A stretch of DNA of 64,000 bases. Origin: an uncultured Rhizobium sp. (GTDB taxonomy: Bacteria > Pseudomonadota > Alphaproteobacteria > Rickettsiales > UBA1997). The stretch lies in contig CAZICL010000006.1 in assembly GCA_964537735.1 (NCBI GenBank), forward strand, positions 989 to 64,988, given 5' to 3'. The notes below the pieces were generated by a model, which saw only the letters and a program-made list of their open reading frames with translations, had not been told where the DNA came from and did not search any database. Of this stretch, positions 1 through 64,000 are shown one piece after another; the first letter of the stretch is position 1; the number at the start of each line of letters is the position of its first letter. The position numbers and the translations under genes are program-made.

Positions 1-281
1 CGATCTCTAACTTCTTCTGCTGCTTTAGCAAAACTCTCAGAATCCACGCAACCTTGTTGCGACATTTCTTTCGCATAATTGAAAATTGCTTCTCCAGCAC
101 GCCGGTAAACTTCGTAATCTATATTGTCTTTTAACTTTCCTTTAGAAGTTATTTCCTGCACCTGCTTATCAACAGCCTCAACAACTGCGGTAGGAATTTT
201 AGCTTGAGTAATATAATGCCTTTGCGAGTTGGTAAATATTGAGCCAATCATCTTGCCAAACGACCTCAGATATGGGCGCAT
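1..281 (-). CDS. hypothetical protein, N-terminal part only (gene runs off the left edge of the window)
   Basis: A reverse-strand ATG at 279-281 opens a frame (MRPYLRSFGKMIGSIFTNSQRHYITQAK...) with no stop down to position 1. It lies 6 nt downstream of the rnc stop on the same strand. No motif recognised, and there is no N-terminal GTPase P-loop, so it is not Era. Confidence 0.5.
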   Translation of the reverse strand, partial: MRPYLRSFGKMIGSIFTNSQRHYITQAKIPTAVVEAVDKQVQEITSKGKLKDNIDYEVYRRAGEAIFNYAKEMSQQGCVDSESFAKAAEEVRD

Positions 282-287
282 GTTCTA

Positions 288-986
288 TTAATTAGAGTTG
301 CTTAACAAATATTCTAACGCGATTTTTGCCACCTCTTTTTGTGCTTCTTTTTTTGATTTTCCAGCAGCGCTAAATTCCAGATTTAAATTGTTAATCTTAA
401 CAGTAGAGACAAATTCTGGCGCGTGATCCAAACCACCGCTTTTTATTGTAATATATTCCGGCAATTGCTTGGTACGAAGCTGCACCAGTTCTTGTAAATG
501 CGACACCGGATCCTTCGGCGGAGCAATATCTTTTTGTAAATATTGCTGCCAGATTTCTAAAATAAATTTTTTGGTCTTAAAAAAGTCAGAATCAAGGTAA
601 AGTGCGCCAATCAAGGCTTCTAGCGAATTTTCTAAATTACGTTTATTGGTTGCACCACCCAAGTTTTTTTCACCTTTACTAACTTTAATAACCGAATTTA
701 GACCAATTTCCAAAGCAATCTCTGCCAAAGTTTCGCCGGAAACTAAAACAGCCTGACGCTTAGAAAGATCACCCTCCGACTCATTTAAATATTTTTGCAT
801 CAAAAATTCACCGATCACCAAAGATAAAACCTTATCGCCCAAAAATTCTAATCTTTGATAGTTTGGTTTTGCCTTATCTTCTTTGGAAAGACTGGGATGG
901 GTTAGCGCTTCTTCCAGCAATTTTTCATCGACAAAATTATGACCGATTTTTTCACAGAAATTTTTTAAAGAATTTTCACCAACCAT
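288..986 (-). CDS. rnc: ribonuclease III
   Basis: 232-aa ORF with the RNase III signature (QRLEFLGDKVLSLVIGEFL) and a C-terminal dsRNA-binding-like tail (GKSKKEAQKEVAKIAL). Confidence 0.95.
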   Translation of the reverse strand: MVGENSLKNFCEKIGHNFVDEKLLEEALTHPSLSKEDKAKPNYQRLEFLGDKVLSLVIGEFLMQKYLNESEGDLSKRQAVLVSGETLAEIALEIGLNSVIKVSKGEKNLGGATNKRNLENSLEALIGALYLDSDFFKTKKFILEIWQQYLQKDIAPPKDPVSHLQELVQLRTKQLPEYITIKSGGLDHAPEFVSTVKINNLNLEFSAAGKSKKEAQKEVAKIALEYLLSNSN

Positions 987-1489
987 TACAAAAGAGATTT
1001 TAATTTAGCCAAATTAGCTTTGGCTGATCGAACAAGACCCTGCAATTCTAGCTTGCGATAATCACTAAACTGCATCTCAGAATCAGCAGTGATAAAATCA
1101 TCAAGAGCAATTTTGTCTTCGCCATCAACTTCCATCATGTGCGCTTTCTCTTCAGCTGAAATATCGACATGTAAGATCACATCAAGATCTTCATCTTTGT
1201 ATAAATTATGTTTACGTTTTTTGAGTAACTTCTGCAAACCAGCGATAGTATAGCCTTCATCGTATAAAAACTGCTTGATCCTTTTTAAAACTTTTAGCTG
1301 TTTGTTGTAGTAATAACGGCGTTTTCCGGCACCAATTTGCGGCCTTATTTGCGGGAATTTTTCTTCCCAAAATCGAATAACATGAGTTTCAACCTTAAGT
1401 TCACGCGCCACATCGCCAATTGATCTTTTGCGATCAATACCAAGATCATCAGCAAGTTTTTCTATCTCTCTGGCAATATCGTGAACCAT
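986..1489 (-). CDS. MerR-family transcriptional regulator
   Basis: 167-aa ORF with an N-terminal MerR-type HTH (SIGDVARELKVETHVIRFWEEKFPQIRP). Its stop overlaps the rnc start. Confidence 0.8.
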   Translation of the reverse strand: MVHDIAREIEKLADDLGIDRKRSIGDVARELKVETHVIRFWEEKFPQIRPQIGAGKRRYYYNKQLKVLKRIKQFLYDEGYTIAGLQKLLKKRKHNLYKDEDLDVILHVDISAEEKAHMMEVDGEDKIALDDFITADSEMQFSDYRKLELQGLVRSAKANLAKLKSLL

Positions 1490-1491
1490 TT

Positions 1492-2547
1492 TTAAACAAA
1501 TCTTTTTTTATATTCCGTCGCAATATTTTTGACTATAACTCCAGAAATTGCGGTGAGTGGAACTGCGAATAGAACTCCGATAAAACCGAAAGAAATACCG
1601 AAGAAAAACAGTCCAAACATCAACCATAAAGGATGTAATCCAATTTTTTCACCAACCAATTTTGGCGTCAAAAAATTTGATTCTACAACTTGTCCAATCA
1701 AGAAAACTAAAGACACTAAAGCAATATTTTCCATATCCAAACCCCATTGAAATAGAGCGACAATAATTGCTATAGTAACACCGATCAACATGCCGACATA
1801 AGGAATAAAAACCAACATTCCCGTCATAAAACCAATTAAAAATCCAAAATTAAGATTGGTAAAACTGAGCATTGCTGCATACATGATACCGAGCATCAAA
1901 CACACATTGAACTGACCGCGAATATAACCAGACATGGTTTTGTTGATGTCTAAAAAAACTTTACGAATTTGATCGCCACCGTTACGCGGCAAATATTCGT
2001 TAATTTTTTTCACAATAACTTCCCAATCTTTCAAAAAATAAAACAACAAAATCGGCGTTATAAAAAACAATGAGAGCATGTTCAGCAACACTGAAGAGGA
2101 ATTAATTAAATTACCCAGCAAGTCTTTGGAAAAATTGATCGCCTTTGACGCAACATCTTCTTTGGCTGCTAAATGGGCAAAATCATCCTCGAAAGTGAAT
2201 CCCATATTATTGGCAAATTTGGAGAATTTGGGATAAAATTCAGTAGTTATAATTTTAAAATAACTAGGAATGCTATCAATAAACTCAATGGTTTGAGAAT
2301 AAATCACCGGAATAATCAAAAGACTAACTCCAATCAAAGTGGCAAAAAATAATCCCAGAATCAACGAAGTAGCACGCAAACGATTTATTTTATATTGGCG
2401 GTGAAAGCGGTTAACCAGAGGGTTTAAAAAATACGCAATCACAATTGAGCAAATGAAAGGCGTCAGCACTGATCTCACTGAATAAAGCAAGTAGGCGCAG
2501 CAAAATAGTGCTAAAGCAACACAAATTATTTTTTCCCTTAATTTCAT
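1492..2547 (-). CDS. AI-2E (PerM) family transporter
   Basis: 351-aa polytopic membrane ORF whose layout and C-terminal conserved block (VGEKIGLHPLWLMFGLFFFG) are typical of AI-2E/PerM permeases. Confidence 0.85.
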   Translation of the reverse strand: MKLREKIICVALALFCCAYLLYSVRSVLTPFICSIVIAYFLNPLVNRFHRQYKINRLRATSLILGLFFATLIGVSLLIIPVIYSQTIEFIDSIPSYFKIITTEFYPKFSKFANNMGFTFEDDFAHLAAKEDVASKAINFSKDLLGNLINSSSVLLNMLSLFFITPILLFYFLKDWEVIVKKINEYLPRNGGDQIRKVFLDINKTMSGYIRGQFNVCLMLGIMYAAMLSFTNLNFGFLIGFMTGMLVFIPYVGMLIGVTIAIIVALFQWGLDMENIALVSLVFLIGQVVESNFLTPKLVGEKIGLHPLWLMFGLFFFGISFGFIGVLFAVPLTAISGVIVKNIATEYKKRFV

Positions 2548-3671
2548 TGGCCTGAAGATTTAAATGTTGGGATAGCCAGGGAGGCAGGAGATTGAAAAGA
2601 AACCGTGTAAAAATTATCAGCTTTTTTGCTGAGATTAAAACCCAAGTCAACAAAGGCAGCGACTATATCTGGATTAGATCCAACATAGTCCACAGCGACC
2701 CGGACATAATCTTTTGAAACTGCTTCAATATTCATTTGCGAAATTAAATTACTGCTCTCGATTTTATTTTTTAGCATCATCCAATTAGCCAAACTGTGAA
2801 CTCTGATTTCAAGCTTAACTATATTGTCAATTTTAGCCGAATTATCGCTTTGACTAGCAATCAAATATTCAATCGTCTTGTCAGCAACTTTAGATAGCAG
2901 TTCATCTTTGCTTAAGCGGTTAATATTTACAAAATTAAGTTTAACCTGCTTTTTTTGTAATTTTTTGATTTTTTTAACCACGATGCTGACCTTATTTTCA
3001 ATATTATCAGGATAGAGAAAAACCACATAAGCGCCAGCAGCTTTATACCTAACAAAAAGAGGCTCCAGCTGGCTATAGTTAAGCCTATCAACATTATTTT
3101 GATTTATAATTGAAACATTGCTGATGTCATTTTCCGGCAAAATAAATTTTTTCAGCGACTTAGCTGTCAGGCTTTTCTCAATAACACTTTTCCAGTCATT
3201 ATCTTCTTCCCACAAAATAAATTTATCTGATCCACCTTTAGCTTTAATCACTTTAACCGGAATCAACAAATAAGGGTCTTCCTCATTAACAGTGACATCA
3301 ATTGATTTATTTTTCAGAACCTGATCAACAGCATTTTTAAAAAATGAAATATTGAGAACCGCTGAATAGCTGTTGCCGGCAATTTTTTCTTCAGCTATAT
3401 GTTCTGAACGCACCATGTCAAAAATCTGATCATTGCTCACCCCATCAGCAATCTTAGAAGAAAGTGATAAACGAGAGAGTAAAGTCGCAAAAGCATCGCG
3501 GCGGGCATTATTGGTAGCTATAATCTTAGCATCTCCGGCCGATTTTGCTGCAGCCGCAGTGGCAACATTTTCAACAGTATAAATATTGTCTTTCTGTGCG
3601 TAACTTTCGGAAAATAGTGCTGCAAAAAATAACGAGAAACTAATACAAAATATTCTAAACAACTTGAACAT
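2544..3671 (-). CDS. secreted/periplasmic protein, tentatively DUF2066-like
   Basis: 375-aa ORF with an N-terminal signal peptide (FSLFFAALFSESYA). It overlaps the AI-2E gene by 4 nt and is divergent from purM, an arrangement I associate with DUF2066 proteins. The family call is tentative. Confidence 0.55.
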   Translation of the reverse strand: MFKLFRIFCISFSLFFAALFSESYAQKDNIYTVENVATAAAAKSAGDAKIIATNNARRDAFATLLSRLSLSSKIADGVSNDQIFDMVRSEHIAEEKIAGNSYSAVLNISFFKNAVDQVLKNKSIDVTVNEEDPYLLIPVKVIKAKGGSDKFILWEEDNDWKSVIEKSLTAKSLKKFILPENDISNVSIINQNNVDRLNYSQLEPLFVRYKAAGAYVVFLYPDNIENKVSIVVKKIKKLQKKQVKLNFVNINRLSKDELLSKVADKTIEYLIASQSDNSAKIDNIVKLEIRVHSLANWMMLKNKIESSNLISQMNIEAVSKDYVRVAVDYVGSNPDIVAAFVDLGFNLSKKADNFYTVSFQSPASLAIPTFKSSGQ

Positions 3672-3799
3672 AATCTAAATTGACATTGGATTTGCGGCTA
3701 ATAACATATTTGCAATTATAGCCCTTAGCGCCATATCTGGCAACGGTTCACACAAGTTAACTGTCACAAGAAAAAAATCCATCCAATTTTACTATCTCT

Positions 3800-4807
3800 A
3801 TGTCTTTAAGCTACAAACCTTTAACCTACAAAGCAGCCGGCGTTGATATTGATGCCGGCAATGAACTGGTTAACCGCATTAAACCTTTTGCCAAAGCAAC
3901 CTCAAGACTTGGCGCCGATTCTGATTTGGGAGGGTTTGGTGCGCTTTTCGATTTAAAGAAATGTAATTTTAAAGATCCGGTTTTGGTTTCTTCAACTGAC
4001 GGTGTGGGCACAAAATTAAAAGTGGCCATCGATTCTAACAAGCATGACACCATCGGAGTTGATTTGGTCGCCATGTCAGTAAACGACCTTGTAGTTCAAG
4101 GCGCTGAACCCCTTTTCTTTTTAGATTATTTTGCCTGTTCCAAACTTGAAGTTGCAGTTGCAACTGACGTCATCAAAGGAATCGCCGATGGTTGTAAGCT
4201 TGCTGGCTGTGCTTTAATCGGCGGCGAAACAGCAGAAATGCCAGGAATGTACCAAGCCGGAGATTACGATTTAGCCGGATTTTCCGTTGGTGCTGTTGAA
4301 CGCGATGCAATTTTACCAAAAGCCACTAATACTGGCGATGTTTTAATCGGCCTTAAATCCAGCGGTTTGCACTCAAATGGCTATTCTTTAGCACGCTACA
4401 TACTTTCACAAAATAATGTCAAATTCTCCGATCAATATTCCGACGAAAAAACCGTTGCTGACTTACTTTTAGTTCCAACAAAAATTTACGTAAAATCTTG
4501 TTTAGCAGCGCTTAAAACTGGAAAAGTCAAAGCCTTATCTCACATCACTGGCGGTGGGCTTACTGAAAATCTGCCTCGGGTTTTGTCGAAAAATGTCACT
4601 CCCAAAATCGACTTTCAATCTTGGACGCGCCCCGAAGTTTTCAACTATTTACAAAAGCTAGGCAATATTGCTGACGAAGAAATGCATCGCACTTTCAACT
4701 GCGGAATCGGCATGGTTTTGGTTGTGGCCCAAGGTGACGAGCAAGAAGTGATCGAAACTTTACAAAAAAACGGTGAAGAAGTTTTTGTGATCGGCGAATT
4801 AATTTAG
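3800..4807 (+). CDS. purM: phosphoribosylformylglycinamidine cyclo-ligase (AIR synthase)
   Basis: 335-aa ORF with PurM motifs (SSTDGVGTKLK, IGGETAEMPGMY, HITGGGL). Confidence 0.95.
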   Translation: MSLSYKPLTYKAAGVDIDAGNELVNRIKPFAKATSRLGADSDLGGFGALFDLKKCNFKDPVLVSSTDGVGTKLKVAIDSNKHDTIGVDLVAMSVNDLVVQGAEPLFFLDYFACSKLEVAVATDVIKGIADGCKLAGCALIGGETAEMPGMYQAGDYDLAGFSVGAVERDAILPKATNTGDVLIGLKSSGLHSNGYSLARYILSQNNVKFSDQYSDEKTVADLLLVPTKIYVKSCLAALKTGKVKALSHITGGGLTENLPRVLSKNVTPKIDFQSWTRPEVFNYLQKLGNIADEEMHRTFNCGIGMVLVVAQGDEQEVIETLQKNGEEVFVIGELI

Positions 4808-4902
4808 TCACTTTTTTGCTAAAGATAAAATTTAGACCCTTGATTTCACTGGTTAAAAGTTAATTTTCTCCCGCGGAGAAAATTCAAAAATTCACTTACA
4901 AA

Positions 4903-5712
4903 ATGATTAATCGCAAAAATTCAGTTCACTTACAAAATTTTCCTGACGTCTCTTTTCTACCTGACGAAACCACATTAGTTGCCGACATGGATTTGGTACG
5001 CAGCCTTTGTTCCACCGCCTTGTCAATTCGCGACAATAAAAATTTACGCGTGCGCCTGCCTTTAAATAAAATGATTGTAATTGGCAAAAACGCCGCGCGC
5101 ATCTTGCCTTTCAAAGAAGTGATTGCCGAAGAAATCAATGTCAAAAATATCGAAATTAAAGAAGATATTTCACAATTAGCTGAGCTGAAATTGCAGATTA
5201 ATTTCAAAAAAATCGGCGCCAAATATGGTTCTAAAATCAAGGAAATCACTAACGCTGCTAAAGCCGGAAATTGGCATAAAATTTCTGAAAATGAAATTGA
5301 GATTGCCGACGTGAAATTGGTTGATGATGAGTTTGAAATTAAACTTACCACCAAAAATGATGACCCGACAAAATTTGCCATTCTGGCACTGCCCACCAAC
5401 GATTATTTGGTTCAACTCGATATCGAAATTACCAAGGATTTGGAAGATGAAGGCATCGCCAGAGACGTTGTGCGCGCCGTACAACAAAACCGCAAAGATG
5501 CCGATTTAGATATTTCTGATCACATCAACTTAAAAATCTTTTCCAGCAATCCGCGCATTTTGGAAGTTGCCACAACTTTCAAAAAATACATTTGCGAACA
5601 AGTTTTGGCCGACTCTCTTAACTGCGTTTCTGATGCCACAGAAGTTAAGAATGCTACCAAATTCTCTTTCGAAAATAAATTGGATGACGGTGATTTAACG
5701 ACCGCTTTCTAG
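4903..5712 (+). pseudogene. ileS: C-terminal fragment (about the last quarter) of a type-2 isoleucyl-tRNA synthetase; the catalytic core is absent
   Basis: The 269-aa ORF begins at the IleRS ...SVHLQNFPD... block and carries the C-terminal IleRS pattern (LRVRLPLNKM, EEINVKNIEI, INFKKIGAKYG). No HIGH/KMSKS or editing domain is present, and only 95 nt separate it from purM. Confidence 0.7.
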
Positions 5713-5725
5713 CTGCACTACTCTT
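5682..5725. repeat. direct repeat copy 1 (37 nt exact, 44 nt with 1 mismatch) at the ileS-fragment 3' end
   Basis: ggatgacggtgatttaacgaccgctttctagctgcac at 5682-5718 is identical to 6801-6837. The match continues to 5725/6844 with one mismatch. Confidence 0.95.
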
Positions 5726-6632
5726 AATAAATTTGCCATTTTTTATTGAGATAACTTTGCACATCTGACTCTTCCTCAGTAGTTAATTTTCTGCTAAACA
5801 TAACAACCTCAAAAGTTCGACCAATTACTCCTCCCACTAAACTGTTAGTAATTGCTGGACCTGGATAAGAACTGCTTGGCGGTATTACTGTATTTCTTGC
5901 TTGTGTGGCACTGTTGGTAGCATTTCTGCTGCTGCTGCTAATCTTTATATCTGCTCCATCGTAGCTGGTAGTTACTAAAGTGATGGTGTTGAATTGTGAT
6001 AAAGCTGTAATTTGCGCTCTTGGTTCAAAAGAGCTACCATCAAAGACATAAGCCGATAAACGAGAAGAGTTAGCATCATTGCCACTATGTGGATTATATC
6101 TGAAGAATGATGCGCCATTCAGTGCAAAAGAGAATGCTCTATTTCCAACCAATCCAGGAGCATCTAACTCGGTTACGGCAAATATTGTAAATTGTTGAGG
6201 AGTATCAGACGCATTACCTGAAGCAAGACTACAGGGAACTGTGACAGCTTTGAAATTTACCGATGGCAGACTATTGCGATAGTTTGCTTGATAGGTTGGC
6301 TTCGCAGCATCTGTTGCTTGAAGCAGAGTGATTTTTTGCAAATTCTGCGGATTAATATCATACCAGGTTGAGATTTTGGCACCATCAACAGCTTCTGATT
6401 TAATGAAGCTTTCTTCCGCAGCTGCATCAAGCCATAAATATAAATCGTTGATCCCGGCGATAGGCGAGCTTTTGGTTAAAGACCTTGCAGTACTTAATCT
6501 TGCCTTATCCAGCAATTTATTTCCCGAAACAACACCCGTAATTAACACTCCAATAATTAGAATTACGATTGAGAGTTCTATTAAAGAAAAAGCCCCATAT
6601 TTCTTTTTTGAAAGAACCGAATTTTGCTGCAT
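5724..6632 (-). CDS. prepilin-leader (type IV pilin/pseudopilin-like) protein with a LamG-like C-terminal domain
   Basis: The 302-aa ORF has an N-terminus (MQQNSVLSKKKYGAFSLIELSIVILIIGVLITGV) with a prepilin cleavage/methylation-type motif and hydrophobic helix. Its C-terminal tail (FEVVMFSRKLTTEEESDVQSYLNKKWQIY) resembles the end of LamG/concanavalin-like domains. Confidence 0.7.
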   Translation of the reverse strand: MQQNSVLSKKKYGAFSLIELSIVILIIGVLITGVVSGNKLLDKARLSTARSLTKSSPIAGINDLYLWLDAAAEESFIKSEAVDGAKISTWYDINPQNLQKITLLQATDAAKPTYQANYRNSLPSVNFKAVTVPCSLASGNASDTPQQFTIFAVTELDAPGLVGNRAFSFALNGASFFRYNPHSGNDANSSRLSAYVFDGSSFEPRAQITALSQFNTITLVTTSYDGADIKISSSSRNATNSATQARNTVIPPSSSYPGPAITNSLVGGVIGRTFEVVMFSRKLTTEEESDVQSYLNKKWQIY

Positions 6633-6800
6633 AATTTTAAGAGAAAAAATGTTTTATTAGTCAACAGTGTTTACAGCAAAACCATTTCAAACTTGAACAA
6701 AAAAATTTAGCTCTACGCACTAAAAATAAGTCATGAGACCGCATGATAATTTGCAAGCCTTTTTAGTTAAAGAGACAAATTGGGGGAATATCTAAATAAT

Positions 6801-6844
6801 GGATGACGGTGATTTAACGACCGCTTTCTAGCTGCACCACTCTT
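6801..6844. repeat. direct repeat copy 2; it encodes (antisense) the last 11 codons and stop of the 792-aa ORF
   Basis: Identical to 5682-5718. Read on the reverse strand it gives ...DERVVQLESGR-stop. Confidence 0.95.
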
Positions 6845-15461: not shown

Positions 15462-18400
15462 AGCAGAAAAGTTTTTTCAAAAATTAATTGAGGCACGCAG
15501 CCTGGTTTTGATTATCTTTGGCTTCATTGCACTATGTGGTTTTTATTCATTACAACATATCAAACTTGATGCCATTCCCGACATCACCAACAAGCAAGTC
15601 ATTGTAAATACCAAAACTTACGGGATGGATCCCACCCGCGTTGAAAAATCCGTCACTTACCCCATTGAAGCCGAGCTTTACGGGATTCCCAAACTTGTTG
15701 AAATGCGCTCACTTTCTAAGTTTGGCCTGTCCCAGATTATCCTCATTTTCAAAGAAGACGTCGATATAAATTTTGCCAGAAATCAAGTGGTGCAAAGACT
15801 ATCGGCACTTGGCGATCAGATTCCGCCGAATATTAAACCTACAATTGCACCGCCAACTACCGGCATCGGCGAAATCATCATTTACCGTCTTTATAATCCG
15901 GATGGTAGCAACAATTTGATGGAACTGCGCACCATTCAGGAATTTGAAATTGCCCGCGAATTAAAGAAAGTCAGCGGCGTTGCTGAAATTGATACCATTG
16001 GCGGTTTTGAGCGTCAGATGCACTTAAATATCGACCCCCGCAAAATTACCGACTATGGCATGACTGCCGAAAAGTTGATCAATCAAATTCAAACTCTCGG
16101 TGAAAATTTTGGCGGCGGCTATATTGAAAAAGACAACAAACAAAAAGTTGTTCGCACTTACTCCAACATTAAAAGCTTTGACGATGTGATGAACGTTCCA
16201 GTCAAAGTCGATTATAACGGCAATATTTTGCCCTTGCGCCAGCTTGTAGAAATAAGACAGGAAGAATCACAAAGATTGGGAGCTGCAACGTACAATGGCG
16301 AAGAAGCGGTGATTGGTACAGTAATGTTACAATCCGGCGAAAACAGCCAGGAAGTTTTAACCAAAGTCAAACAAGCTATCGCCAAGATTAACGCCTCACG
16401 CGATGATGCCAAAATTGAAATTCTTTACGATCGCCAATTTTTGATTAACGCCACCATCAAAACCGTGATGCGCAATTTATGCGAAGGTATTTTACTGGTA
16501 GTGGGAGTTTTGTGCTTAATTCTGGGTAATATCCGCGCCGGCCTGGTGGTTTCATCGTCATTATTATTTTGTATTTTTATTCTCGGTTTATGCATGAGAT
16601 TTTTTGGCATCTCTGCCAATTTGATGAGCCTTGGCGCAATTGATTTCGGTATATTGGTCGATTCTTCAGTGGTAATTGTGGAATATCTGGTCAGCCAAAT
16701 GCATCGCATCAAAAGCCGTGAAGAGAAAATAGCAGTTATTTCTCACCTTACCGCCCAAGTTGCAAAACCAACTTTTGTCGGCATCACCATCATCACCATA
16801 GTTTACATACCGATTTTGATGTTTAGCGGTGTTGAAGGCAAAACTTTCCAACCCATGGCCATCAACGTTATTATCGCTATGATCGCTAGTTTGATTACGG
16901 CATTTTTATTGATGCCGGTTTTGTCATATTTTTTCATCAAAGATGTTAAACATCGCAGCAGTAAAATTTACGAATATTTGCTGCAAGCTTACGAAAAAAT
17001 TCTCGATTTTACTTTAGATAACGGCCGCAAAATTATCGCCGGCTGCCTTATTTTCTTCGTCTCATCGATATCTTTGATTTTTTTTATGCCTTCGGATTTT
17101 TTACCGAATTTAAACGAAGGAGATCTTGTTTTTACTGTCATTGAACCAGAAGGCACCAGCCTTAGCAAAACCATCGAAACTGCTAAAAAATTTGAAACAC
17201 ACCTAAAAAATGAAGTAGAAATTGATAAGGTTTTTTCACGCATTGGCGCAGGAAAATCAGGCATTGACCCCGCATCGCAAAATATTTGCGACATGTTTGT
17301 GATTCTGAAGCCAGAATATAAAACCTCAGCACCACAAATAGCAGAAAGACTGCAACAAAAGCTGAAGGAGCTTCCGTGCCAGGATTGCAACATTATTGCT
17401 ACCAAACCAATTGAAATGCGCTTTAACGAAATGCTCGAAGGCAGCCGTGCTGATCTTTCTATGCGCGTTTTCGGCGATAATTTGGAACAGCTGGTAGAAA
17501 TTAATCAGAAAATTCATGAATTGCTGAAAAACAAAACGCAGATTAAAGAAATTGAAGAAGACATCTTAAATTCAATACATCAGGGCTATTTCGTTGATGT
17601 CATTCCAAATTATCAGCAAATCGTCAAACATCAGGTTACACTTTCAGACATCAACCGCGATTTAAGTTCAGCAATGGCAGGAGTTGAAGTGGGGAAATTT
17701 TATGCTACCGAATTTCCGATCTCAATCCTCGTGCATCTTGATGAAGCAAATCGCCGTCGTCTGCAATCAATTGAAGATATTCCGGTAAATCTAAAGCAAG
17801 GCGGCAGCTTTCCTTTATCAAGAGTAGTTTCAGTGCGTGAAAGCACTAATATCAACTCTATCCCGCGTATTTTTGGTCAACGCTATGCCTCACTTTCGAT
17901 CTATTTGAAAGACACTTATTACGAAAAATTCATCGCCGATGCCGAAAAAGAAATTAAGCAAAACAACATCTTGCCACCAAACTATAACATTGAATGGAAG
18001 GGCCGATTCAAAAATTTTAACAATGCTAAAAAGAAAATATTCTCCACCATTCCATTGATAATTTTGGCCATCTTGTTCATTTTATATAAAATGTTTGGCG
18101 ATTACAAAAAAGTTCTGATTGTACTTTCTTCTGTACCTTTTGCCTTAAGCGGCGCGGTCATATTGCTTTTTGCCTGTCATATTCCGATCACAATTTCGGT
18201 CTATGTCGGTTTTATCGCACTGATTGGTATCAGCCTGCTTAATTCAATTATTTTAATTAATAGCCTGAAGAAAAACGCCAATCTAAAATCGGTTTGCCTC
18301 TCTCGCTTTCGTCCAATTTTAATGACGGCGATTGTGGCAAGTTTGGGATTTTTGCCGATGTCATTTGGACACGGAATTGGTGCAGAAGTGCAACAACCAA

Positions 18401-18495
18401 TCGCCATTACAGTGATTGGCGGTATTATTAGTTCCACCATTACAACATTGGTTTTAATCCCAACATTAATAAAAAAATTTCTTAGACACCGTTAG
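15454..18495 (+). CDS. CusA/CzcA-family RND efflux permease
   Basis: The ORF track gives 15430, but the ATG at 15454 (MTKAEKFFQKLIEARSLVLIIF) is the more plausible start. The protein has about 1013 aa and 12 TM segments, and the LDAIPDITNKQVIVNT block is typical of heavy-metal-efflux RND pumps. Confidence 0.9.
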   Translation: MTKAEKFFQKLIEARSLVLIIFGFIALCGFYSLQHIKLDAIPDITNKQVIVNTKTYGMDPTRVEKSVTYPIEAELYGIPKLVEMRSLSKFGLSQIILIFKEDVDINFARNQVVQRLSALGDQIPPNIKPTIAPPTTGIGEIIIYRLYNPDGSNNLMELRTIQEFEIARELKKVSGVAEIDTIGGFERQMHLNIDPRKITDYGMTAEKLINQIQTLGENFGGGYIEKDNKQKVVRTYSNIKSFDDVMNVPVKVDYNGNILPLRQLVEIRQEESQRLGAATYNGEEAVIGTVMLQSGENSQEVLTKVKQAIAKINASRDDAKIEILYDRQFLINATIKTVMRNLCEGILLVVGVLCLILGNIRAGLVVSSSLLFCIFILGLCMRFFGISANLMSLGAIDFGILVDSSVVIVEYLVSQMHRIKSREEKIAVISHLTAQVAKPTFVGITIITIVYIPILMFSGVEGKTFQPMAINVIIAMIASLITAFLLMPVLSYFFIKDVKHRSSKIYEYLLQAYEKILDFTLDNGRKIIAGCLIFFVSSISLIFFMPSDFLPNLNEGDLVFTVIEPEGTSLSKTIETAKKFETHLKNEVEIDKVFSRIGAGKSGIDPASQNICDMFVILKPEYKTSAPQIAERLQQKLKELPCQDCNIIATKPIEMRFNEMLEGSRADLSMRVFGDNLEQLVEINQKIHELLKNKTQIKEIEEDILNSIHQGYFVDVIPNYQQIVKHQVTLSDINRDLSSAMAGVEVGKFYATEFPISILVHLDEANRRRLQSIEDIPVNLKQGGSFPLSRVVSVRESTNINSIPRIFGQRYASLSIYLKDTYYEKFIADAEKEIKQNNILPPNYNIEWKGRFKNFNNAKKKIFSTIPLIILAILFILYKMFGDYKKVLIVLSSVPFALSGAVILLFACHIPITISVYVGFIALIGISLLNSIILINSLKKNANLKSVCLSRFRPILMTAIVASLGFLPMSFGHGIGAEVQQPIAITVIGGIISSTITTLVLIPTLIKKFLRHR

Positions 18496-18544
18496 ATAAT
18501 TAATTTAGTTAATATCTCCCCTACCAACCAAACCAAAAACACTC

Positions 18545-19099
18545 ATGAAAATTAAATCCTTATTTTTAGTGGCCTTCTTTGTCTCTTGCTCAATGAATAG
18601 CGCCAATGCCAAATTTCAGATCAAAAGTTCTGATATCGAGATCAACGCGATGATTACTAATAAGTTTGTCTTCCGCGGATTTGGTTGTTTGGGTGAAAAT
18701 ATTTCACCGCAAATTAGCTGGAGCAACGCCCCAATTGGCACTAAAAGTTATGCTCTAACTGTTTTCGACCCAGATGCACCCTCAGGAAGCGGTTGGTGGC
18801 ACTATGTTGCAGTTAATATTCCCCTCACTTACTCACAATTTCCCACCGGATTTGCTTCAGAAAACAAATTCAACCTCAAGGATGGCATCAACCAAGTACG
18901 CAATGACTTCGGGATTTATAATTTTGGTGGCCCTTGTCCGCCTATTGGCCACAAGATTCATCATTATGTTTTTACTATTCACGCCCTTAAAACTGACAAG
19001 ATCAACATTCCCGAAACCGCCACTGCAGCACTCGCTGGATATATGATCAACCAAAACTCCATCGACCAAACCAGCTTCACAGCTTTGTATAAAAGATAA
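18545..19099 (+). CDS. YbhB/YbcL-family (PEBP/Raf-kinase-inhibitor-like) periplasmic protein
   Basis: 184 aa with a signal peptide (FFVSCSMNSANA) and PEBP motifs (FDPDAPSGSGWWHYVAVNIP, GHKIHHYVFTIHAL). Confidence 0.85.
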   Translation: MKIKSLFLVAFFVSCSMNSANAKFQIKSSDIEINAMITNKFVFRGFGCLGENISPQISWSNAPIGTKSYALTVFDPDAPSGSGWWHYVAVNIPLTYSQFPTGFASENKFNLKDGINQVRNDFGIYNFGGPCPPIGHKIHHYVFTIHALKTDKINIPETATAALAGYMINQNSIDQTSFTALYKR

Positions 19100-19177
19100 T
19101 ACTCTTTACTAAAAGAGACTGTTACAAAATTTACAAAAATATCGCTCTTCGGATTACGTCCTGAAAGGCCTGAGATA

Positions 19178-19207
19178 GATTTTGGGCACATGCCCAAAAT
19201 CTTTTTT
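19178..19207 (+). terminator. putative rho-independent terminator downstream of the PEBP gene
   Basis: gattttgggca-ca-tgcccaaaatc hairpin followed by TTTTTT. Confidence 0.6.
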
Positions 19208-19316
19208 GAAAGGGCAGCTATAGCAAATCAATTTTCTTTGCTATATGGCACTTCCACCACCTCTGATGAGACTGTCACAACTCGTGGCGCATAAGAAATT
19301 AAAATATACCTCTTTT

Positions 19317-20234
19317 TTACCCGACCAAATCTTTCGCAAAAGATTTGGCATCAAATTCTTGCAAATCTTCGATTTTTTCTCCCAAGCCAATGGCGTAAAT
19401 CGGCTTTTTAAATTTATCGGCCAAAGCCACAACCACTCCACCTTTTGCAGAGCCATCAAGTTTAGTAATTATTAACCCCGTAATTCCAACGATCTGATTA
19501 AAAACTTCTAACTGCTGTTTAGCATTTTGACCAATTGTAGCATCCAAAATTAATAGATTTTCCTGCGGCGCTTGCGGATCAATCTTTTTCAGCACCGTAT
19601 TTATTTTCTTCAACTCATCCATCAAATTTTGTTTATTTTGCAGGCGGCCGGCCGTGTCAACCAACAAAAAATCTACTTGTTTAGTTTTTGCCAAACTCAA
19701 CGCACGATGCGCCACCGCCGCCGGATCTTCACCATCTTTTGTAGCTGCGATAATTTCGCAATCAGCTCTCTTGGCCCACACTTCTAACTGCTGCGCAGCT
19801 GCTGCTCTGAAAGTATCGCAAGCTGCAATCATTACGCTTTTTTTCTGATTTTTTAGGTTAAAAGCAATTTTACCAATTGTAGTAGTTTTTCCTGCGCCAT
19901 TAACACCGTTAAAGATTATCACTTGTGGCTTAGCGTCGCTATTGACTTGCAAGGCTTGTTGACAAGGCAACAATATTTTTTCTACTTCGGAGCTTAAGAA
20001 ATTTTTTACTTCCTCAACTGTAATATTTTTTTGAAATTTCTTAGCCCGTAATTCAGCAATCATTTTCGTCGCCGTATCAGTGCCCACATCGGCTATTATC
20101 AAGGCCTCTTCTAGCTCATCAATAATTTCATCATCCAGTTTCTGGTGAGTAAAAATTTGTGAAATCGCTTGTGAGATTTTTGATTTCTGCCGCGCTTCTC
20201 CGACACTTTTCGACTTAGAAAAAAAACTGAACAT
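19317..20234 (-). CDS. ftsY: signal recognition particle receptor FtsY (short form, NG domain)
   Basis: 305 aa with SRP GTPase motifs (GVNGAGKTTTIGK, DTAGR, TKLDGSAKGG). Confidence 0.95.
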   Translation of the reverse strand: MFSFFSKSKSVGEARQKSKISQAISQIFTHQKLDDEIIDELEEALIIADVGTDTATKMIAELRAKKFQKNITVEEVKNFLSSEVEKILLPCQQALQVNSDAKPQVIIFNGVNGAGKTTTIGKIAFNLKNQKKSVMIAACDTFRAAAAQQLEVWAKRADCEIIAATKDGEDPAAVAHRALSLAKTKQVDFLLVDTAGRLQNKQNLMDELKKINTVLKKIDPQAPQENLLILDATIGQNAKQQLEVFNQIVGITGLIITKLDGSAKGGVVVALADKFKKPIYAIGLGEKIEDLQEFDAKSFAKDLVG

Positions 20235-20238
20235 GGTT

Positions 20239-21204
20239 TTATTTGCTTAAATAATTTTCTGGATTCACCGCATCACGCCCCTTACGCAGACCGAAATAAA
20301 GCTGAGGTGATGTAACATTTCCGGTTGATCCAACTTCACCAATTTTGCTTGATTTACTTACCTTCTGTCCACGCTTCACCGTAATTCTCGACAAATGGGC
20401 ATAAGCCGTAATCCATCCTCCAGAATGTTTGATAATAATCAGGTTGCCGTAACCCTTCAATTCATTGCCGGCGTAAGAAATAACACCATCTTCAGCAGCT
20501 GTGACAGTAGCACCTTCCGAGCCTTTAATGTTGATCCCATCATTATAAAGACCACCACTTTTAGGACCGAATTTTGAAATAATCTGACCGCGTAAAGGCC
20601 AAGCAAAATGATTGAGTTTATCGAGAATTTTTTCGACGAATCCCGGAGAATTATTAGATGATGGCGATCCGTATTTTTCCGTTGTTACAACTCTAGTCGG
20701 AGTCACTTCATCACTGCCATTGTTGAAATGAACTATTCTGATTTTTTGCCCAACTTCTAAATGATAAGGAGATTTCAAATCATTCATTTCTATCAAACTG
20801 CCAATATTCATTTTGTAGGTGCGGGCAATTGAATAAAGTGTATCACCAGCTACAGTAATGTGATAAGTTGGCGCTGGGATCGTTAGCTTGTCACCAGGTT
20901 GTAATTTATAAGGCGCCGTCAAATTATTCTGCTTAATCAAATCGCGTAACGGCACCTGATATTTCTTCGAAACGACGTAAATTGTATCACCCTTGCTAAC
21001 TTCAATTTGGTGGTTACGCAATACTATCGGACGCACCGTATTTCTGCCATTACTACGATATTTATCTTTATTATAGCTGCTATTTTTCCCGTAAAAACTC
21101 TGTCCACGATTTACCACCTGCGCTTGCTTGTGTGAACAGGCAAAACACAGAGACAGAAACATTAGTGCTACAAAGGCTTTGAAGCTTGTTTTTGTTTTGC
21201 TCAT
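20239..21204 (-). CDS. LysM-domain M23 family metallopeptidase (NlpD-like)
   Basis: 321 aa with a lipoprotein-type signal (LSLCFACS), two LysM repeats (GDTIYVVSKKYQV..., GDTLYSIARTYKM...) and a C-terminal M23 core (GINIKG...HLS...GSTG). Confidence 0.85.
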   Translation of the reverse strand: MSKTKTSFKAFVALMFLSLCFACSHKQAQVVNRGQSFYGKNSSYNKDKYRSNGRNTVRPIVLRNHQIEVSKGDTIYVVSKKYQVPLRDLIKQNNLTAPYKLQPGDKLTIPAPTYHITVAGDTLYSIARTYKMNIGSLIEMNDLKSPYHLEVGQKIRIVHFNNGSDEVTPTRVVTTEKYGSPSSNNSPGFVEKILDKLNHFAWPLRGQIISKFGPKSGGLYNDGINIKGSEGATVTAAEDGVISYAGNELKGYGNLIIIKHSGGWITAYAHLSRITVKRGQKVSKSSKIGEVGSTGNVTSPQLYFGLRKGRDAVNPENYLSK

Positions 21205-21271
21205 GTTGGATTTTATTTTGATCAGTCAGGTCTAACTTTAAGAGGCTTGGGTCAAACAATCAATTACCGAC

Positions 21272-22081
21272 ATGGATTTTTTCGCAATTCTAAATTCACA
21301 ACTTTCTTCTTCAGCGCAAGTTTTTTTAGTAACAATTTTTGGCCTTATATTTGGCTCATTCGCCAGTCTTTTAAGCCATCGCTTGGTCAGCGGCGAATCA
21401 ATTATTTTCGCCAGATCACAATGTCCAAAATGCCACTACAAACTTCAAATCAAAAATTTAATACCGTTATTTTCCTGGTTGTTGCAACGCGGCAAATGCA
21501 GCAATTGTCACAGTAAAATCTCTGTGCGTTATCCCATAATTGAACTGAGCTTCGCTGTTGCCTTCGTAATTATTTATTTTGTTGGCGGCCAAAAAATTGA
21601 CTATCGTTTAATACTGCTATGCCTGATTTCCTTTGCGCTAATCATGATGTGCATCACCGATCTTGAGCATTATTTTATTCCCAATTCACTGCAATATTTG
21701 CTGACAATATTTGTCATCTTGCTGCGCATTAATGACGACGGAGTTTATGGTTCTCTCACCTATATTAAAGCGGCTTGTGCCTACGCCGGATTTGGTTTAG
21801 CCTTATTACTACTATTTTACGTCACCACCAAAACAGAGGCTATCGGCATTGATGATATTAAATTATTTTTCATCGCCGGACTGCTTTTAGGCATCAATAA
21901 TTTTCTGCTATTTATGATGATTAACGGCGTTATCGGTACAATTTTTGGGGCAATTTGGCAAAAAATAAAAAATGACGGCACCTTTCCTTTCGCACCTTCA
22001 ATCGCAATAGCCTTCTATATCGCTATGCTTTCCGGCGATAAGATTAATCTTGTTGAAACTTTAGGATCGCTAATTTTTTAA
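21272..22081 (+). CDS. pilD: A24-family prepilin peptidase
   Basis: 269 aa with the N-terminal Cys-rich box (CPKCHYKL...CSNCHSKISVRYPIIEL) and a polytopic body containing conserved Asp residues (ITDLEHYFIP, GIDDIKLF). Confidence 0.85.
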   Translation: MDFFAILNSQLSSSAQVFLVTIFGLIFGSFASLLSHRLVSGESIIFARSQCPKCHYKLQIKNLIPLFSWLLQRGKCSNCHSKISVRYPIIELSFAVAFVIIYFVGGQKIDYRLILLCLISFALIMMCITDLEHYFIPNSLQYLLTIFVILLRINDDGVYGSLTYIKAACAYAGFGLALLLLFYVTTKTEAIGIDDIKLFFIAGLLLGINNFLLFMMINGVIGTIFGAIWQKIKNDGTFPFAPSIAIAFYIAMLSGDKINLVETLGSLIF

Positions 22082-22816
22082 CAAAGAATTGCGAATGGTT
22101 TCGCGGTGAAAAAACTGGCGTTTTTTTTGCTCCGGATTTTTTTCTTCAAAGACGAATTTTTCCAAAAAAAATCCACTTAATTTTAAACCGTCAATTAGTT
22201 GCTCATCATCGTGATCTGAAGTACTAATCAGAAAATTTGGTAACTTTAATAGCTTGTTTTCATAAGGTTTCCCAGCTTGATATGACACAGCACGTCCTGA
22301 TTTTGGCGACACAAATACCAGATCATCTTCAGATTCTGTAACAGCGCAGGAAGACAGATCAATGCCATAGCCCAACGTTTTTAAAATCTTTAATTCCAAA
22401 CGAATATACTCAGCAAGAAATTCTTTTTTCTGACAATTTTCATCACTCAATTTCTGCAGAAAATCCTGCAATTTATCAAAAAGCATTTGGTGATTGTCGC
22501 GTTCCAAAAACACACTATCGATTATTGAAAATACTGAAGTGGCACAAGAAAGGCGTAATTTATCAAACATCATTTTAGCGCAAAAACTTCTCACCAAATC
22601 AACAGCGAAAAACTGTCCCAAATTTTCTTCAATTCTAGCGCGATATTCAAACGAAATCAAATTTCCGATTTGAAAATTAACCTTGTCTTTACTTGATTTT
22701 ACTGACTTCACGAATCCACGATAAACGCCGTGATGTTGTGAAAAAACTTTTACGATCAGTGAATTTTCACCGTATTTTTTTAGGCTGATGATAATTCCGT
22801 GATCGCTAAATTTCAT
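22070..22816 (-). CDS. recO: DNA repair protein RecO
   Basis: 248 aa with a RecO-like N-terminal OB region (GIIISLKKYGENSLIVKVFSQHHGVYRGFVK). It lies in an operon with miaA. Confidence 0.75.
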   Translation of the reverse strand: MKFSDHGIIISLKKYGENSLIVKVFSQHHGVYRGFVKSVKSSKDKVNFQIGNLISFEYRARIEENLGQFFAVDLVRSFCAKMMFDKLRLSCATSVFSIIDSVFLERDNHQMLFDKLQDFLQKLSDENCQKKEFLAEYIRLELKILKTLGYGIDLSSCAVTESEDDLVFVSPKSGRAVSYQAGKPYENKLLKLPNFLISTSDHDDEQLIDGLKLSGFFLEKFVFEEKNPEQKKRQFFHRETIRNSLLKN

Positions 22817-23687
22817 TGCTTAGAAAATTTAATGCTGCCGCAGAGTCAGTAAATACATGCTTTTGTGGCAATTGATGACGAAACCACGTGAGTTGTCTTT
22901 TAGCATAATTTCTGGTTTTTTGCTGAGCCATTTCAAGCATTTTTTGGCGACTAATTTTATTATCCAAATAGTCACGAATTTCAAAAAATCCTAATGTTTT
23001 AACAATCTGCCAATCATCTTCCATGCCTTGTTTTACAAGACTTTGCACTTCTTCGATGGCACCACAATTTAGCATTTTTTCAAAACGCAAATTACAATTT
23101 TCATAAAGTTGTTGGCGATCTGGATTTAAATTAATGTGCAAAAATTCCGCATGAGGAAAGAGTTTTTTTTGGTTTTTTTGCCATGCAGAGATCGGTTTTC
23201 CACTTTGCAATAAAACTTCATACTCCCTGATTAATCGCTGCTTATCCAGCGCTTGTCCTTGAGTAAATCTCTTAAATTCTTCGTGGCCTAATTCATCGTA
23301 AAGTTGGCGCGCTTGTTTTTTTACCGCATCCGAAATTTGTGGAATTTCCGAAATTCCTTCCACCAATTTTGAAATATACATACCGCTGCCGCCGACGATT
23401 ACTGGCAATTTATTTTCGTTCCACAGCCTTTCAATTATTGACTCCAGAAGATTTAACCAGATTGCAACTGAGGAATTTTCTGCAGGAGAAAAATGTGAAT
23501 ATAAAAAATGCGGCACTTTTTTTTGTTCCGCTAATGAAGGCTGAGAAGATAAAATCGGCAAAGCTCGATAAATCTGTAACGAGTCGGCATTAATAATCGC
23601 AATATGGCCCAAATCAGCCATCTTCAAGGCTAAATCCGACTTTCCCGATGCTGTTGGTCCCGAAATTATCGCGATTCTGTGAGACAT
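22806..23687 (-). CDS. miaA: tRNA dimethylallyltransferase
   Basis: 293 aa with the P-loop ISGPTASGKS, GGSGMY, and a C-terminal YAKRQLTWFR block. Confidence 0.95.
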   Translation of the reverse strand: MSHRIAIISGPTASGKSDLALKMADLGHIAIINADSLQIYRALPILSSQPSLAEQKKVPHFLYSHFSPAENSSVAIWLNLLESIIERLWNENKLPVIVGGSGMYISKLVEGISEIPQISDAVKKQARQLYDELGHEEFKRFTQGQALDKQRLIREYEVLLQSGKPISAWQKNQKKLFPHAEFLHINLNPDRQQLYENCNLRFEKMLNCGAIEEVQSLVKQGMEDDWQIVKTLGFFEIRDYLDNKISRQKMLEMAQQKTRNYAKRQLTWFRHQLPQKHVFTDSAAALNFLSNEI

Positions 23688-24649
23688 TTTTTGAGATTTT
23701 TTAAATCTTCCGGCAAGTCAATTTCAAAGGACATTTCTTCTTTTGATCTTGGATGCAAAAAGCTGATTTTATAAGAATGCAACGCTTGTCTTGGAAAATT
23801 TTGTACCAAATTTTTGATTGCCACATCGAGATTTTTTGGCGCAGTTTTTTTTGCCGAATTATAAAGCTGATCACCAACCAAAGAATGCTTCACCGATTCA
23901 AGATGAACGCGAATTTGATGAGTTCTGCCGGTTTGCAATTTGCACTCAAGTAAGCTGACAAAACCTTCGCAAAAAGTTTCGCGGGTTTCGTAGCTAGTAA
24001 TAGCTTCGCGCCCCAAAGTACGCGAGATCGACATCTTCACGCGATTATTTCTTGAGCGCACAATATTTTTTTCAATTATTGCTTTTGATGGCTGCAAAAC
24101 ACCGTAAACAAAGGCCAGATAAGTTCTTTTTATTTCGCGATCTTTTAGTTTTTGGCTTAAAATTTGATGCGTAAAATCATTCTTGGCAACCAGCATCAAA
24201 CCAGATGTATGGCGGTCTAAACGATGAACAATGCCTGGTCGGAATTCACCATTAATTGCTGAAAGTTTATTAGCGTGAGTAAATAAAAGCGCATTTACCA
24301 AAGTATCTTCTTGATTGCCGGCACCTGGATGGACAGTCAATCCGGCTGGTTTATTAATCACCAAAAGATCGTCATCTTCAAAAATAATGTCGAAGGGAAT
24401 TTCCTTAGCTAACAAATGTGACGGTCTGGGATCTGGCAAATTAACAAAGATTTTTTGACCCAGTTTTGTTTTTTGGGAGGCGCTTTCAAATAGATTATTC
24501 TTGTCATCCCACACCGCTTTGGCATCGATTAAATGCTGAATTTTGCTACGTGTAACTTCCGGCTTCTCTGCCAAAAACTTCAATGCCAGAAATTTATCAA
24601 GCCTTAGACCCGATTCATTCTCACCAACCTCAAATTCAAACTTTTCCAT
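23666..24649 (-). CDS. rluD: RluA-family 23S rRNA pseudouridine synthase (RluD-like)
   Basis: 327 aa with an N-terminal S4-like domain and the catalytic HRLDRHTSGLMLVAK motif, followed by GRTHQIRVH. Confidence 0.85.
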   Translation of the reverse strand: MEKFEFEVGENESGLRLDKFLALKFLAEKPEVTRSKIQHLIDAKAVWDDKNNLFESASQKTKLGQKIFVNLPDPRPSHLLAKEIPFDIIFEDDDLLVINKPAGLTVHPGAGNQEDTLVNALLFTHANKLSAINGEFRPGIVHRLDRHTSGLMLVAKNDFTHQILSQKLKDREIKRTYLAFVYGVLQPSKAIIEKNIVRSRNNRVKMSISRTLGREAITSYETRETFCEGFVSLLECKLQTGRTHQIRVHLESVKHSLVGDQLYNSAKKTAPKNLDVAIKNLVQNFPRQALHSYKISFLHPRSKEEMSFEIDLPEDLKNLKKCLTESR

Positions 24650-25052
24650 TTATCACAACCTCTCTTTGTTCTTCGATAAGAATTTTAATTTCTATTTCTG
24701 TGTAGTTTTTTGGCAAAAAATCTGCCGCAATTTCTGGCCATTCAATTAAAGAAATGCCATTTTTCAAAGCATCAAAAAAACCAATATTCTCCAGTTCTTC
24801 AGCATTTTTTAAACGATAAAGATCAAAGTGAAAAACTTCACCTTTCTTAGTGTCATAGGAATAACATAAATTGAAAGTCGGACTTAAGATTTCACTCGGC
24901 TTTTCCTGCAGCGCATTAATAAAATTTTTCGCAAAAAAACTTTTGCCAGCACCCAAAGTTCCCTTTAAAGCGATTACATCTCCTACTTGCGCTGAAGCCG
25001 CCACTTGATGCGCAAAACTTATCATCTCTTCTTTAGTCGTTATTTTTAACAT
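24636..25052 (-). CDS. tsaE: tRNA t6A biosynthesis ATPase TsaE
   Basis: 138 aa with GTLGAGKS and the HFDLYRL and IEWPE motifs. Confidence 0.9.
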   Translation of the reverse strand: MLKITTKEEMISFAHQVAASAQVGDVIALKGTLGAGKSFFAKNFINALQEKPSEILSPTFNLCYSYDTKKGEVFHFDLYRLKNAEELENIGFFDALKNGISLIEWPEIAADFLPKNYTEIEIKILIEEQREVVINGKV

Positions 25053-25054
25053 AT

Positions 25055-25213
25055 TTAAAGTTGTGTTCTAGGGCGCTTCTGGGCAGGAGCTAGTGACTCA
25101 GAATCAGAAGCATTAGTTGAAGTTGATGGAAGAGATTCACCTAATTTTTTTTCTATTTTATTTTGAAAATCTCTACAAGTTTTTTTAGCATCTTCATCAC
25201 TAAATTCTGACAT
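25055..25213 (-). CDS. small orphan ORF (52 aa) with a Ser/Asp-rich tract and a C-terminal KRPR patch
   Basis: Not in the supplied track because it is under 60 aa. I translated it by hand: MSEFSDEDAKKTCRDFQNKIEKKLGESLPSTSTNASDSESLAPAQKRPRTQL. It fills the whole xthA-tsaE gap (5 nt and 2 nt spacers), and its tail is paralogous to the tail of the 193-aa ORF. Confidence 0.5.
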   Translation of the reverse strand: MSEFSDEDAKKTCRDFQNKIEKKLGESLPSTSTNASDSESLAPAQKRPRTQL

Positions 25214-25218
25214 CTTTC

Positions 25219-34172: not shown

Positions 34173-34260
34173 TTTTTGTTTTCCACAAACCTCCTTCATT
34201 GTTAAGAACAAAGGATCCGTTGGATTATTTTTAATAAATCAAAGACTTACGACAGTCTCT

Positions 34261-35031
34261 TTACTCTAGACTCTTTTTTCCAGGCAATTTAGCAAAAATC
34301 ACATCGGTAATTTTCGTGGATAATAAAGTGGCGAACCACACCACAAAATAAAGTGGGAAAGGAAAAGCGATGCGTGATTTATTTTGAGCTAGGCCTTGTT
34401 TAATAATTTTAGCAGCTTGCTCAACTGGCATTAAAAAAGGCATCGGAAAATCATTAACATCAGTCATCGGCGTTTTGATATAGCCTGGACAAATAACATT
34501 CACCAAGATCCCCAGTGGCGCTAAATTGCCGCGCAATGCCTCACCGTAAACCCGTACTGCAGATTTACTAGCTGAATAAGCTGGCGAACTGGGCAAACCT
34601 CTAAAACCAGCAAGCGAAGAAATTAGAGCAATTTGACCTCTTTTTCTAAGGCGCATTTTCTCAATTACTGGATGAGTTACATTTAAAACCCCGCCCAAAT
34701 TTGTGGCAAAAATCTTCTTCACCTGCGCAAAAGATTCTGGTCCACCGGCGGTTCCGGCTGAAATTCCAGCGTTAGCAATCACCAAATCCAATTCGTAACT
34801 TTCTTCAATTCTTTCAATCCAATTTTTTGTCGCTTCTTCATTTGTGACGTCCAAAATCTCTAAAAGAACATTTGCTTTTAATTCTTCGCAAAGAAGTTTT
34901 GTGTGCGACAATTTTTCAAGATTGCGACCACAAAGAAATAAATTCACACCAGCTTTGGAATAGCTAACAGCAAGAGCGCGACCAATTCCGCTGCCAGCAC
35001 CGCTTATTAAAATATTTTTAGGATTTTGCAT
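34261..35031 (-). CDS. SDR-family oxidoreductase
   Basis: 256 aa with ISGAGSGIGRALA (TGxxxGxG), NAG, and YSASKSAV (YxxxK). Confidence 0.9.
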   Translation of the reverse strand: MQNPKNILISGAGSGIGRALAVSYSKAGVNLFLCGRNLEKLSHTKLLCEELKANVLLEILDVTNEEATKNWIERIEESYELDLVIANAGISAGTAGGPESFAQVKKIFATNLGGVLNVTHPVIEKMRLRKRGQIALISSLAGFRGLPSSPAYSASKSAVRVYGEALRGNLAPLGILVNVICPGYIKTPMTDVNDFPMPFLMPVEQAAKIIKQGLAQNKSRIAFPFPLYFVVWFATLLSTKITDVIFAKLPGKKSLE

Positions 35032-35033
35032 AA

Positions 35034-35645
35034 ATGACTCAGAAATTTATTACGTTTGAAGGAATTGAAGGCAGCGGAAAATCAACTCAGGCAAAAAAAT
35101 TGCACGAGTTTTTTTTAAGCAAAAAAATTGACGCTGTATTAACCCGTGAACCTGGTGGAACTTTGGCTTCCGAGCGTATTCGTGAAATTTTAATCGACGA
35201 AAAAATTGCTAAACTTGAAGCTAAAACCGAACTTTTTTTAAATTTTGCTGCCCGTTTAGAACATGTAGAAAAGCTGATTAAACCGTCATTGCAACAAAAT
35301 AAAACCGTAATTTCGGATCGCTTTTTTGACTCAACTTACGCTTACCAAGGCAGCGCTTTTGGACTTGATGAAGCGCTTATTGACGCGGTAAAACAAATGA
35401 CAATTCAAGATTTTGCACCCAACGTTACATTTTTAATTGATGTGCCAGTAGATACAGCATTTGCGCGAATTGTGAACAGGTCCGACAATAATCGTTACGA
35501 GAAATTAGGACGTGATTTTCATCAAAAAGTTCGTGACGGATTTTTGACTCTAGCGAAGAAAAATCCCCGAATTATAGTGATTGACGGCACCAAAAATCCT
35601 CAAGAAATTACTCAAGAAATTACTCAATTTTTAACCTCAATTTAA
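35034..35645 (+). CDS. tmk: dTMP (thymidylate) kinase
   Basis: 203 aa with FITFEGIEGSGKSTQ, TREPGGT and DRFFDST. Confidence 0.95.
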   Translation: MTQKFITFEGIEGSGKSTQAKKLHEFFLSKKIDAVLTREPGGTLASERIREILIDEKIAKLEAKTELFLNFAARLEHVEKLIKPSLQQNKTVISDRFFDSTYAYQGSAFGLDEALIDAVKQMTIQDFAPNVTFLIDVPVDTAFARIVNRSDNNRYEKLGRDFHQKVRDGFLTLAKKNPRIIVIDGTKNPQEITQEITQFLTSI

Positions 35646-36599
<954 letters not shown>

Positions 36600-36607
36600 A
36601 AGGAATC

Positions 36608-36641
36608 GGGGTAAGTGGTATCTTAATTTATCACTTACCCC
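36608..36641 (+). terminator. hairpin downstream of mdh (no U-tract)
   Basis: ggggtaagtg-N14-cacttacccc, a 10-bp stem with no T-run after it, so terminator function is uncertain. Confidence 0.4.
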
Positions 36642-36663
36642 AAGCGCCTTACCTCAGAATCAA

Positions 36664-38235
36664 ATGACTAATATCGAGAGTAAAAAATCCAGACTGGTTT
36701 TTATTTACTGCGGCATTTTGGCGGCATTTTGCGTCATTATTTTACGCATGTTTTTTGTCGTCATGTTTGGTGATAAGGTCAAAGTTACCAATACATATGA
36801 TCAGCGCAAACTAGTCAAAAGAGCGAATATCGTTGACCGCAACGGCACATTGGTGGCCACCGATTTAAAAACCAAATCACTTTATTTAAGCAGCATTTTG
36901 GTGAAAGATCCCAACATGGTTGCAACTGCTGTTTCCAGCATTTTCCCTGATCTTTCACGCCAAGATATTTTGAAAAAAATCACTGATGGTAATAGCAGCA
37001 GAAACTGGATTTTACTTAAGCGTAACCTTACCCCAAACCAGGCTGAGCAAGTACAAAACCTTAAAATTGCCGGCCTCATTTTTGAAGATGACCGCATTCG
37101 TGTTTATCCACAAAAATCAATCACCAGCCATTTGGTTGGTTATGTTGACCTTGACCGCAAAGGTCTTTCTGGAATTGAGATGCAATATGATCGGCAATTA
37201 GCCCATAATAATGAAGAGTTAAAACTTGCCCTGGATATTCGTGTTCAGGATATTTTGCATGATGAACTTCTAAACGGCATTGATCAATATCACACCAAAG
37301 CTGCTGCCGGAATTATAATGGATGTAACTAACGGCGAAGTTTTAGCCGTCTCTTCAATGCCAGATTTTGACTCTAATTTACAGCATGAAGCTTCTCAAGA
37401 ACAGCGTTTCAACCGTGCAATCAACGGCGTTTATGAGCTGGGATCAATCTTTAAAATCTTCACCAACACCATCGCTTTCGAGAATGATATGGTTAAAATG
37501 AACGATGTTTATAATGTGCGCGAACCAATCAAATACGGACGTTTTACTATTAATGATGACCATAAAGTTAAAGATGAAATGACTGTCGCCGAAGTTTTTG
37601 CCTATTCTTCAAATATCGGAACCGTCGAGATCGCTAAGAAAATCGGCATCGATACCGAGAAAGAATATTTGGAGAAATTCGGATTGCTTAAAAAAATCGA
37701 CACAGAATTTCCCGGATTAGGAAGACCAATCTCGCCGAGAATCTGGCGCGAAATTAATCTCTACACCATTTCTTATGGTCACGGCATTGCCATAACGCCA
37801 CTACATATAGCAACCACAGTTGCAGCAATTGCCAACGGTGGCATACTTTACACACCGTCTTTTTTAAAACTCACAAATGCGCCTAGCGGCAAAAGAATCA
37901 TTAAAGAATCAACCTCGGAAACTATGCGCCAAATGCTGCGCAAAGTGGTGGTCGATGGCACTGGACGCAATGCTAATATTGAAGGTTATGAAGTGGGTGG
38001 CAAAACTGGAACAGCTAACCGCGCCGAATATGGCAGCTATAATGAAAGATTAACCATGGCTTCTTTTGTGGCAGTTTTTCCAATGTCCCAACCAAAATAT
38101 CTGATTTACGTAATTTTCGACCGTCCGAATTATACCTTTAATACCGGTGGCATGGTCGCCGCTCCTGTGGCTGGTAAAATTGTACGTAACATCGCTCCTA
38201 TTCTTGGCGTAATGCCAATTGAAGGAACTAAATAA
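36664..38235 (+). CDS. ftsI: class B penicillin-binding protein / peptidoglycan D,D-transpeptidase (FtsI/PBP2-like)
   Basis: 523 aa with an N-terminal TM anchor and the SxxK (GSIFKIF), SxN (YSSNIG) and KTG (GGKTGTA) motifs. It is not embedded in a dcw cluster here. Confidence 0.8.
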   Translation: MTNIESKKSRLVFIYCGILAAFCVIILRMFFVVMFGDKVKVTNTYDQRKLVKRANIVDRNGTLVATDLKTKSLYLSSILVKDPNMVATAVSSIFPDLSRQDILKKITDGNSSRNWILLKRNLTPNQAEQVQNLKIAGLIFEDDRIRVYPQKSITSHLVGYVDLDRKGLSGIEMQYDRQLAHNNEELKLALDIRVQDILHDELLNGIDQYHTKAAAGIIMDVTNGEVLAVSSMPDFDSNLQHEASQEQRFNRAINGVYELGSIFKIFTNTIAFENDMVKMNDVYNVREPIKYGRFTINDDHKVKDEMTVAEVFAYSSNIGTVEIAKKIGIDTEKEYLEKFGLLKKIDTEFPGLGRPISPRIWREINLYTISYGHGIAITPLHIATTVAAIANGGILYTPSFLKLTNAPSGKRIIKESTSETMRQMLRKVVVDGTGRNANIEGYEVGGKTGTANRAEYGSYNERLTMASFVAVFPMSQPKYLIYVIFDRPNYTFNTGGMVAAPVAGKIVRNIAPILGVMPIEGTK

Positions 38236-38239
38236 AGAA

Positions 38240-38659
38240 CTAAACTTTCTTTAACGGACGGCAATAAAGCTCAAGCTTATGACCAACTAGCTCATATCCT
38301 TTATCACGAGCAATTTTTTCTTTTAGCTGCTCTAACTCTTCACTAAAAAATTCAAAAACTTCATCAGTAGTGATATCCACCAAATGATCGTGATGATCTT
38401 CACCCTCAAGCTTTTCATAACGAGCCCTTCCTTTACCACCGAAATCATGCTTGGCGATAACGCCAACTTCTTCAAACATTTTTACAGCACGATAAACCGT
38501 AGCAATTCCGATCTTAGAATTAATTTTTGCTGAACGACGAAAAACCTCTTCAACATCAGGATGGTCAACACTCTCCGATATTACTCGGGCGATAATGCGA
38601 CGATTCTCTGTTAATCTGATATTTTGTTCCTCACAAAGTTTTTCGATTTGGGAAGGCAT
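38240..38659 (-). CDS. irr: Fur-family regulator, Irr-like
   Basis: Fur-family winged helix (RLTENRRIIARVI, DHPDVEEVF, ATVYRAVKMFEEVGV), and an EGEDHHDHLVD His-rich motif without the CxxC pairs, as in Irr. The start was moved to the ATG at 38659 (MPSQIEKL). Confidence 0.7.
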   Translation of the reverse strand: MPSQIEKLCEEQNIRLTENRRIIARVISESVDHPDVEEVFRRSAKINSKIGIATVYRAVKMFEEVGVIAKHDFGGKGRARYEKLEGEDHHDHLVDITTDEVFEFFSEELEQLKEKIARDKGYELVGHKLELYCRPLKKV

Positions 38660-38769
38660 AGTTAAAAAAATTAGGATTAAAATTTGCATCAGGCTCTGTA
38701 ATTGCTTTTAATTTTTTAAGCATCGACAATAATTTACCAGACCTTTCTCATTCCAAAATCTGCAATGAT

Positions 38770-40257
38770 ATGACAAAAAATCGCAAAATCATCGAAACCG
38801 TTACTCCCTCTCTAACCTTTGATGACGTGCTTCTAAAGCCGGCATTTTCCAATGTTTTGCCTGCCGATGCTAATACCAAAACCCGTATTACAAAAAATAT
38901 TTCTTTAAATATACCCATCATTTCTTCGGCGATGGATACCGTAACTGAAAGCCGCCTGGCTATTGCAATGGCGCAGTCCGGAGGCATTGGATGTATTCAC
39001 AAAAATCTTTCAATTAAAGATCAATCTGACGAAGTTAGAAAAGTAAAAAAATTTGAATCTGGAATGGTTTTGAATCCAGTAACAATAACACCTGATGCCA
39101 CATTAGGAGACGCTTTAATTCTGATGAGAAATTACGGAATTTCCGGAATTCCAGTTGTCAAATCTGGCACCAAAAAACTGCTGGGCATTCTCACTAATCG
39201 CGACGTGCGTTTTGCTACTGACAAAAAACAGCTGGTTAAAGAATTAATGACCAAAGATGGCCTAATCACCGCCAGACAAAATGTCAGCAAGTCTGATGCC
39301 AAAGCTTTACTACATAAAAATCGTATCGAGCGCATAATTATCACCGATGCCAGCGGCAACTGCATTGGTCTTATGACTGGTAAAGATTTAGAAAAAACCA
39401 AACAATTTCCACATGCCGCTAAAGATGATGAAGGTCGTCTTTTAGTTGCCGCCGCTACCGGCGTTGGTCGTGATGGCATTAAGCGCGCCGAAAGTTTAAT
39501 TGAAGCCGGCGCTGATATTGTAATTATCGACACTGCTCACGGCCATTCCAACGGCGTGATTGAAACTATGCGTGAGTTAAAAAAATCTTATCCAAAACAA
39601 AACTTCATTGCCGGAAATATCGCTACTAAAGAAGCCGCCCAAGCTTTGGTTGATGCCGGTGCTGATGCAGTAAAAGTTGGTATTGGCCCCGGTTCAATTT
39701 GCACAACTCGTATTGTTGCAGGTGTCGGTGTGCCACAATTATCAGCAATTCTCGATGTTGTTGAGTTTTGTGACAAAGCAAAAATTCCACTAATCTCCGA
39801 TGGCGGTATCAGATTCTCCGGTGATCTTGCCAAAGCTATTGCCGCCGGCGCAAGCTGCGTCATGCTTGGCGGATTGTTGGCTGGCGCCGAAGAGACTCCC
39901 GGTGAAATTGTATTATTCAAAGGCCGTTCTTACAAAGTTTATCGCGGCATGGGATCTCTGGGAGCAATGGCTCGCGGCTCTGCAGACCGTTATTTTCAGC
40001 AAGATGTTTCCGATAAATTAAAATTAGTACCCGAAGGAGTTGAAGGAAGAGTACCTTTCAAAGGTCCAACCTCCGAGATTATTCATCAACTTGTTGGCGG
40101 TTTAAAATCTGCGATGGGTTACACCGGAAATGCTACCATTGAAGATATGCGCAAAAATTGTAACTTCGTACGCATCACTAATTCCGGCCTTCGCGAATCT
40201 CATCCTCATTCAATCGCCATTACTTCCGAGTCTCCAAATTATACCACTGAGAGTTAA
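38770..40257 (+). CDS. guaB: IMP dehydrogenase
   Basis: 495 aa with a CBS pair insert and the catalytic loop [11 protein letters not shown], followed by YRGMGS. Confidence 0.95.
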
Positions 40258-40260
40258 TAG

Positions 40261-40380
40261 ATCTTCCCTATCGGTAAGTTTTGGTTGCAAAGTTGATTAT
40301 GGCAGTCATTTTCTTACCGTTCGGTAAGTTTTAGTCAAAAAACCATGTTTTTTAGGAAAATCTTCCCGATCGGTAAGTTT
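40261..40380 (+). promoter_or_regulatory. three phased palindromic operator-like repeats upstream of hipB
   Basis: CTTCCCTATCGGTAAG (40263-40278), CTTACCGTTCGGTAAG (40313-40328, a perfect 6+4+6 palindrome) and CTTCCCGATCGGTAAG (40362-40377). Centre-to-centre spacing is 50 and 49 bp, and the last repeat ends 17 nt before the hipB ATG. Confidence 0.65.
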
Positions 40381-40394
40381 AACTTTCAAATAAA

Positions 40395-40607
40395 ATGACA
40401 ATGATAACCTCCTGTCAAGATCTGGGGATACTAGTCCAAAAAGCTAGAAAATCACAAAATTTTACTCAACGACAACTGGCTGCATTATGCGGAGTTGGGG
40501 AAAGATTCATCATCGATTTAGAAAAAGGCAAAGCCACTTGCGCTATCGATAAGGCACTTACAGTTGCAACGAGTCTCGGCATTAAAATAACCGCCAAATA
40601 TAAATGA
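40395..40607 (+). CDS. hipB: XRE-family HTH antitoxin (HipB-like)
   Basis: 70 aa with an HTH (FTQRQLAALCGVGERFIIDLEKGK). It overlaps hipA with ATGA. Confidence 0.8.
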   Translation: MTMITSCQDLGILVQKARKSQNFTQRQLAALCGVGERFIIDLEKGKATCAIDKALTVATSLGIKITAKYK

Positions 40608-41872
40608 CCACAAACAAACTTAACGTCTATTTGAATAAAGTTTTTGTCGGAACTTTTGAGCAATCTTTGCAAGGTGGCGCGCTATCATTTGTTTACGATT
40701 CCAACTATTTAAAATCCAAAAATCCGTTAGCGCTTTCAATCTCTCTAGCTCTGCGTTCTGAACCATTTAAGACCAACAATATCAAACCATTTTTTGCCGG
40801 TCTTTTGCCAGAAGGAGACCAGCTGGATTTGGTTGCTGATGCTTTTAAAGTCTCGACAAAAAATCCTTTTTCACTGCTGCGTGAAATTGGCCGCGACTGT
40901 GCTGGCAGTGTTGAAATCATACCCCATGGTGAAAAAGTTCTGACATATTCTCAGGGCAAAATTGAGAAATTAACTCAAGATCGTCTGCTGGAAATTCTGC
41001 GCAAAACTAACAACACTGCACAAGCTATAAAAAGTGGCAAGAACCGCTTTTCACTTGCTGGGGCACAACGCAAAATAGCCGTTTTTTTTGATGAAAGTAA
41101 AAATTCGCTACCAGCTTTGGTCAATGGCAAACCCAGCACTCACATTCTAAAACCGCTAATGCCGCGATATAAAACTTCGGTACATAATGAGTTTTTTTGC
41201 ATGAAATTGGCAAAAGAAATGAATCTTGAAGTTGCAGAAGTTTTTTTTAAACAACTCGATGAACAGCCTTATCTATTGATTCGACGCTATGATCGCACTA
41301 AATTGGGCAAAAATTTTATTCGCTTACATCAGGAAGATTTTTGTCAGGCTTTGGGATTGATGCCGGAACAAAAATATCAAGGAGTTGATGGCGGACCTGG
41401 AATTGACATTTGCAAAGATTTAATCTCCAAACACAGCGCCAGAGCCGTTCTTGACCGTTATCGTTTTTTACGAGCTACCATTTTTAACTATTTAATTGGC
41501 AATTCTGATGCTCATGGCAAGAATTTTTCTTTCCTCCACAAGGCTGGGAAGACAAGACTCGCACCTTTCTATGACCTCATTTCAACTTGTTGTTATGCCG
41601 AAATTGACCATCAAATAGCCATGAAAATTGGTAAGGTTAAAGACCCCAACCGCCTTTCTTTGAATAATTGGCACCAGATTGTTGCCAATACCAACACCGC
41701 CAGATCACACTTGGAAAAAGAACTACAAAGCTTTGCCTTAACTTTGCCTCAGGCCGCAAAATCACTGCAGGAAAAACTCCGCAGAAAAGGCATCGAATCA
41801 GAAATTTTTGACGAAATCCAAAATCTTATTCACAAAAGATCACAAAAAATTCTGGGATATTTTAAAAGCTAA
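40604..41872 (+). CDS. hipA: type II toxin-antitoxin Ser/Thr kinase toxin HipA
   Basis: 422 aa with an N-terminal HipA coupling domain (LNVYLNKVFVGTF), SLAGAQRK, and the catalytic loop GNSDAHGKNFSF. Confidence 0.85.
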   Translation: MTTNKLNVYLNKVFVGTFEQSLQGGALSFVYDSNYLKSKNPLALSISLALRSEPFKTNNIKPFFAGLLPEGDQLDLVADAFKVSTKNPFSLLREIGRDCAGSVEIIPHGEKVLTYSQGKIEKLTQDRLLEILRKTNNTAQAIKSGKNRFSLAGAQRKIAVFFDESKNSLPALVNGKPSTHILKPLMPRYKTSVHNEFFCMKLAKEMNLEVAEVFFKQLDEQPYLLIRRYDRTKLGKNFIRLHQEDFCQALGLMPEQKYQGVDGGPGIDICKDLISKHSARAVLDRYRFLRATIFNYLIGNSDAHGKNFSFLHKAGKTRLAPFYDLISTCCYAEIDHQIAMKIGKVKDPNRLSLNNWHQIVANTNTARSHLEKELQSFALTLPQAAKSLQEKLRRKGIESEIFDEIQNLIHKRSQKILGYFKS

Positions 41873-43845
41873 GAGATGGGATCAACATCAATTCGCACTC
41901 GCACCGACTTTGGAATTTCAAGACTTTGCAGCACATCGCGAATTAATTTCTGCACGTTGGTTTTTTTGGCCGCTTTCAAATTTACTAAAAAATGATGACG
42001 ATTTTTTAGCCGTTGAAGTGGCGCTGATGCCGGTCCGAAGATTTCAATTTTATCACTTAGCGGAAAATGCGAAATTAATTTTTTGGCAAAACTTTTTGCT
42101 TCCATTTCATTAAAAGAGCTGACTTCAAATTTAACCATGCGTGAGAAAGGCGGCAAATCAAGGCTTTGGCGGTTATTGATTTCAAAATCGTAAAAAGATT
42201 TTTTGTCATATTTTCTGATTTGCTCAAAAATAAAATTTTGTGGATTGTAAGTCTGAATCATGATTTTGCCGGCATCAGATCGTCTTCCGGCACGACCCAT
42301 CACTTGAGTTAAAATCTGATAAGTTTTCTCCAAAGCACGCAGCTCTGAAGAATAAAGCAAAGCATCAGCATCAATAATTCCAACCAAAGTGAGGTCAGGA
42401 AAATCATGACCTTTCACAATCATTTGGGTTCCAATTATGATGTCGATTTCACGATTTAAAATTTGCGCCACCACTTTATCCACATCATCAAATCCGCCAA
42501 TATTATCGCTGGTGATCAAAGCAATTCTGCCATCCGGAAAAAGATTTTTAACTTCTTCCAAAATCTTCTCCACTCCAACGCCAAGAGAAATCAAAGACTC
42601 TTTTTCATTACAAAATTTACAGCTTGTCTCCAGCTTTTCCTGATGTCCGCAGTGATGGCAAACTAACTTTTGTTTTGACTTATGTAACACCAAATGAAAA
42701 TCACAGTCCGCACATTGATATTTCTCACCACAACTCTTACACATCGTCACTGGCGCATATCCACGGCGATTTAGAAAAAGTAAACTTTGTTTGTTGGCAG
42801 CTAAATTTTGCGCCATTTCCACACGTAATTTTTGCGAAATAAATTGCTCTTTAGGCAATTTTTCACGACGCAGATCAATCATCTCCACATCATTTTTTTG
42901 ACCAAATCTTTGCTCTAAAATAAAATGACGATATTTGCCAGAAACAGCGTTGGCATAGCTTTCAAGAGCCGGAGTTGCTGAAGATAAAATAACCGGAAAA
43001 TTTTCAATATTAGCTTTGACAACCGCCATATCACGAGCATGAAAATTAAAAACATCTTCTTGTTTGAAGGATGAATCATGCTCTTCATCAAGCACAATTA
43101 GTTGCAGATTTCTGAAAGGCAGCAACAAAGCTGAACGAGCACCAATCAAGACTCTGACCGTCCCTTCAACCACGCCATAAAAAATTTCACGTTTGTCTTT
43201 CTTGGAAATTTTAGAGTGCCACAAAGCTGGTTTAAAACCGAACTGCTCTTCAAAACGCATCAATAATTGTGAGGTCAGAGCAATTTCAGGGAGCAGAATA
43301 AGAATTTGCGCTGTTTCTGCTTCAAAAGTTTGAGCCAGAATCTTAGCGATCAGTGCAAAATAAATTTCGGTTTTACCAGAACCAGTCACACCGTCGAGCA
43401 AAATAACTGAAGATTTCTCAACCATTAAGTGATCGAAAATTTCCTGCTGTTTTGGCAATAATTTTTTTAAGTTAAATTGCTCTGGCACAACTTTTTGCAC
43501 AAAACTTTGCGGAACTTTTTTAACCTTATCTGAATTTAATATTCCCAAAAATGCTCGCAATACCAAACCACGACTAGCAAGGTTATAGGCCGCCAAACTT
43601 TCAATAAATTTTAACTGATTTGTGGTAAATTTTAGGCGCGTATTTTTTTCTAGAACTTTTTTTATTTTTTCTGCCGCTAGATTTTGCGGAGCTTCTAAAC
43701 TAAGTGAAAAAACCACTCCCCAGATTTTTTGTCTGCCAAACTCAACAAGCACCACGTCACCTACGTCAATATGCTCTTCACTGTTGTAAGTAAAAAGTTC
43801 GTCAAGCGCTAGCGGCAATAGAAGCTGAGCAAAAATTTTTGACAT
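41869..43845 (-). CDS. priA: primosomal replication restart helicase PriA
   Basis: 658 aa with Walker A (DGVTGSGKTE), DEEH, the Cys-rich zinc insert (CKSCGEKYQCADCDF...CHHCGH...CKFC) and GRAGR. Confidence 0.95.
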   Translation of the reverse strand: MSKIFAQLLLPLALDELFTYNSEEHIDVGDVVLVEFGRQKIWGVVFSLSLEAPQNLAAEKIKKVLEKNTRLKFTTNQLKFIESLAAYNLASRGLVLRAFLGILNSDKVKKVPQSFVQKVVPEQFNLKKLLPKQQEIFDHLMVEKSSVILLDGVTGSGKTEIYFALIAKILAQTFEAETAQILILLPEIALTSQLLMRFEEQFGFKPALWHSKISKKDKREIFYGVVEGTVRVLIGARSALLLPFRNLQLIVLDEEHDSSFKQEDVFNFHARDMAVVKANIENFPVILSSATPALESYANAVSGKYRHFILEQRFGQKNDVEMIDLRREKLPKEQFISQKLRVEMAQNLAANKQSLLFLNRRGYAPVTMCKSCGEKYQCADCDFHLVLHKSKQKLVCHHCGHQEKLETSCKFCNEKESLISLGVGVEKILEEVKNLFPDGRIALITSDNIGGFDDVDKVVAQILNREIDIIIGTQMIVKGHDFPDLTLVGIIDADALLYSSELRALEKTYQILTQVMGRAGRRSDAGKIMIQTYNPQNFIFEQIRKYDKKSFYDFEINNRQSLDLPPFSRMVKFEVSSFNEMEAKSFAKKLISHFPLSDKIEIFGPASAPLQRLKNRHHFLVNLKAAKKTNVQKLIRDVLQSLEIPKSVRVRIDVDPIS

Positions 43846-43931
43846 GTCGGTTGATTAAGAGATTCGAGATAACTAATTTCCGCTCAGGCTAATGACCCCT
43901 TTTTCCTTGTCAAAATTCAAACTAAAATTTT

Positions 43932-44585
43932 ATGAAATTTTTTATCGACTCCGCTGAAATCGCTGAAATTAAAGAAATCGCCGCTTACGGACTTCTGGAT
44001 GGCGTTACCACTAATCCCAGCTTGATTGCCAAATCTGGACGCGATTTTAAAGAGGTGATCGCCGAAATTTGTAAAATTGTTGATGGCCCAGTCAGCGCTG
44101 AAGTTGCTGCTACGGATTATGAAAATATGGTTCGTGAAGGCGAGATTTTGGCCAAAATCGCTAAAAATGTCTGCATCAAATTGCCCATGACTTTAGATGG
44201 CATCAAAGCCTGTAAATATTTTTCTGACAAAGGAATTCAAACTAACGTCACCCTTTGTTTTTCTGCAGCACAAGCAATTTTAGCTGCGAAAGCTGGCGCA
44301 ACTTTTGTATCACCATTCGTGGGCAGACTTGATGATATTGGGCAAGATGGCATGACTTTAATTGAAGAAATCTGCGATATTTATTCCAATTATCCAGAAT
44401 TCAAAACTGAAGTTTTGGTTGCTTCAATCCGCAATCCAATTCACATCACCGCCGCTGCCAGAATGGGCGCTGATGTCGCCACCATCCCCGGCAAAGTTCT
44501 AAAACAATTAATCTCACATCCACTAACCGACAAAGGTTTGGAAACTTTTGTTAAGGATTGGGCTTCAACTGGTCAGAAGATTTAA
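43932..44585 (+). CDS. tal: short-form transaldolase / fructose-6-phosphate aldolase
   Basis: 217 aa starting [15 protein letters not shown]...DGVTTNPSL, with SPFVGRLDD. Confidence 0.9.
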
Positions 44586-44586
44586 A

Positions 44587-45378
44587 ATGGCAAAAAAATG
44601 GCGAGTTCTGGGCTATCAGACCAACTATGAGTGGTATGATCTCAGAACAAAGTTCAAACAACTTTTACGCAAAATCACTTACTCCTGGCTGGTTCAGGAG
44701 CTGATTTGTTTAGCTTTTATGAGCTATATGAGGCTGGTTTATTTTAGCTGCAGAAAAGTTTTTATTAATCCCGAAATATTGATTGACTCCGCTAAAAACA
44801 AGACTCCGTTAATCTGTGTTTGTTGGCATAATCGTTTGATGATGATGCATTTTGTTACTAACAAACCAAAAAAAATTTACCACGATTATACCTTTATGAT
44901 CCTGGCTTCACGTCATGGTGACGGCAAATTTGTCGGCCGCATTATGGAGAAATTCGGACTAATATCAATTTATGGTTCATCGAAAGATGGCCGCAAATCT
45001 TCACGCGGAATTGATATTGGCAGTTTTAAGAAAATCTTTACTGGCCTGAAGAAAGGCTATTCACTTGGCATAACTCCCGATGGCCCACGCGGACCAAACC
45101 AAAAAATTAATGGTGAGATTGTAAACATTGCCCGCCTTTCCGGTGCCGGAATTTTAGTAACTTCCAATGCCTGCTCACGCTTTAAACAACTCAACACGTG
45201 GGACAAGTTTAAAATTCCACTGCCTTTTTCAAAATTATGTTTTTATTTCGACGATGCGCCGTTTTATGTGGCCCGCGATCTAAAATCCGACGAGCTAGAA
45301 AATATCAAAACTGCCGTTGAAGAACGGATGGATTTTATCCAAGATGCTGCCGACAAAATTGTTAAAAAAACCATCTAA
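44587..45378 (+). CDS. DUF374-type lysophospholipid acyltransferase-family protein
   Basis: MAKKWRVLGY..., with a CVCWHNRLMMM block and ITPDGPRGP, typical of DUF374 proteins. The start was moved from 44548 to 44587. Confidence 0.7.
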   Translation: MAKKWRVLGYQTNYEWYDLRTKFKQLLRKITYSWLVQELICLAFMSYMRLVYFSCRKVFINPEILIDSAKNKTPLICVCWHNRLMMMHFVTNKPKKIYHDYTFMILASRHGDGKFVGRIMEKFGLISIYGSSKDGRKSSRGIDIGSFKKIFTGLKKGYSLGITPDGPRGPNQKINGEIVNIARLSGAGILVTSNACSRFKQLNTWDKFKIPLPFSKLCFYFDDAPFYVARDLKSDELENIKTAVEERMDFIQDAADKIVKKTI

Positions 45379-45495
45379 GAGCCCGTCCTGAATTTTGTCG
45401 TGATGAGTTGGATGCATACTTTTCGCGACCATCACAGCGCAAAAAAACTACACCAACAGCCTTCCTAGTAGATCTTTTGCACAAGCTCTAAACAT

Positions 45496-46692
45496 CTATT
45501 CTTCAGTAATCGCCATCCAAATTGAAGCTACTGCCTGAGCAGCAATTCCTTCTTCGCGCCCTAAAAACCCTAATTTCTCGGTTGTTGTAGCTTTAACATT
45601 AATGCGGCTTTTCGGCACAGCCAAAACCCTCGCCAACTCTTCTTTCATTTGGCTTTTGAATTTGGAAATTTTCGGCCTCTCACAAATTATAGTGATGTCA
45701 AGATTCATGATCCTAGCGCCTTTTTTTACCAATAAATGCTTAACAATTTTTAACATTTCGCGCGAATCAATATTTTTCCATCTAGCATCTGAGGGTGAAA
45801 AATGTTCACCAATATCACCTTCACCAATCGCTCCTAAAAGCGCATCCATTGCGGCATGAATCCCTACATCACCGTCAGAATGAGCATCAATCTTCTTGTC
45901 AAATTCAATGTCGATACCACAAACTTTGATTAAATTATTTTCATCTTCTTTGCGTTCACGAAAGGCATGAACATCAAATCCACTGCCACAACGATTTTCT
46001 TCCTTAACATTTTGAATCAACATTGAAGCCATACGAATTGCTCGTTCGTAGTCCTCTTCTGTTGTAATCTTAAAATTATTTTGCGAGCCCGGAACAATCG
46101 CCACCGGAATTCCAGCATATTCGTTGAGCGCTGAATCGTCGGTAAAATGCAAACCTTTAAAAGCAATATGTGAATTTAGAATATCCTCATAAATAAAACC
46201 CTGCGGAGTCTGAGCTCGCCATAAATTTTCGCGCTCCAAAGTCCATTCTATTTTGCCATCCGAATATTTTTTTAAAGTGTCTTCCACCGCTACCGCTGGA
46301 ATTACAGCTGGATGAGTTTCCAACTTTTCTAAAATGCCGTTAATGATACGTTTTGAGACAAAAGGACGCACGCCATCATGAATCAAAACTTTGCTGGGAT
46401 TATGTTCGCGCAGAGCCTCAAGACCAAATCGAATGGAGGCTTGACGGGTATCGCTGCCAAAAACCGGATTAAGCAGATCAAGACCGGCAACCGCCTCTTC
46501 ATAAAGCTCAACATCTTCGGGATGAATTACACACATCACATCGGAAATTTTCGGATGATTTAAAAAAGCCATGATTGAATGACGCAAAAGAGGGACTCCC
46601 GCCACTGGCAAATATTGTTTGGGGATTCCTTCGCTACGCTTCATACGACTGCCCCGACCGCAGGCCGTAATTAATGCTATGGTTTTTGTCAT
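45496..46692 (-). CDS. ispDF: bifunctional IspD/IspF (MEP cytidylyltransferase / MECDP synthase)
   Basis: 398 aa. The N-terminal half resembles IspD (ITACGRGSRM, HDGVRPF). The C-terminal half resembles IspF (GSGFDVHAF, HSDGDVGIHA, TTTEKLGF). Confidence 0.95.
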   Translation of the reverse strand: MTKTIALITACGRGSRMKRSEGIPKQYLPVAGVPLLRHSIMAFLNHPKISDVMCVIHPEDVELYEEAVAGLDLLNPVFGSDTRQASIRFGLEALREHNPSKVLIHDGVRPFVSKRIINGILEKLETHPAVIPAVAVEDTLKKYSDGKIEWTLERENLWRAQTPQGFIYEDILNSHIAFKGLHFTDDSALNEYAGIPVAIVPGSQNNFKITTEEDYERAIRMASMLIQNVKEENRCGSGFDVHAFRERKEDENNLIKVCGIDIEFDKKIDAHSDGDVGIHAAMDALLGAIGEGDIGEHFSPSDARWKNIDSREMLKIVKHLLVKKGARIMNLDITIICERPKISKFKSQMKEELARVLAVPKSRINVKATTTEKLGFLGREEGIAAQAVASIWMAITEE

Positions 46693-46694
46693 AA

Positions 46695-47975
46695 TTAAGC
46701 AGGATTGCGCTTAGTGATTCTTTTTTCCATTTCACCACGGAAATTTTTGATCAAACCTTGAACTGGCCAAGCCGCAGCATCTCCAAGGGCACAGATGGTG
46801 TGACCTTCAATTTGCTTGGTTAAATTATAAAGCTGATCAATTTCTTCAATTTTGGCGTTACCCTCGACCATACGGTCCATAATACGCATCATCCAACCCG
46901 TGCCTTCACGGCATGGCGTACATTGTCCACAAGATTCATGCTTGTAGAAATGTGATAGTCTGGCAATTGAATCAATCACATCCGTAGATTTATCCATCAC
47001 AATAACGCCAGCCGTTCCAAGCCCAGACCCCACAGCGCGCAGCGAGTCAAAATCCATCAAAACCGTATCGCAAACTTCTTTGTTTAGCATTGGAACTGAT
47101 GAACCACCAGGAATGATGGCCATTAAATTATCCCAACCACCTCTTACACCGCCGGCATGTTTCTCGATTAATTCTTTCAGTGAAATGCCCATTTCTTCTT
47201 CAACATTGCACGGTTTGTTAACATGCCCGGAAATACAGAAAATTTTTGTACCGGTATTTCTTTCACGACCCAAACTCGCAAACCAAGAAGGGCCACGGCG
47301 CAAAATCTCAGGAACTACTGCAATCGATTCCACATTATTAATCACTGTTGGACAGCCATAAAGCCCGATTAAGGCCGGAAATGGGGGCTTTAAACGTGGT
47401 TGTCCTTTATTTCCTTCAAGACTTTCCAACAATGCGGTCTCTTCACCGCAAATATATGCACCGGCACCACGATGAATATAAACATCTAAATCCCAACCCG
47501 AATTGCAGGCATTTTTGCCGATTAAATTAGCTTCATAAGCTTCGTCAATCGCACGTTGCAGAGCGGCAGCTTCGTTGTAATATTCGCCGCGAATATAAAC
47601 ATAACACGTATTGGCGTTAATGGCGCGCGCAGCTAATAAACAACCTTCAATTAATTTGTGTGGTTCATTGCGCAAAATATCTCTATCCTTACAAGTTCCT
47701 GGCTCGGATTCATCAGCATTAATTACTAAATAATGCGCTTTTCCTTCTTTAGGGTCAGATTTTTTGGGCACGAAAGACCATTTAGTTCCAGTTGGAAAAC
47801 CAGCGCCACCGCGACCACGCAAGCCTGAATCTTTAACTTGCTGAATTAACCACTCTGTGCCTTGATCTAAAAATTTCTTGGTTTCAGACCAGTCCCCTCT
47901 TTGCTTTGATGCTTCTAAACTAGCGGGTTGATGTCCATACAGATTGGTAAAGATCTTATCTTGTTCTTTAAGCAT
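46695..47975 (-). CDS. nuoF: NADH-quinone oxidoreductase subunit F
   Basis: [14 protein letters not shown]..., [13 protein letters not shown], and [12 protein letters not shown]. The start was moved from 48023 to 47975. No other nuo genes are adjacent. Confidence 0.95.
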
Positions 47976-48209
47976 TTTTAGTTTTTTTGGATGACAGTTA
48001 AAAATTGGCCTTAGAGCCAACAAATTCGGGCCGAAATAAATAATATTTTTTTACTATAGAAACTATTAGTTCGAAGCAGAGTCGCTGAGGCTAAAAATTA
48101 TTTCGACAAAATCAATTGCCAAAAAAAACTTCGCAAATAACATCCAATATTCCTTCCTTTTTTATAAATTTTTCCCCTACCAATCCTAGAAAATAAAGCT
48201 TCCAGCCCA

Positions 48210-49766
48210 ATGAGCCTTTTAAGAAAAATTTTACTTCCGGCACTATTACTGGCTTTACTTTCCTGTAACCAAAAGAAAGAAGATTCGGACAAAAATTCCA
48301 AAACAAAAAAATCTGAAGCTCAGAAAGAAGCTGATGGCACAGCAATTCCTAGTTTCTCGAAACTGATTATGGCACCACCGCCACCACAAATTGGTGGCGA
48401 TAAAATCATTTCTTTTTCCGTTACCGATCAAGTTCCGCTTAAAGACGTGTTGATTGAACTCGGGCGCGTAGCAAAGATTGATATCGACCTTGACAGCGGC
48501 ATCAACGGCGGTGTTGTAATTAACGCCCACAATCGTCCGCTTAAAGAAGTGATTGATCGCATTGCCACTGCCGGTAAATTGCGCTATTCTTACGAAAATG
48601 GTGTTCTGCATTTTGAACGTGACTTGCCTTACAACAAAAATTATTTCGTTGATTTTCTTGCCACCGGTCAACTTTGGTCTGATGTAGAAAGCAACATTTC
48701 AGCTATACTTTCGGACACTCACGGCAATACTAACGAATCGGCTTTGGATTCTTCCAGCAGTGGTCTTGCCCTCGCTCCTCCATCAAGATTCACTAGCAAT
48801 AAATCTGCCGGCATCATCTCGGTTTACGCCTCAAAGGCCCAACAAGAAAGTGTCTCTAAATATCTTGATGATGTTTACAAAAATTCTTCTGCTCAAGTTC
48901 TGATTGAAGCAAAAGTCGTTGAGGTAACTCTCACAAAACAATTCGACACCGGTATCAACTGGAGTTGGGTTGACGCTGGGAAATCATTTTCTACTACTGG
49001 ATCTTTTGCCTCTACTGGAGGCAGCACTACCCCAGCTTTTACTGCAACCGCTCCTAATGTTAAATTATTCGGCCTTGGTGGCACCTTAAGCGCTAGCATT
49101 AAAGCCTTGGAAGGCTTTGGTAAAGTTCACGCTCTTTCCAGCCCAAGAGTTAACGCCATAAATAATCAGAAAGCGCTATTAGATTTCACACAAAAGAAAA
49201 TTTATTTCACCGTTAGTTCGTCGTCTTCCACTTCTACAGGAACAGCAACTAACACTGTTGCTACTGTCACCGCCACTGAAAATTCAGTTGATGTGGGAAT
49301 TAAGCTGGAAATCACCCCGTCAATTAATAGAGCCACCAATGAAATTACACTGGATGTAAAACCAAAATTATCTCTTGATTCCGGTCAAGTTGCTGTCGAC
49401 CCTTCCGTTAACCCTTTAACCGGCGAATCTTTGGGCAACACAATTCCAATTATCAATTATCGCGAACTAGCAACTATCGCCAAAGTGCAAAGCGGCAATA
49501 TTCTTGTTATTGGTGGATTAATTGCCGAAGTCGGTTCGGAAGGCGGCAGTGGTATCCCAATTTTTATGCGCATCCCTGTCCTTAAATATCTTTTCGGCTA
49601 TTTCAGCAACTACTCTACCAAAGTTGAAACTGTGATCTTTATCAAAGCCACCATCATATCTAGCAGCAATTCTTTGGAAAAGCATGATCACACACTTTAC
49701 AATCGCGACAATCCAGATCGCAAAAAAACCAGGTGGGAAAAATATTTTGACTACAAAAACGATTAG
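48210..49766 (+). CDS. lipoprotein secretin (MshL/PilQ/GspD family)
   Basis: 518 aa with a lipobox (LALLSC), an N-terminal STN-like module (VPLKDVLIELGRVAKIDIDLD) and a secretin core (LSSPRVNAINNQKA, VQSGNILVIGGLI, GIPIFMRIPVLKYLFG). Confidence 0.85.
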   Translation: MSLLRKILLPALLLALLSCNQKKEDSDKNSKTKKSEAQKEADGTAIPSFSKLIMAPPPPQIGGDKIISFSVTDQVPLKDVLIELGRVAKIDIDLDSGINGGVVINAHNRPLKEVIDRIATAGKLRYSYENGVLHFERDLPYNKNYFVDFLATGQLWSDVESNISAILSDTHGNTNESALDSSSSGLALAPPSRFTSNKSAGIISVYASKAQQESVSKYLDDVYKNSSAQVLIEAKVVEVTLTKQFDTGINWSWVDAGKSFSTTGSFASTGGSTTPAFTATAPNVKLFGLGGTLSASIKALEGFGKVHALSSPRVNAINNQKALLDFTQKKIYFTVSSSSSTSTGTATNTVATVTATENSVDVGIKLEITPSINRATNEITLDVKPKLSLDSGQVAVDPSVNPLTGESLGNTIPIINYRELATIAKVQSGNILVIGGLIAEVGSEGGSGIPIFMRIPVLKYLFGYFSNYSTKVETVIFIKATIISSSNSLEKHDHTLYNRDNPDRKKTRWEKYFDYKND

Positions 49767-49771
49767 GTCAG

Positions 49772-50545
49772 ATGAGATCAATTCTAAAATATATTCTCCT
49801 CAGTGGAACTAGAGATCGCCTTTATCTTGGACTTCTTATCTGCCTGGTTATTGCCTTCTCACTTTCAATATTTCTAGGATCAACTGCGCTGGTTGAAGAG
49901 CGCCAAATGACTACCGCTTACATTGGCGGTTTAAGCCGCGCTGTTTTAGTTGTCGGAGCAATTCTTTTTGTCTGCTTAAACGTCAATCGCGCTTTCGAAA
50001 ATAAAGAAGTTGAATTTATTCTCTCTAAATCAATTTCACGTGAGAAATTTATTTTCGGTTATTTATCCGGATTCGTTATTGCCATTTCACTGATCATAAT
50101 TCCCCTCATAACTGCCATTTTAATTGTCACTCAAGCAGACGGCTTCGGCCTTCTGATCTGGTCACTGAGTTTACTCTCAGAATTAATGATTGTGATTTCC
50201 TTTGCGCTTCTGGCCTCACTAATTTTGCGCAACTCTTTTTCTGCCATCATGGCTACTCTCGGCTTTTACATTATTTCACGCTTAATGGGCATGTTTGTTA
50301 TGGCCATCCACTTACCAGCACAAATCACTTCCAACAATTTTGAACTGTCCGCTCATTCTTTCGCCATAGTTCTGAAGATGCTGTCAGCAATATTTCCACG
50401 CCTTGATTTATTCGGACAAAGTGCTTGGTTAAATTACGGAATCACTGATTTTTCCGATTTGAAAATAATCTTAATTCAATCGCTAATTTACATTCCGCTT
50501 ATGATTTTTATGTCTTTTCACGACTTCAAAAAGAAACAGTTTTAA
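49772..50545 (+). CDS. six-TM membrane protein, ABC-2/NosY-like permease fold (tentative)
   Basis: 257 aa starting 5 nt after the secretin stop. I count about six hydrophobic segments. The N-terminus (ILKYILLSGTRDRLYLGLLI) resembles ABC-2 type permeases. No ATPase gene is adjacent. Confidence 0.6.
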   Translation: MRSILKYILLSGTRDRLYLGLLICLVIAFSLSIFLGSTALVEERQMTTAYIGGLSRAVLVVGAILFVCLNVNRAFENKEVEFILSKSISREKFIFGYLSGFVIAISLIIIPLITAILIVTQADGFGLLIWSLSLLSELMIVISFALLASLILRNSFSAIMATLGFYIISRLMGMFVMAIHLPAQITSNNFELSAHSFAIVLKMLSAIFPRLDLFGQSAWLNYGITDFSDLKIILIQSLIYIPLMIFMSFHDFKKKQF

Positions 50546-50555
50546 GCAATCAACG

Positions 50556-51329
50556 ATGTTTTCTTCTTATCAGGATTTTCGTTTCTTTTTTTATCTCTAC
50601 TCCCACAAGATTTTTTTCTGGCTCTTCCTCACTTGTTTTACCTTGCAAATCTGCTTTTGGCGTCATACCGAAAATATCAAACCAAAAATCGATATTGTCC
50701 CCCCAGCACCAAGTAAATATTTGGTAGCCGCTGCTTCTCTTGGTGATAAAGAATTTTTATTTCGTGTTATGGCCGCCAGATTGCAAAATTCCGGCGACGT
50801 TTTTGCCGGTTTTGTGGCACTAAAAGAATATGATTATTCCAGAATTTATGGCTGGCTTACGGCTTTGGATCAACTTAATTCCAAATCAAATTTTGCTCCT
50901 TCTTTAGCTGCTTACATTTATTCTCAAACTCAAAAATCCGCAGATACCAAATATATCGTTGATTATCTTGATGAACATTCTTCAGCCGATATAGACCGCA
51001 ATTGGTGGTGGCTTTTTCAGGCCATTTACATTGCTAAAAATAATTTGGGCGACATCAATCGCGCACTGGAATTATCTTACAAATTAAGCAATAACAACGC
51101 CCAGAATGCACCACTATGGACTAAACAAATGCCAGCTTTTATCCATGAAGAAATGGGTGATGGTTGTATGGCTTTTGCCATAATTCAGAAGATTCTTAAT
51201 GAGGCTGAAAGTGGAGTACGCAAAGTTGATACTGACGAATTAAATTTCATGCGTCATTTTATTCGTGATCGTCTGCACAAGCTTAAAGAAGGAAAATTTA
51301 ATCCCGCACAATGTCGTACCGTTTTATGA
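50556..51329 (+). CDS. hypothetical membrane-anchored helical (TPR-like?) protein
   Basis: 257 aa with one N-terminal TM segment (IFFWLFLTCFTLQICFW) followed by a helical repeat-like body. It starts 10 nt after the previous gene, and its stop overlaps the nadC ATG (ATGA). Confidence 0.6.
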   Translation: MFSSYQDFRFFFYLYSHKIFFWLFLTCFTLQICFWRHTENIKPKIDIVPPAPSKYLVAAASLGDKEFLFRVMAARLQNSGDVFAGFVALKEYDYSRIYGWLTALDQLNSKSNFAPSLAAYIYSQTQKSADTKYIVDYLDEHSSADIDRNWWWLFQAIYIAKNNLGDINRALELSYKLSNNNAQNAPLWTKQMPAFIHEEMGDGCMAFAIIQKILNEAESGVRKVDTDELNFMRHFIRDRLHKLKEGKFNPAQCRTVL

Positions 51330-52192
51330 AATCATTTGATGACGCTTTAAAAGAAATTTGTCGCCTTGCCCTTAAAGAAGACATGGCGCAAAAAGATGTT
51401 ACTTCTGATCTGGTTATAAAAAATAACGAACCAATTTCGTTTACGATTTCAGCTCGAGAAGACATCATATTGTGCGGCGTTAATGCTGTGCACCATTGTT
51501 TTGACGAGTTGACCCGCCTTAAAAAGTTTCACGATATTTTTCTAGGGCTGCAGATAAATGCTCATGACGGAGATTTGGTAAAAAACGGCGCTTCAATAGC
51601 CAGCGGATTTGGTGATCCGCATTTAATTTTCGCTGCTGAGAGAGTAATCCTTAATCTGCTGCAACATTTAAGCGGCATTGCCACTGCAACCAACAATTTT
51701 GTCACCACTCTTAATAACGACAAAATCAAGATTCTGGATACACGCAAAACTTTACCCGGATTGCGCGCTTTACAAAAACACGCCGTTTTAGTTGGCGGTG
51801 GACAAAATCACCGCTACAACTTATCCGACCGCATTTTGATAAAAGATAATCACATCGCCGCCGCCGGAAGCATTACTCAAGCCATAAATTTAGCCAAAAA
51901 AAGCCGTAAAGATTTAATCATTGAAATTGAGTGCGATAATTTTGAACAAGTCACTGAGGCCGTAAAATCAAGTCCTGACATCATTATGCTGGATAATATG
52001 AGCAAGTCTGAAGTTGAGAAATGCAGCAAGATAATCCGCGCCCACAAAGGAAGGAAAATTTTCATCGAGATTTCCGGCGGTATTAATTTAAGCAACATTA
52101 AAAGCTTCTGTGCCCTTGACGTTGATTTCATTTCCATCGGCTCTCTGACTCACTCCGTGAAAGCTGTTGATATTGGTCTCGATCTCCTTTGA
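51326..52192 (+). CDS. nadC: nicotinate-nucleotide pyrophosphorylase (carboxylating)
   Basis: DTRKTLPGLR, HRYNLSD, IKDNH and a C-terminal TIM-barrel pattern. The start was moved from 51311 to 51326. Confidence 0.9.
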   Translation: MKSFDDALKEICRLALKEDMAQKDVTSDLVIKNNEPISFTISAREDIILCGVNAVHHCFDELTRLKKFHDIFLGLQINAHDGDLVKNGASIASGFGDPHLIFAAERVILNLLQHLSGIATATNNFVTTLNNDKIKILDTRKTLPGLRALQKHAVLVGGGQNHRYNLSDRILIKDNHIAAAGSITQAINLAKKSRKDLIIEIECDNFEQVTEAVKSSPDIIMLDNMSKSEVEKCSKIIRAHKGRKIFIEISGGINLSNIKSFCALDVDFISIGSLTHSVKAVDIGLDLL

Positions 52193-52219
52193 AAAATTAG
52201 TGTTTAACTCAATTTTAAC

Positions 52220-53995
52220 ATGAACAAAACTCACAGTGCTTTTTCATTTCTGCTGCATGCTCTCAAACCTTTCAAATTCTATGTAGGGCTTCATCTTTTT
52301 GTTGTGCTGTACAACGCCATCGACCTCTCACTGTGGCCTTATCTTTCAAAAATCCTGATTGATCGTCTAGCCACCACGCCGCACGACCAAATTATTTCCT
52401 CCATCTGGCCTATTGCCTTATTGCTAATCATTTTCACCTTTGTTCCCGGAATGATTTGGCGGCTGAGTGATTTTTCTTGGATGCGGCTTAATCCGGCAAT
52501 AAGAAAAAAAATCACCGTTGAAGCCATGGATTACACCATGCAACATTCTCACGATTTTTTTCAAAATAACTTTTCTGGATCAATTGCTAACAAAATACGT
52601 GACCTTGCCAATTCGACTCCGCCAATTTTAGGTCGGCTTCTTTACAGTTTTTTAAATGTTATTCTAAGCCTGATTATTGCCTTCGTCACGCTGCTATTTG
52701 TTCATAAATTTTTTGCTTTCGCTTTGATTATTTGGGCGGTGATTTTCATCATCATGGCCATTTATGCTGCAAAAAAAGTAGGCCCTCTATCAATCGCCGT
52801 TGCCAAACACAAAACCACTATCATGGGCAATCTGGTTGATGTTCTGGGCAATATTTCTAACGTGCGCTTTTTTACTGCCTCACGATTTGAATCAAATAGA
52901 ATCAAAGCTTTACAAGATGATTACAGCAAAGCCTCCAAGAAAAAAGATCGCTTTTTAATTAAATTTTACATTCTTCACGCTTGCAGTTTTTCCATTTATT
53001 GTGCCATCGGCATCACTGTTCTGATCTCGCTTTACGTTCAAAATCAAGTTACTCTCGGTGATTTTATTCTGCTCTTTACCCTTAATAATTGGATCATTCA
53101 TTTAATGTGGATGTCCGCCAATGAGTTAAATGGATTTTTGGAAGATGTTGGAACGGTAAATCAGGCATTACAAATTCTTAACCAACCCTTACAGATTAAG
53201 GATAAAAGTGATGCCAAGAAACTTGATGCAACTTGCGGCGAAATTATCTTTGAAAATGTTGGATTTAATTATCACAAAAATTTGTCACCGCTTTTTTCTG
53301 ATAAAAATTTAAAAATTTCTGCTGGACAAAAAGTTGGTTTAGTTGGTCATTCTGGAGGTGGAAAAACCAGTTTTGTAAATTTGATTTTACGTTTTTATGA
53401 CATTGATAGCGGACGAATTTTAATTGACGGACAAGATATTGCTGAAGTTACACAAGACTCGCTGCGCAGTTCAATTGGTATGATTCCGCAAGATCCTTCA
53501 CTTTTTCACCGCTCTTTAAGAGAAAATATTTCCTACGGTTTTGATGCTACTGAAGAAGAGATTATTAGTGCTGCAAAAAATGCTCATGCTCACGAATTTA
53601 TAGAAAAATTACCACAAGGTTATGAATCTTTGGTTGGCGAACGTGGGGTTAAATTATCTGGCGGACAACGTCAAAGAATTGCCATTGCCCGCGCTTTTTT
53701 AAAAAATTCTCCGATTTTAATTCTTGATGAAGCGACTAGTCAGCTTGATTCAATCACCGAAAATCTGATTCAAGATGCACTGCAAAAATTAATACAAAAC
53801 AAAACTACCCTTGTCATCGCACATCGTCTATCAACACTAAAATCCATGGATCGTATTTTAGTTTTTGATCAGGGGAAAATTATTGAAGATGGTTCACACC
53901 AAGATTTACTTAGCTTAAATGGTTCTTACAAAAAGCTGTGGGATTCGCAAATTGGTGGATTTTTAATTGAAAATTCTAGTGAAAATAATGACTAA
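52220..53995 (+). CDS. fused permease/ATPase ABC exporter (MsbA-like)
   Basis: 591 aa with a six-TM N-terminal half, Walker A (GHSGGGKTS), the signature LSGGQRQR and Walker B (ILILDEATS). Confidence 0.9.
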   Translation: MNKTHSAFSFLLHALKPFKFYVGLHLFVVLYNAIDLSLWPYLSKILIDRLATTPHDQIISSIWPIALLLIIFTFVPGMIWRLSDFSWMRLNPAIRKKITVEAMDYTMQHSHDFFQNNFSGSIANKIRDLANSTPPILGRLLYSFLNVILSLIIAFVTLLFVHKFFAFALIIWAVIFIIMAIYAAKKVGPLSIAVAKHKTTIMGNLVDVLGNISNVRFFTASRFESNRIKALQDDYSKASKKKDRFLIKFYILHACSFSIYCAIGITVLISLYVQNQVTLGDFILLFTLNNWIIHLMWMSANELNGFLEDVGTVNQALQILNQPLQIKDKSDAKKLDATCGEIIFENVGFNYHKNLSPLFSDKNLKISAGQKVGLVGHSGGGKTSFVNLILRFYDIDSGRILIDGQDIAEVTQDSLRSSIGMIPQDPSLFHRSLRENISYGFDATEEEIISAAKNAHAHEFIEKLPQGYESLVGERGVKLSGGQRQRIAIARAFLKNSPILILDEATSQLDSITENLIQDALQKLIQNKTTLVIAHRLSTLKSMDRILVFDQGKIIEDGSHQDLLSLNGSYKKLWDSQIGGFLIENSSENND

Positions 53996-54728
53996 AATAA
54001 CTCAAAGTTTCATTTTTTCTGCCGGACGTGGAGAGCGTATGATGCCTTTGACTACATCTCTTCCTAAGCCTCTAATAAAAATAAAAGATAAATCTATTAT
54101 TGATTACACTATAGAAAAATTAGACAAAATTTCCGACATCAAAAAAATCATCATTAACGGTTTTTATTTGGCCGAACAAATCGAAACTCATATCAAAAAA
54201 CTCAACAATCCAAAAATTATTTTTTCTCATGAAATTGAGAAAGTTGAAACTGGCGGAGGACTATTATTTGCAAGAAATAAAATCAATTTTGATGAACCAC
54301 TTCTAACCATTAACGGTGATATTTTATGGCAGGAAAAATCAGTTATTTCTGATATTGAACTAATCTGCAAAAACTGGAATCCACAACAACATGACATTCT
54401 TTTAGGTCTTAAAAAAACCGAAGAATATTTGGGTTATGACGGCAATATTAATGGTGGTGGAGATTTCTTTTTTGAAGGTGAAAAGCTCTTTAAAATTCCT
54501 GACACAAAAATGACTCATGTTTTTGTTGGATTACAAATCATCAATCCAAAAATTCTTCTTAATGCTGAAAAAAATGGTGTCGAAAAATGTTTTTCAATGT
54601 CTTATTTTTACAGATCTGCTGTAGGAGAAAATGGAATGTTGCACCGCGTTGGTGGAATTGAATTGAAAGGAAAATATTTTCATATCGGTACGCCTGACGC
54701 TGTAAAAATGACTGAAGAAAATCTATAA
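53988..54728 (+). CDS. sugar-phosphate nucleotidyltransferase (MurU-like)
   Basis: FIFSAGRGERMMPLTTSLPKPLI is the G-x-G-x-R nucleotidyltransferase motif. The ATG overlaps the ABC gene stop (ATGACTAA). Confidence 0.75.
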   Translation: MTKITQSFIFSAGRGERMMPLTTSLPKPLIKIKDKSIIDYTIEKLDKISDIKKIIINGFYLAEQIETHIKKLNNPKIIFSHEIEKVETGGGLLFARNKINFDEPLLTINGDILWQEKSVISDIELICKNWNPQQHDILLGLKKTEEYLGYDGNINGGGDFFFEGEKLFKIPDTKMTHVFVGLQIINPKILLNAEKNGVEKCFSMSYFYRSAVGENGMLHRVGGIELKGKYFHIGTPDAVKMTEENL

Positions 54729-54745
54729 AATAGATAAAATTCTTA

Positions 54746-55768
54746 CTATTTATTCCGCACCAAATCTAAAACAAACTCAACATTTTCAATTGGAGTTTGT
54801 GGCACAATTCCGTGGCCCAAATTAAAGATAAAAGGTTTGTCACCAAACTTTTCTAAAATATCTAAAACTTCTTTTTCGATTTCTTTTTTAGAACCAAAAG
54901 CCAGCAATAAATTATCCAAGTTTCCTTGCACAATAGCATCACAATCTTGTTGTAAGTTCTTTCTCGCCCAATTTCTTTCAAGGCTTTGATCAAGTGCTAT
55001 TCCATCACAACCAACTTGCTTGGTAAATTCTAAATAATTCATACCAATTCCACGCGGAAAGCAAATTATTGGAGTTTGTGGATGAAGTTTTTTTAACTGT
55101 GAAACAATTTTTTTAGTCGGCTCAATCACCCATTTTTGCAATTCAAACGGCGGTAAAATTCCGGCCCAAGAATCAAATAATTTCACCACATCAGCTCCTG
55201 CTGAAATTTGCAGAGATAAATATTCGATTATGCTTTGAGTGATAATTTCAATTAATTGTGAAAAATATTGCGGATCTTTAAGAGCAGTTTGACGAGTTTT
55301 TTCAAAATTTTTCGATCCACCTTTCTCTATCATATAACAAGCTAACGTCCACGGAGCACCAGAAAATCCAATCAAAGCTGTATCGTCACCTAATTTTGAT
55401 TTTGTGAGTTCTAAAGCCTCAAAAACTGGATTTAAATGCGATTTAATATTATCTCTCCTGAGATTTTCTAATTCAAAATCCCCCAACTTCGGACCTTCAT
55501 TTTTAACAAATTCCACTTTAACACCAAGTGCATCTGGAATTACCAAAATATCTGAAAAAATAATTGCTGCATCAAAACCAAACCGACGAATTGGCTGAAG
55601 TGTTACTTCTGTAGCTAGTTTTGGGTTATAACAAAGATCTAAAAAATTATTAACTCCTGATCTGATTTCACGATATTCTGGAAGATATCTGCCTGCTTGT
55701 CTCATTACCCAAATTGGTGGGGAAGAATTTATCTCTTTTTTAAGAAGTGTATTAAGTAATTTATTCAT
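54746..55768 (-). CDS. hemE: uroporphyrinogen decarboxylase
   Basis: 340 aa with PPIWVMRQAGRYLPEYR and SDILVIPDALG. Confidence 0.95.
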   Translation of the reverse strand: MNKLLNTLLKKEINSSPPIWVMRQAGRYLPEYREIRSGVNNFLDLCYNPKLATEVTLQPIRRFGFDAAIIFSDILVIPDALGVKVEFVKNEGPKLGDFELENLRRDNIKSHLNPVFEALELTKSKLGDDTALIGFSGAPWTLACYMIEKGGSKNFEKTRQTALKDPQYFSQLIEIITQSIIEYLSLQISAGADVVKLFDSWAGILPPFELQKWVIEPTKKIVSQLKKLHPQTPIICFPRGIGMNYLEFTKQVGCDGIALDQSLERNWARKNLQQDCDAIVQGNLDNLLLAFGSKKEIEKEVLDILEKFGDKPFIFNLGHGIVPQTPIENVEFVLDLVRNK

Positions 55769-56028
55769 TTAGAAATTAGATAATTTTAATGGTGCTGTTA
55801 ATTTCTTAATTAAAAGTTTTTAACAATTTTATTAACAGTTTTGAAATTAGTTATCTTAGAAAATAAAGGATTTTAAGAGTTATTAACAGAAATAAATTAT
55901 TAAAAAAACTTTATTAACAGAAAGAAACTATGTTGAAAAAATGTTAAAATCTTTAATAAGTTTTTTTGAAAAATTAAATCCGTAAATAAGTCATAAGTTT
56001 TTAACAATTTATTAACAGTTTTTTTAAC
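55769..56028. other. candidate chromosomal replication origin (oriC) / CtrA- and DnaA-box-like repeat cluster
   Basis: This 260-bp hemE-bolA spacer is very AT-rich. TTATTAACA occurs at 55829, 55880, 55911 and 56009, with an inverted partial copy at 55795-55802. There are seven TTAAC pentamers and one exact TTAA-N7-TTAAC (56001-56016). A 29-nt block is repeated at both ends (55814-55842 versus 55995-56023). Confidence 0.5.
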
Positions 56029-56277
56029 ATGAAGCAAAGGATCGAAAAAATTTTGCAGGAAAATTTACGAACAGAATTTTTAGAGGTAAAAAATAATTCA
56101 CATCTTCACGCGGGACATGCTGGAGATAATGGTAGCGGTGAAACGCATTTTGCCGTAACTATTAATTCTGAAGAATTACGTGGAATTTCAAAAGTACAGG
56201 CGCACCGCAAAATAAATGCTCTTTTAAAAGAAGAGTTTGGGAATGGTTTGCACGCTTTAGAGATAAAAGTGGGATAA
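56029..56277 (+). CDS. BolA-family protein
   Basis: 82 aa with NNSHLHAGHAG...HF and the VQAHRKINALL pattern of the BolA family. Confidence 0.85.
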   Translation: MKQRIEKILQENLRTEFLEVKNNSHLHAGHAGDNGSGETHFAVTINSEELRGISKVQAHRKINALLKEEFGNGLHALEIKVG

Positions 56278-56315
56278 AAAAAGTCTGGCACCTGATTTGA
56301 TGCCAGACTTTTTTA
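56276..56315. terminator. bidirectional rho-independent terminator between bolA and clpX
   Basis: An A-run, then the agtctggca-N10-tgccagact hairpin, then a T-run. Confidence 0.8.
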
Positions 56316-56343
56316 CTACAAATTTTGATTTGCGACAGTCTCA

Positions 56344-57648
56344 TTAAGCTCTTTTTTCCTTCTGAGGAACAACGGTCATAATTTTCTTACCGTCGCGTTC
56401 TTCAATTTCTTTTTCGCTTAAATATTCGATCTCTACCTTTTTATTTTTGGTCAAAACTTCTTTGGTAACTCGCACTTTTTTGATATTTTTTTGCGATGGA
56501 GCTTCAAACATTGTGTCGAGCAAAATGTTTTCTGTTATGGCGCGCAATCCTCTGGCGCCGGTTTTGCGATCGATTGCGCGTTTAGAAATTTCCTTTAGGG
56601 CATCTTGGTCGAAGGTAAGCTCAATTTTATCGAGTTCGAAAAGTTTTTGATATTGTTTGGAAATAGAATTTTTTGGTTCAACTAAAATTCTTCTCAAATC
56701 TTCTTCTGTTAAGCCTTCAAGAGGAGCAATTAGAGGAAGTCTGCCGACAATTTCTGGAATTAAACCGAATTTAATCAAATCATCAGGCTCAACACTGTTG
56801 AAAATATCCTTACGGTTAGTGTCGTCTTTAGAACGAACATCAGCTCCAAAGCCAATGCTGGAACCTTTACCACGCACAGAAATAATTTTTTCCAAACCAG
56901 AAAAAGCACCGGCACAAATAAACAAAATATTGCGAGTATCAACTTGCACATATTCTTGTTGCGCGGTTTTGCGACCTGGTTGAGTTGGAACTGAAGCGAC
57001 AGTGCCTTCAATAATTTTTAGCAAACCTTGTTGAACGCCTTCGCCGGAAATGTCGCGACTGCGTGCACCTTCTTCTGATTTTCTAGCGATTTTATCAATT
57101 TCATCGATGTAAACAATGCCGCGCTGAGTTTTTTCAACATCGTAATTTGCAGCTTGTAAAAGGCGGGAAATAATATTTTCCACATCATCACCAACATAAC
57201 CAGCCTCGGTAAGAGAAGTAGCGTCGGCCATAGTGAAAGGTACATCAAGAATGCGTGCTAAAGTTTGAGCCATAAGGGTTTTACCACAACCAGTTGGCCC
57301 AATCATCAAGATGTTGGATTTATTAAGCTCAATGCCATCAGTAGAAAGAGCGTTGCTGGAGTCAATACGTTTGTAGTGGTTGTAAACGGCAACAGCTAAA
57401 ACTTTTTTGGCATATTCCTGACCAACCACATAATCATCGAGAGTTTTGATGATTTCTTTGGGAGTTGGTTTGGAACCATCAGACTTACCGAGAGTCGATT
57501 TTTTAGTGTCTTCGCGTAATATATCGGTGCACAGGGCAATACATTCGTTGCACACAAAAACGGTTGGGCCGGCGATTAATTTTTTTACTTCATTTTGATG
57601 CTTGCCGCAAAATGAGCAGCACAGATCATGAGAATCTTCTTTAGTCAT
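56344..57648 (-). CDS. clpX: ATP-dependent Clp protease ATP-binding subunit ClpX
   Basis: 434 aa with an N-terminal zinc finger (CSFCGK...CNEC), Walker A (GPTGCGKT) and IVYIDEIDK. Confidence 0.97.
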
Positions 57649-57653
57649 ATTTA

Positions 57654-58277
57654 TTAAGATTGGGTTGGTCTTTTATCGATTACCTGATCAACAATTCCGA
57701 ATTCTTTAGCTTTTTCAGAAGTCATAAAGTTATCGCGTTCCATCGATTTTTCGATATTTGATAATTTTTGACCAGTATGTTTGACGTAAATTTCGTTTAG
57801 TCTTCTTTTTAAAGATAAAATTTCCTGAGCGTGAATTTCAATGTCGGTGGCTTGGCCTTGATAACCGCCGGAAGGTTGATGAATCATGATGCGAGAATTG
57901 GGTAAGCAAAATCTTTTTCCGGGCGCCCCGGCAGCAAGTAAAAGCGATCCCATGGAAGCGGCCTGACCAACACAAATTGTTGCAACATCTGGCCCGATAT
58001 ATTGCATGGTGTCATACATGGCAAGTCCGGAAGTGACAATGCCACCAGGAGAGTTGATGTAAAAGTGAATATCTTTTTTTGGATCTTCTGACTCAAGAAA
58101 TAATAGCTGCGCAACTACTAAAGATGAGACTTGGTCATTGACTGGTCCTGATAGAAATATGATTCTTTCTTTTAAAAGACGGGAATAAATATCGAAAGCG
58201 CGCTCGCCTTTGGTGGTTTGCTCAACTACAGTTGGAACAAGATAGTTTGCTTGTTCAAGGATCATTTTTTCTGACAT
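57654..58277 (-). CDS. clpP: ATP-dependent Clp protease proteolytic subunit
   Basis: 207 aa with GQAASMGS (catalytic Ser) and IMIHQP. Confidence 0.97.
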
Positions 58278-58353
58278 ATTTTTGGAATTTTTTAAAGAAA
58301 TGCTGGTAAAGGATTTAAGAATGGATGGCGAAAAATCAATGTCATTTTCATGA

Positions 58354-58381
58354 CTTGAATTTGCTTTAGCTCTTCTTATCT
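58354..58381 (+). promoter_or_regulatory. putative RpoH (sigma-32)-type promoter for grpE
   Basis: CTTG (58354-58357), a 17-nt spacer, then CTTATCT (58375-58381). This matches the alphaproteobacterial heat-shock promoter consensus CTTG-N17/18-CYTATNT and lies about 40 nt upstream of the grpE ATG. Confidence 0.5.
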
Positions 58382-58422
58382 TTTTCGGTATCGTAATTTT
58401 AACTTTTTTGGAGTGTTTAACA

Positions 58423-58992
58423 ATGCAAAATAATCAAGATTCTAAATCGATTAATAATCAGGATTCGGATCAGCAAAATCAATCGGTTGTGCCAGAGCAA
58501 GAAAATCAAGTGGATAAAATTGCTGAGTTGGAAAAGTCGTTGGCAGAATCCAACGATAAATTGCTAAGAACTTTGGCTGAGTTGGATAACGTGCGCAGAA
58601 GGTCACGCGAAGAGGTGGAAAAATCGGCAAAATTCGCCATTTCTAATTTTGTTAGTGATTTGGTTTTGGTGGTGGAAAATTTCTTTTTGGCCAGTGAAAA
58701 TGCTCCAAAATCTGAAATTGAAAAAGTTCCGGCAATTAAAAATTATGCTGACGCGATTGTGATGACGGAAAAAGAATTGCTCAAAATTTTGGAAAAAAAT
58801 CAGGTTAAAAGAATTTATCCACTTAACTGCCAATTTGATCATAATCTTCACGAAGCTATTGCTCATATCGAGTCTGATGCTGCTGAGGGCACTGTTGTTC
58901 AAGTTATTCAAGCCGGCTATTCAATAGCTGATCGTCTAATCCGTCCAGCGCTTGTTGGAGTAGCAAAAGCCAAAGTCGTAGCGGCGGAATAA
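58423..58992 (+). CDS. grpE: nucleotide exchange factor GrpE
   Basis: [13 protein letters not shown] and the C-terminal beta domain ([16 protein letters not shown]). The ATG at 58423 has a GGAG 8 nt upstream and is preferred over the TTG at 58408. Confidence 0.9.
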
Positions 58993-59045
58993 ATAACTTG
59001 CAAAAAACCGTCTTGAAAATAAGTTGCGCGACCCTTTTTTGCTTA

Positions 59046-59122
59046 GGGATCATAGCTCAGTTGGTTAGAGCAGGATGCTCATAACGTCTTGGTCGTAGGT
59101 TCGAGTCCTACTGATCCCACCA
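59046..59122 (+). tRNA. tRNA with CAU anticodon (tRNA-Ile2/lysidine type favoured over elongator tRNA-Met)
   Basis: I folded the 77-nt cloverleaf by hand: acceptor GGGATCA/TGATCCC, D-stem GCTC/GAGC, anticodon loop CTCATAA, T-arm GTAGG-TTCGAGT-CCTAC, and an encoded CCA. The AGCAGG...TTGGTCG context resembles E. coli ileX more than metT. Confidence 0.85.
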
Positions 59123-59287
59123 GCTTTCGCTCTTCGAGCTACGGCTGGCAGGCCAGCCAAAGGGTGGACTGCCAGGCGGAGATTGACGGAGGGAGGGCTT
59201 TCTAGGATTTTCTCGGAAATCCTTCTGATTCACAGGTCAAGGCAATCTACCTGTGTTTCTGCATATTAATTTAATTGATAAAATGAC

Positions 59288-59491
59288 ATGCCGAAAATGA
59301 AAACAAATAGCGGGGCCAAGAAGCGATTCAAGGTTACCGGAACCGGAAAAATTGTTCACAAACAAGCCGGGAAACGTCACAATCTGGGTAAAAAAAGTCA
59401 GACTCGCATCAGAAACTTGCGCAAAAGTGCTGTCCTTTCCGAAGGACATACAGCAAGTGTCTTAAAGCATAAGATGCCTTATAACCGTTAA
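59288..59491 (+). CDS. rpmI: 50S ribosomal protein L35
   Basis: 67 aa starting MPKMKTNSGAKKRFKVTGTGKI. Confidence 0.95.
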   Translation: MPKMKTNSGAKKRFKVTGTGKIVHKQAGKRHNLGKKSQTRIRNLRKSAVLSEGHTASVLKHKMPYNR

Positions 59492-59510
59492 TTAATAAAG
59501 GAGTTTACCC

Positions 59511-59867
59511 ATGAGTCGTGTAAAAAGAGGCGTTACTAAAAAAGCTCGCCATAAAAAAATCTTAAAACTTGCTAAAGGCTATCGTGGCCGTGCGAAAAAT
59601 TGTTTTCGTGTTGCAATAGAAAAAGTTGAAAAAGCGTTGCAATACGCTTATCGCGATCGTCGCGTTAAGAAAAGAGACTTCCGTGGTCTATGGATTCAGC
59701 GTATTAACGCTGCGGTTCGTCCACAGGGTTTGGTTTATTCAAGATTTATCAATGGCTTGAAATTGGCCAATATTGATCTTGATCGTAAAGTGCTTTCTGA
59801 CTTGGCTATTAAAGAGCCAGAAACTTTTGCAAAAATTGTTGAAAAAGCCAAAGCTGCTTTGAAATAA
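59511..59867 (+). CDS. rplT: 50S ribosomal protein L20
   Basis: 118 aa starting [27 protein letters not shown]. Confidence 0.97.
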
Positions 59868-59876
59868 TAAAAATAA

Positions 59877-59917
59877 GAGGGGTCTGGCACCTTGCGGAAC
59901 CAGACCCCTCTCGTTTG
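59877..59917 (+). terminator. rho-independent terminator of rpmI-rplT
   Basis: gaggggtctgg-N12-ccagacccctc, an 11-bp GC-rich stem followed by TCGTTTG. Confidence 0.75.
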
Positions 59918-60001
59918 AATACAGGTTTTCCTAGAGCCTATGCCAAAGCAAACTTTGTTCAAGGTTCAAGTAGCTTTAGGATATTCCATCTAAAAATCTC
60001 C

Positions 60002-60412
60002 ATGAAACTATACAACGCTCTAATCAAAAAAAATCACGAAGGAAAAATAGAAGATATTCTGTTATTGAGAGAAGGTTTTTCTGTGATGGCTTTTTTGTTT
60101 AGTGCTTTCTGGTTTCTCTACCACAAAATGCGCAGAGAGTTTTTAGTTTTGTTGGTGGTAAACTTCGCTTTTGCCTTTGCCCAAAAGTTGAATTTTCTTT
60201 CCGGCTTTGATGAGATGTGTTTGCAAATGGCTTTCTTTTTTGTTGTCGCACTTAACGCTAACTATTGGCTGATGGATGATTTAAAAAAGCGTGGTTATGA
60301 ATTTGCTGGTTTGGTTTTTGGCAATGACGTTGCTAGTGCTAGAATGCGCTTGTTTGATAATTTGCGGGCAGAAAATATGCTTGGATCATTTGAGTTGGCA
60401 GGTTGGAGATAG
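60002..60412 (+). CDS. DUF2628-family small membrane protein
   Basis: MKLYNALIKKNHEGKIEDILLLREGFSVMAFLFSAFWFLYHKM matches the DUF2628 pattern. It lies immediately upstream of hisH, as in many alphaproteobacteria. The start was moved from 59915. Confidence 0.7.
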   Translation: MKLYNALIKKNHEGKIEDILLLREGFSVMAFLFSAFWFLYHKMRREFLVLLVVNFAFAFAQKLNFLSGFDEMCLQMAFFFVVALNANYWLMDDLKKRGYEFAGLVFGNDVASARMRLFDNLRAENMLGSFELAGWR

Positions 60413-60413
60413 A

Positions 60414-61046
60414 ATGAAAACAGTAATAATCGACTACGGTTCTGGCAATATTGAATCAGTTTTTAACGCGCTAAATCAGGTTAAAACTTCCACTCAAGAA
60501 ATTATAATTTCCAAAAATCCGCTGGATCTTAAATCAGCCACTTCCCTAATCTTGCCAGGAGTTGGTGCTTTCGCTGATTGTATTAATGGATTGAAATCAG
60601 TTGCTGGGTTGGCTCAAGAATTAAGAAACCAAGTGATCGGCGAAAAAAAACCTTTTCTGGGAATTTGTGTTGGTATGCAGGTTTTGGCCTCAGTTGGCTA
60701 TGAAGATGGCGAACATCAGGGATTAGGGTTTATTAACGGTAAAGTTGAAAAAATTCCTGCAGCTGCGGGGCTAAAAATTCCCCATATGGGATGGAACGAA
60801 ATTGTGCTCAAAAATAATGATCATGAAATTTTCTCGGGAATAAAAAATGGCGATCATTTCTATTTTGCCAATTCCTATCATTTTCGCTGCCAAAATGAGC
60901 ATAATGAACTAGCCCATGTTGAATATGGAGTGAAACTTTGTGCCGCGATTGCCAAAGATAATATTTTTGGCGCGCAATTTCATCCTGAAAAGAGTGGTGA
61001 AGTGGGGCTGAGATTGCTCAAAAATTTTCTTAATTGGCGACCATAA
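60414..61046 (+). CDS. hisH: imidazole glycerol phosphate synthase glutaminase subunit HisH
   Basis: MKTVIIDYGSGNIESV, LPGVGAF, GICVGMQ (catalytic Cys) and QFHPEKS. The start was moved from 60291. Confidence 0.9.
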   Translation: MKTVIIDYGSGNIESVFNALNQVKTSTQEIIISKNPLDLKSATSLILPGVGAFADCINGLKSVAGLAQELRNQVIGEKKPFLGICVGMQVLASVGYEDGEHQGLGFINGKVEKIPAAAGLKIPHMGWNEIVLKNNDHEIFSGIKNGDHFYFANSYHFRCQNEHNELAHVEYGVKLCAAIAKDNIFGAQFHPEKSGEVGLRLLKNFLNWRP

Positions 61047-61078
61047 ATTTTTGATAATTTTTTAAATCAAAAATCAAA

Positions 61079-62098
61079 ATGCAAAAAGTCTCGGACTTTA
61101 TGTTCCATGCCCTTTTCCATGAGACTCAGGGCTATTACCGCACTAAAAATCCTATCGGAAAAAAATCTGATTTTATTACGGCACCGGAAATTTCCCAAAC
61201 TTTTGGAGAAACTATCGCCGCCTATATTTTACAAATTTCTAGTGCGAAAAAATCAGCAATTGCTTTGGTTGAAATGGGTGCTGGCAAAGGCACGCTGTTT
61301 TATGATATTTTAAATTCGATTAAAAAACTTGCGGCAAAAAATATTGCTCCAGCTCTTGATTTCTTTGAGCGCACAACCTTTCACATTGTTGAGATAAATC
61401 CGATATTGCGTGAAATTCAGCAAAAAAAATTGCAGGAATTTTCAATAAACTGGTATGAAAATTTTGCTGATATTGCTTTTGAAAAGCAGGAGATTCTTTT
61501 TATCAGTAATGAGCTTTTTGACTGTTTTCCCATAGATCAATTTATTCTAACTGAAAGCGGATGGCGCGAGCGCACGGTGCAGGATAAGAAATTTACTGTT
61601 GCAGATTTTGACCAAGAAACCCATCAATTTGTTGAAAAAGAAATCAGCTCTTTGGCGCCAATCGGTGCGGTTTTTGAGTATAGCAAAAGAGCGCGAGAAT
61701 TTATGAATCAGCTTTGCGAAGCCTTAAAAACACAGGGTGGAGTTGCCATTAATATTGATTATGGTTATGAAAAAAATGATTTTGCTAATACTTTGCAAGC
61801 TCTAAAAAACCATCAAAGGGTTGATGTTTTGGAAAGTCCGGGAAGCGCTGATATTACTGCTCATGTTGATTTTGACTCTTTAAGAAAGATTGCGAAGAAA
61901 GCCGGTTTAAATTCATCATTAATTTCACAAAAAGAATTTTTAATTGGTTTGGGCATGGAAGAAAGGCGCAAAATGCTGCTTGCTAAAAACCCAGAAAAAA
62001 CCGCCGAAATAAACTCTGCTATTGACCGTTTGGTTGATTCAAATCAAATGGGAGATCTATTCAAATGTCTCATCGTCTGGAGAGATACTACGTCTTGA
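61079..62098 (+). CDS. class I SAM-dependent methyltransferase, MidA/NDUFAF7 (DUF185) family
   Basis: 339 aa with GYYRTKNPIGKKSDFITAPEISQTFGE, VEMGAGKGTL and SNELFDCFP. Confidence 0.85.
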   Translation: MQKVSDFMFHALFHETQGYYRTKNPIGKKSDFITAPEISQTFGETIAAYILQISSAKKSAIALVEMGAGKGTLFYDILNSIKKLAAKNIAPALDFFERTTFHIVEINPILREIQQKKLQEFSINWYENFADIAFEKQEILFISNELFDCFPIDQFILTESGWRERTVQDKKFTVADFDQETHQFVEKEISSLAPIGAVFEYSKRAREFMNQLCEALKTQGGVAINIDYGYEKNDFANTLQALKNHQRVDVLESPGSADITAHVDFDSLRKIAKKAGLNSSLISQKEFLIGLGMEERRKMLLAKNPEKTAEINSAIDRLVDSNQMGDLFKCLIVWRDTTS

Positions 62099-62179
62099 TT
62101 CAAGATACCGAACTTTTTAAAAAATTAATTCTGTTGCGGATGCAGCAATTCATTTGCTGCGCAGCAATGCAACTAAACC

Positions 62180-62204
62180 CAAATTCAAACGCAGTTTGAA
62201 TTTG
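62180..62204. promoter_or_regulatory. 11-bp-arm inverted repeat 13 nt upstream of the bioB ATG (operator or translational hairpin candidate)
   Basis: caaattcaaac-gca-gtttgaatttg. It is preceded at 62142-62167 by the alternating arms gcagcaa / ttgctgc / gcagcaa. Confidence 0.4.
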
Positions 62205-62217
62205 ATTGAGTATAAAC

Positions 62218-63213
62218 ATGAAAGAAATTCAAGAAAATACATCGACACAGCCGCTTGTTGCGTCTTATGATTTTGGCACTCGCCATGATTTTACTGTTGA
62301 AGAAGTTTCACAACTTTTTGCCCTGCCTTTTAATGATTTAATTTTTAAGGCTGCGGAAATTCATCGCCAATTTCATGACCAAAATAAGGTTCAAATCAGC
62401 ACGCTATTAAGCATTAAAACCGGCTCTTGTCCGGAAAATTGTAAATATTGTCCGCAATCTGCGCATTACAATACTGGTTTGGAAAAAGAATCTTTGATGG
62501 CGATTGATCAAATCCTTGAAGCAGCCAACGCCGCCAAACAAGCTGGTGCATCAAGATTTTGTATGGGAGCGGCTTGGAGAAATTTGCACGATCGTGATGT
62601 TGAGAAAATTTGTCACATTGTAGATGAGGTCAAAAAAACCGGTCTGGAAACTTGTATGACACTGGGAATGTTGACGGATTCACAAAGCAAAAAACTCAAA
62701 GAAGCCGGTTTGGATTATTACAATCATAATATTGACACTTCACCGGAATTTTATTCTGAAATTATTACAACACGTAGTTTTGAAGATCGTCTTAACACCT
62801 TAAAAAATGTCCGTGAAGCTGGTCTAAATGTATGCTCGGGTGGAATTGTTGGCATGGGTGAGTCCAGAGAAGATCGTGCTAAAATGCTAATTGTTTTGGC
62901 AAATTTACCAAAACATCCGCAATCAGTGCCGATAAATATGTTGGTTCGTGTTGCGGGAACTCCATTGTCAGAAAAGGCGGAGCTGGATGAGTTTGAGTTT
63001 ATTCGTACCATTGCCGTGGCCAGAATTATGATGCCGCATTCGGCAGTACGTCTTTCTGCTGGTCGAGAAAATATGAATGAGCAGACTCAAGCCTTATGTT
63101 TTTTGGCGGGGGCTAATTCAATTTTTTATGGTGAAAAATTGCTCACAACTTCTAATCCAGAAATGGAGAGAGATCAGGCTTTGTTTAGGAAGTTGGGAAT
63201 TGAGGGGAAATGA
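62218..63213 (+). CDS. bioB: biotin synthase
   Basis: Radical-SAM CxxxCxxC ([13 protein letters not shown]) and YNHNIDTS. The ATG at 62218 is preferred over the TTG at 62206. Confidence 0.95.
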
Positions 63214-63263
63214 TTTAACATTTAGCATTTTTTTAAATTTTTAAAACGATAATGGAGGTCGAA

Positions 63264-63728
63264 ATGATTACAGTTGAAGACAAATTAAAGGCATTGGGAA
63301 TTGCTTTACCAACGCCGGCAGCTCCGGTTGCCAACTATGTTGGTTTTGTGAAATCGGGAAATCAGGTTTTTGTTTCCGGTCAGTTGCCGCTTGAAGCCGG
63401 TAAGTTGCAATTTGTTGGTAAGGTTGGCTCGGAAGTTGTTGCTGAAGATGCTAAAAAAGCCGCTCGTATTTGTGCCATCAATATTCTTGCTCAGGTAAAA
63501 GTAGCTTGTGATGGCGATTTAGAACGTGTCGTACGTTGCGTTAAGCTCGGAATTTTTGTCAATGGTGATGCTGATTTTAAAGATCATCCGGCAGTTGCTA
63601 ATGGTGCTTCCGATTTGATGGTAGAAGTTCTAGGAGACGCTGGAAAACATGCTCGCGCCGCTGTTGGATCTGGCTCTCTTCCTTTCGGTGTGTCAGTTGA
63701 AGTGGATGCTATTTTTGAAATAAAATAA
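63264..63728 (+). CDS. RidA/YjgF-family protein
   Basis: KLKALGIALPTPAAPVANYV...GQLP and the C-terminal ARAAVGSGSLPFGVSVEVDAIFE. A GGAGG lies 6 nt upstream of the ATG at 63264. Confidence 0.85.
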   Translation: MITVEDKLKALGIALPTPAAPVANYVGFVKSGNQVFVSGQLPLEAGKLQFVGKVGSEVVAEDAKKAARICAINILAQVKVACDGDLERVVRCVKLGIFVNGDADFKDHPAVANGASDLMVEVLGDAGKHARAAVGSGSLPFGVSVEVDAIFEIK

Positions 63729-63749
63729 AGTCGGTTAGTTATATTTTTA

Positions 63750-63785
63750 GGGGTAAGGCACCAGTTGCTTTACCCCTTTTTTTTG
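63750..63785 (+). terminator. rho-independent terminator after the RidA-family gene
   Basis: ggggtaa-N13-ttacccc followed by a T8 run. Confidence 0.8.

Positions 63786-64000: not shown

Follow-up and report, generated by a model that had tools for sequence, protein, structure and literature searches.

The window analysed here, a stretch of 64,000 nucleotides from an uncultivated lineage of Alphaproteobacteria that is probably Rickettsiales-like, contains three neighbouring genes and two copies of a short direct repeat that bracket the middle one (Table 1). The first gene, ileS-C, encodes 269 amino acids equivalent to residues 769-1007 of the 1,032-aa IleRS in PDB entry 8c9d. Of the IleRS domains only DUF5915 and the last part of the anticodon-binding domain are present; a full-length catalytic core of class I is missing. 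In the clade loci searched, no matches to the N-terminal part of IleRS were found. An earlier note on this DNA, made from the sequence, had called the gene an IleRS fragment. It is rather a conserved stand-alone gene and no truncated pseudogene: it occurs in this form in hundreds of genomes, is under purifying selection (dN/dS of 0.10) and is conserved directly 3' of purM across a clade of alphaproteobacterial MAGs. The middle gene encodes a prepilin-type protein with the prepilin N-terminal motif (KKYGAFSLIELSIVILIIGVL; PF07963 with 22.9 bits at a cut-off of 21.2) and a hydrophobic helix. Its homologues are annotated as prepilin-type and carry the LamG-like domain PF13385. In its upstream region a block at about 6712-6770, with a promoter-like site running from 6770 to 6743, is common to the window and the relative L007; outside of this block large indels distinguish the two. 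Pilin paralogues in two other loci (L096 and L100) have no flanking repeats, and the view that such pilin genes are generally repeat-flanked cassettes was rejected on these grounds. The window also encodes a prepilin peptidase at 21272-22081 and a secretin at 48210-49766. The family of the third gene, coding for 792 amino acids, is rare. It was found in 5 clusters with each member in a different context, and the gene was therefore probably acquired horizontally. GC content across the slot was uniform (0.36-0.43), and a foreign base composition was rejected.

Table 1. Features of the locus, with positions in the window and the basis of each assignment.
Feature	Position	Strand	Basis
ileS-C, stand-alone C-terminal part of type-2 IleRS (DUF5915)	4903..5712	+	Pfam, homologues, structure match
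R1, repeat copy 1	5682..5718 (perfect 37-nt core); extended copy 5673-5725	+	Repeat search, extension
Very recent recombination tract common to the window and L007	5718..6268		dS comparison
Pilin gene (inserted), 302-aa prepilin-type protein	5724..6632	-	N-terminal methylation motif
Pilin upstream region	6633..6800	-	Comparison with L007, promoter scan
R2, repeat copy 2	6801..6837 (perfect 37-nt core); extended copy 6793-6844	-	Repeat search, extension
Putative former tail-to-tail overlap of an ileS-C end with the 792-aa gene end	6814..6831 (18 nt)		Sequence reading; inference
792-aa gene, Pth-like N-terminal domain and peptidase C26 / GATase-like C-terminal domain	6814..9192	-	Pfam, homologues

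The 37-mer GGATGACGGTGATTTAACGACCGCTTTCTAGCTGCAC was found exactly twice, on the plus strand and with a spacing of 1,119 nt, as had been described before. In 100 dinucleotide-preserving shuffles no match turned up, even at a tolerance of 3 mismatches; by chance, none would be expected. Ungapped extension of R1 and R2 gave 45 nt with one mismatch (5681-5725 and 6800-6844), where about 44 nt had been given earlier. The upstream 1-nt indel reported along with that length was confirmed; by inspection, AAATAA 5' of the core matches too when the indel is allowed, which brings the copies to about 53 nt. A third copy of the core was absent within 16 kb. The search for further copies, proposed in the earlier note, found none elsewhere in the window and none in viral contigs, and among 102 loci the core was present solely in window-type loci and in L007. 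On this basis a dispersed repeat was rejected. The probability that a short repeat mis-joined the pilin segment during assembly is practically negligible. Short-k Logan contigs do break within the repeat, but at k=31 their ends fall inside it by construction, and for the same reason they are uninformative on circles. In contrast, the 37-45 nt of the repeat are far below the assembler k, as contig names of the window assembly carry k127. The repeat sequence recurs in contigs of three runs (SRR2177968, SRR2177952, SRR5855237), which are identical save one mismatch in about 10 kb, and the identical join is thus seen in independent samples. As the join with a like architecture is also found in L007, whose flanks are merely about 75% identical, the repeat is not an artefact of assembly.

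Each copy of the repeat provides the end of one of the two convergent genes. The 37-mer at R1 holds 1 nt of a Leu codon, nine codons (DDGDLTTAF), the TAG of ileS-C and then 6 nt. Read on the minus strand, R2 holds seven codons (VQLESGR), the TAA of the 792-aa gene and 13 non-coding nt; its 45-nt version gains R and V and thereby comprises nine codons of that gene. The same two gene ends had been assigned to the copies before, with the last 10 and the last 11 codons (DERVVQLESGR), respectively; the assignments hold, while the codon numbers require slight correction, the 11 codons being too many. In the frame of the 792-aa gene R1 reads RVVQLESGR and a stop. The 13 nt 3' of the ileS-C TAG correspond to RVVQ in this frame and are identical to R2 at 12 of 13 positions. 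Positions 6801-6813 of R2 are non-coding and represent a remnant of the ileS-C tail. Within the 18-nt overlap, Leu codons stand opposite both stops: the TAA of the 792-aa gene is the antisense of one in ileS-C, and the ileS-C TAG that of one in the 792-aa gene. Over its last five codons and its stop, the 792-aa gene is exactly antisense to the ileS-C tail. If R1 and R2 recombined with each other, the overlap would be restored. In both readings the repeat corresponds to a native gene end, since the ileS-C tail KFSFENKLDDGDLxVGF is conserved in 30 homologues and the motif L-x-x-(R/K)-(V/I), located immediately before the C-terminus of the 792-aa protein, is retained in three distant homologues from unrelated contexts.

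The only relative found with a 792-type gene was L007, where ileS-C faces a pilin gene which is followed, in the same orientation as the pilin gene, by a 786-aa gene; the structure is accordingly known from two genomes, one of them represented by a single short-read Logan contig. The direct repeat of L007 spans 64 nt at 84% identity. DNA just past its 792-type stop reads as an ileS-C tail (...EEISNTAKFSFANKLDDGDLTIGF, then a stop) over at least 24, possibly 32 codons. This remnant is longer and more decayed than that of the window and ends in-frame with a stop overlapping the 786-aa gene. As it still reads as an ileS-C tail, an ileS-C end once overlapped the 792-type gene by 18 nt, which supports the former tail-to-tail overlap of the two genes put forward in the earlier note. 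The greater length of the L007 remnant indicates that what survives as the repeat is the core of an old junction duplication that once measured at least about 85-110 nt, and the previously assumed duplication of 37-44 nt has to be revised. The duplication is old, because it is common to the window and L007 across a background dS of about 1.2-1.4. A relative with the duplicated structure, in a setting where no empty site is seen, had been named as a finding that would speak against a cassette insertion. This is the outcome obtained, and we read it as a sign of age and not as evidence against insertion.

Deeper relatives showed the slot to be variable, with either lysC facing ileS-C or another gene in between. 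In one of them (L101) ileS-C is followed by a 385-nt spacer and then by lysC, both facing directly, while in two others (L016 and L017) a 524-aa membrane protein occupies the slot. Twenty further loci kept purM-ileS-C with differing downstream regions. An insertion of the pilin gene with duplication of the overlap had been proposed together with a check for the corresponding empty site in related genomes. The pilin gene does lie between two junction copies, but ileS-C directly abutting the 792-aa gene was found in no relative, and the immediate pre-insertion state is therefore one that we infer. A metagenome search with ileS-C yielded 20 clade loci, none of them with a 792-type gene or the pilin, and a genome-contig search with the 792 family gave one distant match only. 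Pilin adjoined ileS-C in 0 of 21 loci of relatives. Remnants of an ileS-C tail 3' of ileS-C were absent in 21 other lineages, and a general use of the ileS-C end as att site was rejected on that basis.

Comparing the window with L007, nested recombination tracts became visible. Values of dS were 1.2-1.9 for the 792-aa gene, 1.18 for codons 1-165 and 0.46 for codons 166-260 of ileS-C, 0.41 for the N-terminal part of the pilin gene and 0.017 for its C-terminal part. The innermost tract (Table 1) holds 2 synonymous differences in 551 nt (dS of 0.017 versus 0.4-1.4 around it); its left edge is the right end of R1, its right edge lies mid-pilin, and the C-terminal half of the pilin is 99.6% identical between both genomes. 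Although it carries 2 private differences, this near-identical tract of L007 might conceivably have arisen as a chimera during assembly. In the window (37/45 nt) as well as in L007 (29 nt) the two copies have an identical core, whereas the genomes differ from each other at 5682 (G/A) and 5691 (T/C), in both copies. These two sites are neutral, as changes there are synonymous in R1 and fall into non-coding DNA in R2. Core identity within genomes, differences between genomes and the 99.6% pilin half together indicate ongoing homologous recombination at the locus. The core was presumably kept identical by recombination or gene conversion between the copies; low efficiency is to be expected of gene conversion when repeats are as short as 30-45 nt.

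We favour, with a probability of roughly 0.6, the reading that the junction of two convergent genes was duplicated long ago, that the repeat is the part of this duplication which has been preserved best, and that it hence represents an insertion scar. In our reconstruction of the order of events and of the mechanism, ileS-C in this clade would originally have faced lysC. Along the line of descent of the present genome, the rare 792-aa gene would then have come against ileS-C, with 3' ends overlapping by 18 nt, antisense codon for codon. Subsequently a pilin-like gene with its own promoter would have been placed between the two, leaving a copy of the junction, initially of the full length deduced from L007, on each side, so that R1 completes ileS-C and R2 the 792-aa gene. 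Most likely this occurred by recombination via homology in the conserved ileS-C tail, either as a Campbell-type single crossover of a circularised fragment or as homology-anchored integration of foreign DNA, both of which would lead to an identical core with diverged arms. A cut by a transposase or integrase is less likely. Later on, the non-coding part of R2 would have decayed and the core would have been homogenised between the copies within each genome, while the locus would go on exchanging DNA with related lineages through crossovers at or beside the repeats. The 13 nt of 792-type sequence in R1 could stem from later gene conversion and not from the original duplication; L007 provides no independent evidence here, since its copy of the stretch adjoins the tract that was imported recently.

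Pfam scans identified no integrase, recombinase or transposase among the window ORFs of at least 150 aa (for six window ORFs, four at 288-3671 and two at 12670 and 14259, the judgement is based on precomputed Pfam annotations), and the earlier observation that such genes are absent from the window holds in this size range. Terminal inverted repeats were found neither at 5726 nor at 6800, and the inverted symmetry of the core is restricted to a 4-bp motif by inspection. There was no terminator-like site at R1 or R2 and no Rfam match for the repeat, which on both strands folded no better than its shuffles (z from -0.7 to +0.1). The sole tRNA of the window is located at 59046, and a tRNA-linked island was rejected.

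These results bear on several competing explanations. The most serious of them, still an unlikely one, takes the pilin gene as the older neighbour of ileS-C and has the 792-aa gene imported as a block with the last 70-100 nt of a donor ileS-C, integrated through homology in lysC at one end and through an illegitimate join 5' of the pilin promoter at the other. In this case R1 and R2 would be the homologous tails of two genomes, partly homogenised afterwards. Such an import agrees with the probable horizontal acquisition of the 792-aa gene and with the different histories of the two sides, given dS of 1.2-1.9 in this gene versus 0.4 in the 3' third of ileS-C plus pilin. Compared with the resident tail (63%), the tails of other lineages are also nearer to the protein encoded by the L007 remnant (83% to P0007 over 24 residues), a likeness that would fit an origin from a donor genome. 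At the nucleotide level, however, the comparison was uninformative, with no other lineage clearly nearest to the remnant. Moreover, the RVVQ stretch past the ileS-C stop in R1 demands an extra conversion event, and pilin lay beside ileS-C in none of the 21 loci of relatives. We regard as improbable a site-specific cassette, i.e., a 1.1-kb non-autonomous unit with the repeat as att core, an integrase encoded elsewhere and gene ends that are restored upon insertion. An identical core with diverged arms does resemble attL and attR, tract boundaries coincide with R1 and fall near R2, and precise excision would, from the reading of the sequence, restore both ORFs. Against this stand the lack of recombination enzymes among the ORFs scanned, the confinement of the core to window-type loci and L007 among the 102 loci, the ileS-C ends devoid of remnants in 21 other lineages, the repeat-free pilin paralogues and the minimal symmetry of the core. 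In addition, the unit as a whole was not recently shared, as seen from the dS of the N-terminal pilin part and the large upstream indels. The att-type core of the earlier note is not upheld by these data.

A comparably small chance is given to the idea that the 1.1-kb unit is an integrase-free minimal cassette which enters, leaves and spreads between lineages solely by recombination in the 30-45-nt core, a sequence that at the same time forms the coding ends of two genes on opposite strands. If true, gain or loss of the pilin gene would never harm either neighbour, its loss would restore the cis-antisense overlap of ileS-C and the 792-aa gene, and core identity would be upheld by cycling or by selection for RNA pairing, the repeat being no passive scar. 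Slightly more doubtful is an origin in two steps, in which a small tandem duplication split the overlapping ends and the pilin gene was inserted into the spacer later. Tandem duplications are common and the final anatomy would be equal, with no result specifically in its favour; two independent events at exactly one point would be required, and no relative was found with adjacent copies minus the pilin gene. A selected antisense pairing, in which a 37-nt duplex would form between the 3' end of the ileS-C mRNA and either the 3' end of the 792 mRNA or the 792-pilin intercistronic RNA, and which would preserve the former cis antisense relation of the overlapping genes in trans, we consider very improbable. 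Along 37 nt the sense RNA of R1 is fully complementary to the minus-strand RNA of R2, and the two differing sites co-vary between genomes with complementarity preserved, but gene conversion predicts the same co-variation. The lack of a terminator, an Rfam family or a significant fold also speaks against it, as does its basis in the sequences of two genomes.

The insertion scar that we favour shares traits with several known systems. Genomic islands and integrative elements in the 3' ends of tRNA, tmRNA and protein-coding genes are bracketed by direct repeats, the att sites, through which the end of the gene is restored. Similarly, R1 and R2 both contain the ileS-C tail and bracket the insert, the functional gene is complete, a displaced and decaying copy of its end is located beyond the insert, and the core is identical with diverged arms. 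Unlike in such elements, no integrase is encoded in the insert or among the window ORFs of at least 150 aa, the insert consists of one 0.9-kb gene and its promoter, two gene ends on opposite strands are encoded by the repeat, and the site is not used in this way in other lineages. In Campbell integration a homologous segment is duplicated as direct repeats with a crossover core, and in homology-facilitated illegitimate recombination during natural transformation the insert likewise adjoins a homologous anchor. Both fit a locus with repeated homologous exchange between lineages. However, the homology (about 85-110 nt, core 30-45 nt) is short for RecA-dependent integration, and the likeness concerns the anatomy only, a donor or circular form not having been seen. 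Target-site duplications of transposons and IS elements, typically 2-14 bp, also flank an insert as direct repeats of target sequence. An insertion of this type was rejected, as the repeat has a present length of at least 45 nt and had an original one of at least about 85 nt, and neither terminal inverted repeats nor a transposase were found. Integron cassettes likewise are one-gene units between recombination-site-like repeats. This class was rejected too: the repeat has no significant fold or attC-type imperfect palindrome, the ends carry no inverted repeats, IntI and an array are missing, and the gene has its own promoter-like upstream region. Finally, pilin genes are known to vary by allele exchange and by gene conversion of the pilE/pilS type. 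As in such loci, a variable C-terminal module was swapped, with crossovers in the conserved sequences on either side, i.e., the N-terminal module and the downstream gene end; unlike in pilE/pilS, the window has one pilin gene and no silent cassettes, and exchange took place between lineages and not within a genome.

The structure is a case of ordinary genome evolution and not a demonstrated mobile element, and it opens no new class of elements unless excision or cycling is demonstrated. It provides a clean natural example of a gene inserted into an overlapping convergent pair with neither gene harmed, each copy of the overlap serving one strand. It further shows that concerted evolution is possible even for a short duplicated core, with tract boundaries at or beside it, and that a pilin-type surface-protein locus is exchanged between genomes which are otherwise saturated at synonymous sites. 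A search of a limited body of literature on DUF5915 or split IleRS returned nothing; as a side finding, the conserved stand-alone gene for the C-terminal part of IleRS may be of broader interest.

The 37-mer GGATGACGGTGATTTAACGACCGCTTTCTAGCTGCAC occurred exactly twice in the 64-kb window, on the same strand and 1119 nt apart (R1 and R2 in the table). Allowing up to 3 mismatches, no chance matches were found in 100 dinucleotide-preserving shuffles, and contigs of three sequencing runs were identical to the window here except for a single mismatch in ~10 kb. With two exact copies, the shuffles and these contigs, the perfect direct repeat described in the earlier note was confirmed. Extended without gaps it covers 45 nt with one mismatch, and a matching upstream AAATAA, reached through a 1-nt indel, brings it to ~53 nt. 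When the 37-mer was checked as a dispersed repeat, neither a third copy in the window nor any further copy of the core in the 102 fetched loci or in viral contigs was detected. In R1, ileS-C, a stand-alone gene for an IleRS C-terminal part, runs through its final nine codons (DDGDLTTAF) to its TAG, and 6 nt follow. R2, read on the minus strand, comprises VQLESGR, the TAA of the 792-aa gene and 13 nt of non-coding sequence; the 45-nt version also includes R and V codons. Hence, both neighbours do end in the repeat as initially described, although not with the 10 and 11 codons counted there. The two readings are codon-for-codon antisense, and a single repeat copy would give an 18-nt overlap of both genes (6814-6831).

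Features of the locus and of its surroundings, in window coordinates
Feature	Position	Strand
purM	3800-4807	+
Hairpin 3' of purM	~4865-4885	
14-nt direct repeat, upstream / downstream copy	4891-4904 / 4925-4938	
ileS-C, 269 aa: end of anticodon-binding domain and DUF5915	4903-5712	+
157-aa ORF antisense to ileS-C	4926-5399	−
R1 (45-nt version)	5682-5718 (5681-5725)	
Prepilin-type protein, 302 aa	5724-6632	−
R2 (45-nt version)	6801-6837 (6800-6844)	
792-aa protein: Pth-like N-terminus, peptidase C26 / GATase-like C-terminus	6814-9192	−
lysC	9305-10540	−
Prepilin peptidase	21272-22081	
Secretin	48210-49766	

Searching with the ileS-C protein, 465 proteins were found at E ≤ 1e-5. The best 120 of these were stand-alone proteins, 264-356 aa long but almost all of 264-279 aa, with 67-82% identity; many came from MAGs with the labels Rickettsiales, Alphaproteobacteria or Proteobacteria. 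Matches of at most 43% identity appear to fall within full-length ileS genes; at 7 loci, with ORFs of 1056-1138 aa, this was confirmed. The protein is equivalent to residues 769-1007 of the 1032-residue type-2 IleRS structure (PDB 8c9d). Its gene lies directly 3' of purM in 20 metagenome loci and follows purM in at least 20 lineages at 55-82% identity (L016-L035, L101, L102), and dN/dS against the closest relative was 0.10. Homologues, purM synteny and dN/dS show that the supposed IleRS fragment is instead a real, conserved stand-alone gene. These data suggest that an alphaproteobacterial clade has a split IleRS or a free-standing IleRS domain; the N-terminal part was sought in the fetched clade loci and not located, and no paper on a stand-alone IleRS C-terminal (DUF5915) gene was found in the literature searched. 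Within the family, few stretches are as well conserved as the tail KFSFENKLDDGDLxVGF, so that the repeat is native in its ileS-C reading.

The 792-aa reading is likewise native. The motif A-x6-L-x2-(R/K)-(V/I) directly before the C-terminus is common to three distant family members from unrelated genomic contexts, and the R and V codons of this motif fall within the 45-nt repeat. The family is very rare: its members formed five clusters out of 5.8 billion proteins, no two of them in the same genomic context, and one match was found in 185,579 species genomes. The protein is a fusion of a peptidyl-tRNA-hydrolase-like N-terminal domain, which retains the SRHNAGF motif, with a peptidase C26 / class-I glutamine amidotransferase-like domain. 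Its gene probably moves horizontally.

The sole relative with a 792-type gene was L007, a Logan contig with the same gene order (ileS-C > < pilin < 786-aa gene) and a 792-type protein of 74% identity. A 64-nt direct repeat of 84% identity was found at the same two places. The copy beside the 786-aa gene reads ...(ALIC)SSQEEISNTAKFSFANKLDDGDLTIGF* in the ileS-C frame, a remnant of an ileS-C tail with 24 certain codons and at most 32 (E = 7e-12 to P0007, another lineage's ileS-C protein), and its stop overlaps the final codons of the 786-aa gene. Remnant and overlapping stop show that an ileS-C end once overlapped this gene tail to tail. It also follows that the duplicated segment originally measured at least ~85-110 nt, with the window 37-mer as its surviving core. 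The proposal of a duplicated overlap was supported, but not the size of 37-44 nt given for it. In both genomes the 792-type protein ends in residues that are exactly antisense to the ileS-C-type tail next to it (window: LESGR / TTAF*; L007: LETNR / TIGF*).

Comparing the window and L007 segment by segment, dS was 1.2-1.9 throughout the 792 gene, its last 40 codons included, 1.18 and 0.46 for ileS-C codons 1-165 and 166-260, and 0.41 and 0.017 for pilin codons 1-126 and 127-302. Over 5718-6268 (551 nt, 99.6% identity), covering the C-terminal 176 pilin codons, two synonymous differences were observed. This very recent tract starts where R1 ends on the right, the last difference being at 5717, and extends to the middle of the pilin gene, near the point where many homologues stop aligning (N-terminal-only matches, 38-44% of the query, 47-55% identity), while the older "young" block stops somewhere between the pilin start and R2. 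These nested tracts, with boundaries at or beside the repeats, mark the locus as a hot spot at which diverged lineages exchange DNA by homologous recombination. The pilin C-terminal module was very recently swapped between lineages, unless L007, a single short-read contig with two private differences from the window strain in the tract, is chimeric. R1 and R2 are identical over 37 nt and the L007 copies over 29 nt, although copy 2 is non-coding over 13-21 nt; in the adjoining remnant identity falls to ~77% and then to background. Window and L007 differ at 5682 (G/A) and 5691 (T/C), in each case in both copies. Independent evolution of a duplication older than the split does not predict such a co-varying core, so that the two copies must have undergone gene conversion or recombined with each other, or the junction must have been re-created by recombination within the core.

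In other relatives, the interval between ileS-C and lysC varied. In L101 (ileS-C 82% identical) it is empty (purM > ileS-C > 385-nt spacer, 5515-5899, < lysC > ppiD > pabB). In L016 and L017 (81-82%) it holds an unrelated 524-aa multi-pass membrane protein (6899-8473 and 6920-8494, respectively), encoded by a gene that overlaps the end of lysC with its start. In more distant lineages purM-ileS-C is retained, with different genes downstream. No pilin-like ORF followed ileS-C in the other relatives' loci. The interval is a lineage-variable insertion hot spot, and both the 792-aa gene and the pilin gene were gained in the window/L007 lineage. Of the empty site suggested for alignment, L101 offers a deeper state, ileS-C facing lysC; ileS-C abutting a 792 gene was not found in the databases searched.

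Pfam scans of window ORFs of at least 150 aa, six of them (four at 288-3671, plus 12670 and 14259) assessed by precomputed annotations, yielded housekeeping genes, prepilin peptidase, secretin, RecO and HipA, and no integrase, recombinase or transposase, in agreement with the earlier note. GC content was uniform across the interval, and pilin paralogues elsewhere lacked flanking repeats. An old insertion scar is the best-supported reading. A pilin-type gene with its promoter would have been placed between convergent genes overlapping by 18 nt, and a junction copy left on each side would have provided each gene with a complete native end, as already proposed; order of events and mechanism are what we infer. 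The identical core with diverged arms, the lack of a transposase or integrase signature and the evident homologous recombination at the locus favour a homology-based mechanism, either Campbell-type integration or homology-anchored integration of foreign DNA, after which occasional conversion between the copies may have occurred.

Alternatively, the 792-aa gene may have been imported along with a donor's ileS-C tail; the consensus-like L007 remnant agrees with this, but the 792-type codons of R1 call for an additional conversion. A tandem duplication with later insertion has to be set beside 21 other lineages, none with a second ileS-C tail copy. Selection for antisense pairing by RNA-RNA complementarity predicts the same core pattern and is unlikely; the repeat showed neither a terminator-like site nor an Rfam match, and no significant fold. 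Concerning an artefact, the repeat lies far below the assembler k (k127 in contig names), and it is solely the collapse of the repeat in a k=31 graph that makes short Logan contigs stop within it. A cassette mobilised in trans through att sites is a further rival. The anatomy of the locus is that of genomic islands at gene 3' ends, where att-like direct repeats rebuild the gene end. However, the defining integrase was sought and not found among the ORFs scanned, and no reuse of the site was seen. Consequently, the pilin unit is not filed as a genomic island, and the att-type core considered earlier is not upheld. A transposon insertion was rejected (no terminal inverted repeats of the pilin unit, no transposase among the ORFs scanned), as was an integron cassette. 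The pilin unit is rated as an insertion with gene-end-restoring flanking repeats, an already known kind; unusual is that one short sequence forms the coding end of two opposite-strand genes, both preserved by its duplication.

Several minor observations were made. The 14-nt perfect direct repeat TTCACTTACAAAAT surrounds the ileS-C start codon, likewise in L007; its upstream copy extends into the ATG, its downstream copy codes for VHLQN, and a second sample's contig (L002/L004) stops between them at 4918. The hairpin behind purM differs in sequence between the window (TTTCTCCCGCGGAGAAA) and L007 (reverse strand, ~4620-4598, TTTTGCGCACCGTGCGCAAAA) with position and pairing kept, and is probably a terminator with compensatory changes. 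The ORF antisense to ileS-C, also at 6024-6497 (−) in L016/L017, is open in three lineages and most likely arises from codon usage on the sense strand, not from a real gene. Pilin-type paralogues or homologues occur singly in scattered contexts (L096 7001-7843 and L100 282-1187, 46% and 51% identical). One lies after an OmpA-like gene on another contig of the window contig's own sample (ERZ909576), and one, of a different metagenome, is convergent with a true peptidyl-tRNA hydrolase gene. Prepilin peptidase and secretin genes are also located within the window.

Follow-up and report, generated by a model that had tools for sequence, protein, structure and literature searches.

The locus lies in a window of 64,000 nucleotides, the window being the whole stretch of DNA that was analyzed, and consists of three closely spaced open reading frames (the trio): a lipoprotein secretin of 518 amino acids (aa) and two membrane proteins of 257 aa each, here called ORF2 and ORF3 (Table 1). 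The TAG stop codon of the secretin is separated by 5 nt from the ATG of ORF2, and the TAA stop of ORF2 by 10 nt from the ATG of ORF3. The TGA stop of ORF3 overlaps the ATG of nadC (ATGA), and a divergent nuoF lies upstream of the secretin. The arrangement of secretin, six-helix ORF2, ORF3 with one transmembrane (TM) helix and a TPR-like body, and overlapping nadC was found exactly as described in an earlier note on this DNA. That note also placed pilD at 21.3 kb and a pilin-like gene at 5.7 kb, and Pfam confirmed both. Its statement that ATPase, platform, and pilin genes are lacking within 10 kb on either side agreed with the Pfam annotation of 38.2 to 59.8 kb, in which no T2SSE, T2SSF, or N_methyl domain was present. 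A scan of 47.9 to 54.9 kb for promoters and terminators returned sites no more numerous than in shuffled sequence and is silent on operon structure.

Table 1. Features of the trio locus and of the pilus-related genes elsewhere in the window
Feature	Position in window	Strand	Basis
302-aa protein with type IV pilin N-terminus (…GAFSLIELSIV…)	5724..6632	-	Pfam N_methyl, 22.9 bits (cut-off 21.2)
Prepilin peptidase PilD	21272..22081	+	Pfam A24_N_bact, 3.4e-28; Peptidase_A24, 3.2e-13
Lipoprotein secretin, MshL type	48210..49766	+	Pfam Secretin; NCBIfam MshL best model
ORF2, six-helix ABC-2 (type V exporter) membrane subunit	49772..50545	+	AlphaFold and Foldseek; profile versus PDB
ORF3, one N-terminal membrane helix and TPR-like helical body	50556..51329	+	Predicted model
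nadC, quinolinate phosphoribosyltransferase	51326..52192	+	NCBIfam nadC, 1.1e-87, above cut-off

The secretin was recognized by the Pfam Secretin model with an E value of 2.3e-34 and belongs to PF00263, for which residues 299 to 483 scored 118.9 bits (cut-off 27.5). The best NCBIfam model was MshL (TIGR02519) with 2e-59 and 201 bits, a score below the curated equivalog cut-off of 250.2, and the orthologue from a distant pilus cluster (L009) reached 213 bits against the same model. Relatives of the protein in the PDB were GspD and PilQ, the nearest solved structures being those of GspD. The translation shows an LLSC lipobox, whose Cys was kept in every N-terminus of the secretin homologues that was read. 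Of the domains proposed earlier, the lipobox and the C-terminal secretin core stood, whereas the "STN-like" N-domain had no Pfam match; the protein aligned with the HofQ model from residue 66 and with the N-terminal block of the L009 secretin. The alignment with the L009 secretin extended over the full length at 29% identity (E=7e-69).

For ORF2, AlphaFold predicted six long helices with moderate confidence (pLDDT 69). The best PDB folds found by Foldseek for this model were PmtD and NosY, with a probability of 1.00 and TM-scores of 0.54 to 0.66, and PmtD was also matched in a profile search of the PDB (E=0.0024). Pfam ABC2_membrane_3 was matched by 5 of 10 ORF2 homologues (best E=1.6e-6); ORF2 of the window itself scored 11.5 bits, below the Pfam ABC2_membrane gathering score of 27.2, and NCBIfam gave no match for ORF2 of either clade at E up to 10. 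As modeled, ORF2 has the six-helix fold of an ABC-2 membrane subunit. It shares motifs and 32 to 34% identity with a 253-aa gene located 3' of the secretin in L009, L010, and L011. Residues invariant across both clades were concentrated in three places, namely, the N-terminal amphipathic helix, the TM2-TM3 loop (FENKEVEF), and the TM5-TM6 loop (PRLDLxGQSxWLxYG). Within the window, a single ABC ATPase domain was found, that of a fused MsbA-like exporter two genes 3' of the trio (52220-53995), which was rejected as the ATPase of ORF2 because it has its own ABC_membrane domain.

ORF3 was modeled with higher confidence (pLDDT 80) as an N-terminal helix followed by an all-helical repeat body. Fold matches in the PDB were weak and of a generic TPR-like kind (E of 0.026 or above), the sequence had no PDB match below E=0.16, no Pfam model matched ORF3, and NCBIfam gave no match for ORF3 of either clade at E up to 10. 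The homologues form one family, with about 25 to 35% identity and 487 clusters at 50% identity. A TPR protein is encoded in the pilus clusters described below, and ORF3 was considered as its paralogue; this was rejected with an hhalign probability of <1%. The charges flanking the membrane helix do not settle its orientation.

In the public annotation, nadC encodes 288 aa and begins at the ATG that overlaps the ORF3 stop. This gene adjoins the trio only in the clade of the window, and an AraC-type regulator takes its place in the distant clusters. It is a neighbor and not part of the pilus system, and its coupling to ORF3 is probably an accident or a by-product of genome compaction.

Trio loci in other genomes were located by a scan based on the ORF2 alignment. 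The secretin was found directly 5' of ORF2 in 63 of the 71 species loci in which the upstream side could be judged, and ORF3 directly 3' of ORF2 in 66 of the 76 in which the downstream side could be judged. Because the neighbors are kept at these frequencies, the adjacency of secretin, ORF2, and ORF3 is not a chance arrangement. Within the clade of the window, identities of the trio proteins ranged from 58 to 87% among more than 100 relatives with small genomes. The entire 20-kb housekeeping neighborhood is syntenic there, and the adjacency within this clade therefore carries little weight.

In this clade, the trio follows the divergent nuoF, and pilus genes are scattered. The order FtsY-M23-PilD-secretin-ORF2-ORF3-nadC was observed in L078 and L080, which represent an intermediate arrangement, and the window contains the same FtsY-M23-PilD block at a distance of 26 kb from the trio. 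A lone PilC, seen in relatives and not on the contig of the window itself, lies 6 to 8 kb from secretin-ORF2 in L064 and L127. In L033, L036, L038, L039, and L041, the secretin is replaced directly 5' of ORF2 by a pilin-like gene homologous to that of the 302-aa protein in Table 1. Some species have secretin-ORF2 without ORF3, and others pilin-ORF2-ORF3 without the secretin. PilB/MshE, PilT, the alignment-like genes of the distant clusters, and an ABC ATPase partner were not found in the 64-kb window or in stretches of approximately 20 kb around two loci in many clade members; for the ABC ATPase, the profile turned generic on iteration and could not single out an orthologue. Iterated profiles built for the TPR protein and for each of the alignment-like proteins likewise gave no convincing homologue in the window or the clade loci; the only matches were two weak ones in L096 and L127 (E around 1e-5 to 1e-4), both to the third of the alignment-like genes, which is 175 aa long in L009 and 208 aa long in L088. 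Genes for type IV pili or type II secretion (T2SS) are widespread in basal Rickettsiales (PMC10847448, PMC9352585).

The order secretin-ORF2-ORF3 was also kept in distant alphaproteobacterial metagenome-assembled genomes (MAGs), including Micavibrio-labeled ones, at approximately 30% identity for all three proteins. In these genomes, the trio forms part of a cluster with the order three alignment-like genes, ABC ATPase, TPR protein, PilD, PilT, PilU, trio, AraC regulator, and pilin. Both the position between PilU and AraC and the ABC ATPase, which is of the DrrA/GldA/PmtA type, were observed in L009, L010, L011, L088, and L174. L089 has the order secretin-ORF2-ORF3-AraC-pilin, with no upstream sequence present, and L090 contains the trio only. 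PilT and PilU of the distant cluster scored 475 and 424 bits, respectively, against a TIGR01420 cut-off of 319, and PilD and an N_methyl pilin are also present. The three alignment-like genes (515, 222, and 208 aa in L088) had no significant match in Pfam or NCBIfam, including to PilM, PilN, PilO, or PilP.

Homologues of these three genes were found in a sister arrangement in L148 (546, 219, and 292 aa), again with no significant Pfam or NCBIfam match. They are preceded there by an MshE-like ATPase and PilC and followed by an ABC ATPase. In the MshE-like ATPase, a c-di-GMP domain scored 60 bits, above its cut-off of 38 bits, and the ABC ATPase is 45% identical to that of the distant cluster, with no ORF2 seen in L148. 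L148 and L145 contain the assembly ATPase and PilC, and neither the secretin nor the trio was seen there. A type IVa pilus machinery would combine an assembly ATPase, a platform protein, a prepilin peptidase, a pilin, a secretin, and a retraction ATPase in one organism. Taken together, the related lineages contain all of these: the L009-type clusters supply PilD, PilT/PilU, secretin, and pilin, and L148/L145 supply the assembly ATPase and PilC. In the clade of the window, the secretin, PilD, pilin-like genes, and PilC were seen.

The earlier note had allowed that the two downstream genes might have no link to secretins in other genomes. The opposite was found, with the secretin-ORF2-ORF3 linkage kept in three genomic contexts (between PilU and AraC, after PilD, and after a divergent nuoF), and the adjacency is therefore considered functional. 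The note further described ORF2 as a permease without a cognate ATPase gene, which holds for its surroundings in the window but not for the distant clusters, where an ABC ATPase is present. Of the two readings that it offered, a minimal or novel conduit needing no ATPase, platform, or pilin was not supported, as the trio outside the clade of the window lies in a full pilus cluster with an ABC ATPase. The other, in which the trio is left over from a type IV filament system whose genes have dispersed, was supported by the shared FtsY-M23-PilD block, the lone PilC, and the pilin-like genes 5' of ORF2. The trio is thus likely to represent the outer-membrane part, with accessories, of a type IVa or MSHA-like pilus machine whose genes have become scattered in a reduced genome. 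ORF2 and ORF3 are probably conserved, so far unnamed pilus accessories, with a function that may, by analogy, be comparable to that of PilGHI in Myxococcus.

In the proposed mechanism, the lipoprotein secretin would provide the exit channel for the pilus. A dimer of ORF2 would form the membrane part of an ABC-2 exporter, with its ATPase encoded elsewhere. ORF3 would be held in the inner membrane and would extend its helical-repeat domain into the periplasm, a placement suggested only by a conserved Cys pair whose positions shift between clades; it might link the transporter with the secretin or with pilins. With the ABC ATPase, the trio could then act as an ATP-driven accessory that assembly of the pilus or the secretin requires, much as pili of Myxococcus xanthus require PilG/PilH/PilI. 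In a bolder and unlikely version, ORF2, ORF3, and the ABC ATPase of the cluster would constitute a new ATP-driven mechanotransducer coupled to MshL-type secretins, assembling or gating the channel or extracting the hydrophobic pilin helix from the inner membrane, and in the reduced Rickettsiales-like clade the trio might serve without a pilus motor as a two-membrane export route.

Export independent of a pilus could also be proposed outright. The pilus motors would have been lost in the reduced clade, and ORF3, the secretin, and the ABC-2 permease, served by some ATPase, would have been retained to drive ATP-dependent export across both membranes. The lack of PilB, PilT, and the ABC ATPase in the clade sequence examined would fit such a system, as would the strong conservation of the trio in small genomes (the identities and number of relatives given above) and the PilD-secretin junction of L078 and L080, which lacks PilT and PilU. 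However, only a small part of each clade genome is visible, the trio unambiguously belonged to a pilus cluster in its ancestral setting, and the retention of PilD, several pilin-like genes, and PilC in the clade is hard to explain without filament assembly, which makes this reading decidedly unlikely. Type II secretion, in which a short pseudopilus would push folded proteins through the secretin with the assistance of ORF2 and ORF3, was judged very unlikely. For the platform protein and the assembly ATPase, GspF and GspE were indeed the best-scoring models, and the secretin also matches GspD, to which its nearest structures belong. Nevertheless, the GspF, GspE, and GspD scores were all below the equivalog cut-offs, with MshL ahead of GspD for the secretin; the assembly ATPase has the MshE-type c-di-GMP domain; neither GspC/L/M genes nor a GspH-K pseudopilin set was seen; and the ancestral cluster encodes the retraction ATPases PilT and PilU, both above cut-off.

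The regional synteny in the clade of the window, together with the species that lack either ORF3 or the secretin, would also be expected if ORF2 and ORF3 were a general envelope ABC module that lies beside the secretin merely through that synteny. However, the order of the trio is kept at approximately 30% identity in lineages without other shared synteny, and the gene that replaces the secretin 5' of ORF2 is another pilus gene. Coincidental neighborhood is consequently hardly credible.

Assignment to a scattered pilus machine would add two sizeable protein families, both encoded beside the secretin, to the type IV pilus machinery. An ABC transporter appears to be a conserved, built-in pilus component across several alphaproteobacterial lineages, including Micavibrio-labeled MAGs. 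The role of PilGHI in Myxococcus pili has been open since 1998, and a second lineage with a comparable pilus-linked ABC module may provide a new route to test it. The module occurs in small genomes and has a culturable relative in Micavibrio, with the cluster seen only in Micavibrio-labeled MAGs. For annotators, the lesson is that a secretin that looks like an "orphan" in a reduced genome is most plausibly one component of a system whose genes are scattered.

Among known systems, the ORF2 model superposes over its full length on NosY and PmtD (TM-scores of 0.6 to 0.66), which belong to ABC-2 (type V) exporters of solved structure, with the six-helix topology and a long loop between helices 5 and 6 in common. 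Sequence identity to the NosDFY and PmtCD transporters is 13 to 17%, however, and ORF2 lacks a NosD- or NosL-like partner. Furthermore, those transporters function in copper-enzyme maturation and peptide toxin export, respectively, whereas ORF2 belongs to a pilus cluster. ORF3 resembles the TPR pilotins and secretin-assembly factors (PilF/PilW, Tgl, TadD/MshN) in being a small helical-repeat protein encoded beside a secretin; it differs from these in having a membrane helix in place of a canonical lipobox and in lacking a TPR match in Pfam.

The MSHA (mannose-sensitive haemagglutinin) pilus of Vibrio and Shewanella (PMC6668835) is similar in several respects: MshL is the best model for the secretin of the window, the N-domain of the assembly ATPase in the related cluster is of the c-di-GMP-binding MshE type, the cluster encodes a TPR protein, the counterpart of which in MSHA is MshN, and the ancestral form is a single locus. 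In the published definition of MSH systems, mshM is mandatory and the locus includes neither a prepilin peptidase nor PilT (Denise et al. 2019, PMC6668835). In contrast, the related clusters contain PilD and PilT/PilU, have no MshM/ExeA-type AAA ATPase among their called genes, and add the ABC ATPase, ABC-2 permease, and ORF3; in addition, the secretin scores below the MshL cut-off, and in the window the genes are scattered. In M. xanthus, the accessory protein PilG, the ATPase PilH, and the permease PilI are required for type IV pili (PMC3546991, PMC3724824). The likeness is that a type IVa pilus cluster encodes an ABC ATPase together with a permease and one further "accessory" protein. The gene order differs: pilA-pilG-pilH-pilI form one operon in Myxococcus, whereas here the ATPase is encoded with the alignment genes, and the secretin is accompanied by the permease and ORF3. 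The correspondence is proposed as a functional analogy only.

The secretin gene, ORF2 and ORF3 (the trio) are part of a pilus gene set. The earlier note's description of the trio was accurate, with the ORF list, the spacing read from the DNA, Pfam annotation and structure models all in agreement. The secretin is followed after 5 nt by ORF2 and after a further 10 nt by ORF3, the stop of which overlaps the nadC start (ATGA at 51326); nuoF lies divergently upstream of the secretin. The note had found no ATPase, platform or pilin gene nearby, and Pfam annotation of window positions 38.2 to 59.8 kb likewise contained no T2SSE, T2SSF or pilin gene. The scattered pilD and pilin-like genes that it had reported at 21.3 and 5.7 kb were both real. 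The window (GC ~39%) is contained in the groundwater metagenome record ENA ERZ909576 (102,784 bp), with window position 1 at record position 773.

Coordinates of features in the window and in loci from other genomes (L numbers)
Feature	Source	Position	Strand	Size or remark
Secretin	Window	48210-49766		518 aa; ORF list
ORF2	Window	49772-50545		257 aa; ORF list
ORF3	Window	50556-51329		257 aa; ORF list
PilD	Window	21272-22081		Confirmed
Large pilin-type protein	Window	5724-6632	-	302 aa; type IV pilin N-terminus; confirmed
Large pilin-type protein	L039	7700-9891
Large pilin-type protein	L041	8889-9869
FtsY(-)-LysM/M23(-)-PilD(+) block	Window	19317-22081
Same block	L078	5295-8420
Same block	L080	5491-8384
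Alignment-like genes	L088	15-2850
Alignment-like genes	L009	1-2120
Alignment-like genes	L148	10490-13651
Shortened PilD and DDE transposase	L174	2900-4535
HipA-type toxin-antitoxin pair	Window	~40400-41872
hemE	Window	54746-55768	-	Adjoins low-GC bin
hemE/bolA intergenic region	Window	55600-56000		GC skew sign switch; candidate replication origin

Two other features of the window were recorded. The toxin-antitoxin pair, in which a small HTH gene precedes the gene for a HipA-type toxin kinase with Couple_hipA and HipA_C domains, stands within an otherwise housekeeping region. At the GC skew switch, one 400-nt bin falls to 23% GC. Alphaproteobacterial origins often lie beside hemE, and the hemE/bolA intergenic region is a candidate replication origin, with no perfect TTATCCACA box in that stretch.

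The secretin matched the Pfam Secretin domain (2.3e-34), and its top-scoring model was MshL (201 bits versus a 250-bit cut-off), with GspD, PilQ and SctC scoring lower; the closest solved structures were GspD and PilQ. Its N-terminus, MSLLRKILLPALLLALLSC, includes a lipobox, and the cysteine at that position was kept in every homologue N-terminus read. ORF2 matches ABC-2 permeases in both fold and topology. Its only Pfam match was a subthreshold one to ABC2_membrane_2, half of the homologues tested matched ABC2_membrane_3, and the family profile recovered PmtD from the PDB (E = 0.0024). The AlphaFold model (pLDDT 69) has a short N-terminal helix and then six long helices, on which the ABC-2 permeases PmtD and NosY superpose over the full length (TM-score 0.54 to 0.66). 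In the model and alignment, the positions that never vary across the two clades map to three sites: the amphipathic N-terminal helix, the loop between TM2 and TM3 (FENKEVEF…SR) and the long loop between TM5 and TM6 (PRLDLxGQSxWLxYG). The TM2-TM3 loop is the ABC ATPase contact site in permeases of the ABC-2 exporter class. This placement suggests that coupling of ORF2 to an ATPase persists and that the protein has a conserved periplasmic contact.

ORF3 had no match in Pfam or NCBIfam. Its model (pLDDT 80) consists of a single N-terminal helix followed by stacked helical hairpins, with a weak resemblance to TPR proteins such as MamA and to no other fold. An exhaustive profile search extended the family to 487 clusters (50% identity; E ≤ 1e-3). 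Cysteines are conserved close to the C-terminus, the position of one partner differing between the two clades, and this hints at a disulfide and a periplasmic location.

ORF2 and ORF3 each have hundreds of close relatives (58 to 87% identity), in MAGs mainly labelled Rickettsiales or Alphaproteobacteria. Many MAGs of the window's clade (L016, L019, L035, L036 and others) carry plainly incorrect organism names in their records ("Rickettsia typhi," "Rhizobium sp. Q54," "uncultured Rhizobium sp."), and these names should not be used for taxonomy. The arrangement of nuoF, the trio, nadC and an MsbA-like gene was repeated on two long contigs, where the adjacency weighs little because the whole 20-kb housekeeping neighborhood is syntenic. 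An ORF2-alignment scan with one genome per species gave 79 loci. The secretin lay directly 5' of ORF2 in 63 of 71 assessable loci, with two more (L046 and L067) adjacent by eye, and ORF3 lay directly 3' of ORF2 in 66/76; the order was also kept in distant clusters. Nine loci retained secretin-ORF2 without ORF3 or nadC, and linkage to nadC was limited to the window's clade. In five loci (L033, L036, L038, L039 and L041), a homologue of the window's 302-aa pilin-like protein, in two tandem copies in L039, took the secretin's place upstream of ORF2. These large proteins with pilin N-termini (302 to 334 aa) form a separate family in the clade, and their C-terminal domain had no family match.

Around a distant ORF3 subfamily (25 to 35% identity to the window ORF3), a full conserved cluster was found in L009, L010, L011 and L174, and a genome scan added L088; L089 and L090 (Micavibrio sp.) hold the portion from the secretin onward. 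Its order is three genes without family matches (about 520, 215 and 175 to 210 aa), an ABC ATPase, a TPR protein, PilD, two T2SSE ATPases, the secretin, a 253-aa gene, the ORF3 homologue, an AraC-type regulator and an N_methyl pilin. The 253-aa gene is ORF2 (32 to 34% identity, with motifs in common), and the secretin, likewise an MshL-like lipoprotein, aligned with that of the window over its full length (E = 7e-69). Both T2SSE ATPases belong to the PilT/PilU family (475 and 424 bits versus a curated cut-off of 319), and the ABC ATPase is of the DrrA/GldA/PmtA type, which partners ABC-2 permeases. Comparison with the cluster's TPR protein ruled it out as a relative of ORF3. In L174, only the N-domain of PilD remains (136 aa) and a DDE transposase has inserted beside it; this pilus system may be inactivated.

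The three leading genes are conserved and occupy the position expected of PilM/N/O/P: one of about 520 aa, one of about 215 aa with a membrane helix and coiled coil, and one of 175 to 290 aa with a signal-like N-terminus. None matched Pfam or NCBIfam, and all three may be members of the alignment complex that have diverged strongly. Scanning metagenomes with a PilC fragment as seed revealed a sister arrangement in L148 and L145 (GC about 52%). It runs from an assembly ATPase that resembles MshE and includes a c-di-GMP domain (60 bits versus a cut-off of 38 bits), through PilC and the alignment-like gene homologues (phmmer 2.6e-29, about 1e-7 and 7.5e-6), to an ABC ATPase. The last, 45% identical to that of the distant cluster, was seen in L148; the L145 sequence stops inside the first alignment-like gene. 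Taken together, the distant clusters and this arrangement indicate that the ancestral system was a complete pilus machine, type IVa/MSHA-like, into which an ABC transporter was built, with the transporter's ATPase encoded beside the inner-membrane alignment genes and its permease and ORF3 beside the secretin.

The earlier note had offered two readings, a novel minimal outer-membrane conduit or a dispersed type IV filament system. The former is not supported, as the distant trio sits inside a full pilus cluster that includes an ABC ATPase. Dispersal is supported by separate PilD, PilC and pilin-like genes and by L078 and L080, which are intermediates with the order FtsY(-), LysM/M23(-), PilD(+), secretin, ORF2, ORF3, nadC and nucleotidyl transferase. 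Their FtsY-LysM/M23-PilD block recurs in the window, where about 26 kb of other genes separate it from nuoF and the trio. PilD evidently once adjoined the trio, and the common block implies that ~26 kb were rearranged or inserted in the lineage of the window. A 400-aa PilC/GspF gene (E = 3.7e-80) lies 6 to 8 kb from secretin-ORF2 in clade members L064 and L127, and ~30 further loci of at least 6 kb (62 to 81% identity to the PilC fragment) carry PilC alone, with no adjoining ATPase. No PilB/MshE, PilT, alignment-like gene or ABC ATPase orthologue was found in the clade across the 64-kb window and, for its other members, the ~20 kb surrounding two loci. Type IV pilus and T2SS genes are reported by published surveys to be widespread in basal Rickettsiales (PMC10847448, PMC9352585), and T4aP genes are usually distributed across several loci (PMC6668835).

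The point to retain is that ORF2 and ORF3 represent conserved pilus accessories, as yet unnamed and linked to the secretin. Compared with the canonical MSH pilus (as defined in PMC6668835), PilD and PilT/PilU are present in the system and MshM was not seen, which rules out that identity; the description that fits best is a T4aP-like variant in which an ABC exporter is integrated alongside a secretin of the MshL type and an ATPase of the MshE type. Most likely, the trio would serve as an ATP-driven accessory that helps to build or run the secretin-pilus conduit. The sole experimental precedent for a pilus-linked ABC accessory is PilGHI of M. xanthus, and the likeness is one of functional analogy: according to passages in PMC3546991 and PMC3724824 that cite Wu et al. 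1998, pilus formation depends on the accessory protein PilG, the ATPase PilH and the permease PilI, which are also said to be necessary for translocating pilin.

Follow-up and report, generated by a model that had tools for sequence, protein, structure and literature searches.

A hemE-adjacent spacer with AT-shifted DnaA boxes as the likely chromosomal origin of an uncultured alphaproteobacterium

Chromosomal origins flanked by hemE have been established or predicted in Caulobacter, Rickettsia, Wolbachia, Anaplasma and Ehrlichia (PMC1914354). The spacer between hemE and a bolA-family gene described here lies in a 64-kb stretch of DNA (the window), and shares with Cori of Caulobacter crescentus and with the predicted Rickettsia, Wolbachia, Anaplasma and Ehrlichia origins an intergenic location directly upstream of hemE. 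Like the hemE-linked origins, too, the spacer is AT-rich and some hundreds of bp long, contains several DnaA boxes and is not adjacent to dnaA. The second boundary gene differs, being bolA here instead of COG1806/DUF299 in Caulobacter and Rickettsia or a CBS-domain gene in Wolbachia. The spacer, extended by the initial ~20 bp of hemE to about 55750-56029, is in all likelihood the chromosomal oriC of this uncultured alphaproteobacterium. As such it adds a further case, with a box that is AT-shifted throughout, to the hemE-linked origins already known from Alphaproteobacteria. The features on which we build were computed directly, namely a skew switch, a conserved box cluster whose slots are individually homologous to canonical boxes, and a conserved element of low stability. 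The lineage itself is known from MAGs only, which are labelled variously as Rickettsiales, Alphaproteobacteria or Pelagibacterales.

Skew polarity and gene context of the spacer

The hemE–bolA spacer measures 260 bp and has a GC content of 16.5%, against 27.7% for the next most AT-rich intergenic region, and is thus the most AT-rich one of the window, as an earlier sequence-only reading had stated. Its boundary genes are:

54746..55768, - strand: hemE (uroporphyrinogen decarboxylase), left boundary; TIGR01464, E=8.7e-116, 386 bits
56029..56277, + strand: bolA-family gene, right boundary; PF01722 on the 82-aa called gene; NF008638, E=1.6e-10

The hemE gene is identical to the 340-aa called gene of ENA contig k127_697106, and bolA is followed by clpX-clpP, an order conserved in about 36 relatives. 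The window also encodes trcR, an alphaproteobacterial cell-cycle gene. Full Pfam/NCBIfam annotation revealed no dnaA, dnaN, ctrA or parAB in the window, nor in a 9.7-kb rightward extension of the contig; dnaA is absent from -55/+18 kb around the spacer. Searching the window and 80 related loci by tblastn with E. coli DnaA and Caulobacter CtrA queries (approximate sequences) gave no convincing match, the single hit being a weak one (29% identity) of the CtrA query to a generic response regulator in locus L034, and ctrA was found neither in the 73.7 kb read nor in the 80 related loci. An Rfam scan detected a tRNA at 59046-59119 only, with no match inside the spacer.

Top-strand GC skew in the window is negative over 1-55 kb and positive from 56 kb onward. 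A skew minimum had been expected at ~55.9 kb, and the cumulative G-C minimum of the 64-kb window was indeed found at 55,584, the skew having been followed over a 73.7-kb stretch of the chromosome. The switch occurs within 200 bp of the spacer. GC3 skew to the left of the spacer is -0.34 for + strand genes (0% positive) and -0.19 for - strand genes (4% positive), and to the right it is positive for genes of both strands; since the change is seen on both strands, the skew switch is not an artefact of gene orientation. With the 9.7-kb extension the total sequence read amounts to 73.7 kb, of which 18 kb lie to the right of the spacer, and in 1-kb windows of this extended contig skew is positive in 17/17 to the right and negative in 48/55 to the left. 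Genes to the right are mostly on the + strand (17/20), and those to the left show no strand bias (25 on -, 24 on +). The spacer is conserved in about 37 related genomes, and of the 29 related MAG loci in which each flank exceeds 3 kb, 23 have the same polarity, negative on the hemE side and positive on the bolA side, the other 6 being without clean polarity. The polarity switch, the conservation and a box cluster that is unique in the window thus sustain the identification of the spacer as an origin.

Box slots and candidate unwinding element

Aligning 28 spacers defined 11 box slots. In the window's own spacer these hold eight TTWTYMACA boxes and three degenerate ones, all within 234 bp, and are listed here with the neighbouring elements:

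55750..55790, no strand: candidate DNA-unwinding element (DUE), straddling the hemE start codon and abutting B1
55796..55804, - strand: box B1, AAATTAACA (top strand TGTTAATTT), the box closest to the candidate DUE
55817..55825, + strand: box B2, TTTTTAACA, in tandem with B3 at a 12-bp period
55829..55837, + strand: box B3, TTATTAACA(G); TTATTAACA in 24/28 aligned spacers
55852..55872, no strand: conserved non-box element, here ATCTTAGAAAATAAAGGAT, clade consensus ATCCTTGAAAATAAAGGAT; conserved columns in the 28-spacer alignment
55880..55888, + strand: box B4, TTATTAACA(G), a solitary box with TA at positions 5-6 in 27/28 spacers
55889..55910, no strand: AT tract between B4 and B5, a secondary region of low stability
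55911..55919, + strand: box B5, TTATTAACA(G); slot variable in relatives
55931..55939, - strand: box B6, TTTTCAACA, in tandem with B7 at an 11-bp period
55942..55950, - strand: box B7, ATTTTAACA, in tandem with B6
55954..55965, + strand: conserved TAATAAGTTTTT element, clade consensus TRATAAGTTTTT; columns nearly invariant in the 28 spacers
55981..55989, - strand: box B8, TTATTTACG, degenerate in this genome
55998..56006, + strand: box B9, TTTTTAACA, first of the B9-B10-B11 tandem array; TT.T..ACA kept in 27/28
56009..56017, + strand: box B10, TTATTAACA(G); TT.T..ACA kept in 28/28
56021..56029, + strand: box B11, TTTTTAACA, ending on the A of the bolA ATG

The repeats noticed in the sequence-only reading are all present. 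The four TTATTAACA(G) copies at 55829, 55880, 55911 and 56009, all on the + strand, are the sole copies in 64 kb and fall within 0.4% of the window, for which dinucleotide shuffling predicts 1.21 (0/100 shuffles reach 4). An inverted partial copy, CTGTTAAT at 55795-55802, corresponds to B1, which reads AAATTAACA on the - strand. The seven top-strand TTAAC pentamers lie at 55820, 55832, 55883, 55914, 56001, 56012 and 56024, with two more on the bottom strand of the spacer, and the block repeated at each end of the spacer with a 1-nt indel resolves into the tandem pairs B2-B3 (12-bp period) and B9-B10 (11-bp period). B1 is 27 bp from the hemE start codon and B11 overlaps that of bolA.

Relatives vary from slot to slot. 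Positions 5-6 of B1 are TC in 14, TA in 9, CC in 4 and CA in 1 of the 28 aligned spacers, and the slot is an exact TTATCCACA in L002. B2 retains TT.T..ACA in 26/27 relatives and is TTTTCCACA in L009, TTATCCACA in L027 and TTATTCACA in L036/L039; in the last two, the B3 slot is TTATTCACA as well, so that B2-B3 read TTATTCACA-ATT-TTATTCACAG. B5 slots hold TTTTTAACA, TTTTCAACA, TTATCAACA or TTTTACACA. B6 is mostly canonical (TTATCCACA x5, TTTTCCACA x4, TTCTCCACA x3), and the commonest sequence at B7 is TTTTCCACA (7/28). The B8 slot contains TTATTCAC(C/A) in relatives, or TTATCCAC(T/G) in L007 and L009. Positions 5-6 of B10 are TA in 23, CA in 4 and AA in 1 of the 28 spacers, several relatives having TTATCAACA, and B11 is TTTTTAACA or TTATTAACA in 16/28; in L038 the array is lengthened to four boxes with an 11-12 bp period. 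The TAATAAGTTTTT element gave no significant promoter match. Between B3 and B4, the palindrome ATCCTT-N7-AAGGAT looked compensatory by eye, but a hairpin was rejected by the column-shuffle control, in which the observed 107/168 Watson-Crick cells were equalled or exceeded by 537/2000 shuffles (mean 104.6), and on the alignment it is kept as a conserved sequence element, not a structure.

The duplex at 55750-55790 is the least stable 41-bp stretch of the 64-kb window (nearest-neighbour dG -38.3 against a mean of -52.2), and 30/38 loci have their least stable 41-mer at the equivalent position, about 19 nt inside hemE. It may serve as the unwinding element. The AT tract between B4 and B5 falls within the fourth least stable 41-mer (55877-55917); it is AT-rich, yet its sequence is not conserved among relatives. 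A basal unwinding system combines a DnaA box and neighbouring AT-rich DNA with three or more NAN/GAT trios, none of them further than 16 bp from the box (PMC8287927). At B1 we find GC and then an AT-rich run with a conserved TTATTAG, in which NAN trios arise trivially at 84% AT.

DnaA binding to the spacer boxes, the site of unwinding and initiation itself are what we infer from this arrangement. The initiator would bind eleven 9-bp boxes of the profile TT(A/T)T-[T>C]-[A>C]-ACA, laid out as the DUE-proximal B1, the tandem groups B2-B3, B6-B7 and B9-B10-B11, and the solitary B4, B5 and B8, the 11-12 bp period of the three tandem groups being about one helical turn. The resulting DnaA oligomer may then open the very unstable duplex at 55750-55790 beside B1, and forks departing in both directions would produce the excess of G over C on each leading strand.

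Box identity and alternative readings

On comparative sequence grounds, the TTATTAACA motifs are very probably DnaA-initiator boxes in which T and A have replaced the two central C's. Canonical TTATCCACA and TTTTCCACA in the slots of relatives, together with the TTATCCACA cluster of an outgroup, imply that the spacer boxes are DnaA boxes, and the suggestion that they had drifted toward AT holds, homologous slots in relatives containing TTATCCACA, TTTTCCACA or TTATTCACA. As claimed earlier, TTATTAACA has two mismatches to TTATCCACA; to the relaxed consensus TTATNCACA it has one, at position 6. The Rickettsiaceae outgroup L045 (GC 34%) displays the canonical version of the hemE-linked arrangement, with a hemE-adjacent cluster of TTATCCACA x4, TTTTCCACA and TTATTCACA. 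In aligned boxes (n=279), positions 3, 5 and 6 carry the least information and positions 7-8 are invariant; within the slots of the 28 spacers, positions 1, 2, 4 and 7-9 are fixed and 5-6 switch among TA/TC/CA/CC. The profile equals the classical TTWTNCACA except at position 6, and a classical TTWTNCACA scan of this genome's spacer finds zero matches, none of its boxes having a C at position 6. Orthologous spacers (n=38) hold 13.3 copies of TTATTAACA per kb, versus 0.028 per kb in 472 kb of flanks (about 475-fold). The densest TTWTYMACA cluster lies directly upstream of hemE in every clade locus, and in the window one 300-bp bin holds eight such matches and any other bin at most two.

The boxes would have derived from canonical TTATCCACA through replacement of C by T at position 5 and by A at position 6. 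GC content correlates weakly with the presence of C's at positions 5-6 (rho=0.40, p=0.036, kinship ignored), but AT pressure alone is not the explanation, since the AT-rich outgroup L045 keeps canonical boxes. Moreover, the + strand slots B3, B4, B9 and B10 remain TTATTAACA even in the GC-richest relatives (43-44% GC), which hints at selection and not mutational drift alone; this persistence is compatible with DnaA and also with a second protein specifically requiring TTAACA. For E. coli DnaA, the C at position 6 belongs to the stringent consensus TTATNCACA (PMC10797057), and a box set lacking it would need either an altered DnaA or low-affinity, cooperative binding. That the DnaA of this lineage has been re-tuned at box positions 5-6, making TTATTAACA an optimal site and not a tolerated weak one, is possible if rather doubtful. 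If true, 10/28 sampled origins, this one included, function without any classical TTWTNCACA box, and the series from TTATCCACA (outgroup) through TTATTCACA/TTATCAACA to TTATTAACA records co-evolution of initiator and box.

The sequence-only reading had proposed an origin with both DnaA and CtrA sites, and of this the origin and its AT-drifted DnaA boxes are supported and the CtrA-type sites are not. An exact TTAA-N7-TTAAC (56001-56016) and a near-site with N8 spacing (55820-55836) do exist, but their interpretation as CtrA sites finds no support: the full site is no more frequent than chance (2 in the window against 1.52 expected, 43/100 shuffles reaching 2; P=0.21 for the one spacer site under mononucleotide shuffling of the spacer), and arises because the 9-mers B9 and B10 stand in tandem 2 bp apart, at an 11-bp period. 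The B6-B7 tandem, likewise with an 11-bp period, contains no TTAA in relatives where it is TTTTCCACA, and variation at positions 5-6 abolishes TTAA while the DnaA-type flanks remain fixed. It could nevertheless be that the spacer is an origin whose top-strand TTATTAACAG boxes (B3, B4, B9, B10) are also, or instead, bound by a TTAAC-recognising protein, either CtrA as in Caulobacter Cori or another origin-binding regulator, which would occlude DnaA until its removal. TTAA-N7-TTAAC is present in 27/38 orthologous spacers, and the top-strand slots have TA at positions 5-6 in 23-27/28 genomes, even at 43-44% GC, whereas bottom-strand slots vary. CtrA sites overlap DnaA boxes in Caulobacter, where the product of clpX and clpP, the genes found here beside bolA, degrades CtrA (PMC1914354); the presence of trcR in the window is a further, weak hint. 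We regard such dual control as improbable, because the full site is accounted for by the box tandem, the B2-B3 spacing is conserved as N8 and not N7, B4 (among the best-conserved slots, and lacking TTAA at N7 in the consensus of the clade) and B5 are without a partner half-site, and the conserved unit is the whole 9-10-mer including a TTAT prefix that CtrA does not need. In addition, B2-B3 contain no TTAA in L036/L039, B10 is TTATCAACA in several relatives, and no TTAA-N7-TTAA lies upstream of the CtrA-target homologue trcR, with six such sites in 73.7 kb. Cori has five CtrA sites TTAA-N7-TTAA(C) spread over the origin, compared with one here at chance level, and neither of the Caulobacter-type companions, an IHF site (WATCAANNNNTTR / WATCAN5WTR) and CcrM GANTC, occurs in the window's spacer; among 38 spacers the IHF consensus is found in 5/38 and GANTC in 6/38.

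A reading without any origin, in which the boxes serve a local transcription factor as an array of operators, or form a datA-like DnaA-titration or DnaA-regulated promoter cluster, is far less probable still. The array would then control the divergent hemE and bolA promoters and the skew switch would be coincidental, for instance a rearrangement breakpoint. Both divergent promoters must fit in the 260-bp spacer (a scan of it for sigma-70 promoters and terminators gave 3 matches against 2.7 expected), and a protein bound to B11 on the bolA start codon or to B1 near that of hemE would affect transcription; clusters of DnaA boxes without origin function (datA, DARS) are also known in E. coli. However, coincidence would hardly place a switch of origin polarity, in genes of both strands, this close to the spacer and repeat it in most relatives, and an array of eleven sites facing both ways, flanked by a conserved stretch of minimal stability, resembles an origin and not an operator. 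A hemE-adjacent origin is, moreover, a known state in related orders (PMC1914354), and the outgroup has its canonical box cluster at hemE.

Significance and comparison with known origins

A very probable origin is thereby located for a widespread uncultured alphaproteobacterial lineage of freshwater and groundwater, and its position offers an anchor for contig ordering, for skew-based assembly checks and for peak-to-trough growth-rate estimates in lake metagenomes. The empty result of the classical scan calls for caution with automated origin finders. The slot series from canonical boxes to TTATTAACA is a natural data set on how DnaA boxes change while origin architecture persists. Tandem AT-shifted DnaA boxes can yield a 'CtrA site' as a by-product, which is relevant to the many CtrA sites called in silico in AT-rich alphaproteobacterial origins.

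Compared with E. coli oriC, the spacer has a similar size of about 250 bp and about a dozen DnaA sites in both orientations. As Rozgaja and colleagues reportedly found in 2011, same-orientation tandem sites 2-3 bp apart in E. coli oriC amount to one helical turn, and tandem sites so spaced are common to both. Both also have an unstable DUE, a candidate one here, at one edge and beside a box whose top strand reads TGTGG/TGTTA. The E. coli R-13-mer runs ...TTATTAG...TGTGGATAA, and the clade consensus TTTTATTAG(T/G)GC-TGTGAATTA resembles it. TTATT is a DnaA single-strand motif (PMC10797057). Unlike E. coli oriC, the spacer is without GATC and without IHF or Fis consensus, has another gene neighbourhood and no high-affinity consensus box, and its candidate DUE overlaps a coding start.

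Relative to the known hemE-linked origins, the boxes are more numerous (11 here versus 2-5) and uniformly TTATTAACA-like, none fitting TTATNCACA. The 9-mer TTATTAACA has also been proposed as a DnaA box in the AT-rich genomes of Mycoplasma hominis, M. mobile and M. arthritidis, where it lies upstream of dnaA and was read as matching TTATCCACA at 7/9 positions (PMC2751442). That case concerns Mollicutes, with one or two boxes beside dnaA and without a comparative series back to canonical boxes, whereas here an alphaproteobacterium carries 11 boxes. The use of TTATTAACA in Mycoplasma and in this lineage is an instance of independent, convergent AT drift.

The hemE-bolA locus

The spacer between hemE and bolA is, as the sequence-only reading had stated, the most AT-rich intergenic region of the window (16.5% GC, the next being 27.7% GC). 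The same hemE occurs, identical, on a 102,784-bp groundwater metagenome contig (ENA ERZ909576, PRJNA292723), positions 773-64,772 of which correspond to the window. A scan using one genome per species identified about 40 related MAGs from lakes and groundwater (hemE 60-84% identical), whose labels vary between Rickettsiales, Alphaproteobacteria and Pelagibacterales. Divergent hemE and bolA lie side by side in 37 of these, usually with clpX next, and the orthologous spacers are 214-472 bp long with 14-26% GC. When 28 spacers of comparable length were aligned with MAFFT, eleven 9-bp box slots, B1 to B11, were resolved.

Genes, spacer and box slots in this genome (window coordinates; start position given for boxes)
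54746-55768, minus strand, hemE (TIGR01464, E=8.7e-116)
55769-56028, hemE-bolA spacer, 260 bp, 16.5% GC
55796, minus strand, B1, AAATTAACA
55817, plus strand, B2, TTTTTAACA
55829, plus strand, B3, TTATTAACA
55880, plus strand, B4, TTATTAACA
55911, plus strand, B5, TTATTAACA
55931, minus strand, B6, TTTTCAACA
55942, minus strand, B7, ATTTTAACA
55981, minus strand, B8, TTATTTACG
55998, plus strand, B9, TTTTTAACA
56009, plus strand, B10, TTATTAACA
56021, plus strand, B11, TTTTTAACA, overlapping the bolA ATG
56029-56277, plus strand, bolA-family gene (PF01722)

The repeats first listed for the spacer are all present. The four copies of TTATTAACA(G), at 55829, 55880, 55911 and 56009, are the only ones in the 64 kb (dinucleotide-shuffled windows hold 1.21 on average and never four), and they are accompanied by seven top-strand TTAAC pentamers, an inverted partial box at 55795-55802, a TTAA-N7-TTAAC sequence at 56001-56016, an N8 near-site at 55820-55836 and a repeat of about 29 nt at the spacer ends with a 1-nt indel.

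Elsewhere in the window, a full-length HipA-type toxin kinase gene (Couple_hipA and HipA_C; 40604-41872, plus strand) has a 346-bp gap upstream and is convergent with priA (41869-43845, minus strand), which it overlaps by 4 bp. In a 792-aa ORF (6814-9192, minus strand), the only matches are a short one to peptidyl-tRNA hydrolase at the N-terminus (residues 5-68) and one to Peptidase_C26 (residues 544-708); the ORF may be fused or wrongly delimited, or may encode an unusual multidomain protein. Type IV pilus/secretion genes (prepilin peptidase and MshL/PilQ-type secretin; 21272-22081 and 48210-49766), together with the biosynthetic genes nadC, bioB, hisH and a trpE-like gene, suggest that this lineage, which often carries the label Rickettsiales, is free-living or facultative in its lifestyle.

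Evidence for a replication origin

The spacer is very likely the chromosomal replication origin, as had been proposed, since four independent lines of evidence converge on it: skew, the same polarity in relatives, box clustering and duplex stability. Top-strand GC skew is negative from 1 to ~55 kb of the window and positive from 56 kb, and the cumulative G-C minimum within the window, predicted near ~55.9 kb, was found at 55,584, 185 bp from the spacer. When the contig was extended by 9.7 kb, all 17 of the 1-kb windows to the right of the spacer were positive and 48 of the 55 to its left negative. The switch is not an effect of gene orientation, because top-strand third-codon-position skew flips for genes on both strands: on the left it is -0.34 for plus-strand genes (none positive) and -0.19 for minus-strand genes (4% positive), and on the right it is positive for both. 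Coding strand is plus in 17 of 20 genes right of the spacer, and no coding-strand bias was seen among the window genes left of it. Of the 29 related loci that extend for over 3 kb to both sides, 23 have the same polarity, negative on the hemE side and positive on the bolA side.

Box density is 13.3 copies of TTATTAACA per kb in 38 orthologous spacers versus 0.028 per kb, about chance level, in 472 kb of flanks, a difference of ~475-fold. With the broader motif TTWTYMACA, the densest 300-bp cluster lies directly upstream of hemE in every locus of the clade; in the window, one 300-bp bin holds eight boxes and any other at most two. Of all 41-bp duplexes in the window, that at 55750-55790 is the least stable; it spans the hemE start codon and adjoins B1, and the least stable 41-mer of the whole locus occupies that same position in 30 of 38 loci.

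Identity of the boxes and the CtrA question

The TTATTAACA family probably represents DnaA boxes, which agrees with the earlier suggestion of AT-drifted boxes, canonical DnaA boxes being found in the same slots of relatives. B6 is TTATCCACA in five genomes, TTTTCCACA in four and TTCTCCACA in three, and the commonest B7 is TTTTCCACA; B1 is TTATCCACA in one relative (L002), and B2 is TTATCCACA or TTTTCCACA in two others (L027 and L009, respectively). In the deeper-branching L036 and L039 the top-strand B2-B3 tandem reads TTATTCACA-ATT-TTATTCACAG with spacing and linker unchanged. L045, a Rickettsiaceae MAG locus outside the clade (hemE 49% identical, 34% GC), has a hemE-adjacent spacer with four TTATCCACA, one TTTTCCACA and one TTATTCACA. 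From these slots and L045, the boxes form a transformation series from TTATCCACA through TTATTCACA/TTATCAACA to TTATTAACA. Across 279 aligned boxes, conservation is complete at A7, almost complete at C8 and strong at positions 1, 2, 4 and 9, and least information resides at positions 3 (A/T), 5 (T>C) and 6 (A>C), a profile that matches the classical TT(A/T)TNCACA DnaA box except at position 6. Upstream of dnaA in three Mycoplasma species (M. hominis, M. mobile and M. arthritidis), the TTATTAACA 9-mer has been proposed to be the DnaA box (PMC2751442). It differs from TTATNCACA by one mismatch, and such variants are the usual envelope for DnaA boxes according to a recent review (PMC10797057). 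Ten of the 28 genomes, this one included, lack a TTWTNCACA-fitting box in any slot; in the window, that motif gave 16 scattered matches versus ~12 expected, none in the spacer.

AT drift alone does not fully explain the shift, because the AT-rich L045 retains canonical boxes, B3, B4, B9 and B10 stay TTATTAACA in relatives of 43-44% GC, and the correlation between genomic GC and the C content of positions 5-6 is weak (rho 0.40, p 0.036, with no phylogenetic correction). L045 itself (4060-4420 of JAGOJE010000022) is a textbook hemE-adjacent origin with four exact TTATCCACA despite its 34% GC; its partner gene is not bolA, and the N-terminus encoded resembles a P-loop kinase (GITGNIASGKS). The most extreme form of the shifted-box origin is that of three deep-branching loci, L038 (2022-2330 of JBLHTM010000010), L040 and L063, where a ~300-bp spacer carries 9-13 boxes in both orientations, nearly all exact TTATTAACA, including four arranged head to tail at an 11-12 bp period in an array that ends at the bolA start. 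In L032 (MEMO01000016, RIFCSPLOWO2_01_FULL_40_26) bolA no longer adjoins hemE; a box cluster ~230-520 bp upstream of hemE, mainly TTTTCAACA/TTATCAACA, gives way to CCCCTCAC repeats and a palindrome rich in GC (CCCTCTCCC...GGGAGAGGG), which look as if a REP-like or mobile element had been inserted at the edge of the origin.

The CtrA-type sites also claimed for the spacer are not supported. TTAA-N7-TTAAC occurs twice in the window versus 1.52 expected (43 of 100 shuffles reach two), and the single spacer copy is at chance level when the spacer itself is shuffled (P=0.21); it is created by B9 and B10, two 9-mers 2 bp apart. The B6-B7 tandem has the same 11-bp period and reads TTTTCCACA-NN-TTNTCCACA, without any TTAA, in many relatives, so the period is a property of DnaA-type boxes. 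The strictly conserved TTAACA boxes of the top strand might in addition be used by a second protein, be it CtrA, which overlaps DnaA boxes in Caulobacter (PMC1914354), or another; we regard such dual use as unlikely. Against CtrA, the B2-B3 spacing is conserved as N8, B4 and B5 are solitary, the conserved unit takes in a TTAT prefix irrelevant to that protein, and substitutions at positions 5-6 break TTAA while the flanks remain fixed. No GANTC, GATC or IHF consensus is present in the spacer, and neither ctrA nor dnaA was found in the 73.7 kb read or in 80 related loci. The window does encode a homologue of TrcR (31988-32590, plus strand; PF06242, E=2.8e-52), an alphaproteobacterial cell-cycle regulator which in Caulobacter and Orientia has been described as a target of CtrA, and upstream of this gene there is no TTAA-N7-TTAA. 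By the tests that could be run, the origin is not a Caulobacter-type, CtrA-controlled Cori.

Two further elements are conserved. CCTTGAAAATAAAGG, partly palindromic, lies between B3 and B4 (55852-55872), at the same position in L001-L040 with the consensus ATCCTTGAAAATAAAGGAT, and is degraded in this genome; a hairpin here was discarded, as its apparent compensatory variants (AGCCTT/AAGGCT, ACACT/AGTGT) fail a column-shuffle control. TRATAAGTTTTT, between B7 and B8 (55954-55965), is nearly invariant in the 28 aligned spacers and reads TTATTAAAG on the minus strand, box-like without C8; it may serve bolA as a -10 element or be an accessory site. Both are possible promoter elements or accessory-protein sites; Rfam gave no match in the spacer, and a promoter scan of it was uninformative.

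Possible mode of action and relation to known origins

DnaA would occupy the eleven boxes, and the same-orientation tandems B2-B3, B6-B7 and B9-B11, with their period of one helical turn, may nucleate cooperative oligomers, as closely spaced low-affinity arrays in E. coli oriC reportedly do (Rozgaja et al., in 2011). On the top strand B1 reads TGTTAATTT/TGTGAATTA, with a conserved G/C dinucleotide between it and a conserved TTTTATTAG run. B1 would play the part of E. coli R1 beside the DUE, with duplex opening at 55750-55790; the B1/DUE arrangement and its TTATT motif resemble the E. coli R-13-mer/R1 junction. TTATT is a DnaA ssDNA motif (PMC10797057), and a DnaA-trio test is meaningless in DNA that is 84% AT. 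Bound DnaA probably modulates the transcription of hemE and bolA as well, since the spacer must contain the two divergent promoters and the bolA ATG is overlapped by B11.

The location of the origin will not surprise a specialist; the boxes' uniform shift, with its clean evolutionary series, is a minor but genuine curiosity. In practice, the spacer can anchor the origin in an abundant uncultured lineage, and it is a warning about calling boxes and CtrA sites from a consensus. The origin joins the known class of hemE-linked alphaproteobacterial origins (Caulobacter, Rickettsia, Wolbachia, Anaplasma and Ehrlichia; PMC1914354), from which it differs in being without demonstrable CtrA, IHF and GANTC elements, in having bolA-clpXP as partner instead of COG1806 or a CBS-domain gene, in its high number of boxes (11), and in the same AT shift at positions 5-6 in every box.
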